Below are positions 1 to 64,000 of a DNA stretch of 64,000 nt, one piece after another (within the stretch, counting starts at the first letter, position 1; the number at the start of each line of letters is the position of its first letter). The stretch is from Botryllus schlosseri. Taxonomy: Eukaryota. The notes below the pieces were generated by a model, which saw only the letters and a list, made by a program, of their open reading frames with translations, did not search any database and was not told the DNA's origin. The stretch is from contig JBPPKV010000017.1 of NCBI GenBank assembly GCA_051294905.1, positions 1,302,001 to 1,366,000 of the forward strand, in the 5' to 3' direction. The translations under genes were made by a program, and so were the position numbers.

Positions 1-88
1 TGTCGTACAGATGATTGAGCCCAAACCAAGTAAAACGCCGTTTGAAGCGTGCGAAACATTGTGAAATATGAATGATATGAAATTTCAG

Positions 89-210
89 CTTACTTCTGAA
101 CGGTCTTCACAAACAAGACCATCGTCACGATTCAGTATTTGACGCTACCGGGCCCAGCACTCACTGCACTCTTTATCCAACCCTTGCAGTGCCGATTCGA
201 CACGGCGGCA
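89..210 (+). other. Candidate coding exon of an unidentified gene (LLLNGLHKQDHRHDSVFDATGPSTHCTLYPTLAVPIRHGG)
   Basis: tttcag acceptor at 88, GTGAGT donor at 211, one open frame between. A possible partner exon starts at 1044 after tttgtcttctctcag. No recognisable homology. Confidence 0.25.
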
Positions 211-2365
211 GTGAGTATGCATTGGGTTTACTGTTAGGTGGCTCGGTCTCATGTCAGGTGGTGGTGGTGTAGCATACTACTAACGCTATTATCATAGAAG
301 CTAGGCCAGTGGTTCGCTACCTTTTCGGATGTCGGCGCCTCATTTCAAACTTCATGCATGAAAACACTGGAATACCGTACTTAAAACGAAAATTCAAAGG
401 TAGCTGGCCTACCCCGGGATCTCGCCATCTAGCTAATTCAACAGCATGCACATTGCACATAGGCTTCTATATATTCTATATTGGATATTTTAGCATTGAT
501 AGACGCAGCTTGGCGAGTGCATTGAATGCATTGAAATACGCTGAAAAGGCTTAATATGACTGCACACTATTATGTCGTCATGTGATAGCTCTTCATACAT
601 TCCTGCACTTGAAGCAAAGTTTGCAGGGGATTATACACGCTGAGTAATATAGGACTTATTGCAATTTATACTTGACTATAAGTTGTTACTTCGATGTTAG
701 TAGAATTGTGTTGAAACTTACTCTTCACAGAAACGATATATAAATGTCTAAGACCAGCAGAACTCAAAATATACCCTTGTCTAACGGGTATTCATCCATA
801 CATTTGACGCTAGTCTGCAAGAATTTTCTTTCCTGGTTTTCAGAAGTGGCCTTGGACGGCTTTCGGCATAACTAATATCCCGCATTTTAGCATTCATACA
901 CAGAAATGGACATAATCCATTCATTGTAACAAATAACAAGTGTCGTCTAATATATCTTTGTGGCGTATTTAAGGTCAATCAGGTTATGGCATATTTACCA
1001 CGTTTCGGCCGCTACATGAACGCCTCATTTTGTCTTCTCTCAGGATACGAAGAGTCAAAACAGTCACGCACAGCGAGTACGTATGAGCGATGAGGACGAC
1101 GTCATGGGGGGGACTGGAGCACGAATCTCTGGCCATCGAGGGGTGCCAGGTGCCATGCATCAAACCAAACGATTTTGAGAACTCTTATTTACCCAATTTC
1201 TCGCACTACCCTTTTTCATTCATTCATTTCATTCAATTGAAAACGGTGCCTACGTTTTGCACAGATGCCTTGCAAGTGTACATTCGAGGGAGTGCTTGTT
1301 ATATTGTTGGAAAGGTACTTTTCCTTTCTTTATGGGAGAATTAAAATAAGGTGTTCTTCACTATATTTATCGCCGCTTCATAGTGCGGCGATGTACTGTA
1401 AATATTTAACCGACTACTTTTTGGTACACTACGATCGTACTTGAAGCTGTGCTTTAGTCGACATTCTTGGTATAGGCTCTGTGATGAGAAAACTCATCAT
1501 GACCTCATATTTTCTACGGCATCATGACTGCAGTCCTTACTGGGCAACGAAACAAGTTATTGCCTGCCAGAACTTTCATAGTATGCTTTTCATTGAACTT
1601 GGCCTTAGAGAAATTTCGATCACTACATTTTTTTCTTGCTTCTGAAATTGTTTTGCTTATTAACTTTTAGGGCGTCAATTATAAGTTAATATGGAGATTA
1701 CTCCTAAGTCCTAATGTGTTGCTGGTCAGGTTTCTGAAGCTACGTCGTCAGTTTCATTTTACAATGCTTGATTGACAATGCAAACTGTTTTTTTTGTTAC
1801 AATGTTGAAAATGTTGGTTTTTAAAATGACCCATCAAATTATTCCAATGTGGAATATTTAGTGATCACTTAGTTGAGTGGTGCCCGGCTCCAAATCAGTG
1901 GTGTGTCGTGGAACGGTATTCTTTAAACATAATTGTTGAATCATATGGACAATCTAAAGGCGATGTTTTGTCAATCATTCAATTATTTCTCGCTACGAGA
2001 TTTAACTTCACCTGTGGTCAATGTTTTCGTGCAGAGTAGTCCGTCAATTGCATTCCGTATCAACTTTTGTATCACGGATGCAAAGCTACAGCACCTGAAA
2101 AAATGGTTACTGGTTACGAAACATATTGCACGTATCAAGCTGTGGGTTATATCTTTATATATGTTGAAGGGTGGATTCGTTGTATTCATTTCATTCAAAA
2201 ACATCAGTTCGTTTGTTCATTTCATCGCTTGCAAACATTTCTTGTGTAAATATAGGATAGGGTTACCATGTTTTTGTAGCTAAAATTCAGGACAGTCTTT
2301 AGCGCCCACTAGCGGGCTGCACAATGAGGCATGCAGGACTCGAACCAAGTCATATGACACGCGAC

Positions 2366-2882
2366 TTGGGCTGGGCACAATGATTCGAGTACTCGAATCT
2401 GAATCGAGTATTAATTTAAATGATTCGAGTCGAGTAGTAAAAGACGATTTTTTCGAGTACTGAAATTATACTCTTCTCGCCACTGAAAGTTAATTTATCT
2501 ACGGGAATTATAGTTTCGATACTAGTTTTCACTGACGAAGCTTTGAAACCTTGATTGACCGTACCGTAGTATACGAAACATATAGTACAAAGCTACGAAC
2601 GTTACTAGAAATAACACATTTCCGAAGTCATTATCCTCCCACATCATTGTCACCAAGAACAATGAAATCGGCATGGTCGAAATAATACCAAAGTATTTTT
2701 AATGTGATGGATAACGGGAATAATAGTCTTTGTGGTCGCATAAAAGGTACATATTTGAACTTTGACATATTACATTCTGTTGTGACGTCATAATGCGTGA
2801 TACTCGATTACTCGACTCGACTCGAAGCATTTTACGTGATTCAGAATCGAATCACTCAGGTACTCGATTTTGCCCAGCCCTA
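2366..2882. mobile_element. hAT-type MITE, 517 bp
   Basis: TIRs t(t)gggctgggc / gcccagcccta; 8-bp TSD cacgcgac/catgcgac (7/8); subterminal actcga repeats. A right-end fragment of the family lies at ~15385-15450. Confidence 0.8.
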
Positions 2883-4367
2883 CATGCGACTAGGACGGCC
2901 GAGACAGACGATTCATTGTGGCACCGCAGAATATTAAATGTCACCACATTATTGGTGTTTTTTTTTTCAGTCCCGATCAGAGTTGGGATAATTACATTAT
3001 TTCAGTTTATTACAATTACTTTCATGCATGTTTCAATTACATTACAATTACTCCATGCTAAAAATATCAAATTATAATTAAATTACTCCTTGCATGCTTC
3101 AATTAGATTACAATTACAATTGCTGCTGTTGAACATGTAATTGAATAATCATAAATTCAACCGTGCTCCTTGACAACCGTAGCGTCGTATTTAACAACAA
3201 TTCAAGTCTGGTTCAGATTGTGTAGTAATAAATGCGTTTATGTCACTGAGCTATATAAACACTGGAGTGCGCAACATACCGTGACGGCGGAGAAAATTGA
3301 AAAACAGCTCTGGCTACCTACTTGCGCACTGGTGCTTATGGTGAACTACTGGGATTCTCCGCGTTTTTACGCTTTTCGAGGGGTTTTCGTCTGGAATAAG
3401 TATGTTTTATCACAAAACTAACACATACCATATTAATGAACTATAGTATACCCTTTCTAATAGGTATGTCAGCCTTGAATGACGCCATGGATTGCATTTG
3501 CGACTTCAGTATCCATAGATGGATCTAAAACGGCGAAGACTCGTGTGTAACTTCAAGGGATACTGCATTGCAACGACATTCCGACGCGAATATTTCAACG
3601 ATTAGCTTCTGACTACATCAAACTCAACGTGAAGCAGTCTTGAGTAGCAGTGATGCTAATCGCCTTCGGTGATGTTTGCTTGCGAGTGCAGGAACACATC
3701 AAGTTTGCTCTCGATGTCTCAAAGAAGTTATCTAAACCTAAACTGCTTCTGCCCTGTCCATGATTTTGCCACGGTTATTAAACTGTAATTGCACATTGAC
3801 TATACGGTTCTATGCACCAGAAATATATCAACGAGATCATTGTGATATACGGTATTTTTATTTCAGCGATCCACATAGAAAGACTATGGTTCAACTGGGT
3901 AATTCATAAATAGTTTTCAACGTTGCCGGAAATATGCCAGTCTTTTGTGCCACCGAAATAAAGAAGGATAATTAGTTTCTTGCAGATTGAGATGACCAAA
4001 TAGGCTTGTCATTGAATACGGTACCCTGTAAAACCAAAATATCAGAAACAGAACAACAAAACTAATTCATGTAATTGCTTGAGTGTCAGGAATGCTGAAC
4101 ACTTACATTTAAAACAGAACTAGCCAAGAAAGAAACATGTTGACTTGATGCTACTGAAATAATTCCTGGTAGAGTTGATATAGTTGCCGATTGTCAACAT
4201 TGAAATCTTTTGGGTGAAATCTGGCTTTAGGGTTGTATCGGAAGACACACTGGGTATACGAGGTTTTAAGATTTTTATGGTAGAACTGTTAAAATATATG
4301 GAACTAGTTCTTTACAATAGCATTTTCTTTTGGCGATTTTTAGCTAGATGTATGTATGTATAATTAT

Positions 4368-5179
4368 TGGGGCGTTTTTTTTACCTAAAAAAAAAGGGAA
4401 ATTTTGACCTAAAAAATCAAAATTTTGACTTTTTTTGACCTAAACAAACTGAATTTTGACCTAACATATGCAAATTAGGTGTTTTCCCACATAATGTTAA
4501 AATTGTACCACTCGATCTTCATTTCCGGCTGGAACTGACTGTCCTAACGACGCAGTTTGGCCTGAAAAAAAAAACGTTTTTGGCTTAGAAACAGGCAACT
4601 TTTTACATGGAAAAAACAATATTTTAACGAAATCTGGCCCTATGAAGAATTCCAGTAGTTACAATATGTATTATGGTAGAAATAATTAAAAGATGTTGTA
4701 GTACAACGAGAGATACTTTCCTACATTCTTGGGTAGAAAGTGCATGTCCTTACTAAGAAGCTTGCCAAGGACATTTAACAGCAGCAGTTGTTGGCTGAAA
4801 ACACTCAAGTTGTGCGTACACTGCTGATGACACACCGTGTTGCTTTATTCTGCAATGTTGTCTACATCACAATTTTTCATCGTGCGCTTCTTAATGTAAG
4901 AATGATGCAATGTCCAAGAAGTCTTTCTTCAGTTCGGATATTGCGGTATGTTGACCATAACACCATGTCTACCTATTTGTTTTATTTGACTGTTTACGAT
5001 TCACAATGAGCAGACAATTAGCCGTTTACAACGGTAGGCCTATAAAATAGGCTACAAGCTGTAAAATATCAAATGATATGTACACCGACAGTGCAGAATC
5101 TACGATACAAACGAAATGCAGATGTCGAAAAAATTTTGACTTGATGAAAAATTTTGACATGTCAAAAAAATCCGCCCTA
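4368..5179. mobile_element. hAT-type MITE, 812 bp
   Basis: TIRs t(g)gggcg / cgcccta; perfect 8-bp TSD ATAATTAT; subterminal aaattttgac repeats. Second, left-truncated copy at ~55947-56643. Confidence 0.85.
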
Positions 5180-5519
5180 ATAATTATACATAAATGATTT
5201 CCGTAGAAATTCCACCCCCTATTTAAGTGAGGGTCTCGAGACGATTTTATTGGGTCTGTGACAGCTTTTCGACCAAATTGCTACTAAGCACGGAAAAGTC
5301 AGGCCGCTGGTGAAAATAAATCAAAAATCGTCAGATTATATTTTCATCTGAACAAGACACACACAGATAGGAGCATGCCGAACGACCAGTTGCAGTTTCT
5401 CAAACTGGCATCAACCTTGGCCTAGTGCTCGTCTGCTCGATGTCACAGTTCCTTTCGGTGTTAGTCTCTATTCCGCGGCTCTTTCTTGCTCATTCCATTG
5501 TTTCAGAGCTCTTTCCATT

Positions 5520-5675
5520 CTTTGGAGCAGATCCTTTAATATTTTGAGGGCTTCCAATTTTCTCTCTTGATGTCTCTAATCCATTCGTTCTTTAGAGCAT
5601 CATTGCTTCCAAGGCAAACTGAACACATACCATAGTAATAATCAGGTGTTCTTAAGCATTCCTTCAGCTGCAAAC
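5520..5675 (-). pseudogene. Decayed THAP zinc-finger coding remnant (transposase N-terminus)
   Basis: Minus-strand translation with frameshifts and a stop: (C)AAEG-C...FSLP...LKNEWIRDIKRENWKPSKY*RICSK, matching the THAP pattern W..I.R.NW.P...R.CS.HF. Confidence 0.55.
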
Positions 5676-6749
5676 TAATGCATAATACAATCATCTGTTC
5701 ATGTATCTGTAAATAGAAAATTTTTCAAAGTGTCAAGCTGGCATCAATCAAAATGTTAGATGAAAAATTGTCTCACTTGTAAATGCTAAAATCTCACAGA
5801 TAAAAAGTAAGTGGATATCGCCGCTTACACTGTGTTTCCTCATCCTCGCTATAACTCCTCACAAACTCGATACTGCCTTCAAACGTTTTGTACAGCCATA
5901 AGCTTAAGCACAGCACACCTGACCGACTGATCCCCACCCCCCTCGACATTATCTTGGAATCACCTGTACATGGATGTGAAAATGCATATGGATAAAAAAT
6001 GTAAAAGAATCACCCAGTGATCAGTGATATTAGTTCAGAGTTGTGAATCTTACTTCTATAGCTAACTGCTGTTCTGACATCTGAGTTATATCCTGTTTCT
6101 ATCGTACTTCTTATTCTATTCCCAGAATTCCCGATGTTATAATCTGTAAGTTATAGGAATAAATGGTTTAGTATAAACGCAATATCAAAAGATGGACGGC
6201 TGATAACTAACAGTACCTGATTATTAGTCCGTTTTATGAAGGTACACTGCGTAAACCCATAAGCGCCCAGGTAAAATTTCCGACGACTAGGTAGCCAAGG
6301 AGACAAAATGGCTACGCTTCAATTGTCTCCGCTGGAGACAACATTGGGAATACGAGATGCGCACCGCTTGGTTTATGTGCGTACCTAGTATGCTATGTAA
6401 GATGTCATTGTGACGTAATATAAGCGTGTTTGTACGCTCGGTAATTATGGCTCACGTAATTGGAAATGTAAAATGTTATTTACCTAATTTCCTATGGGTT
6501 AGGATCAAGGATAAGGTGCACTATGTCGTTGAAAAAGTATTATAATATATGCACGTGTTGGATTTGCGTATATAGTATATAATTAAAGAAATAATATTAT
6601 TTTTATCGAGGGACGTAGGAATTAGGATGCGGAGTAAAAACAAAACCGTGGTTTGTCAGATAAGACGTTATATAATATCCAGTGGTCTGGTTAGTTAACC
6701 AGACGAAGTAACGATGCAGCATCTTGATCTGAAATCGTATTGTAGATTG

Positions 6750-7117
6750 CCAACCCACGGATAGATGCGCAAGATGTGAGTCACGGATGAATGCACCGAC
6801 AAACGTACTGCAGAGCCAGCTAAAAGCAGCAAACTTTGTAGTCCTAGAGCTGGCGATCCATGCGTCCAAATTTGATGCATCTGGTCTTTATCGTAAGCTA
6901 TTGATGTACTAATTCCGAAAATACAAAATAAAATCTCGTCAGGACAATGTAACTGCGCCAAAATAGCCGTTTAAGGCCGACTGTTCAGAACAATGCCGAT
7001 TCCCAGATTTTCACGACTATTTTGCTGCTATCTATTCTGCTGCTTTTAGCCGGCTCAGCAGTTAGCTTCTCGGCGATTTCAATCGTGACTCACGTGTTGC
7101 GAATCCATCCGTTGGTT
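6750..7117. repeat. Imperfect ~80-bp inverted repeat pair around a ~210-bp spacer (foldback or MITE relic)
   Basis: 6750-6830 (caacccacggatagatgcgcaagatgtgagtcacg...gagccagctaaaagcagc) matches the reverse complement of 7039-7117 with scattered mismatches. Confidence 0.65.
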
Positions 7118-8539
7118 ACTGGTTAGTAATCTAAAAATTGTATACAATGGCAGCCGAGGCCAGCATAGCGGTAAAAATAAAAAAAAAACTTCGCCCGCAA
7201 GGGCGCAGTCAAGGGCTTCCGCGAATGGATCCACCAAATTCCTTGTCGACATTTAACCCTTTTAATGGGGGGGTCAGATTTTGCAGAACCAATGATATAT
7301 ATACAATGATTGGAAACTACCGTGAGCTCTGCGTTTCAGTGTGTTCCTGGTCACGCTTCATCGCATACACAGTTGTGCTGTAAACAAAGGCTTCCTCAGC
7401 AATACTTCTTTGAGGAACTGCGATGATATATAATTCATCGGGTATATTTATCAGTGGCAATCAGCGTTAACGTGTTGAATAGCTTTAAAAGCGCATTTCT
7501 TTCTCGCGTCTGGCATTTTTCTTCTGATTATGCTAGCGGACCGCTGCCATATAAACGTTGATTCACGTACACGTACTTCGTACAGTCGTACACCTAGGTC
7601 ACAAGATAAATTTCGCGCGTCATGCGCGTATCGTAAATCCAATTCACACATTGACGACTCGCAATTATACGCAATCCCCGTGATGTAGCCTTGTGACGAC
7701 CAACGAGGCTTATGTTCACACAGTCGCGGACGTTCAACCTTTGTTGCAAGTGACACAACCTTCACTCCAACTTGAGGTGTCGCTTTTCCATCATATTCCT
7801 ACATCAATAACATCATTTAAATATGAAGCAGACGTAGTTTTTAAAGGAGTAATTCTAGTTATTTTGAGTACTCGAGTAGGTTTGCCTACTTCCGCGGGTG
7901 ATTGTGTTTTCATACTACTCACCGAACAAAAACATCACAACTTGTTTTTTTTCTGGGGATATCTAGATCTCCTGAGTTTTGAAGGTTCTTGAAAATAGCA
8001 CGCACATATTCAATGGCCATTTTGCGGTAGTCACTAAGCTTAACCCTGCAATTTCAAAAGTGACTATTTCCAACTGACTCCGAGCGAACAACCAAATCTA
8101 ATTTTAGAACTTTTTAAAAGTACTATACACATTTATATTTTCGCTACTTCTATTTGAACCTGAGTAAATCATTGTAGCAATACTTCCACTACTTCAGTAG
8201 CAACGTTGCATACATCACCCACCTCTGAAAAAAGTCACCTATCCATGATCATTCCACAAAATCTCGATGAGTTACAATACAGAATTGAATTTTCAGGATT
8301 CCATCATGTTATGTAAAGAAATGAGGAAGATACATACACTTCACAGATAGAACATTTACGAATACATAATTTAATCCTCAAATCCCTAATTCATGTGTAT
8401 ATGACCGAAATAATGATGCAGGCATTTGAAAAAAGTAACATTAATATGCATGCAACTGTACAGAACTAGACCAATGCAAAAATAACCATGTGGACAACAA
8501 AAACAGTTTATGCGTGATTTGTTAAGCAATAACAGTGCT

Positions 8540-10192
8540 AGATATCAATTTTTGTCATCTTCAACTTGGGAAAAGTATTTGGATGATGTCCTTAATAATG
8601 CAGCAGTACACTCGCTGTCGTTGGCTCAAGAATGGCCAAATACGACCTGAACGATGCCGTATCTACTCTTGATGAAATCTGCCTTGTTTAGCTGTTTGTC
8701 CATCTTTGCTTGCTCTTGCCCGAATCATTGGTAGGATGGGGAACATTCTTTTTCCGTAATTTTATATGATATCTAGGTGTCACCATATTCATTAATATCT
8801 TTAGTGCAGAATAAGGATTCGGCTACTTGACCGTACCTGTCCATGGTTATTAAATGCATAAATGGTTATCGAGACCCAAGAATTTTTTGGTTTTCTAAGT
8901 TGCTGTTCCTTCGGCACAAGAATCTATCCATTTTCGCATTTTAGGCAAGAAATCATTTTCCAGCCAGTCCAAGCGTGAATCGTCTGGACTGCAATGTGGC
9001 TTCAAGTCGGCGTTGTAGCTGAACTTGGTTGATGTATTCATAATGTCGAACCACTTGTAAATACCTGCAAACCATGCAGAAGCTTCTTTAGCGTCACCTC
9101 TCCTGCTCGCATAATACGCGCAACACTATTAGACAGAAGCTGAGCTGCAAAAATCTCCCGCATCTTTTCCAAGCTTTGCATACGAAAATGTGCATCCGTC
9201 AATTTGCCGCATCTCAATTCCGTCAGTTCCAACAGCCGTAAAATGCCGCCATCGAATAAATTTACCACCCTTGTTGAAAAGTTTCGTACCACCAGTGCGG
9301 CTGGCGTAGAGGTTGTTGGGTACGCTCTTGGAACATCTTGCGATTTGCACTGAGTCCATCAGCAACAAACGCAGCTACCCGAAATCCACAATCCACGATG
9401 CCGACACATTTCCAGAATATAGGCATACTCGAAAGTCGAAATGAAGCCACCGACTTTGTTGCGCAGTATGCCAAGGGTTTGGAAACATCAGACGTTACCT
9501 GGCCACTGGCATAAACTTGAAGAGCGTGTGTAGCTGGTTCATCATCATCTACAGGTCTCGACTCCCCAAGATCAACGAATCCTACCATTCCGTCTTTCGT
9601 TGTACTAAATACAATATTCTTGTTTCACTGAAAATGCAAAAAATCAGAAGTAGTTAGACACATGAAACATCACCGTGAACAGCATTGCTGAAATATTCGC
9701 GATGAAGTTTTCGACACAGCTATAAAGTCATGAGAACACAATCTAGCCAATTTACAGGCAAATTTAAGGTTGGAATTGCTCCAATTTGCAAATTGATCGA
9801 TTTGTGTCCTATACGCAAGAGCAAATGCATTAGACATTAAAACGAAACTCGTTTCATCAGCTTACCAGTCAACTACCATGGGAATCAAAATATAAAGTCA
9901 AGGTAGCCCACCACTCTGTAGTGCTTATGCAATGATGAAGAGTAGGCTACAGTATAGAATCATTTCCTCACCTTTCAACAAATCAGATGACGTGAATGAA
10001 GTTCGCAAATCTTTAAATCATCTTTTTTGTACAATTGATCCAGCCACGATCTTGACGCATGCTCCTTATAAATTTCTCAAGGTTTTCCGCCCATTCATAT
10101 TTGGCCCCAGTGCAAAAACGTTTTGCTGGAACTTTAAACAAATGCGCATTGGCAGCGGTTTTAGCACACCCTGGTATGCAACACTATCTCAC
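8540..10192 (-). pseudogene. P-element/THAP9-family transposase remnant, spliced and internally deleted
   Basis: Exon ~10192-9972 encodes a THAP domain (CCIPGC..LFKVP..W..ICELH, frameshifted, GTGAG donor). From the acceptor at 9627: NIVFSTTKDGMVGFVDLG..ATHAL..PLAY..W..GFRVAAFVADGLSANRKMF, then KLTDAHF..KM..FAAQLLSNSVA and YKWFDIMN..RLDWLENDFL. Multiple stops and frameshifts. Confidence 0.85.
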
Positions 10193-10602
10193 ATCTGACG
10201 CAACCAACTATTCATCAATCAACTATTAGTGAGAAAAAAGAGTTATAAATATTATAGTAGCCTTCAATAAAATTGATTTCTGTTAAATGGGTCTCATCGA
10301 ATTTTCAGGTTGGCCACCCACCAGCAATAAGATTACTCACAAAAGCATCTAAATCAGTTTCGCTTTCAAGATATCAGATGGCGTAATTGATGCTTACAAA
10401 TGTTCGAATCTCAATCTGTCCTAATTTTCCAAGCTTTTTTACGCTCATCCACAGGTGCAAAAACCTAAGCAGCTAGTCAGTACCTGAATATTGCGCATTG
10501 GCGGAAGTTTGATTAGACCTTAGTATGCAGTACTGTCTCACTATGCTCGCAAAACCTGTTAACAATCAACCATCAAACAAACGAAAAACAGTGGAATAAC
10601 TG

Positions 10603-11887
10603 CAGAGGTGGTCAAAGTAGCCAAGAAAGCTACTCAAGTAGAAGTAGAAGTAGCGACGGAAAAATCTACTCAAGTACAAGTAGAAGTACTTCTTTCATAA
10701 GCAACCTAAAACTACTTGAAGTAGAAGTAGAATTGACTGACTTTAAAAGTACTCAAGTAAGTAAGTAGTTGTGAAAACGATTCTGATTGGATGGATTATA
10801 AAAAGGTGCAAATTGAGCTATGTGATTGGTGACGAGCTTGATTCATATTGACACATACCCGCAGGTATCCAATTTTGGATAGCATAAGCATTCGTCCGCA
10901 TCATGGGATGAAAATGATAGTATTGAAAAGGCAACGCGAAACTAATCCTCTGTTTTCTGGAACATCACGTATTAGAAAGTAGCATGGTTTAGCGCCATCC
11001 CCCATATTATACGGCCCGTAGTTTAGTCAAAGAGCAATACGGAGAAGTTGTATAGGATACGGTGTAAACACTTTGCGCTATTAGTAAACGTTAATAAAAA
11101 TATAGTGGGCCGTAAAAATGCCATATTATGTAGCTTTATTTCCAGAAATTAAAGGCATTACTGCACTTGCTTTTATACTTCAACATGTATGTTATCCGGA
11201 CAAAAGAACTGATATTAATTATAACTCAAAGTATATGATACTGGGAATTGAAAGTGAAATATAAATACTACTTCTAAAAGCAGAATATGTATTTCATGTT
11301 TTTAGTCCAGAAAGTTTCAAAGGTGGTATGCTAAAACAGCTCTAAAACTAAAAAAGAAAGTCAAAGTCCACTCTTTCAGATCAGGACACACCATGGACAT
11401 ATATGCTAGCTAGATTACGATATGACAAGACAATGCTAGATTGCGAAACATCAGTTTCAAACGTTATGATGAGCCATATATACTTTGATTAATTATTTCA
11501 TATGGGCGAAGGGCGACAATGTGGTGTGAACGGAACCACGCCAACCTTCCACCTAAATGATATTCACCGATACTTTCGTGAAATCATACTGGTCACTCAG
11601 TATCCACTGCGCGCGAAGCGCGACGAAAATTCTGTGCTTTACTAAACTTGTTAATACTCCGTGAAAACATCTCCGAAATTCCTCAGGCTATCTTCCTGAT
11701 TGAAAGATTGAACTACTTCTACTTGACAAACTGAAAATAGCGAAAAGTAAGTAAGTAGATCACCAAATATTAAGAAGTAGAAGTAGAAGTAGCGAAAATC
11801 AGATTTACTTGAGTAAGTACCAGAAGTATAGGAAAACTACTTGAGTACTTCGAAAAAGTAGAAGTACTTCGTTACTGACCACCTCTG
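10603..11887 (+). mobile_element. hAT-type MITE, 1285 bp (AGTAG subterminal-repeat family)
   Basis: TIRs CAGAGGTGGTCA / TGACCACCTCTG; perfect 8-bp TSD AATAACTG; homologous along its length to 41070-42197 in the opposite orientation. Confidence 0.9.
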
Positions 11888-13163
11888 AATAACTGCCAGC
11901 AAAGGTGATAGCAGTACTCCACCACGGCCAACATTACTCAATGAAGTGTATGCAGCCAACCTTATCCGCGCACACGCTGATTTCGGCGGGAGTAAACCTT
12001 ACAGCGTTAGGGGGCGTGGCAGTTTCCAATCATTGTATATATATCATTGGCAGAACTGACCATCACTTTTCAAATTCATACCGTGACCTCACGAAGACCT
12101 TAATCTGAGCTGTTCCAGTTTAAAAGTGGCCGGAGTATAGCCGTCTACCGTTTCCACCCTCAATCGACACCCCATGCCATGTCTAGGGTTCTTTATACGA
12201 CTAAATATACAAACTTTTTCTCTGAGAAATCTCTTTCTTTCTCTCATTTTCCCCCGACTGACCCCCAGGATAGCGTCAGAGAGTCAAAAATGATGCCTCA
12301 GTGCGTAGCCACCGTTGCCTGGTTTCAAACAAGCCGTCAACCATGACCGTAAACCGCGCGGCTCGCCAGATATCGAAAAATCAATAATACATAAAAAATT
12401 TACATATGGGCGTGGTCAGTGAGTGGTCATAATGGTCAAGTTCAAGATCAATACCGAATCGGACCCCTACCACCCATTTAATGGCATGAAACAACGTGGT
12501 ATGCTTTCTCTTGTCATATCCCATTATTTGCATGCATAGTAAACCAGTTTATGACTCATTTTCCGTCTTGAACTTGAACTTGGCTCTGTTCTTGAAAATC
12601 ACCGAAGCGTGACCACAATTAACAAACGCCCTCAGAAAACTCCCCAGAACAAGGTTTGATGTTCCAAACGGTGATAAATCACACAGAATACCGTACAAGT
12701 CGACTTGTTATGTTCTGGCAGAATTTCTGACTATATTTCCCACTCGGAAAATATCTAGAAATTTTAGGCATGGGTATTTTCAGCCGAACTCTTCATGTAA
12801 GATCGTCGGTATTCGAAAATTTTCATGCCCTATACCTTCAAATTAGGTATCATATAAATCAGAAGATAGCAGGTTTTCCATAGAAACCAAAAGCAGTCCG
12901 CTACGACATATATCTATAGAGAAATTGAGAGATGAACTTGAACTGGGGTCACCAGTGACCCCCCCATTAAAAGGGTTAAAGAGAATGCATTGTAAGTCAA
13001 TTATTTTATGTTGTGCTTGTCAGGTCTCAATAGGAATTAATGTAATTGAAATTGTAATTAAGCAAAATTTTTGTCAAATTACAATTACAATTACACAAAA
13101 TAAAAATGCTTCAATTACAATTACATTGAAAAATGTAAATAATTACATTCAATTACAATCAAT

Positions 13164-13661
13164 TTGGTTTCCAGATCAGTACTACGAACCATCTACTTCT
13201 CTCTTTTCCACTCGCATCTGCAATATGGAATTGTAGTATGGGGAAATGCATGTACAACATTTTTGTGCAGAATTCGAACCCTGCAAAACCGTGCGATACG
13301 GCTGATCTCATCTGTACCTTTACGTACCAATTTATCGCCTTACTACCGTAAGCATCGAATTTTGCGAGTTGATGAACTGTATCGCTTCGAAGTATCAAAA
13401 GCTGTTCACAAATATTTTTCCAATAGTCTCCCTCCTGTGTTTGATGACTTTTTCATACCTGCTAAACATGTCCATTCCCATTACACGAGATCTTCGTCTA
13501 AAGGAAACGTCTACTTACCCCAACCCAATAGCAACCTAACTAAGAGATCTATCAACTACTCGGGACCTATCATCTGGAATGCATTACCATCACATATCCG
13601 TGAATTGCCTTATAATAGATTCAAAAAAGCCCTACTTGATCACCTCTTGTCGTTACACTAA
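13164..13661 (+). mobile_element. 3' fragment of CR1/L2-group LINE ORF2 (post-RT C-terminal region)
   Basis: LRTIYFSLFHSHLQYGIVVWGN..LQNRAIRLI..H.TR..Y.GP.IWNALP..IR..FKK.L is the typical L2/Crack/Daphne ORF2 C-terminus; 5'-truncated. Confidence 0.9.
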
Positions 13662-13698
13662 CACTGTTGCCCTACCCCACCCAGACATTGCTTCATTG

Positions 13699-14013
13699 TT
13701 GTTGTTTATTAACTCATATATAATTGGCGCTTTGCAACTCGTGGTTATTTGCGCCCACACAGTAAATTTCATAAACGCATAATGTCATGTCTTCATGGAC
13801 TTGAGTCCTTTTTCTGCTCATTTGCTGCCTCCTTTCGCGAGTTCGGCTCTCTCTTTGTCTGGGCTTTTTCAATGCGCTGTATTACAGCGGGATCGGCGAT
13901 GAGGAGCCCAGATAAACCTCCGACACTTAGAAACATGGCAGAGCCGAGACTCGAACCATCATCCATCGATGTCGTGACTACAGTGTTTAACCAACTGCGC
14001 CACTCGCTTCCCC
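13699..14013 (-). mobile_element. Full-length tRNA-derived SINE, 315 bp
   Basis: Minus strand starts ggggaagcgagTGGCGCAGTTGGttaa (A box) ... GGTTCGAGTC (B box) and ends aataaacaacaacaa; 14-bp TSD ACATTGCTTCATTG (13685-13698 / 14014-14027); inserted in the LINE 3' UTR. Confidence 0.85.
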
Positions 14014-14199
14014 ACATTGCTTCATTGATCATTGATCATTTGCTACCATTGTTGAATTTTTTTTCTATTTTCCTTTCCTAACTAAACACTTTTTTACAGC
14101 CAGACTGTTCTGAGTCAAGTGTACCTGTTTGATGCTGGTGTGATCAGACTAGATGACCTTCACGGTCTTATCGATCATTCCTATCTAATACCGAATACT

Positions 14200-14575
14200 G
14201 TGAAGCCAAATTGTTGAGGGGAAATGACAGACATTTTAGCGAGGAATGAGGATAGGTGGGAGAGGAGTAACTTTTCGAATACAATCCCGATGCATGGGAG
14301 AACGGATATCGGACGGTAGTTGGTGACGTTAGTTCTATCTCCAGCTTTGTGTACAGGGACTACTCTGGCTTTTTTTAGATAGCTTGGGTAGACTCCATTT
14401 TCTATCATCAAGTTGAAAAAATGGGCCATATATTGACCGATATGCAGGCTTATCATTTTTAAAAACCATGTTGGGATTTGGTCATAGCCGTCGGCCTTGT
14501 GCGATTTCAGTTTGTGGATGGCTACTTCTACTTCGTATTTGGTCAAGTAGAAGTTATCTTTGAAACTATACTCAA
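14200..14575 (-). mobile_element. CR1/L2-group LINE ORF2 fragment (N-terminal reverse transcriptase subdomains)
   Basis: EVEVAIHKLKSHKADGYDQIP..ARVVPVHKAGDRTNVTNYRPISVLP..FEKLL..QQFGF. Confidence 0.9.
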
Positions 14576-14712
14576 AGGAGAGGACGTAGTTTAATTTTGT
14601 CCCCCATGTTTTTGCGGCATATACACCGACTCATGATACACATACACACGATCTGTGCATGCATGCATATTGCATATGCATACCACGGGTGCATATGCCA
14701 CTGGACAAGGGA
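14575..14712. repeat. Interspersed ~140-bp repeat with TGCA/ATGCAT-rich core (other copies ~23427-23578 and ~59146-59286)
   Basis: Shared aaagga(g)aggacgta...atgtttttgc.gcatatacaccga.tcatgata.acatacacacgatctg.gcat..gcatacca...gtgcatatgcc.c.g..caagg.aag. Confidence 0.7.
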
Positions 14713-15521
14713 AGTTTTTTCGATTAAGAATGTGTCAGTTTTTATATCAAAAACGTTTTTCAGGCCAAACTACTTCGTAAGGACAGACAGCTCCACCCAG
14801 AGATGAAGATAAGTTGTACAATTTCAACATTATGTGCGATGATACCTAATTTGCATCTGAAGTGAAAATTAAGTGTCAATATTTCGATTTTGTAGCTCAA
14901 AGTCTTTCTGTTATCTAAGCAAAAAATCGCCCTAACGATGACTATTCCGAAACTGCTTACTTACTCGGGTATTCTCCGAAAACATGAAATCATACTTCTG
15001 GACTCGAAATAGTTCGAAGACGTTCCAGAAAGCATTTCTACTCATACTGTGATAGAATTTCACATCACCACTACTCCAGTAATTTTGTTCAGTACTTTGA
15101 CAGCTCTGTTACTCATATGTAATCAAGTAGTCTACTGATTATAACCGTGAGTCCCATGGCCCTGTACTCGGTCATTATACATGTGATACCTTTTCTGACA
15201 TGCCTTGCTTCAAGTCTCAATCAATCATTGTCCCAAAGTTGGACGAAAAAATGCCAAATCATTTTTAATGTGATATAGATCAGAACTGGCATTAAATTTT
15301 TTGTGGTTGCATAAAAGTTATACAATTGAACTTCAAACATCTTTTATACTGTTATGACGTCTGTGTGAGTAATACTGAAATACTAGACTCGAAGCCTGAT
15401 ATTCGATTCATATTAGAATCACTCAGGCCTACTCGATTTAGCCCAGCCCTCTCCTCAACTACTGAAATCCCGGATCAGGTGATCTATTGGACGAGTCGAG
15501 GTTTCTGTCCTTGACGAACTC

Positions 15522-15655
15522 CCTTAGGACACCTGGAAGTGGGCTACTGCCCCACTCCAACTACCCACCTGAATAAGCAAAATATTACCATAAGCTCACC
15601 TTAGGACACCAATAAGTAGGCTACCGCCTCACAGCAACTACCCACCTGAATAAAC
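15522..15655. repeat. Two degenerate tandem copies of a ~77-bp unit
   Basis: ccttaggacacc at 15522/15599 and caactacccacctgaataa at ~15558/15634. Confidence 0.6.
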
Positions 15656-15769
15656 AAAAGTGATATGACTAGTCGAAATTCTGCGACAGCCCGAGGGCGC
15701 CTCACACATCCTACGACTCTCATCTCTTCAGATAGTCGAATTGGAGATGCAAACAAGATTAAAGAACGA

Positions 15770-16205
15770 ACAAAATATAATAAAAGAACTCAAATATAAG
15801 ACAAAGACAAATTTATTCAAGTAAAATATATAAAAATACAAGACAATTCAAAACAGCGGTTTTGAAAATGACTAAGCAAAACCTGGCAAAAATTGGTATT
15901 TCAACATCAAAAACGAACGAATCATAATAAAAGAACTGAAATATGAGACAAAGATAAAGTAGAAACAAAGACAAAGTTATTCAAGTAAAATATACAAAAT
16001 ACGAAAATACCAAGTCAATACAAAACAGCAGTTTTGAAAATGACCAAGCAAAACCTGGCAAAAATAGGTATTTCAACATCAAAAACGAGAGAAATATAAT
16101 GGAAGAACTCCAATATAAGAAAAAGTGGAGACAAAGACACAAAAATATTCAAGTAAAAAATCCAAGCACAAACGCGCAAAAACTGATATTTCAACATCAA
16201 AAAAC
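15770..16205. repeat. A-rich degenerate tandem array, ~165-170-bp unit, ~2.7 copies
   Basis: tattcaagtaaaa recurs at ~15813, 15977 and 16146; aaaacagc.gttttgaaaatgac.aagcaaaacctggcaaaaat.ggtatttcaacatcaaaaac recurs at ~15850 and 16022. Confidence 0.75.
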
Positions 16206-16357
16206 TGGTGACAGAGATATGTCGATCTTCGTACTGGGGTGGTGGGGTGATGGGTAATCAGGTTTGACAACTTGTGCCCTAGAGTCTTAACCCTGAGCTT
16301 CATGAAACTATATAGACACGGTTTGGAATTAATTTTATTAAGACAGCTTTCCACAGT

Positions 16358-16600
16358 CAGATAGTGTATTGGTGTAGGCCTAATCCACAGCTGCAACATC
16401 AATGGGTTGCGGGTACGAGTCTGACCGAGGTAGACTCCAGAATCTCTACTTAAGTGTTGGAGGTTTATCCAGGCTCCTCCTCGCCATCTCATCTATGTAA
16501 GCGGCGTCTTATAAAAGCCTAGAAGTGGGCCGTGCTACAAGTCGGCAGATACGGGATAAACATGAAAAGTGGCCAGGTGTAAATGACTATAGTAGTGGAC
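16358..16600 (+). mobile_element. Degenerate tRNA-SINE sharing a central core with the 13699-14013 SINE
   Basis: Degenerate B box gggtacgagtc, followed by taagtgttggaggtttatccaggctcctcctcgcc, versus taagtgtcggaggtttatctgggctcctcatcgcc in the other SINE. Boundaries approximate. Confidence 0.5.
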
Positions 16601-18849
16601 AAACACCATGAATACCTCAAAACAAACAGCCTAGGCTTAAAGGGGGCGGTATTAATATGCAGTGGGTGTTTGTCACAAACTGTTTTCAACGACTTCAGAA
16701 TTGATTCCCAGAGCAGGTTCATCTCGTATGAAGACTGAGGTCATGTTTTCATGAGAAGCGTGCGCAATCGGGCCTTGTTCCTAAACTTCAACCTCACTGG
16801 AGATTTGTTACGTGTTCGTTACCGCTCTCGAGACTCATTTTCTCTCATTTATAGAGCGTCCGCACTGAGAAAGTTGTCATTCGCTACGCTTTCGATTACA
16901 ATTCATGACATGAACGTCACACGATCATAGCGTCCTGTTACACTTGTTAAAACTACCTATCTAGGTGGTTAACTGTCAACCAAGCACTGGTTTTTGAGCA
17001 GTTCCAGTTCACCGAACAATTAGAACACATGTGTTTTTGTTTTGCGTAAATCAAGGCACCCATATGCTGCGTGATGATCTTGTCGCCATCGCATGCACTA
17101 GCCATCATTACTACCAGTGGTGTAGCCAGCGGGTGGGTTTTCAGGGGTCAAAACCGCTCCCATTTCGAAGTTGTATTGATCGGTCACATTCCGAGAAAAT
17201 AGCCGAAACAAAATACATGCTTTTCTAAGGACCAAGTGAAGTGCAAACATGATTGAACTGGTCGTTAACGTATTTGTCATTGTGTGACGAGATCTCGCCC
17301 TCGCGATCAACTCGGACAGACCCACAAGGATGTTAAAGTACGCCGCATTGCATGGTGATTTGCTTCAAATCACCCAATTCAGCCTTTGAAGCATTGACTA
17401 GTATCGCTTGAGTCAGTACGGTCGTACCAAACACGGCGTCAATGAAAACAGGGCCTTAGAACAGTGGCTCCCAACATTGAGATCTGTAATCCACAGTGGT
17501 AGGGTTGGAACCTTTCGAGTATCTCATACCCTCATATGATTTCAAAAAATTGTATAGATGCAACTTCTGCAACTTTGGTAAAATTAAAAAAATAAATGCA
17601 ACTTTCTCAGGTTTTTAGTGCAACAAAAACTTGCCCTATAGTTAATGAATTCGCAAAAGCTTGGACATTGAATCAAGTTCCGGTACACCCAGCACTACAA
17701 TGCAATTGTTTGCTAAAATTCAACTGTGTATCTACTGATTCGTTGATTTTACAGATAAACGATAGGCGTTCACACAACGTCGATATTACATTATTCAGGA
17801 TTCAGTCCTGTAGAATTGTTCATTATTGTAATGTAACGGATATTGAATATTTTCCCATTTATGTGCTCACAATGCGAATCCTCTGTCTATCTGTCGGTGC
17901 CCCATTGTTTTATCAATAAAAGCGTGACTTAGTCGGCATTTCTGCCCGTCACTACGCCCACGCCATACCGGACTTGGGGGCTTAGTGAGTCCATTGTGTT
18001 GTAGCGTGGGTGTTTGATTTGTGATAGTGGGAAATCGTGGGATAAGTTAATCTTACTTTGGGGTTTAGGAATTGCTACCTGGATATTAAGTAATGTGGGC
18101 TGGATTGGCTCATAAGTATCGCCTGTTCTTTATTAATTCATTTGCTATTAAAAAATTGACAAAAATTGTAATATATCTTGAACCAAACTGCTTTTTATAA
18201 GTTTTTTGGTAAATTTTCATCCTCAATTTTGAATTATCCTTTTGATTGCAGGACTTTTGGCATGCGAAGTGCGCGGTGGTGTGACAGTTTGAGTTTTAAT
18301 TCAGTGTCACTTGCGTAGATAAGAGGATGTGGTAATTTTGAATGAAATCTTTCTGGATTTCAGCGTTAGGCCCAGGCACAAATTCGATCCCGACCCCAGA
18401 CTGTCGTTCTTCGAAAATTGCATGGATATTTGAATATATGATTTCGAAGATTTCATGTCAAATCTTATTCTGAATTGATAGTCGTCAAAACATGGCCAAA
18501 ATATTCATTCCCAATATTTCCAATTGAAACCCTAATTCCAAATTATGAACTGTAATTCTAAAAAATCCGCCCGAAATCTGAAAATTGGCTACCGTATCTC
18601 AAATTTAAATTCAGATCATTATCTAAATTCTGAATGGTGTCGTGAGTCAAAATTTGTTCGGAACCTTCAAGTCTGGTCTTACCAATTTAAATGTAAGTCC
18701 CATTGAGTCGGTTCAAATTTGTCATAAATCTTCAAATCTGTGTTGTAAATTCGAACCCAAATTTCAATTGAGAATGATATGTCTAAATTGAACCCGAATC
18801 TCCCAATGTGTTTGTTTGTACGATTCATTCATTCATTTTTCAAATTCAG

Positions 18850-18999
18850 GGGCGTATGATTGCAACTGCGTGAACGGCTGGGAGGCAGACGACTGCAGCG
18901 TGAATGTGGACGACTGTAGTTCCGCGGCCTGCTTCCACAATGCAACATGCATTGACAAAGTCGGAACCTTCCAATGCATCTGTTCAGAAGGGAAAACGG
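18850..18999 (+). CDS. Notch: Notch exon (C-terminal half of EGF8 plus EGF9), intact, phase 1-1
   Basis: ttcag|...|gtcagt; GAYDCNCVNGWEADDCSVNVDDCSSAACFHNATCIDKVGTFQCICSEGKTG aligns with NOTCH1 [51 protein letters not shown] (recalled). Confidence 0.9.
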
Positions 19000-20300
19000 G
19001 TCAGTGTTTTTTTCACTGCATTTTAAGCTCTGTACTTGGTTTTGAGAAGGGCAATTCCGGCTTGGCCTGCTCGAGGAAGCAATATTGTGTTTTAAAACTT
19101 TGCCTGGTTACCTTTGATTGAGTCAGTTTGGTTATTACTTTGAACTGGTATCACCTTGATCAAAACACTGCAGTAGTGTCATTGTAGTCAAACACAGTAT
19201 TTTTTCCTGTACATTGTGAAAGGCCAAAAATTTTACTATTCTTATCACAAGCATTACAATAAGGCCTATAATGTCAATGTGTGTGCAAAAATTGGGTTGC
19301 AAAACAGCGCATATCTCCCAGTTGGCGTTAATTTTACGCAGGGCTTTACATTTTTTGCTTATATTCTGCCTATTTGTGCCAAAAATTATCTTTGGAAAGA
19401 CCTTTATTCTTTCATTTATGTACCTTAGTGTCGGATTTTATCAAAATTTGCCAACCCGATTTGTGCCAACAAAAGCAGTTTGTCTATCATCTGGAAATAG
19501 TCGGCCTACATTGAACTTTGATTTTTAGCACTTTCAGGTCCGTCAATTTGTGATATTTAGTGACATGATTGTTGATATATAATGTCCGATTCTCTACTTA
19601 GTTGCTCTCAATCACTCCTGCCAAGTGTCAGCCGAAAATATTTGGGTTTATTTCATTACGAATAATATAGTAACATTCAATCATATATTTAAGATATAGC
19701 CTACGCCCCCCAGAGTCTCATTTCAACATTGTTGCCAAATTTCCACTTTTATTATTCCTGAAACATGGGGTTATGTTTTCTCCAGTCTTTTGTGACATAG
19801 TCGCAGGCAATTTGCTTCAGGGAGATGGTTGGCTTACATTTCCTGCAGTCATTACGGGCACCAATGGAACAAGGGTTTTGTCTGGGCTGTATACAAAAAT
19901 GGGATTACAGCCATACATTCCCACAGTACTTCTAAACAGTACAGCTAATTCAGTGGATTTATCCTCATTCTGCTGATAAGATCGTTTGTTAAGTGTGAAG
20001 ATTATAAATAAATTTCGCTGTCTAAAACAGTTGTTTACACCGCGGTAGGGTTAAGTCCATGGTTTAGGTATGATAAGACATTACTTTTTTGAAGCAGTGT
20101 TGGTTTGAACATGTCATTTTTGGAAAGCCCTCCATTGCTTTGTGTAGGCCTATATGTATATAGCACTGCTCTCTTTTCCAAGAAATAATTGGTCACGCCT
20201 CACAGCAAGACAATACTCTCTCTAGGAATAAGGATCTTGTTTATAAACTTGTCTGAGTCAGATTATACAGGGTGACTCACGGGTTGGAATCCTTTTGTAG

Positions 20301-20456
20301 GCATTCTTTGTCATCTGGATGATGCGTGCCTGTCCAACCATTACTCCAATGGGTCGGCCTGTGACACGAATCCTATAACTGGAGGATGGAGGTGCTCATG
20401 TGCGGATGGTTATACTTCTACGAAATGCGACGTCAACATTAACGAATGTGAAATCG
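20301..20456 (+). CDS. Notch: Notch exon (EGF10, 156 nt); conserved Pro-Cys2 replaced by His-Tyr
   Basis: ttttgtag|...|gtaag; GILCHLDDACLSNHYSNGSACDTNPITGGWRCSCADGYTSTKCDVNINECEIG vs NOTCH1 [28 protein letters not shown] (recalled). Missed by the ORF track. Confidence 0.9.
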
Positions 20457-20569
20457 GTAAGATTTTTCTGAAAAATTGTTGCAATGTCGGCCAATTTTGT
20501 GGTTATGAGGAATTTTCTATCCAATTTCAGGTGCGTCAATCTTGTGGTTATTATGGGGACACACTTTTA

Positions 20570-20915
20570 CAAACTAGTGGATTTTCAAAACGCGAACTAC
20601 AATTAGAACTGGGTGGATCTACTCGCTTTTCAAAACTCGCAACGTAGAACTATAGTCACTTTTTCAAAACTTAGAACTAGAACATGAATTAACCACCTGA
20701 AAAAGTAGAATTAGAGCTAGAATTACTCGCTTTTCAAAACGCGCAACTAAAAATAGAACTAGAACAAACGACCTTTAAATGTCTGCAATTAAATAACTAA
20801 CTAGAAGTAGAACTAACAAGTAAGAAGTAAAACTCGCAACTAGAACTAAAACTATCTACCTTTAAAAATCTGGTATTAACTAAAATACAACTAACTAGAA
20901 CTACCCAAGAACAGT
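20570..20915. repeat. MITE-derived degenerate repeat tract (aactagaact / ttttcaaaac.cgc units) in a Notch intron
   Basis: Repeated short motifs ending in a TIR-like cagtccttg. Confidence 0.5.
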
Positions 20916-21545
20916 CCTTGATTGTTAGTTTGTACAAGTCTGCATGAGGAATATTCCAAATATTTACGCTTTAAAACTAAACTACAACATGGTGTGATAT
21001 GCATCTTTTGGTTTTAGCTCTCAATACCACCTGCACAGGTTTGGGTTTAATAGAGCGTGCCTCCTGTGGTGACATGTCTATGGCAAAATATGCGGTCATC
21101 TACCTCCAAATACCATTTTACTATGGTTTTTAAGCAAGAAGGTTGTAACTCTGAAAATGTATTACTATCACATTGGCCTCCCTTTGTAGGATGCTTCCAT
21201 CCGCTAAGAATTCGAATGCCTTTGGTATAAAACATAGTACCCGCAGATAACTTTAACAGCCTCTAAGCTGATAATAGACATGTCACAGTTCTGTGAAGGC
21301 GGAATCTGTGGAAATGCTGTTGCTATCTCTGCCTCTCTGTGAGATCCCTCTCTGTTATGCCATGGAAGTTGAGGGTAGTTGTCAGAATTTGATCACCCCA
21401 TTCTGTTTGCTATGTTCTCAAAATATGCTCTCACTTAAAGTTTTTTAATACCAAGTGCAGTGGTGTTTCAATGATCGGATTTAGCGAAATGATTACTCTT
21501 GTCATAATGCTGGACTCTATGATGAGTGAATGGGTTTGACTACAG

Positions 21546-21731
21546 GTGAAAATCCTTGCGAGCACAACGGTCAATGTATCGATACGGAAGGCTCCTTTGA
21601 ATGTGATTGCACGGACGGATATTCTGGACCTCGCTGCGAAACCAACATCAACGAATGCGAAAGCAACTCTTGTATCAACGATGGCACTTGCCTCGACATG
21701 ATTGGAAGCTTCCAATGCGTATGCAGTCCGG
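21546..21731 (+). CDS. Notch: Notch exon (EGF11-12 ligand-binding region, 186 nt), open frame
   Basis: tacag|...|gtatg; [63 protein letters not shown] vs NOTCH1 [63 protein letters not shown] (recalled). Confidence 0.92.
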
Positions 21732-23089
21732 GTATGAGACTTTATTTGAATAAGCTCTCAGATTTCGTTAGAGAATTAAATTAGATTTTCGTACCTACAG
21801 ATTCAAACTGTTTCGTCAATGTGACACCAAAGGTCGTTGTGCTAATTCTATTTTTCAGAAAAGTGACTGAAGTGCACCCAAAAATTTTTTTTCATTTGAT
21901 AGAATTAGCAATTCAAATAGCAGTACTTCTGCTTCAAAATCGTTCAACAGTAGCATTCACACAACACCTATCCAGTTCGTGCTGGAAGTAGATAAATTCT
22001 ATTTGAGTATCGCGAAAAAGTATGTTCACCTGGTTACGTATGACGTGTGGCTTGTTAAGAAGGCTATAGGCCTGTCAAATTAGGATTTCACAACTGGCCG
22101 AAATGAACTTGTGTGTTTAGCTTTAGACGTCCGTTGACGTCGTTGACGGTCATAACACTCACTAGGCATTGGCAAATGAACTTCTGGGACACTTGGCCTG
22201 GATTAGTTTTAGCGATCATTTCTCTTTGCTTTGTTAATAGCGCTAGTTACTGGTTTTGCTGCTGAACGACTTTACTATAGTGAAGTAGATTAATACACTA
22301 TTTCCCTTCTCACTGAGTAGTGTGTGTTTTGTGGTGCAGTTTTATTGAAAAGCGGTTATTGCCACTCTGAACCGATTGGACACTACGATTCTGTCCGTCA
22401 CTAGATTCACAAGATTTTTTTTTGCTGAAACGTTATTTCGGAATTGTATTTTTGAAGGGAATTTTGGGTTTTTCTACTGCGGCCTTTTGGACATGGAACA
22501 CGGCATTCTTCTTTTGGAGTAGCTGTTCATCAACAGTTTTGTGGTGACAAAAACCATAAACTGCTAAGATTAATCGAACAAAATTTTGATTAAAATCGGG
22601 TGTGAATATTGCCTTGATTATGGCAAGAAGCCTGAATTATTTGTAACCGAAAACTTTGAAAGCCCTGCAGTTATTGTGGTCACAAAATTTTGTGTGCTTG
22701 GCAATTTCTGTCTCTATGTCTGGGAATAGCAATATTCATTTGACAAGACAAATTCTTTGACAAAAAATGTGGGAGATTGCTGCTGATTTAATAAATATCA
22801 TCATCATATCTTCGCTGGAAAATCAAACAGTGTTATGTTCATTTTTGGAAATTTTGACTTTGACCATATAATTTAGATATAAAACCAGTTTTCTTCTCAA
22901 TTTACCTTGGAAATTCTAGTTCATATTTCCACTCCACTAAAAATTCATGCTACTGATGTACTTGGAACCCGGTTAAAACGAAGGATCTATGTCCAAATAC
23001 TGATGGAAAAAAGTCTAAATTTACAAAAACTGTTTGGTTTTTCAGCGGTGACATTATGATTCCATTGACGATTAAATTGATATGTGCAA

Positions 23090-24284
23090 TAGGGATGGTG
23101 TGAACCTCTGAAAGGTTCAGGTTCGTGTGAACGCGAACCTTTTTGAAAGGTTCTGTGTGAACACGAACGTGAACCTCGTGACGTCACGTGACGTCATATT
23201 GCTAATTCCAACCCTATCCTTCAATGAAATGATAGGCTATATTAATGTACACGATACCTAGTGACGACTCGGGCAACATGGCGTCACAATGCTGAAGTAT
23301 ATATTGACGTTTTAAACGTCGCCAAATATATCAACTGGGGCAATTAAATGATATAATGATCCCATAAAATCAATATCTTCCGCCTTTGCCAACAATTTCG
23401 ACGAGGACTTACCAGGGAATATAAGGAAAGGAAGGTGTATTTTTGTCTTTGATGTTTTTGCAGCATATACACCGAATCATGATATACATACACACGATCT
23501 GCGCATATGCATACCATGATTACATGATGTGCATGTGCATATGCCGCCGATCAAGGAAGATGCAGATATAGCCTTGTAGCAGTGTTGGGATGGCTCGAGT
23601 CATGACTTGACTCAAATCAGACTTGAATCACGTTTTTCGTATGACAGACCGGAAACTGTATTCGGCATCCGAGTATTGCTACATTGATATTGATCATGCT
23701 GTGAACCGGGTATCTATGCTTGCTACTGATATTACCCCATTAACAAGATATACAGCAGTATAGTCAACACCTCAATTGCACCGATTTGGTTTTAATGATA
23801 CAGTAAACATGAAGTCAAGATTGACCCCGTATGCGCCTGCTAGATTTTTTTTACATCAGAAACGATATCAATCTCATTGATTGGTCGAATAAGCATCATT
23901 CAATGACTACATAGCTTATTTCGCTCGTGATGTTTTGTGATTGCGGGTCAAGCTCGCAGCAGAGAGTCACTAAATATTTACAAACGGAAAGCTGGATCTT
24001 TCGAGCAAACTTTTGCAACAAAGCAAGTAAAACTTTTGAGATTGTCAAGGTGCATGCTCGTTTAGTGTTGATTATTTTATGCTGCCAGCGCAGTGCATGG
24101 AGTGGCCTGCAGTTGAAATGCAATAAATTTAAACCAACGATGTTATAATGAAGTGAAAATTGTCATATATGAAAAAGGTTCACAGTGCAGAACCTACCAA
24201 GGTTCTGTTGTGAACGCGAACCTCTAAATTTCCGAGGTTCACACACAGAACGCGAACGTGAACCTCGCGTTCACACCATCCCTA
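23090..24284 (+). mobile_element. hAT-type MITE (TAGGGATG family), 1195 bp, chimeric copy
   Basis: TIRs TAGGGATGGTGTGAAC / GTTCACACCATCCCTA; only 6 bp (gtgcaa) duplicated; carries ~365 bp more than its sister copy at 54942-55771. Confidence 0.9.
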
Positions 24285-24582
24285 GTGCAACCACCTCATA
24301 TAATCCTTCATATAGAACGATGATTTTAAGGTTTTATAAATGGAATTTGACTACACCCATTGTTACTCAGCTAAACGTTTTTGATTCACCTCCATTATGT
24401 CATGTACTGTTGAGCGAGGCATATCTTTTGTCATTGGAGCGTAAATCTTCAAACATCACCCTCTCATGACACAAGGCACTGTTTTCTGCCCCCTGAAGTG
24501 CCGGGTGTAGAGTTACCTTTTTATTCTCTCGGAAAGGTGTTTATGTTTGAATACGCCTGACGGGATTTTTTAACCCTTTTAG

Positions 24583-24698
24583 GATACGCGGGACTTCTTT
24601 GTGGCAATGATATCAATGAATGCGAAAGCGGACCTTGCACAAACGGGTGGCATCTTGTGTTGATGACGTTAACGGGTACGCTTGCAACATTGCTTCAG
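24583..24698 (+). pseudogene. Notch: Notch exon (EGF13) of 116 nt instead of the expected 114; frameshifted and missing Cys5
   Basis: ccttttag|...|gtgtgt; GYAGLLCGNDINECESGPCTNG, then +2 nt (aacgggtggcatcttgtgttgat), then CVDDVNGYACNIASG in another frame. Confidence 0.85.
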
Positions 24699-27600
24699 GT
24701 GTGTGCATTTTCTCTTGTTTATCGGAAATGTGGTGGAGTATTTCTCCGCGATTGCATGCTTGGTAACTTTACGAGTGTCTTCTGCGTTGAAAGTGTGACT
24801 TTTTGGTGGGAATAATATAGCCAACTGCACATATTGGAATTTTGAGTCGATACTGACACCAATATCACATAGTTTCGACGATAAAACCTACATTTTTCCC
24901 AGTATGTAGAAGTGACGTATTAAAGCTAGAATTTCTAATTACTGGCCGTAATTCAAGAGCTCTATCCAATAAATACACCTATCAATTGACATTGTTGCAG
25001 GCATCTGAATGTGGCATATTTTAAGTATAACTTGAAATTATCGCCACGGTATTCATTTAAGAAATAGCCTATTTTCCATATAAACTCCTATTTAAAGACT
25101 GACAAAACTGACATCTAAATTTAACTTAGCTCAACAAGAACTTTCAATTCCTGGCAGCCATTTTTCAAATATGCCATGCCATGTATAATCCTAGTTATAA
25201 ACTGATTAATCCAAAAGTTTTGTCGGCTTATTTCAGGTGAAACTTCTAATTATTGGCAGTCATTTAAGAAGTATATCCCACAAAACTCGTAACTGATATT
25301 TTTGTAGACATCAAAATATGACATACGGTATTTTAACGTCTTATTAGTGACAGTCACTTGCGAGCTATATTCCACACAGCACCTAATTTTCCGACTGTTA
25401 AATTACATTTTAGCAGCTATAAAAATGTGCCATATTCTAGCGCTATAATTCCTAATTAATGGCAGTCATTTGCGAAATATATACCTTAGCCTAAACTTTT
25501 ATTCATAGACATTCATTTGAAGATTATATGATTTATATCTCATATAAAATCCTATTTGTAAACCGGTACAATAATACTACAGCTGAGTAAGAAACTAGTA
25601 CTTTCGGCCCAACAGGCATACACTGCAATCAGGAAATACAGGTTTCCAAGCAATTTTACTACAAATTAAACGACTATAGTACGAAAAGGCTACATGAATT
25701 CAACGGTATAACGGTACATGATGTCACTTTGAACTGATGTAAGAGGTATGACATCATCGGACAGCCCAATAAATATCTGCCAAAGAGTCAACTGGACATC
25801 AATGTTTGTAAGAAGACAGCACAACCGGTTCACTGGTATATTTGGCAGACTTCAAGATATCAGTAATTGCTGGCCATGATTTTTCTTTCTCTTCATCGCA
25901 GGATAAATTAAAGTGGATTAAAACGCCACCCTGTAGCTTATAATTTCGCGATAAGCTATATAAATTTAACCTAATGCTCCACTTGTAACATCATAGACTC
26001 CTGACTTCCTCGCGATGCAGATGCGACCGCGATGTTTTATAGGCTCAGCGCGAGCTGCAAATTTAGAGCAGGGTGCGCAGATGCGTTGAAAACGGAACAG
26101 TCTATTTTTTCACCATATGTTTTTTCTTAATTTAGCAGCGCTCAAACGTCATCCGGTGTGGTGCAACGTAGCGTGTGGAATCAGAGTAGTTTCGCTAAGT
26201 TACGGAAGCTTCGGGGCTGCTTTTTATGACGTTTCAGGATATGTGATAGATAACTGGGGACAACTCATTTGAACTATTACAGCGCGTCACTGATGGTTGC
26301 CTATAGTTTTTAGCAGCATTTTTGACATAATACATGCTGGCTAATGAGCAGATGTTAAGTTGAATTTTTTAGTCAATAATTTCATCTATACGTTATCATA
26401 GATGTGTGCCTTTGTCGATACAGAAATGCTCGTTTCAAGTTATCAACGGACACTAGACAGCTGCAAATAGCAATCAGTGATTCTCCACATAATTTACGCA
26501 ATATATTTACAACGTCGCGATCCATATATAACTTCTTTGCTCCAAGTAATTGTGTAGTTAACCTGTACAATTACATACCGTCAATTTCTATTTCTGTCTC
26601 TCTGTATTCAGTTAATTACCTTAATGCTCATAACTTCACTTCTATTGTCCGAAACTCGCGGAGCTTGACTCCATTCCTTGCTCGTTTGTAGCTTTTCGCC
26701 TCGACTTATTAGCGCGCGGTCTAGTATTTATATCGTATCCAAAGCGATCAGTTTCATCCGCGGTTGTTCAGTTAGATAGTGTTTAATTGAAATTGACGTT
26801 TCTGCTCGAAAACTGGTACGAATATTCCAGTGAATCGCGACATAGCTGTGGCTTATTAACGCGAAATGACGAGAAACCTCAACCGATTCTACTAGCAAGC
26901 TATTGATGCCAAACTTTATTGTCCAACCAACGCACCTCGCTTTGTAATTTAAACAAATTTGACACTTTTCAATTCGCAACTAACTTGTAAGCCTGTAGCA
27001 AGAGACATAATAATACACAGACATCCACATTAATTCTTCGAAAACAGCAGAAGTCAATTGTGGTTAAATTCTTAGCAGGAAACAACGCAGTGTCTATTAC
27101 ATCCGCCTACCCTCAATACTTCATTCTGGCCTCAAGAATTGTCAGTCACAGACTTTGAACTGTCAAGGCATAGCCTACCTCCAATTTACATTTCTCAACT
27201 ATTATTGTAAATATAAATATCAGGTGCGCCGAAGAGCATCCACTGTAACCGAACGCAGATCATTAATCCCTCTGAAAACGACGAATCCAACGTAACGCGC
27301 AGTCGACCATTTTGTACTGCCCGAGAATGCATCAAGTAAGCAGATCATCTAACCACGTTACCGGAATAAAATAGCCATTTAAAAAAATAAAATCATTGAT
27401 GCCGGTGGCACTTTTGTAACATATATATAATCAAACCACTGTAGATTTAGTATTTGATCGAGATGTTCCCCGCTGCCAACGATGTGTATAATATTCGGCG
27501 CCGTGGCAGCGGGTTTTCAATATGAACCACTGACTACCAAGAACGGGATTCCTGCAGATGGATACCTCGGAGATTACCGCGAATTCACACGTTACCGAAA

Positions 27601-28873
27601 TTAGATCACATAATATTATTATCCCTAGTAAATATAAATATAGAGTATTAGGAAGCAAGGGATTCAGTTAAGCAGTGAGCACTTTCTCTTGTAATGACAT
27701 ACATACCAGTATTTCACAGAAAGGGTTCCGTCGAGTTCCTAAGAGCTTAACCATCCAGCTCTGATCATAAAACTTACCGCCATTTACGGGTTATTCCGAG
27801 CATAGCTGGCTCCTCAAACAGATGACAGTTTCCAAATAATAATTTGCATTGTTCTATGTACCTGCAAAAAACGGCGTTTCTCAGTTTTAAAACAAGAATT
27901 GCTGCAGACGCTCGTGCCCTTCAGGAAGTTTGAAGTTCTGACACGATTGGGATATCCGTATTTTCGGCCGGTCGAATTCGTGTTATGGCAAATCTATAGC
28001 GTTTACATTACTGGTAAACGGACGCATCTTCATACCACTATATCCAGACGCAGTGCGGTTAATTCAAACTGCCCTACCTTATCAATACTGAAAACTGGAA
28101 TGTTTTGGGTGCCATTGGTAACTTCTCAGCCAAGATCTGCGTCTCACGACACTACGTATTTTTGCTGTGACATCTTAACCTTAACGCACGCAACACAGAC
28201 AACAATCTATTTCCCAATCCCGCTCCTGAAATTTCTAGCGTAGTAATCAATTGACTACCGAAACAATTGTTTACCGGATAACCGACTAATAACTTTTACA
28301 TCACCATCAAATTAAGCTTCAATGATGAAACTCATTTGATCGTAAAGTCATTGCGACACACAACGTATCTACTAGCTCCTCTTACGTCAGTTATTCTATC
28401 ATATGGAGTGTGAAAGTCATCGAGACCGCGCGCGTGGCGTAGGCATCGTAAATTCAAAATGGGGGCGTCGTTTTCCGAACGACTGGCGTGCGAACACATG
28501 CCGATGACAACCTTATAGAAAGATGACAGCTAACGACAGGCTTTGGGAACGTTACGCGCCCGAGAATGCGATAGATTAGCATGCAGTGACACGCGTCGGC
28601 AATATTATAGATGCAGGACTCGAAGGCTTATCTGCAATGTTGAATGCGTAGACTGCATCGGCTATATTTAGGCGAAAAGTCTGCACTTTTGATTCGACAT
28701 AACAATCACACCTGGTCATAGATAAGCACTTTATATAGGATAGGTATACCCCATTCTTAACAGAGTCGGGGCATATAGTGTTACTGTGGGGCAACTACAG
28801 TAAGGACGGAAAGCAGTTAAAGAACAAAGGCAAAATCTTTTCCCGGCAGCACGATTGCTGGTAGCGTCATACT

Positions 28874-29240
28874 TAGGCTTACCATATTTTGGGAATCTAA
28901 CAAGAGGACACTTTTTCAGAACTTTGAGACAGGCAAAACCGGATAAGAATTCTCAAAAACCGGTGAATTTTTACCCACTTTGTGATCGGTTGACTAAAAA
29001 AAGGTCATCTTTCCGCTCAGATCTCAAAATACCGTTTTTCGCTCCGAAATACCCTCCGGAGCGTCACTTCTGTACTAATTTACGGCATATCACTCGCAAT
29101 TTGCCCTACATCTGACCAAAATTTTCAAGAAAGAGGACAAAATCTCAAAAAAGAGGACAAAAGGCCGTCCTACGAGGACACTTTCAAAAAAGTCAAAAAA
29201 GAGGACATATCCTCTTAAAAGAGGACGTACGGTAAGCCTA
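28874..29240. mobile_element. hAT-type MITE, 367 bp (gaggac subterminal repeats)
   Basis: TIRs taggcttacc / ggtaagccta; no clear TSD. Left-end fragments of a related family (tagggttacca) at ~2258-2315 and ~51176-51235. Confidence 0.7.
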
Positions 29241-29538
29241 GATTAGCAATTATGTTGCCGTTTCATGCTATGAAGCGACAACAAATCTGCGAATGTAGCA
29301 TCACTCGCCCATGAATCACGTGATGAGCAGCTATCCGTAGGTTAGTTAGTTTACATCACTGAGCTCAGTGGTCTAGCCCCATCTGGCGACGAGATATCAA
29401 CACTACTACGAATACACATTGTTTCGAACAAAGCCGGAATTAAAATAATGAATAAACCAATAAATATATGCAAATGTTATGAACTCCGTTGCAATCAAAA
29501 TTTACACATCCTAATCGCGGCTTGAACTGTGAGTGGCA

Positions 29539-32220
29539 CTATAGAGTATGACTGGAGTGACGACTCGATTGTTCTCCCATTGTTAGCCGGCAGAATGGTC
29601 ACGGTCAGATGGCTGCACCCAAAACAGGATAGCTCAGTGCTTGTTTCAATGGCGTTCAAGGCGATTGGTCTGTATTTCTTGAAGTTGCGGCGGACTTAGT
29701 TAGACAGTTCAACATTTAGGTAGCGGTGGCGAGTCGTTATGACTAGTGAATATTACCGTGTAGCCTATGTTACATTTCTCACGAGATTGATGTGATATTG
29801 TGGCTTTGATCATTTATAGACTTTGCTACGTATATAAATATAATGACAGAAGGTATAATATAGAATATCTGGTTCGTGTGCAGCGGCTATTGTGAGATGA
29901 ATTCATGGAAAGGACGACAGAAGAATACTACAAAGTGAACAAGTGGAAAGATCTTGAACTATATCTATATGCAGTTCACAATATCTTTGATTGAAAATAT
30001 GTCCTAGATATTAACTGCAGAAATTCGAGTACGAATATAACAAATAATATCGCAACAGTCTTGTGGTCTTGTATGCCTGTGCGATTGTCTAATAACCGCA
30101 GAAACTTTAGTATGACTAGAACCAGGGCTTTGTGTAATGTTAATGTTCTGCTTGATCTCGATTCACAATAGTCAGCTCAGAGCTTACTCCTAGGAAGTAT
30201 GCAAAATCGCACTTGAATGGAACTCGTTGTCTACTAGAATACCCTGAAATTCGCGTGGAAGATCTCGACATTTGTAGAAAGCCAATGCACTACGTCAAGT
30301 TTCGACTAACACATTGGTTTCTTTTTTTAGGTAGGGAATATCAATGTGGATAGGCAACATTTGCCACAGAGAGAAAAAACTACAATACTAACACGGGTCC
30401 ATCTACTTCGTGAATGTCGGCAATGTCGGCGCAATGTCTACTAACACTACCAGAAAATACATTCGCTGCATCTTTTCCTGGTCACGGGTTCCTGGCAGAC
30501 TTTTGTCCAAGGATTTTGATCACCATAAGCATATGTTGTATTGGCACCTATCCCTCTCTTTATAGCCTTACGCTGGCATAAAGGCATTTACTGGGTAACT
30601 GACTTGGCTAATATCTGGATTCCTGCTGCATCTCATCAAAGACCACTGTTAAAAGGCAATCATTAATTCAGGTCAACATTCTTGAATAATATTAATGAAT
30701 GTCAACTGAAGTTACCAAAGATACAAATGCTGCTTCCAGAATATCTTGTGTTAAGACTCTGAAAGATACTGGTTCCATAACACCATTCAAAAGCCAAATT
30801 GCTAGCTTGACCATGTTCTTGGTCCATATTTGTATGGAACTCTGAACTTGGTGTTCACTTTTGGCCTTCTTGAAATTGGATGTAAATTTCACCTACTTGT
30901 TACTAGTGGTAACTAGAGTGGAACCACATAGTCGGGTGGTTATAATGGGGCCCATGAACATGGATGTATTTCCTGCCAAAAATCTCAACATTCGTAACAG
31001 ATATGCTGGAAAATATAAGAATATTTCAATCTCAAAATTGCTTCGTGGGCCGGATGAATTCGTGTGGCGGGCCGGAGGCGGCCCGCGGGTCGTATCTTTG
31101 AAACCCCTGCTTTACATTATAGTAAACCCCACAGTGATAGCAGTAGCAATTGTCAAATTGGTAAAGAAATATCATGGCTTATACAATTCCAACAATAACA
31201 GGTAAAGAAATACCATGGCTTATACAATTCCAACAATAACAAAAAAGCGAAGACTTTCAACAGCATCATCATTGAAACAAGAGATTTGAAAGTATAGAAA
31301 ATGGTGCTAAAAGAGCATATTGTTCATTATTTTAAGCTATCTCGCTAACATTTGGAAGACTTTTTTTGCTTCTCGTGCAATGCAAACTTCGCAAAATTGT
31401 GAGAACAGATGTTATTCAAGTGTTTCTTTGCCTTGTCCATGACATCCTCAACCTCATTTGGCTCTGAACCAAATTGAAGTGATACAGTGTAAATCAATTC
31501 GTTATAGAATGGATCGCATTGAATTGCCTCAAGTACCCTGAAAAAATTCATCTTTTTCAGGGGTTTGGTAATTTCTTTACTGTGGATAACATAAAAGCGG
31601 AGAACTATGCCATGAAACTGTTCAGACAGGCTCTTCAATCCACCCTCTTTCTTCTACATCACTTTAATGAGGTTTCCCGATGGCGCTGCAGTTGTTACTT
31701 GTTAGGCATGTGGCAATTGCTTCGTTGGCTTGCTTAGAAATGGCTCCCAAAAGCATTCCACCAATATATTGAAGTATGTCTAAAAACACATCAAAGTTTT
31801 TCCATAGAAAGGCCAAGTATAGGCAAAATACTCACCAGATTCCTTGCTGTTGACTCCAATGTCTGTGATTGGATGCTGCTCTTTACTCTGCCAGTCATCC
31901 CCAAATGCCAAAGTGACGCGGCCGAATGAGCCATGACACCGACTACTATGCGTGACTAATTATCATCTAATTCTGGCGAAAAATATAACAGAGGCTACAC
32001 GGTATTATTCACTAGTCATAACGACTCGCCGCCGCTACCTAAATGTTCAACTGTTTAACTAAATCCGACGCAACTTCAAGAAATACACGGCGAATCGCCT
32101 TGAACGCCATTGAAACAAGCACTGAACGATCCTGTTTTGGGTGCAGCCATCTGACCGTGACCATTCTGCCGGCTAACAATGGGAGAACAATCGAGTCGTC
32201 ACTCCAGTCATACTCTATAG
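29539..32220. mobile_element. DNA transposon derivative with ~228-bp terminal inverted repeats (2.7 kb), superfamily unresolved
   Basis: 29539-29766 matches the reverse complement of 31992-32220 with few mismatches. Left flank reads CACTATAG (29537). Interior holds a decayed minus-strand spliced ORF. Confidence 0.85.
30340..31920 (-). pseudogene. Decayed transposon-borne gene: P-element C-terminal-like motif and a Cys-rich, possibly PHD-like end
   Basis: Exon ending at ~31836 (GTGAG donor); next exon ILQYIGGMLLGAI..C L..LIKVM*KKEGGLKSLSE; distal KVCQEP..CSEC..W..HCADI..CGKC. Interrupted by a MITE end (to 31109) and a 41-bp tandem duplication (31160-31241). Confidence 0.45.
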
Positions 32221-32573
32221 GACTATAGCAGTGATGAGCGGACTGCAATATTTTTCGGTCCAAGTCCGATCCTGAAAATTTTCAATTCAGTCCTAGTCCA
32301 TCCTGATCCAAAAATATTTTCAAAATTTACTGTCCAAGTCCAGTCCTGAAAATTTTCAATTCAGTCCAACTCCATCCTGATCCAAAAATATTTGCCAGAT
32401 TTTCAGTCCAACTACATCCTGATCCAAAAAAATTTCAAAATCTAATGTCCAATTCTACAACTGAAAAAACAGGACATGTTAGGGCCGTTATAAACACTGC
32501 ACACCCAATTCGATTCAATTCCAGCTTGTAGAAGCGAAGTTATAACAACACGAGAATTTTCAATATACTACAG

Positions 32574-34067
32574 CAGTGGTTCTCAACCTTTTTGGCTTCG
32601 CGGACCCCTTTTGACCGTCACGGACCCTCGCGGACCCCCTCAAGTTTTAGTTCAATTTTAGCTCTATTATGGCGCAACCTTCATATCTGTCTTGTGCAAA
32701 TATGAACTGTAGGCTTGCGATAAACAGTAAAATAATGATTTTTATTGAAAATAACATCATACTATTTATGTAGAAATTGGTAGACTTTTATTTTTTCAAA
32801 GCTAATTTTGCTGCTGTATTTCTTGAAGTACGTGGTCGTGTCTTGAAAATCAACGTCTTCGTTTTGATATGTGATACGAGTAGTGCCGAAAACCATTTCC
32901 GCAAAGATAGATGGAGGCTAATGCAATATTAACGCACAGCGCTTCCGACGATACTTTTGGTGTGATCGTAACATTTTTGGCGCTAAAATGAAGAAACATA
33001 TATTTTATGAACATATCACGTCCAGCATCTAGCGCAGCGACGGGCAACATGCGGACCGCGGGCCGGATTGAGCCCGCGACGGCATTTTGATCGGCCCGCA
33101 GAGAGTTTCTACCGTCAACGTGAAATCTTAATCAAAAAGTATAGACGAATTTTATACGCCAAATAATGGAACCAAGTATTCCAACCTGAGAAAGACTGTC
33201 ATGATACGACTTGTTTTGTTCGGGTTTACATATATATTTACGAGCAAACATTTTCGACCATAAACAATTGAACATTAACAAGACAAGGTTGCATACCAAT
33301 ATAATTGGTGATATGAATTTCAGGGTTGGAGCGTAATGCTTTGATAGCCACGAAACACTCATTGTTCATCAAAAAACCAGCCTTGTGGATATAGGGCATC
33401 CGCAATAAAAATGAGACAAATCTGATAGCCGAGCTTTAAGAGCAGGTATATCATTGTCCGATTTATGACGAGTGTCAGCCGAAAATATTCGGGTTCATTT
33501 CAATATGAATATACAATTCAATTGTATATTGAAGTTCTGTACCTCCAAGAAGCTGTTCAAATAGTGGTTAATGTAGGACTATATCACAGGATAAAATGGA
33601 TTTCGTGGCGAGGTTTCAATCCCTGCATTGGGACAAATTAGGGAAATACTTCGGAAATTTTTATTTCAAACGACTGTACGTACACTAATTTGATGAGACT
33701 GACAACATCATATCGAGAAGGTTCGCAGACATTACGAAGTCACCCTGATTGACGTTATACTATCTCTATATTTTTATTTTTTTCACAAACCCCAGCAACA
33801 AAACGTCTCCAAACAGCAATATGTTTGTATCAGCAGGTTAATGGAAAATTGGCAATGAAAATGAATTTCCACTCTACGATAGTTCATGTCAGACAATTTA
33901 TTATGATGACATGAGTCATGAGGTTTTCGCAGTTGTGGTGCGAAACTGCCTCATGCTTTCTCAAATTAAAAAATAAAATAAAAATTAGGTTATCAACCAT
34001 TTTAAATATTTAGAGGTCTCGCGGACCCCCTGAAATTGCTTCGCGGACCCCCGGTTGAGAACCGCTG
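32574..34067. mobile_element. hAT-type MITE, 1494 bp
   Basis: TIRs CAGTGGTTCTCAACC / GGTTGAGAACCGCTG; perfect TSD TACTACAG; cgcggacccc subterminal repeats. Inserted just after the left arm of another MITE starting at 32229. Confidence 0.9.
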
Positions 34068-34200
34068 TACTACAGTATACACATTTTGGAACTAATGCAT
34101 TGTCTACCAACATTACCCGTTCATGGTGATCACCTATGTTACTCAGTCTTTTCATACGTCATCCTTTTTCTTTTATTTTTCTCTCGAATTGCCATTCCAT

Positions 34201-34480
34201 GACTCAACTATTTTCTAGTTACAAGGTTTCACTTTTTTCAGTTTACTCCAATTATGCACAATTCGTGCTACATTTGCTATCTATTATATACGTGACTCAG
34301 CTGATTTCTAGTTACGAGGTTTCACTTTTTTTCAGTTTACGCCAATTATGCACAATTCGTGCTACATTTGCTATCTATTATATACGTGACTCAGCTGATT
34401 TCTAGTTACGAGGTTTCACTTTTTTCAGTTTACGCCAATTATGCACAATTCGTGCTACATTTGCTATCTATTATATACGT
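34201..34480. repeat. Tandem repeat, 93-94-bp unit, 3 near-identical copies (partial 4th at ~34545-34580)
   Basis: Units start gactca at 34201, 34294 and 34388. Confidence 0.9.
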
Positions 34481-34754
34481 CGCAGTGCCTTTCCTATTTT
34501 TCTGTGTTACATATCATACTTACCATTACTCAGCTTATATTTAGTTAGTTACGAGGTTTCAGTTTTTCCATTTACGCCCAGTTCACTTGAAACCTATTAC
34601 AAACAATGCGTCGCCGGGATTATTTTTGTACGCCTGATACCTATCACAGATTTACTTAACGATTTACCACAATTATAACATCACACTTCACTAAAATTCC
34701 TATACAAACTAAATACATCTTGTATTTACAAGTAAATTTTAAGAATCAATTCTG

Positions 34755-37700
34755 TTACCTTACAATTCTGTAATTCTCCGTTGTGTTCCGTAGTACTCTT
34801 ATCGCCATCCCTTGCTCTGCTCCGTTTCGTCTCCTCGTGTTCCTCGTGCGACTTAAGGTTCTACGTCGACGACACTTTATATAACTTACCCATATCACAG
34901 TCAACAGAGCAATCAACCCTGTTACCGCCATTATTACAGCCACTGGTTCCAGTGTAAGTATCAGTTTCGCACCTTCCATAATCGTCCTATCGGTCAAAGA
35001 TAAGCCTCCTACCTTATATCCGTCTTCCATCCTCACCATTTTGTGTAGCCGTCAAATTTGTGGTTGTCTTTCCCGCGGTGGTTCTTGATAGTCTGGGATA
35101 TTCAGGTGCGGACGTTTCGAGCCCTTGGTTTTTCTGCCCAGTCTATAGCGATGCGTCATCCATCGTTGACGTCAAGATAGTAGTCATTAGTTCGACACTC
35201 TTCGTGGATGAGTCGTCGTTGTTGTCACCTGATAAATACAAAATGAATGTTTCGGTACTTGCCTTATGGTTGTGATCCGGATCTTGGTAGTCCGTTCCGA
35301 TGCCAATCCCGCCGTCATCCGTGGAGTCCTGAAGAGCGTCCGTAGTGGTAACTGGAAGTACACGCGTTGCCCTAGGTGCTTCACCGCTGGTTTGCATCGT
35401 TTTCTCGGGTTGGTTACGTGCGCGAGTTTGCAACTGCTGCCTCCCATGAGCAGCAGTCACAGTTTGTATTCTTTTACATGCATCGGTTGCGATCGTGTAA
35501 CTTACACCAGCGTCGTTTCCATCCGCCATACCAGAGCTATGGGTAGTAGGTGTTTCAGCGTTGTAGTGCACGAATCATGGGCTTTCGCCGCTGGAGTTAT
35601 CCACGTCTAACTGTAGTAAGCGATCATGTACACGTCTTGGGAAGGGGGTTTTCTTGTTACCATCGAGTGCGGCTCGCCTTGTCTTGTAGTCATTCATTCG
35701 TTTTCTCAGGAACAACAAAAATAGCCAATTTTCATTCGGCAAAACCTTGTTCAATAATACCAAAATCAGTTATTATCTATTGCTTCCTTTAGTGCCTTCG
35801 CCTGACCCTCCCGCGTCAGTTTATAAGGGCCAGAAACGAAAGGCTTGGTCGAGGGGTTCTTACGTTCGATGTCGCATTGGTATTTCATGGATTGGGGGGC
35901 GCTGAGGTGGCCCCGCAGGTCATCAAGTTCGGAAGTAAACTGGATCATAAACGGCTGTCAAGACTCCTTCAGGAATGGCGATATTTTCTAGGCTATAGTC
36001 AAAAGTCAGGAGTTTTGTATGACAGTTTCGCCAGTGCTACCGATTGTGCACAGATACTTTTGAGTTCCGTCTTCACGCTGGGACTGGTGTCTTGTTGTAA
36101 GGTCACATAGTAATTGGGCCAGTTATTGGCCCAATGCGAATCTCGTGATGAACGGGGTTTTGGTGTTGGTGGAGAGAGGGCGAGGTTCTTCGTTTTCAGC
36201 GGGGATTCCCGACCTATTCAATCTGACCTCTGATCTCGGCGTGTGCCCACGCCTACTGTCACGCCGGCGGACTCGGTCGCCGCCGGGGGCCCGTTTCTGG
36301 GGAGACGTGCATCTTAAAATCCCCAGACTCCTTGCCGGACATGACCGGGCGTGTATCCGGTTGACCGACAATAGCTGCTTCGTTTGAACCTTTTGGTAAA
36401 TTACTCATAACTGTGGCTGTCGTCATGCATCTTTGGGTCGAATTGTTACAGTTATTCGGACAAGTGCATCCACGAGAGCTTTCAGGACCAGTTTTCTCGT
36501 GCAGGTCCTTATTTACGTCAGCCGGGATTCCGCGCTCGACGTCTTCATTATTGGTGCCGTCAGGGATTCCTGACTCGACACATCTTTAGTTAGTGCCAAC
36601 AGTGCTAACTGACCCGACACTTTCTCGACTAGTGCCAGCAGGGGCTACCTGACCCAACACTAGGGATTTCCCATATTTTTTGACGTTTTGGGAAAGAAGG
36701 TAAGACAGTTGCCGTCGTAAGATCGGCGTATTTATGATTGGTGCCAGCAGGGATTCCTGACTCGACACATTTCGCGCCAGTGGTGATTACCATCTCGACA
36801 CTTGCGCCAGCGGCCTGCGGCGACACAGACAACGTGCCGGCTCGACGCTTATTTGATTTGCAGCTTCCATCAACCCATCATCGGTTACAGTGTCGCGAAG
36901 ACTGCTTCCGACTTTGGTTCCGTCCCCTTGATCACACGAGATCCAGTCATGAAGCGTTACTAAAGACAACTCTTCGTTTGCATTAGGCGGAGATTCAAAT
37001 TCAGTCGCTATGTTTGGTAATTGTTGTACCTGATCAATCCATTTTAGAACTACTATATCGAGAGGTCTCCTTTCTCGATCGTAAACGGAGCCGATAGTCC
37101 GTCGAAATTGATTATTACTAAGGAGTCAACGTGGGAGGAGTCACCCATATCACGTAGTTTTATGTCTATAGGTTGTCGCTCCTCCCAGCTTGGCGGGTAT
37201 TTGGTTTCGACAACGTTTTTCAATCTGAGGACGCTTCCCGTGCCGGCGCAGAATTTCGTACCAGTTGTGACCCTTCGACGATCTTTTCTTTTCATAGATT
37301 GGCGTTCGCAGATAGTAAGGAGGTAATCGATGTGTTCGTCTTCAGACTCTCCCCCATCCACTGAAATTGCCAAGAAATGACGCTGAGCCCCGGAAGACCA
37401 GTTGGTGCCTCCATTTGATTATAGTGTAGCTTCATGGCGCTTGCCATGCAAGTATTCCACACTTGGTTCGATTTACTTCACAGAGCTCAACCCCATCTCC
37501 TGGCTTTTCCACATTTTTCCACACCCCTTATACAACCCGGTTTTGTCGACGTTGATTATAACATTGGTTGTAGATAGATTGATCGAACGAAGCAGTGACC
37601 TTGGAAGGTCCAGCGGCTCAAATTATTCATACAATAGACAAGCCCCTTGGCTTAATTCAACCAACATACTCCAATAATTATCATGCAGACAGCAATGAAG

Positions 37701-37928
37701 TATCTATGCAAAACTCGGTTAAGTTGGCACACGGAACATACGTCAATCACAACACGAGTCAAGATTTAACCTATTCATATTCATGCACGATTAATAACAG
37801 TTCAATACTCCAAGGTGTGTTTACACCATAAATATGACGGTATTTCCTGTCGACAATATACATGCATATAATACACAAGAAATATGCCAAACGATGCCAC
37901 AAAAAAAACAATACCACACAGAGTTCAA
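34755..37928 (-). pseudogene. Decayed intronless type-I membrane glycoprotein-like ORF (~1050 codons)
   Basis: Collinear ORF fragments linked by stops and frameshifts: hydrophobic N-terminus (NSVWYCFFCGIVWHISCVLYACILSTG), Cys-containing segments, CVESGIP(A/D)GTN repeats, Thr/Ser-rich stalk, TM PVAVIMAVTGLIALLTVIWVSYI, basic tail KCRRRRTLSRTRNTRRR. No homologue recognised. Confidence 0.55.
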
Positions 37929-37988
37929 GTTGACCAATTTGCCGACCTCCTTGTTTATAAGAGTTCCCCAATCTTCCAGATGCAGATA

Positions 37989-38495
37989 TCAAACCGCAAT
38001 TAGTCCAGGAACCGACCCCTTGTTTGAGTCGTTAGGATCATCAAGTAGCCTACTTGCGTGCTGTCGATTCGGAGATTGGGCATTCCAAGTCCAACAGAAC
38101 GCGGGGTTTGTTGAGGGTTCGTTGTAACGATATTCCGAATGCAATACCTCTATGTTCTTGGCTCTTTCCATCTTTAGCTCATCGGCTTTATGGAGCGATT
38201 CCAGCAAATTTAATCGAGCTTCTTCATTTATGTATACATTGCAATTTCGGTTAGCAGTCGCTCCCATTTCATCGCACTGCTTTATTTCTGTATACTTTGC
38301 AACTGCAGCAAGCAGCCGTTCCAATCAATAACATGTCAAGATTTTTCAGAGGGACATCGGAACATCACCCTTCAATCTCAAAAGACGTCAAAGCCTTCCG
38401 CAATGCCTCCGTCAATGTCCGGTTTTCTCGATATAGTCTGCTACTGGATGCTTCGTTTGGGGCTCTGTTTCAGATTGGCGAATTTACACTGGCAT
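37989..38495 (-). pseudogene. Decayed intronless ORF of unknown function upstream of the glycoprotein-like ORF
   Basis: 111-codon open stretch (38324-37989), in frame with an ATG at 38495 through several stops; TATAAA about 50 nt upstream (~38547-38552). Confidence 0.35.
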
Positions 38496-39599
38496 AGAGT
38501 CACAAGTTCGCCGAAACTATAGCGGACGCACCGATGTCGTCTTTATATGCAATAATTGGATACTACAACTGAGTGTACAATTCATGTGGACATCATACAA
38601 GGCATAGATATGCATACATATATCAGTCATACTTCGGCTCACTGTAAAAGCTCGCATACATGAAAAAATGGTGGCGCCATATTTGGTTAAGCAAACTGAT
38701 GGTATAGCTAACACTTAACATGCATACGACACAGTCCCAGATAAGCACAAAATGATACCATCTCACTTATAATAGTCATATGTGAACCAATATCCTACTT
38801 GTAATCATGCTATATTCCTTAATTTCCAGTATTGGTGTGCTTAAGCTTTTTTATTCATTCGTATATATCGTGCTTTATAGGCAATAGACTATAGGCTTAT
38901 CGCGAATTTCGAACTCACATATGCTCCAATGCCTTACCCCAAGAGGTCTTTAAATACCCATGTTTCTATTGTCCTATGGTCCATTACACATCAAATTTCC
39001 AAACTTTTGTCCCGTTGGGGTGAAGGGTCCTGACACTAGTATAGGGGCGGGGTCAGTTATGACGCCTTATTAATACCTACAGTTGTAGTACTCGCTATTA
39101 AATTACTGCAGTAACAACCAACTATTCTCATATTAAATGTTCATAACTTGTACCTATATTTAAGACATGTTAGCGTCATCTTAAAGCAATATGATGGTAA
39201 ATGTCAAAGATTAGGTAAATGCAGTACTTGAACAATATAAGAAAGATAGGCGTCACGTTGCAATAATACGTCATAGTAAACCCTCCCATGAAAATACCCT
39301 TTTGCAGATTCATTTTTGCCAATACCGTAAACTTCATAGTTCATACACGTCATGATTGCAATACGACAAAATGCCGCTCGTCAGGCGCATTCACTTCGTA
39401 AAGTGAATACGCGGACAAAGCGGGTTTTAGGCTAGTGTCATATTCCATCATCGACACATCAGTTTCGAAAAACGAATGTGTGGATAAGTTCAACCATGGG
39501 TTACTTTTCTAAGGTCTTTATATTAGCAGTACTGGCCTGAAGTATTCCTAATGTTATAGGCCTATTAATTCCGGTTATATAATATTTCTGTATTTATTG

Positions 39600-39820
39600 T
39601 AGTTGGTGCCTAAAACGTTTTGGAAAGTCTGTCGATATCTTGGTCTAAAGACCAAGGTATCGATCCATTATTTTAGTAGCCCTAATCGTTTTGGAAAGTA
39701 TATCGGTCTTCTCCAGGGTCTACCACCGATGGTACCGATCTATAGTACAATAGTAGCCCTAAACTTTTGTAATCTATGTCGGTCTTCTCCAAGGCTACCA
39801 CCGAGGTACCGATCTAGCAA
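39600..39820. repeat. Degenerate ~76-bp tandem repeat (~3 copies) with palindromic GGTACC/GATC motifs
   Basis: tagtagcccta at 39674/39750; tcggtcttctcca at 39703/39779; ggtaccgatcta in both later units. Confidence 0.7.
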
Positions 39821-41069
39821 TTTGACATCTGCTGACATTGTGGTTGGCGACTAGATAGTCGGCAACTATACTGGCGCTTCAGCGCTACGACGTAAAATCG
39901 AAACAAGGCCCAATATGTGTGACAACACAAAATGGGCATAGTCGCCAACGAACTGACTCGCTGCTCCATGACCATTTACAGCGACTCCACAGGGGCATTG
40001 ACGTCCTGATCATAATGGTATTGAGTGTATTGACCTTGCCGGAATAGTAGCGCTTGTGACGTTCAGATATAGGTAAATATATTTTCAGTTTGAGTCAGAC
40101 CCGGACAACTAGAAAATTTTCAGCTTTTCCTAATTAGATGAGATTTAGAGCTATACAGCTTTTCCAAATTATGTTAAAATTAGAATTAGAGCTACGCAGC
40201 TTTATCCAAATTAGATTAGAATTAGATTACTTGCATTTCGTTCTAATTCAGTGAAATTAGACAACTAGAATTATTTAGTTGTGCAAGCCTGGTTCACTAA
40301 AACCACTAAACAAGAATGCTCTAAAATGCTGACAAAACCATGGAATGTACAAAGGCACCCGCCTTATTGTCGGCATGAATATGCTCAGAGAACGGCACAT
40401 ATTTATTGACGCACTGCGATACTACACATTTACAACGCCGCAACATACCCTACGGAAACTTTATCGCTGCTAGTGATTATTTGTCATCCTCACTAACTCT
40501 TGGTCCTAGTTCGGCCCATGTAAGCTTACACGAAATAATAGGGCGTTTTTCGGCATATTCAAATCTTGTCTGGAGTCAGGCTCACTTTCAACTAGACACT
40601 TTCATCTCGCCAAATCTGTCGCAGCCAATTACTTACGCGACAGGATAGTTAGTACGACTGCTCTGGATCGCAGTTTCGTGGTGTTTTGAAATGATGAAAA
40701 TATTATTAAAACTGATTGACTAAACGCGGCATAAGCACTCGTCATTTCCTGCTTTTATATCTCTGGACATTAGTATCTCTGGACTTTAATTCAACTATAC
40801 TAACTGTCCTACTCGAATTTTCGCGTAAATGAATTACATGCTTTTCGTATTGATTATTCGAGCGGGTTTCTGCAGATATGGATCAATACCGTTAAGCATG
40901 ATCCGTTTTGAATACTATCGATAAAACGTATTAATATAGTGTAGCCTTCTTTGTTTCATCCATGGCGACTAGGACTATATACCGCGCATGTTTGAGAACA
41001 AACGGCAATATTCGCGAAGGATTTCATATGTCATCACCCGTTCGAATTACACAGATTATGTCTGAAAGC

Positions 41070-42197
41070 GAGAGGTGGTCAGTAACAAAGTACTTCTACT
41101 TTTTGGGATTACTCAAGTAGTTTACCTCTACTTCCGGCACTTATTCAAGTAGATCTGATTTCCTCTACTTCTACTTCTACTTCGTAATATTGTGTGATCT
41201 ACTTACTTACTTTTCGCTATTTCCAGTTTGTCAAGTAGAAGTAGTCTAATCCCCAATACGAACGATAACTTGAGGAATTCCGCGGCTGTTTTCATGGAGT
41301 ACCAACATTTAATATTCATAAAGTCAAGCAAAGCCCAGAAATTTTATTGCGCTTCGCGCATAGTAGTGAAGGAGTGACAAATATGTTTTCATGAAAGTAT
41401 CAGTGAATGTAATTTACGTACCGGATTGCTTGGTTCCTCTCACACCGCATTGTCGCCCATATCAAATATTTCATCACAGTAAATAAGATCCACCACAACA
41501 TTTGAAACTACCGTTTCGCAATCTAGCAATCACCTATCATATCGTAATCTAGCAGCCCATTAAGTGTCTTGATAATCTGAAAACTCCAGCTTTTTTGAAC
41601 GTTACACCTGTTTTAGCAGATGACCTTTTAAGCTTTGTAGACAAAATACAGGAATTATATTCTCTGCTTTTTAGAAGTGGTATTTGTATTTCATTTTAAT
41701 TAACGTATAATAATAACGCAAAGTGATGTAACCGTATCCGATACATTTTCTACGTATTGCTCTTCGCCTAAACTTGTGGCCTTATAATATGGGGTAGGGC
41801 GCCATCTCATGATATTCTCTAAAAACGGGGTGTTCCAGTAAACAAAAGATAAGTATCGCATTTTCATATCAGTACTATAATTTGCATCCCATGATGCGAA
41901 ACAATACTTATTATGTTGAAAATTGATACCTCCTGGGATGCATCAATACGAATCAAACTCCCTGCACGTGCCGCATAGCTCAATTTGCAGCTTTTGACAG
42001 TCCATGCGAACGAATTGAGGCTGTTCTCAAAACTACTTACTTACTTGAGTAGATATAAAGTCAGTTAATTCTACTTCTACTTCAAGTAGTTTTAGGTGGC
42101 TTATTGAAGAAGTACTTCTACTTGTACTTGAGTAGATTTTCCGTCGCTACTTCTACTTCTACTTGAGTAGCTTTCTTGACTACTTCCTACACCTCTG
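41070..42197 (-). mobile_element. hAT-type MITE, second copy of the 10603-11887 family
   Basis: Reverse-complement homology over ~1.1 kb; eroded TIRs; degenerate TSD ctgaaagc/ctgatatc. Confidence 0.85.
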
Positions 42198-43708
42198 CTG
42201 ATATCATCCATTAGTCAAATTTTCTCTTTGCGGTGCAAGAACCAGGCGACTTGACGCGCACTATACTTCACGCGCGTATACAGCCGACCAAACCTCCAAC
42301 CTTCTAGGACTGCAACTACGTTTAGCGCTGCCACACGAAATATTTCTTAAAGGTACTCAACTTCGTGCTGTGATCTTTGCCGTATAGACTCGGTGCAAGA
42401 ATGTCCGCCTTGCTCCTGTGTTCTTTCTAAGCTTCAATTCCTTCTGCTCCGTGTTGCGAGTCCAGATCGGACTGAATAGACTTGTGATGTGCGGCTGATT
42501 ATATGCATTTCTGATTCAAAAAATAAAATAGGACTTCCATCACTTAACAGTTGGTAATTAATTTTGGACCTAGCTCGTGACAAGTTATTCTCTCTTTATC
42601 TATTATGAATCATAGTTCGTGGACCCACCGTGCCCATTGAACAATTGTTTTTTGGCTTCATCAGCCACCAAAATGGCATGACTGCGTGCACGAGTTGATC
42701 TCCCTCATCATCATAAATGACCCATTATCACGACTTCGTGCGCGGGCAGAAATGACTAAGTGTCACGACTCGCGCTCGTCTCCTTATTTATACCGTTTCA
42801 GGTACGTGACAACGGGAGGACACAGATAATACTGCGCGAATGATCGGGTTCTTATTGTATCTCCCTTATAAAGATGAAATCATAATTCACATTTTCCTAC
42901 GCGCTATGTTAAGCAATCCTGACAACGCATGCTCACAATCGCCAGCACACGGCGTTTTTTTCACCCGCGTGAATGAAGATTCAAATTGAGTGTGAATTTA
43001 GGATCACGTACAATTGTCGTTTTTTCTAACGTGAGTTTATCGAACTAATTTCAACAGTAATCCCAAATGTCATGTATTACCGTATGTATTGAGAAAAAAC
43101 GCAACTACATGTCGCATTACTTTGGTAAATTAAAAGTCGGCTGCACGCCGTGATATTAAATTTGCCGCAACGATAGTTCTTCGCATCTCATTCGAGTTAC
43201 CATATGGCATCCATTATGAAATTTGACTCCTTATAACTTCCTGAATTTGCACCGCACACCAAGATTTAACGGTTATTCATTCTCTCAGGCCAGGTTAAAA
43301 CTGTACTTGCCGCAGCCCGCCAACTATACAGCCGGCGAGTTCATATTTCGCTCTAATTAAAATGGCCGACACATCATTCCTCTGGTCATTTTTGGTTGTT
43401 TCTAGCAATTATCCTCGGTACACGTATACCGCATTAATACCTTCAAGTTCAGATCCTTCTACACTACATTTCCACCATTTTCTTTACGCTTATACGTCAA
43501 ATTTAGGTGGTATTAAATTTATTTGTTCCATATAAGTTCAAATAAACTTCAATAAATCATATGCTTCGTCATATACACTTCTTTCATAACCATTCTCTCG
43601 AATTTCAAACAGTGTTCTCCGTGTAAAGTAGGTATTAAATATGTAGGCCGATATTGTATTGATCCTGACTTCATACTTCGTGTTATCATTAACAGGTCCA
43701 TAATCATA

Positions 43709-44068
43709 ATGACACAACGACTATATTTTGTTGTTGAATTTATTAATTACGATAACCCGGCAGCTTTCGTACCAGAGACATGGGTTGTGGGAAAAAAGAG
43801 GTGCTTCTGGCCGCCCGCAAAATTGTCAAGCAAAGTTAACAACCTGCTGAAAAATTTTACGGATCCTAAAGAGACCTGGCCATCATACGCGATCAAAATT
43901 ATAGCCGAAGCTAGTATGTTGTTTTCAAGTTTCGAGTAGGCTAATCTTTACGTTTTTTGTATATTTTCTAGCTTCGTTTGAAGAAGCGGAAAAGAAAAGG
44001 GACCGGTCACTGCACCAGACAGATCCAGAGATTTCAGAATCGTGTGATGGACTGCCTGCTAAACGGAT
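43709..44068 (+). CDS. DUF4806-type transposon-associated gene, exons 1-2 (43709-43913, 43972-44068)
   Basis: MTQRLYFVVEFINYDNPAAFVPETWVVGKKRCFWPP..W..Y.IKII, then TSFEEAEKKR..P.KR; 58-bp GT-AG intron. The VVEF..VP..W..C.WP motif is typical of the N-terminus of these proteins. Confidence 0.75.
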
Positions 44069-45921
44069 GTAAGTAAATCTTTTGTTAATTGAATCGGAAG
44101 GCAATGCTTGCTACCATAGGCGCCGACTTACGAGGTGGCGGCCACCTCGTACAAAATGCTCAAACGCCCAAGTGATTTGTGACCAGTAATTAGTAATAAG
44201 GCGAATCGATGCGTCCTCGTTAGAGACGTCTTCGATTTCGATACGCGCGTGTGCCAGGCGCGTAGACACGGGGGTTTTATGGGTCGAACTTTCCCATTTG
44301 AAAAGCGAAACCACGTCATGTTGAAATGATCATTCTAACTCTATAATTCGGTTGCAATTCAATAATTGTGTAATCAGTGATTTGTAATCAGGATTTGCGA
44401 GAAACGTGTTGTCAATTAGCGAGAAGAATCTGTGATGATCTTCCGCTGAGATGGTCGCGAAATGGGGTCCTTCATTCTCGTGCGCGTGGCAATCGTCGCT
44501 AGCCTGATTTATCGCGTCTCGATCAAGCCTGGTTCAGCAGGCTTCAACAATAGCATCTGCCTTAGGCCCAGTTTACGCTATATCATCGCTTAACTGCGCA
44601 AGTGCATTAGCGGCTTCGGCCTGGTGTGCACGATATCAGCGCTGGCCTAGACAATAGCATCTGCAATAGACCTGGAGTGTAAGATATCATTGCTGGCCTA
44701 TGGCCTAACTATCGCGCCTCGGGCCTAGCATGATTTGGCCCCTATCTCTGCTGGTTTCGAGACAATGCGGTAAAGTTTACGCTGATTAGTGATTGCTTTA
44801 TGCCATATTGAGTAGAAAGCGACATCGCAGAAACTGAAAAACTGAATAACATCAAATCGCTGCAAACAGACTTTAACGTGCGAAATTGATTCCCGCTAAT
44901 ATACTTGAACGTAACGACCAGAAGATGTGTATCATGTCCCGAGTTCTGAAAATACGACAAAGGTTTGAAATAGGTGCAATAAAGTTCGGACATTTTGATT
45001 TGCGAAAACTGTAGCCGAGACTGCGTAATACGCGCACGTACTTAATTGTTCACCAGAGATAGTGACGCGCTAATTGACAGCACTCCCGGAATCTTTGGCA
45101 AGCTTATCATACGCCTAAAATCGCCGGTACGAAGAGATTATATGATCACCATTTACACATGTACTTGACCCTAATTGAATTGATGCTATATTGGTAAATT
45201 TGAAAAAAATCCAAATCGCCCTAATTTTTCGACTGGCCACGCGCCTAGCGTGTGCTGAGAAGCACCATCCTAGATCTCCTCTGTCGACCAGGCACCCAAA
45301 TATACGTTCTGCTTTTTTGAAATCTAAATTATGTGCACCCATATTCATTTTTACAAAACCATTCATGAGCTAGCTAGCTTCATGATAGGTAATCGGAGCG
45401 CGAAATTGGAGGGTGTGTTGGTGTACGCCTGCAAATTGGAATTCTGCGCCGATTCGTTTTTCTAACAAGGCTTTGCCAGTGACATTAATCGGAAAATGCA
45501 GCAATACAGCTTAAACACCGATATAATGAGAAAACAATTGTCGCGACGAAAGCTACTCAATACGGTGTCACACTCAAAACTGATTCGTGGTGATACTGAT
45601 TAGAATACACGCTTTCTCATTTGCCATCATCCATATTTCTTGTTATCTACTTGATACATTCGTACTACGAAATTGTCGCACAAAGTCATTTTTCGCTCAT
45701 CTATTTTGTGAATGTCGCCGGTGCCGACAACTATTTTACTTGAAGGATATTATAGTTATTGCTAGACAGTATTTTCAAAATTTGATTCGTAAATTAGTAT
45801 GAAGTAAAGTATTTTAGGACAGATATATTGGCACCATGAGAAAAATATGAATTTGGAATCGGTCGAAATTGGTGACGATCTAATTATAGTTCATTTTTTC
45901 TACAGTCTTGCTGTATTTTAG

Positions 45922-46933
45922 GTTTCTCAGTCAAAATGCCTACCAGCATAGACAGACAAAGCAATCAATCGCTCCACTCTCTCGACGACGATGAAATAAA
46001 CGCTGGGGAGGACGTGCCCGACTGCTTGGATGGCGAATCAGATAAATCTCTCGATGACAGTGAAATTGACATTGGTGAGGATATAGCAACCTCCGTCAAA
46101 TCCACTCCAAATCACAGTCGCGGTGTGTATGATTTTTATTTCCGCAGTATATAAAAATTAAAACTGTCATTTTTATCTTACAGGCATATCAGCTCAATTG
46201 CAAGCCAGCATGGATGTTGCATTGCGAGTCATGGATGCTAGATTGCAAGCTACATTGAAAGCTACATTGAAAGCCACATTGAAAACCATGGGTCATAAAG
46301 TCCTTAACGTTCAACAAGATATCAAGCAAATGTCAAAGAGTGTTTACAAAACAGAAAGAAACATGGACTTGATTCTGCCACACTTCAAAGTGTCTCTGCC
46401 TACAGAGCTCCCTGCCGCGTTTCCAATTAAAGATGGAGAGGAACTCAAAGAAATGGATCAGCTTGTAAAAAGTGATTCTGGAGCATTTGAACAAATTGTA
46501 AAAAATACCCCTGCCAATTAAGGTGCAGGCGCGTACTAATCTGCGCTTTCTTATAGGTGAAGGCTCTTGTCGGTGTTGGTGGAAATACTATTGACGAATT
46601 CATACGGCGGACAATGCCAAGACTAATGCAAAATGAATTTGCAAAGAGCTGCAGTGTCTTCGGAAAAAAGGATGACAAAATCCGTCTGAAAGATACAGTG
46701 ATTTTTAATAGTGTTTTTGGTATGTTGCTCGATAGAATTTGAAGTTTTTTATTCAGTTATGGACTGATTTATCTTGAACAACTACAGTCAAGATGAACTT
46801 GGCCACAAAAGAATGCACCGAAAAGGACGTTGAAAGCTCCATGCGAAAATGGCTTCAGAACTGCAGAGATCGTGCCGGCGGTTCAAGGTACGGACAAAAG
46901 AAGAGACAAGAGCGCGACAATGCCACAATCTGA
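45922..46933 (+). CDS. DUF4806-type gene, 3' exons (45922-46122, 46184-46497, 46557-46719, 46788-46933; possible extra exon 45818-45871)
   Basis: GT-AG introns of 61, 59 and 68 bp splice in frame with no stops. Protein: FPIKDGEELKEMDQL..LVGVGGNTIDEFIRRTM..L..EFA..S.FGKK..K..LKDT..TEKDVESSMRKWLQNCRDRAGG, the WL..(A/C).DR.GG signature of DUF4806. Confidence 0.8.
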
Positions 46934-48329
46934 AGCATTGGGGTTACCTTCAACCAGAAAAGCGCGGCGTATTCGTAATATCAATCGTTTCATTTAACTG
47001 TGAGCACGCAAAGAGTGTTCCGCTTGTATGATAATCCAAGCTACCTCGGCTGTGTGGCTATTGCACTCTGGTCGTTTCTGTGTCAGGATATACCAAGACA
47101 TTGAAATATTGCCGGAGGTGCTCAAGTAGGAGTTATGCATTACCAAATTTGAAGTGGAAGGAGCAATTTCCAAGACATGTAACAACTATTTCAGGTTGAA
47201 GTACAAAATAAAAATTGAGTGGTTTCAGAGAGTATACTTTTTTCAATGGATTCCATACTTAAGCAATTAATCGGGGAGGCTAATTTCGAGATATGTATCT
47301 CTGTAGGCTAATTCAAAATGACTAATTTATGCGTCCAGTCCACTATAGATAAAGAGACTTTTTCATGCTGTTGTTTAAACAAACTTATCCTGAAACTACT
47401 AGCCACCTTTCAAAATCCTAATTGTAAAGAATAAGTTGTCAGTTTTTCGTAAACTGTTCACAGTGTTCAAGTAGAAGTTGGAGTAGTCTACACCTAGTTG
47501 CTTGAGTAAGTAGTGCAAGTAGGCAAAACCTATTGTAGAATTCTGAAAGAGTAGGTAAGTGCAGTCGTGTAATTTCCTTGTCGAGTCATATCTTGATGGA
47601 AACCTCTCAAATGTACGCTGTACGAATGTTACATTGAATATATTGGATGGTTTTCTGTAGCCGATGTTGATGCTTATTTATTTGCACGGAGAAATTCCGC
47701 GTATCTGCTGTGAAACTAATAACATACGTCTATCGTTATGTTGAATTGTGGAATTTGAAGTTGGCTCGTCTTGTTAGTTTTAATATCTGCCTAGCATAGA
47801 ACGACATTATCCTTCTATTAGAATGGTCCAAGTGTCAAGTTGAAAAATTTGGGAATGTGTGTGTTGCATTCAAAATTATTCGCACCCAGAAATTCCCTAG
47901 GCCTAGAACACAAATTGATAATGAACATCTGCACTGCTGAGGGTAAAGATGAATTGCCCACTACCCATTGCAAACTCTTCACATTCCAAAACTGATCTCG
48001 TACCTGCTGCCTCTTCAGATTTTAATTAATGTCATGCCTTGACGTGATCAAGTTTGACTTGCACATTGAGTGACTACGGTAACCGATTTCAATTGATCAC
48101 TGCTTCGGCGGCGGGCAATGTCTAGATTTTAGAGTATGGACGCTTTGATATAATCTGACTATCGTACTTTTTTTATTGAACGTCCGCATTCAATTCGACG
48201 GTCTGAACATGCGATAGCCGGTATTTTATATTGCACAATACAACCATATGTCCCTTTTCACAGAAACCTCACACTGGAAAATTTGTGTGTTGGGTACCGG
48301 GGTGTCTCTAACGAATAGCCATAGCCTTC

Positions 48330-48665
48330 CGCAGTTACACATGCGTCATGCCTAAAAGAAACGACGGAGATCGCGGGGTTTCAGATCGTCTGCAAACACC
48401 AACTAACCACTGGACCAAGATGCACATCATTCGTATCAATACCGCTTCTGCTTAACAACGTGGGAATAGGGAGTCGTTTTAACCAAATGGATCGCAAAGT
48501 GCATAACGGTTGAAAGCTACAGATCACTCTATATGAGTAAATCAAATTAAAGTTGGGGTCTGACAAAAATTGGCAGAAGCCATTTTCCTCTGGAAGAATT
48601 AGGCCTGCCGCAATGTGATTTTCACGAATGGTCCTATTATTGTCTATGGTATCGAGGTCACGCAC
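48330..48665 (-). mobile_element. Highly decayed LINE reverse transcriptase fragment
   Basis: LILPEENGF..NL, HLGP and LVFADDLK in adjacent minus-strand frames. Confidence 0.35.
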
Positions 48666-49192
48666 GCATCACTTCCAGATTTGCGAAATTTCTGGCACGC
48701 ATTTCTTCGCTGTTGCACATTCTCGACGCGATTAAGCAGTTACCCGGACAACGAATTTTAAAGAGTGGTCAGCTCATAGTGTCCTAAAAGTTTGCACATG
48801 GTTGAGAAACGATAATGCGTGTCCACGATACCATAGAGATTTATGAACTGCAAAACGACCACCCGAGAAAACCTATCAGCTGCAGTTTGAATACGGGGGC
48901 TTTCAGATCAAAATATAGCTGGTGCCAAAAGATTTTCCACACCTTCAACTTTAATTTGGTACCACATCATATGTAGAGCGTAGTGCTGTTGAATTACACA
49001 GCCGTGGACCGTGCGTGTATCACTAACACCATGAGAACAACCATCACGAAGCTGCGATTCAGATACATCGGGCTGTGTTCTAGCAGTAGTAATCAAATAT
49101 GTATTGTTCAAGCTCCTTCTAGGTATCATTTTGAAGCATTTTCGGTCACTATGGTTTCAGCTACCGAGATTTTGAGACTATATTTCAGTTAT

Positions 49193-49498
49193 TGTTATGT
49201 TCGTGTATTTACGTTGGTATCGTTTCACTCTATTTTGTATAGGACTAGTAATTAGCGCCAATCATTATTTCCTCGTGTGCCTTGCGTTGTATTTATACCC
49301 TGCTGTTTTCTGTTGTCTCGTGGTCTTTTCATTTAACTGCACTCTGGATCGTGTCGCTGTCATAAAGTCATTCTGCTGTTTAATATACTGATTTCATATT
49401 GCAACCTCGTCGCATTGAGTTATTGTTCAACCAAGATCAAGAACATAACAATTGGTGTCAGAAGTGGGATTCGAACCCACGCCTCCAAGAACATAACA
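49193..49498 (+). mobile_element. LTR-retrotransposon relic: 258-bp LTR + 35-nt tRNA-Leu complement + second LTR terminus
   Basis: LTR TGTTATGTTC (49193)...GAACATAACA (49450); TGGTGTCAGAAGTGGGATTCGAACCCACGCCTCCA (49453-49487); AGAACATAACA (49488-49498); perfect 5-bp TSD GTTAT on both sides. Confidence 0.9.
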
Positions 49499-52180
49499 GT
49501 TATGCCATGTCCTCTAAATATCTGGCTTCACATGTCTGACCTATGAATGTTTTCAGTTTAATAACATCCATGCAACGTGAGTAAGTATTTATTCTTAGCC
49601 TTTGTCGAAAAGAGAGTTTATTCTTATTATGTTTCGCAGTTTGCACTTTGTTTTGATTTCAAAAAAACTGTTTTATTATATTTTATCCCGAAAACGATTG
49701 TCATTGGGGTTAGAGAATTCTCCAATAATGAGTAATGTCGTTCATGCATCCTTTGTTTGGAGCAAGAGGATTGTCGGCAGACTTTCTTCACTCATTTAAT
49801 GGCATCGGCGTTTCGTATTTTCCTATAAATACCTTCAAAGGAATCCTAATTTATCAACAGGTGGTATTTGCAGACAATTGCGCCTCGCTATGATTTGCCA
49901 GAAACAAGATATTTTCCTGGGTCATAACTTGCGTTGAGATGAGTGCGTCACAGTAGAAACATTTTGAAAGCCTACCTGCACGACTGTATTTGAACAGTCT
50001 TCATGGTTATCAGCAACCTTGCTGGGTGAATTGGATTTGTATCCTACGAAAAATTCCCATCTCACTGGGGTAATTACTGTGCGTTAAAATAACATCCGAG
50101 CTACCAGATCAGGTACGACTTCCTGGTAGATATTTGAATGAGTAATTTCAACAACCGAGCATTGGTTAAGTTGACTGTGTTTTTTTTAGCAGAAAAGGTG
50201 CATCTTGATAGATTATTGAGTTTTCAGTTATAGGCGACATAAGTGGAAATACCTGAAAAAATCCGCAAGGGGGCGATTTGGCGGTCCAGGGGGCGAAAAT
50301 GACGAAGGGGCGACGGGGGGCCAAAATAGCGAAGGGGGCGATAGGGGGGCGATGTCGCGTCAAAACGGCTGACCTTTTTTTTTAGTCAACTCACCGAAAT
50401 TTAGTTACAAAACTGTGTCAAATGAGACATCGAGCTTTTTTTAGTCAGCACGCCGATGATTACAGTTTGTATACCCAATTTTCGGTAAACAAAATTTGGG
50501 GGGTGATGATCGGTGTTGACCTTGAAAAGGGGGCGATGGGTCGAAAAAGATTGGGGACCACTGCTTTACACCAATGATTCGCAACCGCGGCCCCGGGGTC
50601 CGCATTAGCCTTCTTGCGGCCCCAACAAAAATATTGAGAAATCGATTTATGACAAAAAATAAATTATAAAATACTCTTGCTTGGCTTGGAGTCTGGAGTT
50701 TTCAATTAGGATTGCAGGAAAATTGTGAGTAGACTGCTAGGATTACGTCACTGCTGTTTCAATGCAATGTGCCCTAACTTTCCAGTTAAACGAGCAGTAG
50801 ATATAGATATAGGTATTGACAGGACCGTAACTGCCGCACCCCAAGCCCCCCCCCCCAATTGGGGGGAGCGAGCTCGAAGGAGGCCCAATATTATTTAGTG
50901 AATTAGCATGAATTATAGAGTATTTTATGAAATGTTTTGCAACTTTTTCGAAAATTATTCGCGCTGTGCGCGATTTCAAGTTTCCAAGTTGGGTGCTCTT
51001 CTGACAAGATAAAATACGCAAGATTTATAGAAGTGGGCATATCGGCGTTGGCCATTACCTCGCCACGACGCACGAAGACATATAAAGTTTTACGCCATGT
51101 AACATGCGACTCCAAGAAGTGTGCCAGAACGATCGGTAGCGAGAAAACCTTGGCCGAAAAGAACTGCCCTTACGCTAGGGTTACCATATTTTTGTGAAGC
51201 AAATTCCGGACACTCTTTAGCGCCCACTAGTGTATTTTAAAATGGGGTGTAGCACATTGTCCGTCATTATGACGTCACACTAGCAAAGCATTGCCCATCG
51301 ACTGTATAATACACAGGAATGCAGTGGAACTAGTGGAACATAGGTCATGAATTGGGCCATCTGTAATGTGCTATCCGGTGATTGCTACTTGCTAGGGTCT
51401 GCAATCGATTTCTTCACGGGCCGGATGAAATCGTCTGGTGGGCTGTGTCTGGCCTGTCGGGATTGTGCTCGACAGCCCTGCTATACTGTTTGGTTGGTGC
51501 GGCTATCTGGTAATGTGTTATAATCAGGTCCTAAACGACATTTATCATGTCCCCTTCCACCCAAAAAAAGCACTGATCTTGGGCCCACGGGTCCATGGGT
51601 CCACGGGTCGATGTAACTTGTTAGGCACTTAGTATAGGCCTATGCATTTGGCTGTTAAATTTTATCGTCCTCATCAGTAACCAGTTTGTAAAGAAAAACA
51701 CTGGCGGAACGTGTTAGTGCATGCGGTCCGCGGATCGTACTTTGCCCACCCCTGGTTTATACTGTATATTCACACCCGTATCAGGGGTGGTACACTGGTG
51801 GAAATTCACGCTCGTCTTTTCGCTCAGATTGTCGTTTCGATTGTAGCGCCATTTTCCATATTCTATGACCTCGGCAATGGGGAAACTTCGTTTTATCTTT
51901 TTCGGAAATGCCTTTTTCTCAACGGTTGACGTGAGCGCATTCTAGTACAGGGATCTTGCCAATGGATTTGGAGCGTGGAATGCATTCCACGGCGGCATGC
52001 TTCAAAGCGTCATTAAAATTTGAATTCATTGATTCTACATCAATTTAATTTTACTTGCAACGAGATATAGTTTCTTCAAGTTTATAATAATCGAAACAAA
52101 CCATAAATACGTAACATTTATGTCATGTACTATAATGTCGATTAATCACCCAACGAAGATACCGATTCTTTTCGGCGTTC

Positions 52181-52353
52181 TCATTCTCTGGTCAGAGATT
52201 CGATGAGATTTCGATGCTTTGGAAACTTTTTCACCAAATCCTCTCTCTTGCTCATTTCGAAATCTTCGTATTCGAACCCTGGCATAACGGTACCGCCAAG
52301 AAGGGTTTATCTGCCCTTCTTGGGAAATCGCAATCTCGCGACGTAGTAATCCC
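52181..52353 (-). pseudogene. Terminal exon of a Cupin_5 (DUF985)-family gene with an in-frame TAA
   Basis: cacattttag|GDYYVARLRFPKKGR*TLLGGTVMPGFEYEDFEMSKREDLVKKFPKHRNLIESLTRE*, matching the DUF985 C-terminus (L.GCTV.PGF.F.DFE...R..L...FP.H..LI..LTR). Confidence 0.7.
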
Positions 52354-53221
52354 CTAAAATGTGAATATAAAAAGTGGAAGCCACAAGTATACGGTGTATA
52401 GAAATACCAATGAGTCTGAGACCAGAAAAATATCGGCATTGTGACCTCGCGTAGATGGCAACATTGATCTTTAATTCATTGTTGAGCAACCTTATGATGG
52501 TTCACCCGTTAATATAGTTCGTAATGCTGGATAGAAGGGGACCTCATATTTACTGTGACTGTTTTACTGGATATCGGTATGAATAAAAATATAAATTATG
52601 AGTATGACACTGACACATTCCTGAGCAGAGAAGACAATGACGTTGCTTGTTTCCGTCAAGTCACTTTGTCGCCATGTCGCGGATAATTTGAAAACTACCG
52701 TTTGGCCCCATTACGCTATAGTCATGTATCAGATGTGTATAACTTAGTCAGGTGCGGCATATATTTTATTTTGTTGAAGAAAATCTTGGATTCCCAGAAG
52801 ACTTGCACACTAGCATGTTGGCTGCTCGGGGTCATCAAAGGTTAAGAAGCACGGATCTAAACATATATACACATTTTATAAAGAGTCCTAGAAATTCAAG
52901 TATCTACCACTACCTTGATCTCCATGAAAGCACGAATGTCACCTAGCACCAACAATGGAATAAATATATCAGTATATATCAGCCTTCTTTATATGCACGG
53001 TTGCCATACCGTCATTATTTCTAAGATTTGTTCTTATTTTGAAAGGCCATGTCTTTGAAAACTCAATCGTCCATATTTTTAAGAAATGTCCTTATTTTCG
53101 ACTCGCGTCCTACTTTGTCTTATTTTCAACAACTACAAAACTTCGATTGTTTTCGCCTAGTATCCGTGTTGTATAATTTCTAAATTATGCTTTTGCATCG
53201 TGATTTTATGACACCATAAAT

Positions 53222-54475
53222 CAGTGGTTCCCAACCTTTTTCCACCCGCGTACCATTTCGAGGTGTTATGCAGTGCTCGCGTACCACCTACAAGTTACGC
53301 GCGCCGCAGACTGTAAAAAATGTTCTCACCATTTATGACGTCATAAGCACGTATTGGACCTATGCGAGGTGTAATAACAAATTCCATTAAACTAGGCATC
53401 ATCGGTCAGGACTGATGGGATGCATGGAATTGTTTTTCACCACCAGTCACAAGAAGAACATCAACATAATGAATTAACAACAAACAACAAAAGTCAATTT
53501 ATTTAATGCGATGGCTGCATTTGTTTATTTTCCACTAGCTCAGGGGCGGCCAATCTTTTCGAGCAAAGGGCCACATGAGATTTGCGAACTATTGCGCGGG
53601 CCACTTAAATGGTGATGACCATTTTTAGCCACCCGGTAGGAACGAACCGGATTAGGTAATGATGAAAACAAGACTTATATTACTACGCATCAAAATCGAT
53701 AACAATTATGTCATCAAAAGTCAATGTGCACAGTGCACTCATGAAGTAACCGCGCCAAGCGCGAAAATTATTCAAAGTTAGTGAATGAGTTCGACCAATA
53801 CCAATGTCACTTGCATATATTGCGGGTCACCTCTGTACACCACTGGACTCACTTTGCAAACACAGGATTACTCGGACATAATAATAGCGACGATTTCGGT
53901 GAACATGCGTCTATCATTTTGTGTCAAAGTTTCACCACCGATCATCTTCATCATATTATCTGAGAGTGCAGACGCGAAGTCGGATGTTGGACGGCACGTT
54001 CTCTCATAATTGCCAATATAGTCAATTAGGTAGATTGGGCATATTTTTATATTCAGGAAGGGCTACAAGAGCAAGAAATTAGTGACAATAAATCGCGCGA
54101 AGTGTCAAGAAAAATACCAAGCCAAATAAATATATCACGAAATATTCTACTTTATGATCATATAGGGAGATCTACGGAAAATGTTGCTGTCCAATGGCTA
54201 CGTCAATGCGTCGGAACTGGTATTTTAATTCATAAGTCATTGGGGATGAAAATCCTTGCTCGCACTCCCACGTATAAAGGAAAATTAACAGCTTGGGGAA
54301 TAGCGTGAGAAGCTAGCGTCGAATACGTGGAGGCGATGCTACAAAAAACTCAAAATCAACCCCACCTGAACTAATAACTCCCTTCGGTCGAAAAAAAACA
54401 GAATCTAATCGCGTACCACCTGGGAGACCTTCTCGTACCACTAGTGGTACGCGTACCACAGGTTGGGAACCACTG
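53222..54475. mobile_element. hAT-type MITE, 1254 bp, nested
   Basis: TIRs CAGTGGTTCCCAACC / GGTTGGGAACCACTG; perfect TSD CCATAAAT; cgtaccac repeats; contains another MITE left end at 53541. Confidence 0.9.
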
Positions 54476-54941
54476 CCATAAATAAAAGGAACTCCCGTGG
54501 TGTTGGCTACAGACCACATGATTCGACTTCTAAGTGGTGAGATAGCTATGGCGATAGTGGGTGGTATAGCAGTTTCGGCTGTCCCAAGATATCGCAGCGG
54601 ACGTCGTATTAGCAGAAAACAGCAGTTCCGGGTTTCTGCTGTTTAGTCTAAATCTAACAAGCTGTGGGGAAGGCAGCATTTATTACGTTGTGAAAAAGGA
54701 GCAATACAGTCGACACTTGTGCTATGAAGTAGTAAAGCTATAAATCATTGATAATTTTTTTTAATCATATTGCGCCTATAGTTTAAGGCTAAATTTGAGT
54801 TGTAATGAGGAAGCGTAAAAACGTTATTCGTAACGATTATGAGAGAGCATTCAAAGGTATCAAAATAAGCTTGACGGGCGAGTGTTTCGCACATTGCAAT
54901 ATCTGCAATTGTGACATTAACCTGGGAGCCATAGGAAATAC

Positions 54942-55771
54942 TAGGGATGGTGTGAACCTCTGAAAGGTTCAGGTTCGTGTGAACGCGAACCTTTTTGAAA
55001 GGATCTGTGTGAACACGAACGTTAACCTCATGACGTCACATGACGTCATATTGCTAAAGTTCCAGTCCTATCTTTTCATGAAGTGATAGGCTTTGTACAC
55101 GATAGCTAGCGACGACTATGGCCACATAATGCCACAATACTGAAGTACATATTAGCGTTTTAAACGTCGCCAAATTTATCAACCGAGGCAATTAATTATA
55201 TAATAATCCCATAAATTAAATATCTTCCGACGCTTTACCGACAATTTCGACGAGGACTTGCCAGGGAATATAAGCTTACGACCTAAAAGTCTATAGGCCA
55301 GACCGGAAAATGCATTCGGTGTATGATTATTGCTATATGGATATTGAGCTCAATCTCATTTATTGGTCGGGTGAGCATCATTCGCTGACTACATGTCGTG
55401 TATTTCGCTCTTGATGTCGTGTGATTGCGGGCTAATATCGCAGCAGAGAGTCACTAAATTTTCACAACCGGAAAGCTGGATATTTCGAGCAAACTTTTGT
55501 AACAAAGCAAGTAAAGTTTTTGAGATTGTCAATGGGCAGGGCATGCTCGTTCTGTGTTGATTTTTGATGCTACCAACATACACATAGAGTGGCCCGCAGT
55601 TGAAATGCAATAAATTCGAATCAAAGATGTATTAATTAGGTGAAAATTGTAATATATGATAGAGCTTCACAGTGCAGAACCTACCAAGGTTCTGTTGTGA
55701 ACGTGAACCTCTAGATTTCCGAGGTTCACATACAGAACGCGAACGTGAACCTCACGTTCACACCATCCCTA
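54942..55771 (+). mobile_element. hAT-type MITE (TAGGGATG family), 830 bp, nested
   Basis: TIRs TAGGGATGGTGTGAAC / GTTCACACCATCCCTA; perfect TSD GGAAATAC. Confidence 0.92.
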
Positions 55772-55946
55772 GGAAATACCGCTCTTTCAACTAGCACAGA
55801 GTATTCTAATTTTTCGAATGTCCTTATTTTTGGGTACTTGTCGATGGCAACCCTGTTTACATGCCTACCGATATAGAGTTCCCATTGTCAGCTCATTGTA
55901 AATCATAAACGGTCAAATGAAACAAATAGGTTGAGCATAACAGCAT

Positions 55947-56643
55947 GGTATGCAAATTAGGTGTTTTCCCAAATAATGTCAAAATTGTACCCGTTATCTA
56001 CATTTCCGGTTGTAACTGGCTGTCCCAACGTAGTAGTTTGGCCTGAAAAATCGCTTTTGGCTTAAAAACAGGCAACTTTGTACATATAAAAAACAATATT
56101 TTAACGAAATCTGGCTTTATGAAGAATTCCAGTGGTTGCAATACGTATTATGGTGGAAATAATTTTAAAAAATTGTAGTACAACGAGAGATACTTTCCTA
56201 TATTCTTGGGTAAAAAGTCCTTACTTGCCAAGGACGTTCAACAGCAGCAGTTGTTGGCTTACAACACGCAAGTTGAGCAATGTGCATACACTACTGGTGA
56301 CGCACCATGTTGCTTCATTCTGACAATGTTGTCTATTACAATTTTTCATCATGCGCTTCTCAATATAAAAATGATATGATATTGCGGTACGTTGACCATT
56401 GACCGTTGATGATTCAGTATGAGCAGACAACGCGCCGTTTACAACGGTAGGCCTATAAAGTAGACTACAAGCTGTAAAATATCAAATGATACGTTCACAA
56501 ACAGTACAACATCTACGATACAAACGAAATAAAGACGTCAAAAAAATTTTGACTTTATGAACAATTTTGACAAATTTTGACCTAACGCTACAATTTTGAC
56601 AAAATTTTGACAAATTTTGACATGTCAAAAAAAAACCGCCCTA
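55947..56643. mobile_element. Left-truncated second copy of the 4368-5179 MITE
   Basis: Collinear homology from tatgcaaattaggtgttttccc to gtcaaaaaaaaaccgcccta. Confidence 0.85.
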
Positions 56644-58024
56644 GTCATGACCAGTCCGTGATTGTCGCGCATCTAAAATGTTGTGCCTATAACTGATCGG
56701 AAAATCCCAGAAATATTCAGCAGCAAACGAGTCATTGATAAACCGGTAGCCTAAAGAAGTGGAACTATAAGACGGTATAGTCGCGTCGACTTGTCTGGCA
56801 AACGGCGAGTGATCTCAATTTCACAGACATTGCTTGAGTGGAATGTGACCACTCGTGGAAATCGTCTAGCCACAGTTAGAATACGGTAACTTTCTGGCAG
56901 GGTTGAAACCAAGTCACAAGGCTCCGAGTCACAAGTCAAACTCAACCTCACTTTTATAGTTTTGACTAGAATCAAGTCGCGTCATTTTCAATTTACCTCC
57001 TAGTCAAGACCGAGTCCAAGTCACCGAGAAGATGGTCGAGTCCGAGCCATGGTCATGACTCGACTCCGAGTTTAAGTCAATTTGTTGACTGGTTAGTTTC
57101 CAGGTAAAGTTTTGGTAAACCCACTTTTTATAACGATGTCTGGTGATATCAATTGTTTCCCACTTATAATATACTAATTTCCTCAGTTTTAACAGTTTCT
57201 GGTCGCATTTTCAAGTATCAGTACCAATAGACGTAATCCCAATAGTGTGGTTACTTTACTATTCTTCAAAATTACAATGAAATGTCGGTCTTGGCAATCT
57301 GAGTCACGACGTATGTTTCAATTCACTGTCACAGATTCTGACAATAAAGTATTGCACCGGTTGTTAACCAGCAAACGGAATTGTTGTTTCATCTTTAGTC
57401 TTGGTAACTGAAACGATTACATTTGTAAAGTATTTTCTGATATCTGCGATACCCAGAGTGATTTGTATCAAGGTGGAATGATTTGTCAATCAAGAACATT
57501 TCAGACACGTATAGTTTTACAACTCAATATGTTAATAGCCATGATAGTGAAAAGTTTGTTGCTGTCATAATAACCTTCACCACATCGGCGGGTCTAATTA
57601 ACACAAATAAATTAGTAATCAAGTCATGATAGACCATTACAAAATCCCATATGTCAAATCGATGTGACAATCCTTATGTTTACATCATGATAATTTTCGA
57701 TATAACACCTGCGTTCGATTGTAAGAAATGAATTCTCAACTACGACGGCCAGACTTTCAAATCTTGTATACTCAAACATATTAGGTTAATCTCAAGGCGT
57801 CTGCATCGAGTAGTAATTACTTTTGTCGTACAAAATCTATCGAGTAATAATTACTTTGTCTTGCAGAATATACCACGTAGTAATTCCTCTATCTTACAGA
57901 ATAGTAACGAATTTTAAAGTTGAATAAAAGAACTTTGAATCTTTCACGGCTTTTCTAACGTCCACTTACAAATGAATATAACCTTGTTTGTAACACGAGC
58001 TTTGGCGTCGCCACTCCTTCATCA

Positions 58025-58476
58025 CGTGGGGCGGGCAACATACGACCGGCGACGAGGTCGTGAGCAGCCCGCAGACAGTTACCGGTCTCACATGATAATG
58101 TGGCCATGTCTACATTACATTTGCGAGCAAACCTTTTCGACCATGAACATTAACGAGACAAATCTGCGTTCCAATCCAACGTTGCTAAGGGTTGCTACGT
58201 ACGACATGCTTCCAGAGTTCAAAGAACGTGTTGACAACTTTGATCTACCACAGATGTCTCATTGACTTCAAAAGCTCCTGAAGTACATTACGGTAATAAA
58301 TTCATTGGGTGCTTTTTGGTCTCTATGAGTTAAACATGAAGTTCACAATAAATACGAGTTGTTCCTTGTATATAGATCGATAAATACGCGATTAATGTAT
58401 CCATTCAATAATCCGCCCGCCAAGTAGTTAATTTTCCCATATTCGGCCTGCCGACCAGAGAAGTTGCCCGCCCCTG
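58025..58476 (+). mobile_element. hAT (Charlie/SPIN-like) deletion derivative retaining the transposase C-terminus (58109-58265)
   Basis: STYICEQTFSTMNINETNLRS..LLRVAT..P.F..V..QMSH*; right TIR gttgcccgcccctg; degenerate left TIR ggggcgggcaac. Confidence 0.75.
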
Positions 58477-60113
58477 TGTTAAAGCGAAAGTATGGTTCTG
58501 TTAGACATTGTACGACGGCTCGTTGCTACTCGAGAGTTTCGAAATAATGCTCTTCGGGTGTGATAGCAGTCTTGTACTGCATACGCTATGAAGCATATTA
58601 TACTCAAAACCTCATGTCCACTCGCTTCACGGAGCGACTATCATACTCTACCTATACGATTTCACATTAAATATCTATGTTAATAATAAAATTTGGGGTT
58701 GATAATGATAAAGTCATGGATTTCACGACGCTATACCTCAATTAGTACGAATTTTATCTACGCGTCTAAGTCGTTTGATGATTCTAAGTGAGCCGCTGCT
58801 GATTTTCGTTCTTTTTGCTCCACGTCGGACTGAATTCGTTATTGATCACTTTTATAACGAAGATTACGTTAGATCCATAGAACTGTAAGCATGGCAAGAT
58901 CAATGTTGATACTGATGACTGTTTGTCTGCTGACCGTCTTGCTGAGTCAACACGGAGTCGAGTCCAATTGCACGTAAGTGTCGCTACAATATTTTTCCGC
59001 TAAGTTGACGCGATTCGACGCCTAGGAATGTAGGGTTGCTTCCGAAATTCAAAGTAGTCAGCGTTTCTAGGCAAGTGGAAGTAGAAGAAATGGCGAAATT
59101 CATACTCAAGTATCATTAAAAGTCTCCATTTACATGACAGGCGGGAAAGGAGAGGACGTAATATATTACGTCGTTGATGTGTTTGTGGCGTATGCATATT
59201 ACGTGCACACGTTCGGTACATATGCATACCATGAGTGCATGATGTGCATATACCGCTGGACAAGGAAGGCATAGATGTAGTCTTGTAAGGCTTGTACCAC
59301 CCCGCCATGCTACCACGGTAATGCTTAGCGCCAAGAGGGAAAGTCATGGATACCAGTGTTTCTGATCAGGTCTTTTGTCTGACCCGGACGGGGATGAAAC
59401 TCACGACCAACACTGATCAAGAAGCCAGACGCTTCACCATTACGCTATCTCGTCGGTTGAAGTAGTTGAATTACATTGTTATTGACCAAGTCTGCTTGAG
59501 ATTGGACAGTGTTTTCAGTCTGAAATGTATTTGCCCACTGTTCTTTTTTTTATTTAAAGAAAAATTTGGCACTTACCACCTGTTGGTCTTTTACACCACG
59601 GACAATAATGGCGTAAGTAGAAATGAAAAGCAGTCAATGATGGCGTACGTCTTGGTTAGAAAGACATAATACCGTTAAAAATCGCGTCGCGGGCCACATT
59701 TGGCGCAATCTCGGCGACGACGAACTATGTTCGCAAATCAAAATATCGAAGTGATTATATTGGAATCTGCTTTGTATATGACAGCGATTTCAAGTTTCAA
59801 GTCAGCCCTTTCTTATCTTTTGATAACTCGAGCCTTGACACACATCTTCTGAACGTTATGTCTTAGCATTAGCGGATATATCAATTAGGCTATAGGCCTA
59901 CGCCAATTACGGTTTGAGGCGAACCGCGCAGATTCGATGTTATTCAGGTTCAAGATGTCACTCAACTTATTCAACGGTAGAGTTGATGGAGAGGGCAAGT
60001 GAATGACGTGTCCACGGCCGCACAAATTTCCTTCTATGGCCGCTGGTTGGCCAGCCCTGGTTTACACGAATGGAAATTTCAAATTAAGTAGGCCTACCTT
60101 CCCAAGTGAATAG

Positions 60114-61064
60114 CAGTGTTGGGATGACTCGAGTCATGACTTGACTCGAGTCAGACTCGAGTCACCTTTTTCGTATGACTTGACTTGACTCGAGTCACTT
60201 TGCTAAAATGACTTGATGACTTGACTCGGCGTATCAGAAATGTGGATTGACTCGTGACTCGGAGCAAAATTCACGAGTCAATTTCAAGTCATCAAGTAAA
60301 AATCACTTTATCTTGCATATGGTCGGATTGTTCGCCAAACACTTGTGTAATCCATGAGAGCGACCGATCATTCCATGATCGTGCGTCTTACTGAGCTTAA
60401 AATATTCTCTCACAAATATATTGACCACAAACGAAGTGATCGAAGCTACAGCTTACGTTGTCGTAAACTAGTAGTAAAGTAATTTAATAGCAAAATAGAT
60501 ATTTCTGTTCTCTGTTCTCACCTTAACCGAACCTCTTGTTTTATTGAAATTGAAATCGAATATAGTTTATATACTCCTCAACCATTGGCACGGACTCGAA
60601 TTTTATCAATCGATATGTATAAATGTATTGCATCTTATCAATTCGATTCTCTCTTCTCTATCTCGGCTGATAACTATAAACTGAGGCTATGCAATTACTT
60701 AAGTAGTTTAACAGTTCTACGTATATGCGAGCGATACAGCCCCTTATTGCATGCATATTTAACTCTAAATTCGTTCATCGGTTCAGAATCAATGACCAGT
60801 CAATCTGTTATTCAGACACATAGCGAAATGCAATGACATAATCATGCTTCATACTTCGAAAAGGCAACTTGACTTGATTTATGACTTGACTCGTGACTTG
60901 ACTTGACTTGACTCGACTTGACTCGAGTCACCTCCAAAAATCGAGTGACTTGACTTGACTCGAGTCACCTTCGAAAATCGATTGACTTGACTTGACTCGA
61001 GTCAAAATGTGCAATGACTCGAAATGACTCGTGACTCGAAGGTAGTGACTTGATCCCAACACTG
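60114..61064. mobile_element. hAT-type MITE, 951 bp (GACTCGAGTC/GACTT repeat family)
   Basis: TIRs CAGTGTTGGGAT / ATCCCAACACTG; perfect TSD GTGAATAG. Confidence 0.92.
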
Positions 61065-61682
61065 GTGAATAGTATATTGATATTGAAATGAACCCGAATA
61101 TTTTCAGCTGACACTCGTCATTTTGATAAAAGTCGGCCTCTACCGTCAATCAATCAGGTTTATTATTATTTTCATCGTTTCAAAACATCACAAGACTGCG
61201 ATACAATGAAAAGTTAGGAAGGTGTCGAAACAACTTGGATTAGCCATTAAGATCAGACACCCACCTTAGCCTAGGCCAGTGGTTCCCAACCTTTTTCATC
61301 TCGTGGCTCCCTTGGCCGAAATTTAAGCCAAAATTCCCCCCTTAGGAAAAATCTGCCCGATGAATAAAAAAGGTCATTTTTACCGCACAAACACCTGTTG
61401 ACTGAGAGAATAAGATGGGCGGTACCGAGTGTTTGTTTCTAGCAGTACTGTGACAACACTTTGTAGACCTCCAAAAGCAATGGTCTTGATCCCAATCAAA
61501 CAAATTCTGGAAGGCTTGACTCAACAGACCCCCACACTTCCATTTGTGTTTTCGGCTTACCATGCACCAATCGCTAATATAACTGCTGTGAAAATCAGTA
61601 TTCATAAATTTACTGGTCTCGCGATATTTTGCTCAAGCTTCCATATGCATTTGGCCAATACTATTGGTACTTTCATATATAG

Positions 61683-62199
61683 CAGGGTTGACCAGACTCG
61701 AGTCGAACTCGAGTCACCATTTTCTGATGACTCGACTTGACTAGAGTCATTTTCTCAAAATACGGAAACGACTCGACTCGACTCGAGACAATCTGGGTAT
61801 TGACTCGACTTGGACTCGAGTCATTGTGCATGACTCGAACCAAGCCATATGATTCCAGACTATAAGACGGCCAAGACCGACATTTCATTGTAATTTCGAA
61901 GAACAGTAAAGTGATCACTCTATTGGAATTTCGTCCATTGATCCTGGTATTTGACAATGCGACAAGAAACTGCTCAAAGTGAGGAAAATTAGTATATCAT
62001 CAATCCAAATCATTCAATATCACCAAACAGTGTTGACTGGAGTGTGACTTGAACTCGGACTCGAGACATAATACCATGACTCGGACTCGACCCTCTGCTC
62101 GGTGACTTGGACTCGGACTTGACTCAATGATGAATTGAAAATGACTCGAATTCACTCGAGTCAAAACTATGAAAACCTCGTGATTTGGATACAGCCTTG
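61683..62199. mobile_element. hAT-type MITE, 517 bp (gactcga repeats)
   Basis: TIRs cagggttg / cagccttg (degenerate); TSD atatatag/atatataa. A related left arm lies at 56898-~57080. Confidence 0.7.
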
Positions 62200-64000
62200 A
62201 TATATAACATACAAGTGATCAGATTCGCTGCTGGAGTTCATTGAAATTTAGGACACCCATTACGTTTCGGCAACATTGCACCAAGTTTACCATGTCCTTT
62301 TTCGATCGGGTAGCTGTTCACTGAAAATAAAGCAAGGCTAGCGATCTCTTTGACTTGAATCGATGACGTTGGCATATTTTGTCACTGTCTGAAAATGTTG
62401 ACTTGAAAATATAAGGTAAATACTTTCACTAGAAGCCTTGTGATAGATACGGCACGACATTTGCTCGCTTAGGATATATTTGATTGAGAGGCCGTCGCTG
62501 GCCTACAAAATTGTCTTGCCAGCTGCAGCACATCTGAACTAATTTTAAAAAATGGGGGGGGGGGATTTGTATGTGAAAAAGATACTTCAAATAGCATTTG
62601 AACATACTTTCAGCAAACAAAACAAACCATAAGGAGCATACGTTAGGATATAACTGGTTGACTACATGACAGTTCGGACATGAACAATTTAGGAAATCCA
62701 ATTCTAAAGTGAAATTCCTCCCTAAAAATTGCAAAATTCCCCCCAAGGGGGGAATTCCTCCCCGGTTGGGAACCACTGCACTAGACGAAGGCTACTCTGG
62801 CTACTACGAATAAAATGCACCGCACGAAAATACCTGACAACAGCTATACCGGCCATCCTGAAAATCCTGACCGAAAAGCACTTCGTCAGTCCAACCCCAA
62901 ACATGTCGGTATCGGGCCTCACACCGCGATAAGCAAAACGTCCGGGGCTTCGCCCGCAGACCCCCAGTTAGATGGATTTTTTCACTAGTACTGTTTAGAG
63001 CTCATGTACTGTTCAACTGCAGAGTGTTCATGTAGCCTAACCGGGTTAGTAGCGAAAATATTCGAGCATTCATGACCGAATCGGTCAAAAATATTGGTAT
63101 TGCACATATATTGCTAAAAATTATTTATCCTCTCAGAATTGTCATATTTTGCGGTAGGGCTGAGTGAAGTGTCGTCTTGGAAGATTTAGGGCACGTAAAA
63201 TATAATTAAAAATAACATGTTCGGGTGGGCCTGTTGAAATATTTACTTCGTTACATGTCATTATTTCGTGACCTACTGCCTGTTATGTAGTGAATAGATA
63301 TTGAAATCGCTCAAGCGTATTGAACTAAAAGTCGCACACGATTCCAAATTAGTATTTTTTCACTGCCAAATAATTTTTCTCTGAGGCATCGCATTTGTCT
63401 TGTGGGGAACAGATTGTCAAGATGGCGAGATCCAGCGCCAGGCATTTAAGCGCCTATGGTCAATTAGACATATATATATATCGGTTCTCGGTCAACAAAG
63501 CTTAATCCTTTTCAGCCCAAGTTTTCTCGATGCCAAATTTTTGGCACCCCTTTCGGAGTCCCATGTCAGTCTGAACTGCATTGTGTGTTGGTGTGTCGTG
63601 GCGAGGTAACAGCTGACGTCGAAATGCCTATTTCTTGGAAAAGGGTACCCCTAATAAGCAAGACATTTAGTGGCTCTAAATCGCTCAAGGCGCGAAAAGA
63701 ATTGAAAAAGTTTCGAAAATATTTCAAAAAGTACTTTTATAAATAATGTTCATTTGCGAAATAATTTTGGGTCCCCTTCAAGCTCGGCACCTCTCCGACT
63801 GGGGAGTTTCGGGTGCCCAAGTTAGGTAGCTACCACTCTAAATTCGAATGCGTGGAGAGGAACGCAAATTTACACGCCAAATCCGTTTTTTTTTTCAACT
63901 ACCACACAACGTGCTGGTGCCGATATGAGCCTGGCTATCCTGTGTTCAGTGGTGGTGTGTTCATGCTGACTGGTGCAGAGTCGAAATTAATACCAGCCAT

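Follow-up and report, generated by a model that had tools for sequence, protein, structure and literature searches.

The minus-strand cassette at 34755..38495 of the window (by which we mean the whole 64,000-nucleotide stretch of Botryllus schlosseri DNA that was analyzed) is part of an internally deleted, decayed and non-autonomous copy of a family of 15-40 kb retroelements. We are highly confident that the anatomy of this family is a hybrid between that of a retroelement and that of a DNA transposon. Judging from sequence features, it is probable (roughly 0.6) that these elements operate a cycle in which tRNA-primed reverse transcription is combined with integration from a DNA circle by a Merlin/IS1595 transposase.

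The copy in the window

A search of the animal's own genome with 34700-38600 returned at least 45 matches (39 of 356 candidates scored), and nearly complete copies of the stretch, 89-94% identical, exist at no fewer than 28 other places. Similarity among the copies continues to 34088 on one side and to 43649 on the other; what the preliminary description had taken for a unit of 3.7 kb is a dispersed repeat of 9.6 kb with ends and target duplications of its own. The ends read GGTTC... and ...GTTCC. The right end was present in 43 of the 44 stretches examined and both ends in 31, 30 of which are flanked by an exact 8-bp target duplication, the remaining copy being off by one base. The right terminus occurs exactly 55 times in the genome. 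For the window copy itself, five of eight flanking bases agree and the left terminus is eroded. Its features are as follows.

34088..43649, minus strand: whole copy of the non-autonomous element, 9.6 kb, ends GG...CC
34088..34292, minus strand: right end with short imperfect terminal inverted repeat, common to the 38-kb intact relatives
34200..34480, no strand assigned: three tandem 94-bp subterminal repeats, their number differing among copies
34773..35567, minus strand: tail of the second glycoprotein GP2, residues 768-1044 of 1045 (tblastn, 55-68% to P0008)
35523..35654, minus strand: at the deletion joint, scrap of Pol from the RNase H region, residues 859-902 (protein mapping)
35693..37268, minus strand: front half of pol, residues 72-554 (tblastn, 59-80% to P0004), frame broken
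37398..37413, minus strand: degenerate primer-binding site for host tRNA-Thr(AGT), gag being deleted behind it
37651..37675, minus strand: degenerate host spliced leader, where R likely begins in one internal LTR-like region
37651..39816, minus strand: non-coding blocks common to intact relatives, upstream of gag, 70-80% identical to long relatives
38324-37992, minus strand: 111-aa frame within the non-coding blocks (Pfam and protein comparison below)
41071..42228, no strand assigned: nested repeat unrelated to the element, also found at 10575-11886 of the window
43102..43649, minus strand: left end, 84% identical to that of a 38-kb intact relative

A Helitron reading of the right end was dropped once the left end and the target duplications had emerged. 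No LTR pair was found around the cassette, and mapping of five intact proteins showed gag, transposase and env to be absent from this copy. The pol piece spans the protease region, a spacer with CVESGIP repeats and the N-terminus of the reverse transcriptase (by Pfam assignment of intact P0004), and hydropathy reveals a mucin-like stalk, a TM helix and a basic tail in the GP2 remnant (34773..35567), the frame of which is broken by stops and frame changes. A Pfam scan of the window's own fragments gave nothing above the cut-off. The conserved non-coding blocks (37651-37853, 38829-38930, 39001-39298 and 39377-39816) likely represent a U3/promoter region, and the 111-aa frame has neither a Pfam match nor one to the five intact proteins.

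A good part of the preliminary description is borne out. The coding fragments are collinear on the minus strand and without introns (GC 48-51%, about 40% around them), and the CVESGIP repeat (36536-36583 and 36723-36770), the Thr-rich stalk, a single hydrophobic helix (about 34878-34943), the Arg-rich tail and TATAAA at 38547 and 37959 are all present. The frames are ancestral coding frames, with 52-80% identity to the intact proteins of long relatives. The interpretation has to be changed. The supposed long glycoprotein ORF with a signal peptide consists of Pol residues 72-554 (37268-35693) and 859-902 (35654-35523), and only 35567-34773 matches a glycoprotein, namely the last 277 of 1045 residues. 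The CVESGIP repeat, which had been assigned to the glycoprotein, belongs to the spacer that separates protease from RT in Pol, a protein devoid of a hydrophobic peak. The RT, said to be missing from the neighborhood, has its N-terminus inside the cassette (35939-35693). Two TATA-ATG genes are not supported: 34700-38600 contains four TATAAA motifs versus 1.8 in shuffles, and the second is followed by non-coding cis-sequence instead of a gene. Of the several in-frame stops thought to replace Trp, two of seven in the aligned parts do face a Trp of the intact relative and the rest do not. Neither is the tail that of an env gene, since it belongs to the second glycoprotein and the true fusion-type Env is deleted here. 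A decayed intronless virus-like relic ending in the tail of a type-I glycoprotein thus stands, while its kind was misjudged: the 'long ORF' is mostly pol, and the relic is a deleted copy of a reverse-transcribing element instead of a DNA-virus segment, a retrocopy of a host mucin or a single env gene.

The short copies are strongly mosaic. Uncorrected pN/pS over overlapping segments amounts to about 0.7 in their pol and GP2 remnants, and there is therefore no sign that the chimeric frame of 330-350 aa that is open in some of them is a selected gene. The 10-nt core of the primer-binding site is kept in all 20 short copies checked. In the family represented in the window, both ends and the leader/primer region survive together with scraps of pol and GP2, and its members would be moved by the proteins of intact copies; the window copy is a dead derivative and its value lies in showing which cis-parts a mobilized copy retains.

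Intact relatives and their gene products

Two of 20 further loci with the right terminus carry long open frames. These relatives (38.3 and 38.4 kb) have 8-bp duplications and the same GG..CC ends, and they finish with five frames of 956, 1165, 349, 857 (counted from ATG) and 1045 aa. The first encodes Gag with a putative zinc knuckle (zf-CCHC scores of 20.5 and 21.5 bits against a cut-off of 20.8). Its Atlas neighbors include Retrotrans_gag at 0.92 with 108 shared features, and a single-sequence model is all helical (pLDDT 47) and too poor for a fold search. The 1165-aa Pol comprises RVT_1, RT_RNaseH and a Tpt1/KptA domain (PTS_2-RNA), after which the frame stops; no integrase (rve) was detected among five Pols scanned. 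The order protease-RT-RNase H with DTG/DSG, YIDD and RNase H motifs is found in 12 of 12 Pols, and the Tpt1-like domain exceeds the Pfam cut-off in three other subfamilies and shows a profile match to solved Tpt1 structures. The 349-aa protein is a DDE_Tnp_IS1595 transposase (50.2 bits, cut-off 27), with three more such matches.

The 857-aa Env (P0007) features a signal, an RRRKR motif followed by a hydrophobic peak at 504, long helices at 507-714 and a TM segment at 796, a domain layout kept in homologues outside the host genome. Signal, basic cleavage site, fusion peptide, heptad helices and TM together make up the layout of class I fusion proteins, and by this layout Env P0007 qualifies as a putative protein of the class I type. 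Foldseek returned no match at E<=0.001, and a further fold search only generic coiled coils; that no known fusogen emerged is no evidence of a new fold. Atlas leads were haemagglutinin, spike and F at 0.84-0.85, and one of 36 Env members matched Foamy_virus_ENV (E 1.2e-5). GP2 (1045 aa) has a stalk with 26% Thr+Ser plus a TM segment, and between subfamilies its N-terminal domain shows a weak resemblance to the surface domain of Env (E 7e-8 to 1e-14).

Distribution and evolution of the family

The genome contains 51 transposase matches (54-100% identity) and 60 Env matches, the latter from 53 scored candidates. An RT on the same strand lies within 80 kb of 50 of the 51 transposase matches and, conversely, a transposase is nearby for 55 of 59 long RT frames, these 59 having been chosen from 150 for long frames or identity to the intact family. 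The arrangement transposase-env-GP2-accessory genes-gag-pol was found in 42 of 51 cases and gag-pol-transposase-env-GP2 in seven (an eighth counted there is a neighboring element); the order with pol before the transposase is present in two separate lineages. Accessory genes include BIR-RING, LRR and, in some subfamilies, a second transposase. Complete elements flanked by exact duplications, 14.7-40.1 kb long, could be delimited in six of 11 long stretches, and C3a likewise has the duplication; ends were not found in the other five stretches. In one instance an element is inserted in the gag of another, and the sister copy provides the empty site with one copy of the 8-mer. Neither paired LTRs nor terminal direct repeats were found in the elements, and of the first 16 positions only 8-11 are the same at the two ends of an element (Merlin TIRs: 24-462 bp).

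The distances of Pol, transposase and Gag correlate with rho 0.90-0.93 (Pol-transposase 0.93, 11 elements), those of Env less so (rho 0.62-0.65). The genes gag, pol, transposase and env are under purifying selection (dN/dS 0.10-0.27); for GP2, dN/dS is 0.39-0.50 where dS is unsaturated.

Outside this genome, the Pol profile detected nine close integrase-less proteins (E<1e-150) besides P0009, five of which carry a precomputed Tpt1 domain, and 39 Env homologues were found. Contigs of identical size yielded the pairs P0073/Env P0034, P0070/P0038 and transposase P0121/Env P0028, which suggests that the two members of each are linked. Three metagenome loci were recovered, one of which, L110, encodes gag-pol-env within 13.9 kb and lacks an LTR pair, an integrase and a transposase; the lack of the latter was counted against integration by transposase. 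IMG/VR scans with P0009 and with the Pol alignment gave no relatives. In a quick RT tree of 44 rows, built without retroviral and caulimoviral rows, with P0017 left out and with a long-branch warning, 17 integrase-less Pols (nine outside, eight own) fall on one side of a long branch with SH-aLRT 99.

Indications of an RNA step

A TGG motif resides 232-441 nt before gag in all 11 long stretches. In seven of them the primer site matches host tRNA-Thr(AGT) or tRNA-Ile(AAT) over 18-19 nt; the remaining matches extend over 15 nt once and over 10 nt twice, a tRNA thus being assigned in ten of the 11. Nine of the 11 also contain an exact spliced leader, an invariant 23-mer, 214-252 nt upstream of the primer site. 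This is the 'Chordata 1' spliced leader, presumably that of the stolidobranch ascidians, and it occurs 287 times in the genome. Among 20 leader loci sampled, six belong to the hybrid family, three are two-LTR elements and three continue with GTAAG like a leader-RNA gene. The two-LTR elements of the same genome have the leader in each 409-bp LTR and the primer site after the first. Since ordinary two-LTR elements show the same arrangement, leader plus primer site serve as a mark of R-U5-PBS, and the region, present once in the middle of the hybrid elements, is probably one internal LTR. The leader was identified from Table 1 in the accessible text of PMC3795323. No conserved poly(A) hexamer was found between leader and primer site, nor a conserved polypurine tract within 900 nt.

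RNA depth is near zero over transposase and env and 0-1.8 past the first kilobase of the C5a left end, and a gag-pol query listed no RNA dataset in the read search. On one whole short copy, a single-cell run showed a one-strand depth of 22.7 against 0 immediately before the primer site, and a depth of 8-16 at the right end; this pattern would fit transcript ends there, but library type or internal priming may produce it as well.

Indications of a circle and a split transposase

Ahead of the conserved N-terminus, nine of 12 transposase genes lack an ATG and carry a pyrimidine tract with CAG at a distance of exactly 17 nt; the three most divergent (basal) genes have an ATG there. When gag and pol were scanned for conserved donors, six candidates emerged, only one of which is in matching phase. 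This gag donor, CAA G|GT GAG, is codon-invariant in all nine ATG-less elements, compared with 12 of 126 two-fold and two of 99 four-fold codons that are invariant in gag, and AAG|GT persists in two basal copies as well as in two relatives from metagenomes. Where the transposase comes first, the distance from the left end to the acceptor is 286-346 nt, and the four such elements checked share no donor in this interval. A gag-transposase splice would therefore need RNA that runs across joined ends. From the permuted gene order and the split transposase we infer that a circular form may exist.

Direct traces of a circle were not encountered: head-to-tail joined ends gave no match in the assembly and, on the whole short copy, were not among the 15 of 157 joints listed, and no spliced gag-transposase read was seen. 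Linkage decay among the 31 short copies (rho -0.24 and -0.24 on circular and RNA maps, -0.28 on the linear map) displays no preference for a circular or RNA map. The ATG-bearing transposase of the three basal elements and the second such enzyme of the C5a type leave a DNA-only route open.

Proposed cycle and alternative explanations

In the cycle that we favor, an inserted element would give rise, by release or by copying, to a circle in which its two ends are joined. From the promoter upstream of gag, an RNA of genome length would be made that acquires the spliced leader of the host, continues round the circle and stops past its own start, and RT primed by tRNA-Thr or tRNA-Ile would copy this RNA to DNA with one LTR-like region. 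In the younger subfamilies the transposase is predicted to be made as a spliced Gag-transposase fusion, hence packaged, and would cut the joined ends and insert the element with an 8-bp duplication. Env, with furin site, fusion peptide, heptads and TM, and GP2 may enable cell entry. More tentatively, at somewhat less than even odds, the family may be an enveloped animal retroelement lineage that has lost integrase and paired LTRs, uses a circle with a single leader-marked LTR and has captured a Merlin/IS1595 transposase as spliced Gag fusion, a temperate-phage-like way of life that would bridge classes I and II.

The strongest competitor, though an unlikely one, is a giant Merlin cut-and-paste transposon with the retrovirus-like module as long-held cargo that makes particles or RNA and is not needed for insertion. 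Ends, target duplication and transposase agree with the definition of Merlin (terminal GG, 8-9 bp TSD; accessible text of PMC8101967), short copies without intact genes have spread, some subfamilies possess a second, ATG-bearing transposase and host-like cargo (BIR-RING, LRR), and no circle has been seen. Yet this explanation does not account for selection on RT, RNase H and protease, for primer sites that switch between exact matches to tRNA-Thr and tRNA-Ile, for a spliced leader fixed in DNA, for the split transposase or for the retention of leader and primer site in short copies.

Rather improbable, and different from the favored cycle mainly in emphasis, is an exogenous or episomal enveloped virus of this host group, similar to pararetroviruses, for which the circle would be the normal genome and insertions would be latent or a side branch as in Teratorn. 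The two glycoproteins, anti-apoptosis cargo, the permutation and relative L110, without integrase or transposase in its contig, are in line with it, and so is an RT about as close to PDB 8r0s, presumably a caulimovirus enzyme, as to Ty3 (E 2e-33 and 1.5e-34). On the other hand, relatives are missing from IMG/VR, and about 50 inserted copies with open frames and a co-diverging transposase point at long germ-line residence. The original proposal (DNA-virus segment, env cargo gene or retrocopy of a host mucin) was right about the tail, a mucin-stalk/TM piece of GP2, which has no named homologue, but is refuted by mapping the proteins of the intact relatives onto the window, where pol accounts for about two thirds of the coding length aligned and the unit is a repeat with defined ends, and can be set aside as highly improbable.

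Comparison with known systems

Classifications keep retroelements, which have an RNA step and an integrase or recombinase, apart from cut-and-paste DNA transposons. If true, the favored cycle would constitute a new integration route for reverse-transcribing genomes, at sizes up to 40 kb. The pairing of a deep-branching RT with an IS1595-type enzyme occurs in dozens of copies that have open frames, and other assemblies contain relatives of the family. The hybrid reading makes sharp and cheap predictions, i.e. joined ends and one splice junction. We found no description of such an element in the openly accessible literature searched, including the accessible texts of PMC12440569, PMC13524379, PMC8101967, PMC3795323 and PMC12859917; a Repbase entry is possible. 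Among the groups listed in the accessible text of PMC12440569, a survey of virus-like retroelements from 2025, none encodes a separate transposase of the IS1595 type, and the accessible text of PMC13524379 contains no occurrence of Merlin, transposase or Tpt1.

Env-carrying Ty3/gypsy elements (Metaviridae, errantiviruses; accessible text of PMC13524379) share gag, a PR-RT-RNase H pol, an envelope-like gene and a tRNA primer site, and the best PDB match of the hybrid RT is Ty3 RT. Over long alignments, this RT is at most 27% identical to integrase-bearing gypsy Pols. Unlike Ty3/gypsy, the hybrid has a Tpt1-like domain instead of an integrase in Pol and a separate Merlin transposase, and it shows GG..CC ends, an 8-bp TSD and no paired LTRs where Ty3/gypsy has two LTRs, TG..CA and 4-6 bp TSD. 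Troyka was rejected, its CG..CG LTR termini, 3-bp TSD and integrase (accessible text of PMC12440569) not being those of the hybrid with GG..CC and 8-bp TSD.

With Merlin/IS1595 the hybrid has the DDE_Tnp_IS1595 transposase, terminal GG and 8-bp TSD in common, and perhaps also imperfect TIRs of the kind that the accessible text of PMC8101967 reports for one Merlin family. It differs from Merlin in its size of 15-40 kb, in gag-pol-env under selection, in primer site and leader, which point to an RNA step, and in a transposase that has no ATG of its own in nine of 12 cases.

With the Caulimoviridae (pararetroviruses, treated in the accessible text of PMC12440569), the hybrid shares an integrase-less PR-RT-RNase H, one probable promoter/primer region and, in the favored cycle, a circular map. 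In contrast to Caulimoviridae, the hybrid resides in an animal host, encodes envelope genes and its own transposase and inserts precisely. DIRS elements pass through a circular intermediate, as the hybrid would in the favored cycle. Like the hybrid, they combine an LTR-type RT with a non-retroviral integrating enzyme (accessible text of PMC12440569). This enzyme is a tyrosine recombinase in DIRS, where a protease is absent, whereas the hybrid has a DDE transposase, a protease, env and TSDs. In Teratorn, a herpesvirus fused to piggyBac, a virus-like genome is likewise bounded and inserted by a DNA transposase. This genome is that of a DNA virus, whereas the hybrid carries reverse-transcribing machinery.

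Arrangement of copies and neighboring repeats

Family elements are nested in each other and also clustered side by side in the Botryllus genome, as found on sequences C16 (20.59-20.69 Mb), C5 (27.00-27.08 Mb) and C7 (28.29 Mb). One short copy (L004/L015) carries a separate Merlin-like transposase fragment as a nested insertion of about 1.2 kb. The right flank of the window element (34080-34087) is identical to the target duplication of another copy, L057. The window also contains a 2.7-kb element at 29539-32220 with inverted arms of ~260 bp that are 88-98% complementary, and this element is likely a non-autonomous DNA transposon.

Additional reading frames

In the long elements, a small hydrophobic frame is conserved upstream of gag, between the primer site and the gag ATG. 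The accessory regions of long elements C1a/C5a and C1b (L097, L100, L085) contain several paralogous frames with weak similarity to PWP3A-B_C as well as an LRR protein and a RING protein with three BIR. Two frames that lack introns, 1294 and 426 aa long (L064:422-5966, minus strand), reside within or adjoining a further family copy and match only weakly, to Pox_F12L, RAP and zinc-finger.

Comparison with related and ordinary elements

In the metagenome relative L110 (Ga0210059_1010986), gag-pol-env is preceded by a perfect inverted repeat of 27 bp and, after it, a motif resembling an initiator-tRNA primer site (1713-1967). Neither integrase nor transposase nor an LTR pair is present in this contig, and it possibly represents a sister lineage without transposase. 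Three small two-LTR elements of about 2.2-2.4 kb in the Botryllus genome, L148 (C1:40.61 Mb), L150 (C2:25.73 Mb) and L153 (C5:5.78 Mb), feature the host spliced leader within each LTR together with a primer site and a polypurine tract. Capture of the spliced leader by ordinary LTR elements seems to be common in this genome.

Follow-up and report, generated by a model that had tools for sequence, protein, structure and literature searches.

A 306-bp insertion in the Botryllus schlosseri genome composed of one LTR, a partial tRNA-Leu(CAA) copy and a second LTR terminus, a probable fossil of aberrant reverse transcription

The window analysed here, a stretch of 64,000 nucleotides (G000:C17:1302001-1366000) from an assembly of 495.5 Mb in 219 contigs, contains on its plus strand a 306-bp insertion between two copies of the pentanucleotide GTTAT (49188..49192 and 49499..49503), both read directly from the sequence. 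The insertion starts with a complete LTR of 258 bp (U3-R-U5, 49193..49450) of a Ty3/Gypsy-type family, which has TG...CA ends and perfect 10-bp terminal inverted repeats (TGTTATGTTC and GAACATAACA). This LTR is followed by the dinucleotide AT (49451..49452), the spacer between U5 and the primer binding site (PBS) that is present at every 5' LTR/PBS junction of the family, and by a 35-nt copy of a tRNA-Leu(CAA) (49453..49487), whose first 20 nt (49453..49472) are equivalent to a PBS and correspond to tRNA nt 76-57. The last component is a second LTR terminus, AGAACATAACA (49488..49498). It comprises the last 11 nt of U5, is identical to 49440-49450 and carries the integrase CA at its end. At the putative template-switch junction the dinucleotide CA (49486..49487) is common to the tRNA copy and to the LTR (...atCAAGAAC), and the second terminus is 13 nt long when these overlapping bases are included.

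An earlier note on this DNA had proposed the layout GTTAT-LTR-AT-35-mer-LTR tip-GTTAT, and every part of it was located to the base. This applies to the 258-bp LTR with its 10-bp inverted repeats and to the 2-nt CA microhomology with a 13-nt match to the LTR end as well, the latter being found as a direct repeat in the window. For the 28-nt core of the 35-mer the window contains a single occurrence, compared to 0 expected from 100 shuffles. A 3' fragment is not expected to be called as a tRNA gene, and ARAGORN indeed reported none for the window. Further copies of either LTR family dealt with below were looked for elsewhere in the window and not found. A polypurine tract (PPT), an internal region and a second U3-R are all absent from the 306 bp. 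The insertion is therefore functionless and was dead on arrival.

The left 300 bp of flanking sequence match C9:14498962-14499261 with 97% identity and the right 300 bp match C9:14499257-14499555 with 95% identity. Both matches overlap by exactly 5 bp, a single GTTAT, which indicates that the paralogous segment on contig C9 represents the empty site and that the 306 bp were inserted in one piece, producing a target site duplication (TSD) of 5 bp. Integration as one unit with GTTAT as TSD, as claimed before, is thus supported by the flanks. Positions 48893-49798 of the window and G000:C9:14498962-14499555 form a segmental duplicate of 95-97% identity, from which the insertion is absent on C9. 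Positions 48893-48990 of the window are part of a dispersed repeat of ~95 nt, for which ~33 further matches with 75-95% identity are spread over many contigs.

LTR families are assembly-prone, and a chimeric read or a collapsed repeat might in principle have produced the structure. We regard such an artefact as very improbable. The perfect TSD, which has the usual length for this family, and the empty paralog with its overlap of exactly 5 bp support the assembly at the junction indirectly, and dozens of other loci exhibit the same class of structure. In addition, contigs of 4 sequencing runs hold 75-82% of the words of a 1.3-kb stretch, the sample probably being the assembly's own and not an independent one.

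The junction between the tRNA copy and the LTR tip is single copy: it was found nowhere else in the 495-Mb genome with up to 2 mismatches allowed. The idea of a 306-bp minimal retroelement, which had been put forward in case the unit was repeated, therefore has to be given up, as there was no amplification. The insertion does possess an LTR together with a strong PBS, and its second terminus is competent for integrase; a non-autonomous, TRIM-like mini-retroelement replicating in trans would use these features. However, its transcript could not complete reverse transcription without a PPT or a second U3-R, and together with the unique junction this makes such an element hardly conceivable.

The LTR of the window belongs to an abundant family (family 1): out of 1197 genomic candidates, at least 43 were scored as matches, and the nearest relative of the LTR is 96.5% identical. 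Altogether, 60 loci were read at sequence level. Full-length parents have a length of ~4.7 kb with LTRs ~4.5 kb apart (L003/L029, L005/L028, L002/L007 and L006/L027). Family 1 is young, as the LTR pairs of these parents are 98-99.6% identical. The pol domains RVT_1, RT_RNaseH, Integrase_H2C2 and rve were found in this order in L013, L031 and L029 (of the full-length family 1 reference, the parts on both sides of the middle ~1.2 kb were read in one copy), and a member of a second family (L034) shows the same domain order, too. The succession of reverse transcriptase (RT), RNase H and integrase is the one of Ty3/Gypsy elements and identifies the parent, as far as domain order can tell, as a Ty3/Gypsy-type (Metaviridae) LTR retrotransposon. 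Atlas look-alikes of the parent pol are generic Gypsy pol clusters. A PPT adjoins the 3' LTR in L029 (...AGGAGAGGAC, directly followed by TGTT). The TSDs of family 1 comprise 5 bp not only in the window (GTTAT), but also at L057 (GGTTG) and L059 (ATACT), where both ends of the product were read. Domain order, PBS, PPT and TSD all fit a Gypsy parent, which had been postulated, as a putatively Mag-like one, from the TGTT..AACA ends, the Leu PBS and the 5-bp TSD.

The 35-mer was compared with the tRNA-Leu genes of the host. All of its 35 nt are the exact reverse complement of the 3' end of the tRNA-Leu(CAA) genes at L032 and L033, i.e. of their 3' exon, plus CCA. The copy spans the CCA, the discriminator base, the 3' strand of the acceptor stem and the whole T arm, A58 among its bases, and extends over the 3' half of the variable arm. 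Both genes contain an intron of ~30 nt after position 37; they were read directly, and ARAGORN in bacterial mode made no call on these intron-containing genes. The tRNA-Leu(CAG) has a different acceptor stem and a different variable arm and ends with ...TGTCA, in contrast to ...TGACA in tRNA-Leu(CAA). This difference points to tRNA-Leu(CAA) as the primer. The earlier note had recognised the 3' end of a tRNA-Leu of the CAA/CAG type with CCA, reaching into the variable arm; CAA turned out to be right, whereas CAG is excluded by acceptor stem and variable arm. Genes of the CAG type are clustered at G000:C3:36.11-36.21 Mb and CAA-type 3' ends at C4:19.768-19.786 Mb.

In all full-length parents LTR and AT are followed by 20 nt matching tRNA-Leu(CAA) with 1 mismatch and then by an unrelated leader. 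The mismatch is a C at position 14 of the PBS, opposite C63 of the tRNA. An exact-pattern census yielded 306 LTR/PBS junctions, and their composition was determined from 100 listed ones (contigs C1-C5). Among these, 87 are of the short form, and all 87 have a C at PBS position 14 and none a G. The remaining 13 are of the long form, with a G at this position in 12 cases and an A in one. The copy in the window has a G, as in the tRNA. Position 14 thus provides a built-in marker, in which C indicates a PBS inherited from the element and G indicates DNA copied from the tRNA. A tRNA isodecoder matching the C form of the PBS was considered, too, but its only genomic match has an uncompensated T stem and lacks a gene-like context. 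This sole tRNA 3' end with the PBS-type C (G000:C11:22483708-22483742) has an odd flank and is probably a decayed tRNA-derived copy and not a gene, so that no genuine tRNA gene encodes the C.

Since the primer-mismatching C is kept in 87/87 listed short forms, the tRNA-templated copy of the PBS seems not to be passed on in normal cycles of family 1. Alternatively it might be that the mismatch itself is selected for, which would explain the universal C among the listed short forms as well. One may speculate that the PBS mismatch weakens the correct second-strand transfer and raises the error rate.

A genome-wide search with a pattern over tRNA nt 4-33 plus spacer revealed that the window locus is one of many. 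A tRNA copy of at least 33 nt adjoins an LTR at ~44 other family 1 loci, at 8 loci of family 2 and at 1 locus of family 3. The LTR of family 2 (LTR2) has ~176 bp and ends with ...AGAAACA, and the PBS directly adjoins it. In all ~54 tRNA copies A58 is unchanged. For family 1, the long forms make up ~13% of the exact-match 5' junctions (13 of 100 listed). We inspected 22 of the ~54 junctions. Read-through ended at tRNA nt 35-49 in 22/22, mostly at 38-42, and none of these 22 extends beyond nt 49, which is tRNA position 38 directly before G37. G37 is m1G in eukaryotic tRNA-Leu, and RT is blocked there. The limit of 49 nt fits either an RT stop at m1G37 or the end of a 3' tRNA half, which are inseparable by sequence.

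A T-to-C difference at nt 36 of the tRNA copy, corresponding to a variable-loop A read as G, is common to L023, L041/L042 and L054. No tRNA gene encoding this variant was found in a search of the genome. The variant may be a signature of modification or editing or a parallel mutation; in L054 it may perhaps stem from the target.

Nearly every one of the 22 inspected junctions is distinct. Only L041 and L042 have a junction in common, and it is located within a duplicated segment whose flanks are shared as well. As the long forms are internally deleted and their junctions differ almost throughout, they are products and not a replicating lineage. Whether other loci have the structure of LTR, 35-mer and LTR end had been named as a point to check. 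LTRs with a long tRNA copy do occur elsewhere, with different junctions and TSDs, and the layout with the LTR tip recurs in a family 2 locus described below (L058), but the very junction of the window does not. These results also bear on a simpler origin of the insertion, which the earlier note had named as the outcome that would speak against its proposal: an internal deletion of a parent that already carried the 35-nt tRNA match. Long forms are common, with ~13% of the exact-match 5' junctions listed, and a sublineage with a long PBS is conceivable in principle. Nevertheless, every full-length copy examined has the C-marked PBS, whose match ends at 20 nt before the leader begins, the long forms are internally deleted with almost all junctions different, and the sole shared junction is explained by the duplicated segment. 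Because the parents lack the 35-nt match and carry a C where the window has a G, such a deletion is not borne out, and we consider it highly unlikely.

The sequences to which the tRNA tails are joined fall into several groups. Six junctions lead to same-sense internal positions of the element and then on to the 3' LTR (L008, L039, L031, L060, L013 and L057), which corresponds to deletions of ~0.4 to >3 kb. Three lead to antisense element DNA (L004, L038 and L059) and four to sequence that was not placed (L023, L036, L054 and L056). The landing sites in element DNA of either orientation are in keeping with a mis-transfer. Microhomology at the mapped junctions amounts to 0-2 nt. The junction in the window lands in the same sense in the last 11-13 nt of U5, as would fit products of a deferred second-strand transfer.

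The locus L058 (G000:C4:9942215-9945237, minus strand, oriented positions 1317-1562) is a family 2 counterpart of the window. Here the 176-bp LTR2 is followed by a 48-49 nt copy of tRNA-Leu(CAA) and by the last 20-21 nt of LTR2, with the flanks CAAAG and CAAAC. L058 thus has the architecture of the window insertion, which arose independently in the second family. The LTR end and the repeated tip of L058 differ by 2 substitutions, suggesting an older event.

Further loci exhibit more complex arrangements. L038 (G000:C2:38163218-38166240, minus strand) is a head-to-head structure of LTR, AT and 38 nt of tRNA copy joined to an inverted copy. The inverted copy starts at an unprocessed U5-AT end and runs into the inverted 3' internal region, which points to an end-to-end switch of template with another cDNA terminus as acceptor. 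L054 (G000:C3:37845977-37848999, minus strand) consists of an LTR and a tRNA tail, and the second LTR terminus is absent. It is flanked by a direct repeat of 17-24 nt of the target, and up to 7 nt are common to the target and the tRNA tail. The arrangement resembles an integration at one end only, in which the right junction arose through microhomology to host DNA. L004 (G000:C11:26889504-26890524) is a tandem array in which LTR pieces alternate with PBS forms, both long and short, and with a 3' internal fragment in antisense orientation; two of its tRNA copies are of the long form and reach nt 48.

The U5 terminus is involved in 3 of the 22 junctions (window, L058 and L038), compared to ~0.1 under a model of uniform landing. 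Because the U5 end is physically close in the reverse-transcription complex, this excess fits a jump of RT and not random deletion in the genome, and it favours an event within the complex over a later genomic deletion. A two-step origin of the window locus has to be weighed against this. First, a deletion derivative with a long tRNA copy, similar to L057 or L059 (LTR-AT-tRNA-internal remnant-LTR), would have been inserted, and later a microhomology-mediated genomic deletion would have removed the part that begins at tRNA nt 36 and stops 11 nt short of the 3' LTR end. Derivatives of this kind exist with intact TSDs, a deletion inside the element would preserve the GTTAT duplication, and the CA microhomology fits end-joining equally well as template switching. 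However, this requires that the right breakpoint happened to lie within the final 13 nt of a unit measuring at least 1 kb and spared the terminus. Moreover, the rare layout arose again independently in family 2, and L038 also joins its tRNA tail to the exact U5-AT terminus, bringing the U5 end to 3/22 junctions. Two separate steps are in our opinion an unlikely explanation.

We consider it probable that the 306-bp insertion is a fossil of aberrant reverse transcription, its source being a Ty3/Gypsy-type LTR retrotransposon with tRNA-Leu(CAA) as primer. In such an event, plus-strand strong-stop DNA (U3-R-U5-AT) would be copied from the minus strand, and RT would pass its normal stop after 18 nt of the tRNA, the PBS, and proceed through A58 and the T arm into the variable arm, resulting in 35 nt altogether. 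Since tRNA sequence enters DNA only by plus-strand copying of a primer still present on the minus strand, the strong-stop DNA would have run 17 nt past the normal stop. The 3' tail of this strand would not be complementary to the PBS complement of the minus strand, making the normal second-strand transfer impossible. The tail may then have re-paired by means of the 2-nt CA microhomology located 13 nt from the U5 end, which is the 5' end, of the minus-strand DNA. Running off the minus-strand template, RT would have regenerated a U5 terminus usable by integrase, and the minus strand could still have been completed normally. The molecule with its two integrase-competent ends would have been integrated as a heteroduplex with a 5-bp target duplication, and the short plus strand would have been fixed as the 306-bp insertion by repair or replication. 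The sequences themselves show the make-up of the insertion, the tRNA as source of the 35-mer, its lack in the parents, the entry as a single unit and the repeated occurrence at other loci. We infer this order of events inside the particle, the resolution of the heteroduplex and the modification state of the primer; a hypomodified primer would be consistent with the unaltered A58 in the ~54 copies. Read-through of the plus-strand strong-stop DNA followed by a jump to the LTR end had already been proposed, and the C-marked 20-nt PBS of the parents, the recurrence of long tRNA copies and the family 2 locus L058 argue for it.

A more general reading can be offered tentatively. In at least 3 families of Gypsy-type elements that use tRNA-Leu(CAA) in this species, read-through of the primer might be unusually frequent, affecting ~1 in 7 of the fixed 5' LTR junctions of family 1. 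The genome might then hold an in vivo map of RT stops on the native tRNA at 35-49 nt with a hard limit before G37, and the tRNA-templated PBS might normally not be inherited in an animal Gypsy element, as in Ty1. Possible reasons for the high read-through are a primer without an effective A58 stop or the conserved PBS mismatch that would weaken second-strand transfer. The C/G marker in the PBS offers a rare opportunity to read from natural copies which of the strands passes on its PBS. The end points of read-through could be compared with maps of tRNA modifications, so that m1A58 and m1G37 would become testable as RT stops outside the retroviruses. The window locus itself is inert. Its value is that of a clean record of an RT error, dated by its context and complete with TSD and empty site, and it is notable mainly for this clean preservation and for the frequency of ~50 sister events in the genome.

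Several known structures resemble the insertion in part. Like a solo LTR, it has a single LTR within the original TSD. A solo LTR formed by recombination has no spacer, PBS, tRNA sequence or second terminus, and was rejected in view of 48 extra bp that are not encoded by the parents (AT, the 35-nt tRNA copy and the 11-nt LTR tip). With TRIM and LARD elements the insertion shares its very small size, LTR-derived ends and a PBS. An identity with these was rejected as well, since they are multicopy elements with two complete LTRs and a PPT, whereas the unit in the window is present once, contains a single LTR and lacks a PPT.

Primer tRNA sequence in reverse-transcribed DNA has precedents. Defective avian retroviral DNA with primer-tRNA sequence was reportedly described by Olsen and Swanstrom in J Virol in 1985. 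For murine leukaemia virus (MLV), a circular DNA with a tRNA copy between two LTRs was described (Colicelli & Goff, J Virol 1986;57:674, via PMC12220202), and the reverse-transcribed primer tRNA between LTR termini is a feature of the window unit, too. According to that citing paper, the MLV circle was unintegrated, originated from a mutant virus and contained two full LTRs with a nearly complete copy of tRNA(Gly). In contrast to this circle as described there, the window unit is integrated with a TSD, its tRNA copy is partial, and no more than 11 nt of the second LTR are present. The PBS marker has its counterpart in Ty1, for which the title of Lauermann & Boeke 1994 (cited in PMC5371799) claims that the tRNA-templated PBS is not inherited. 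In contrast to Ty1, the element is here of the Ty3/Gypsy type in a marine organism, and the conclusion is drawn from genomic copies instead of experiments with marked elements.

The mechanism itself is already known, since it has been described for HIV-1 proviruses (PMC12657518). In 44 proviruses, tRNA(Lys-3) inserts of 7-54 nt were found to mark the deletion junctions (Hardy et al., Commun Biol 2025, PMC12657518) and were attributed to a "deferred (delayed) second-strand transfer" giving mismatched duplexes. When read-through passes A58, the plus strand is no longer complementary to the minus strand (PMC8599865). As in HIV-1, the 5' LTR and the PBS are intact, and additional nucleotides of the primer tRNA come next (7-54 in HIV-1, 35-49 in our study). 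Likewise, the tRNA insert joins a downstream position of the element, and the plus strand carries the insertion in a duplex that would be mismatched before its resolution. A58 was altered in 5/44 HIV-1 cases (PMC12657518) compared to 0 of ~54 here. Further differences concern the landing site in the window, 11-13 nt from the U5 end, by which the whole interior and nearly all of the 3' LTR are missing, and the setting, which is the germline of a marine host with a Ty3/Gypsy-type element and a tRNA-Leu(CAA) primer. In contrast to HIV-1, fixation in the genome has taken place, and the events are frequent (~13% of the exact-match 5' junctions listed). These loci indicate that deferred second-strand transfer also operates in germline Ty3/Gypsy-type retrotransposons and that it is a major source of deletion derivatives of these elements, the products of which are still integrable.
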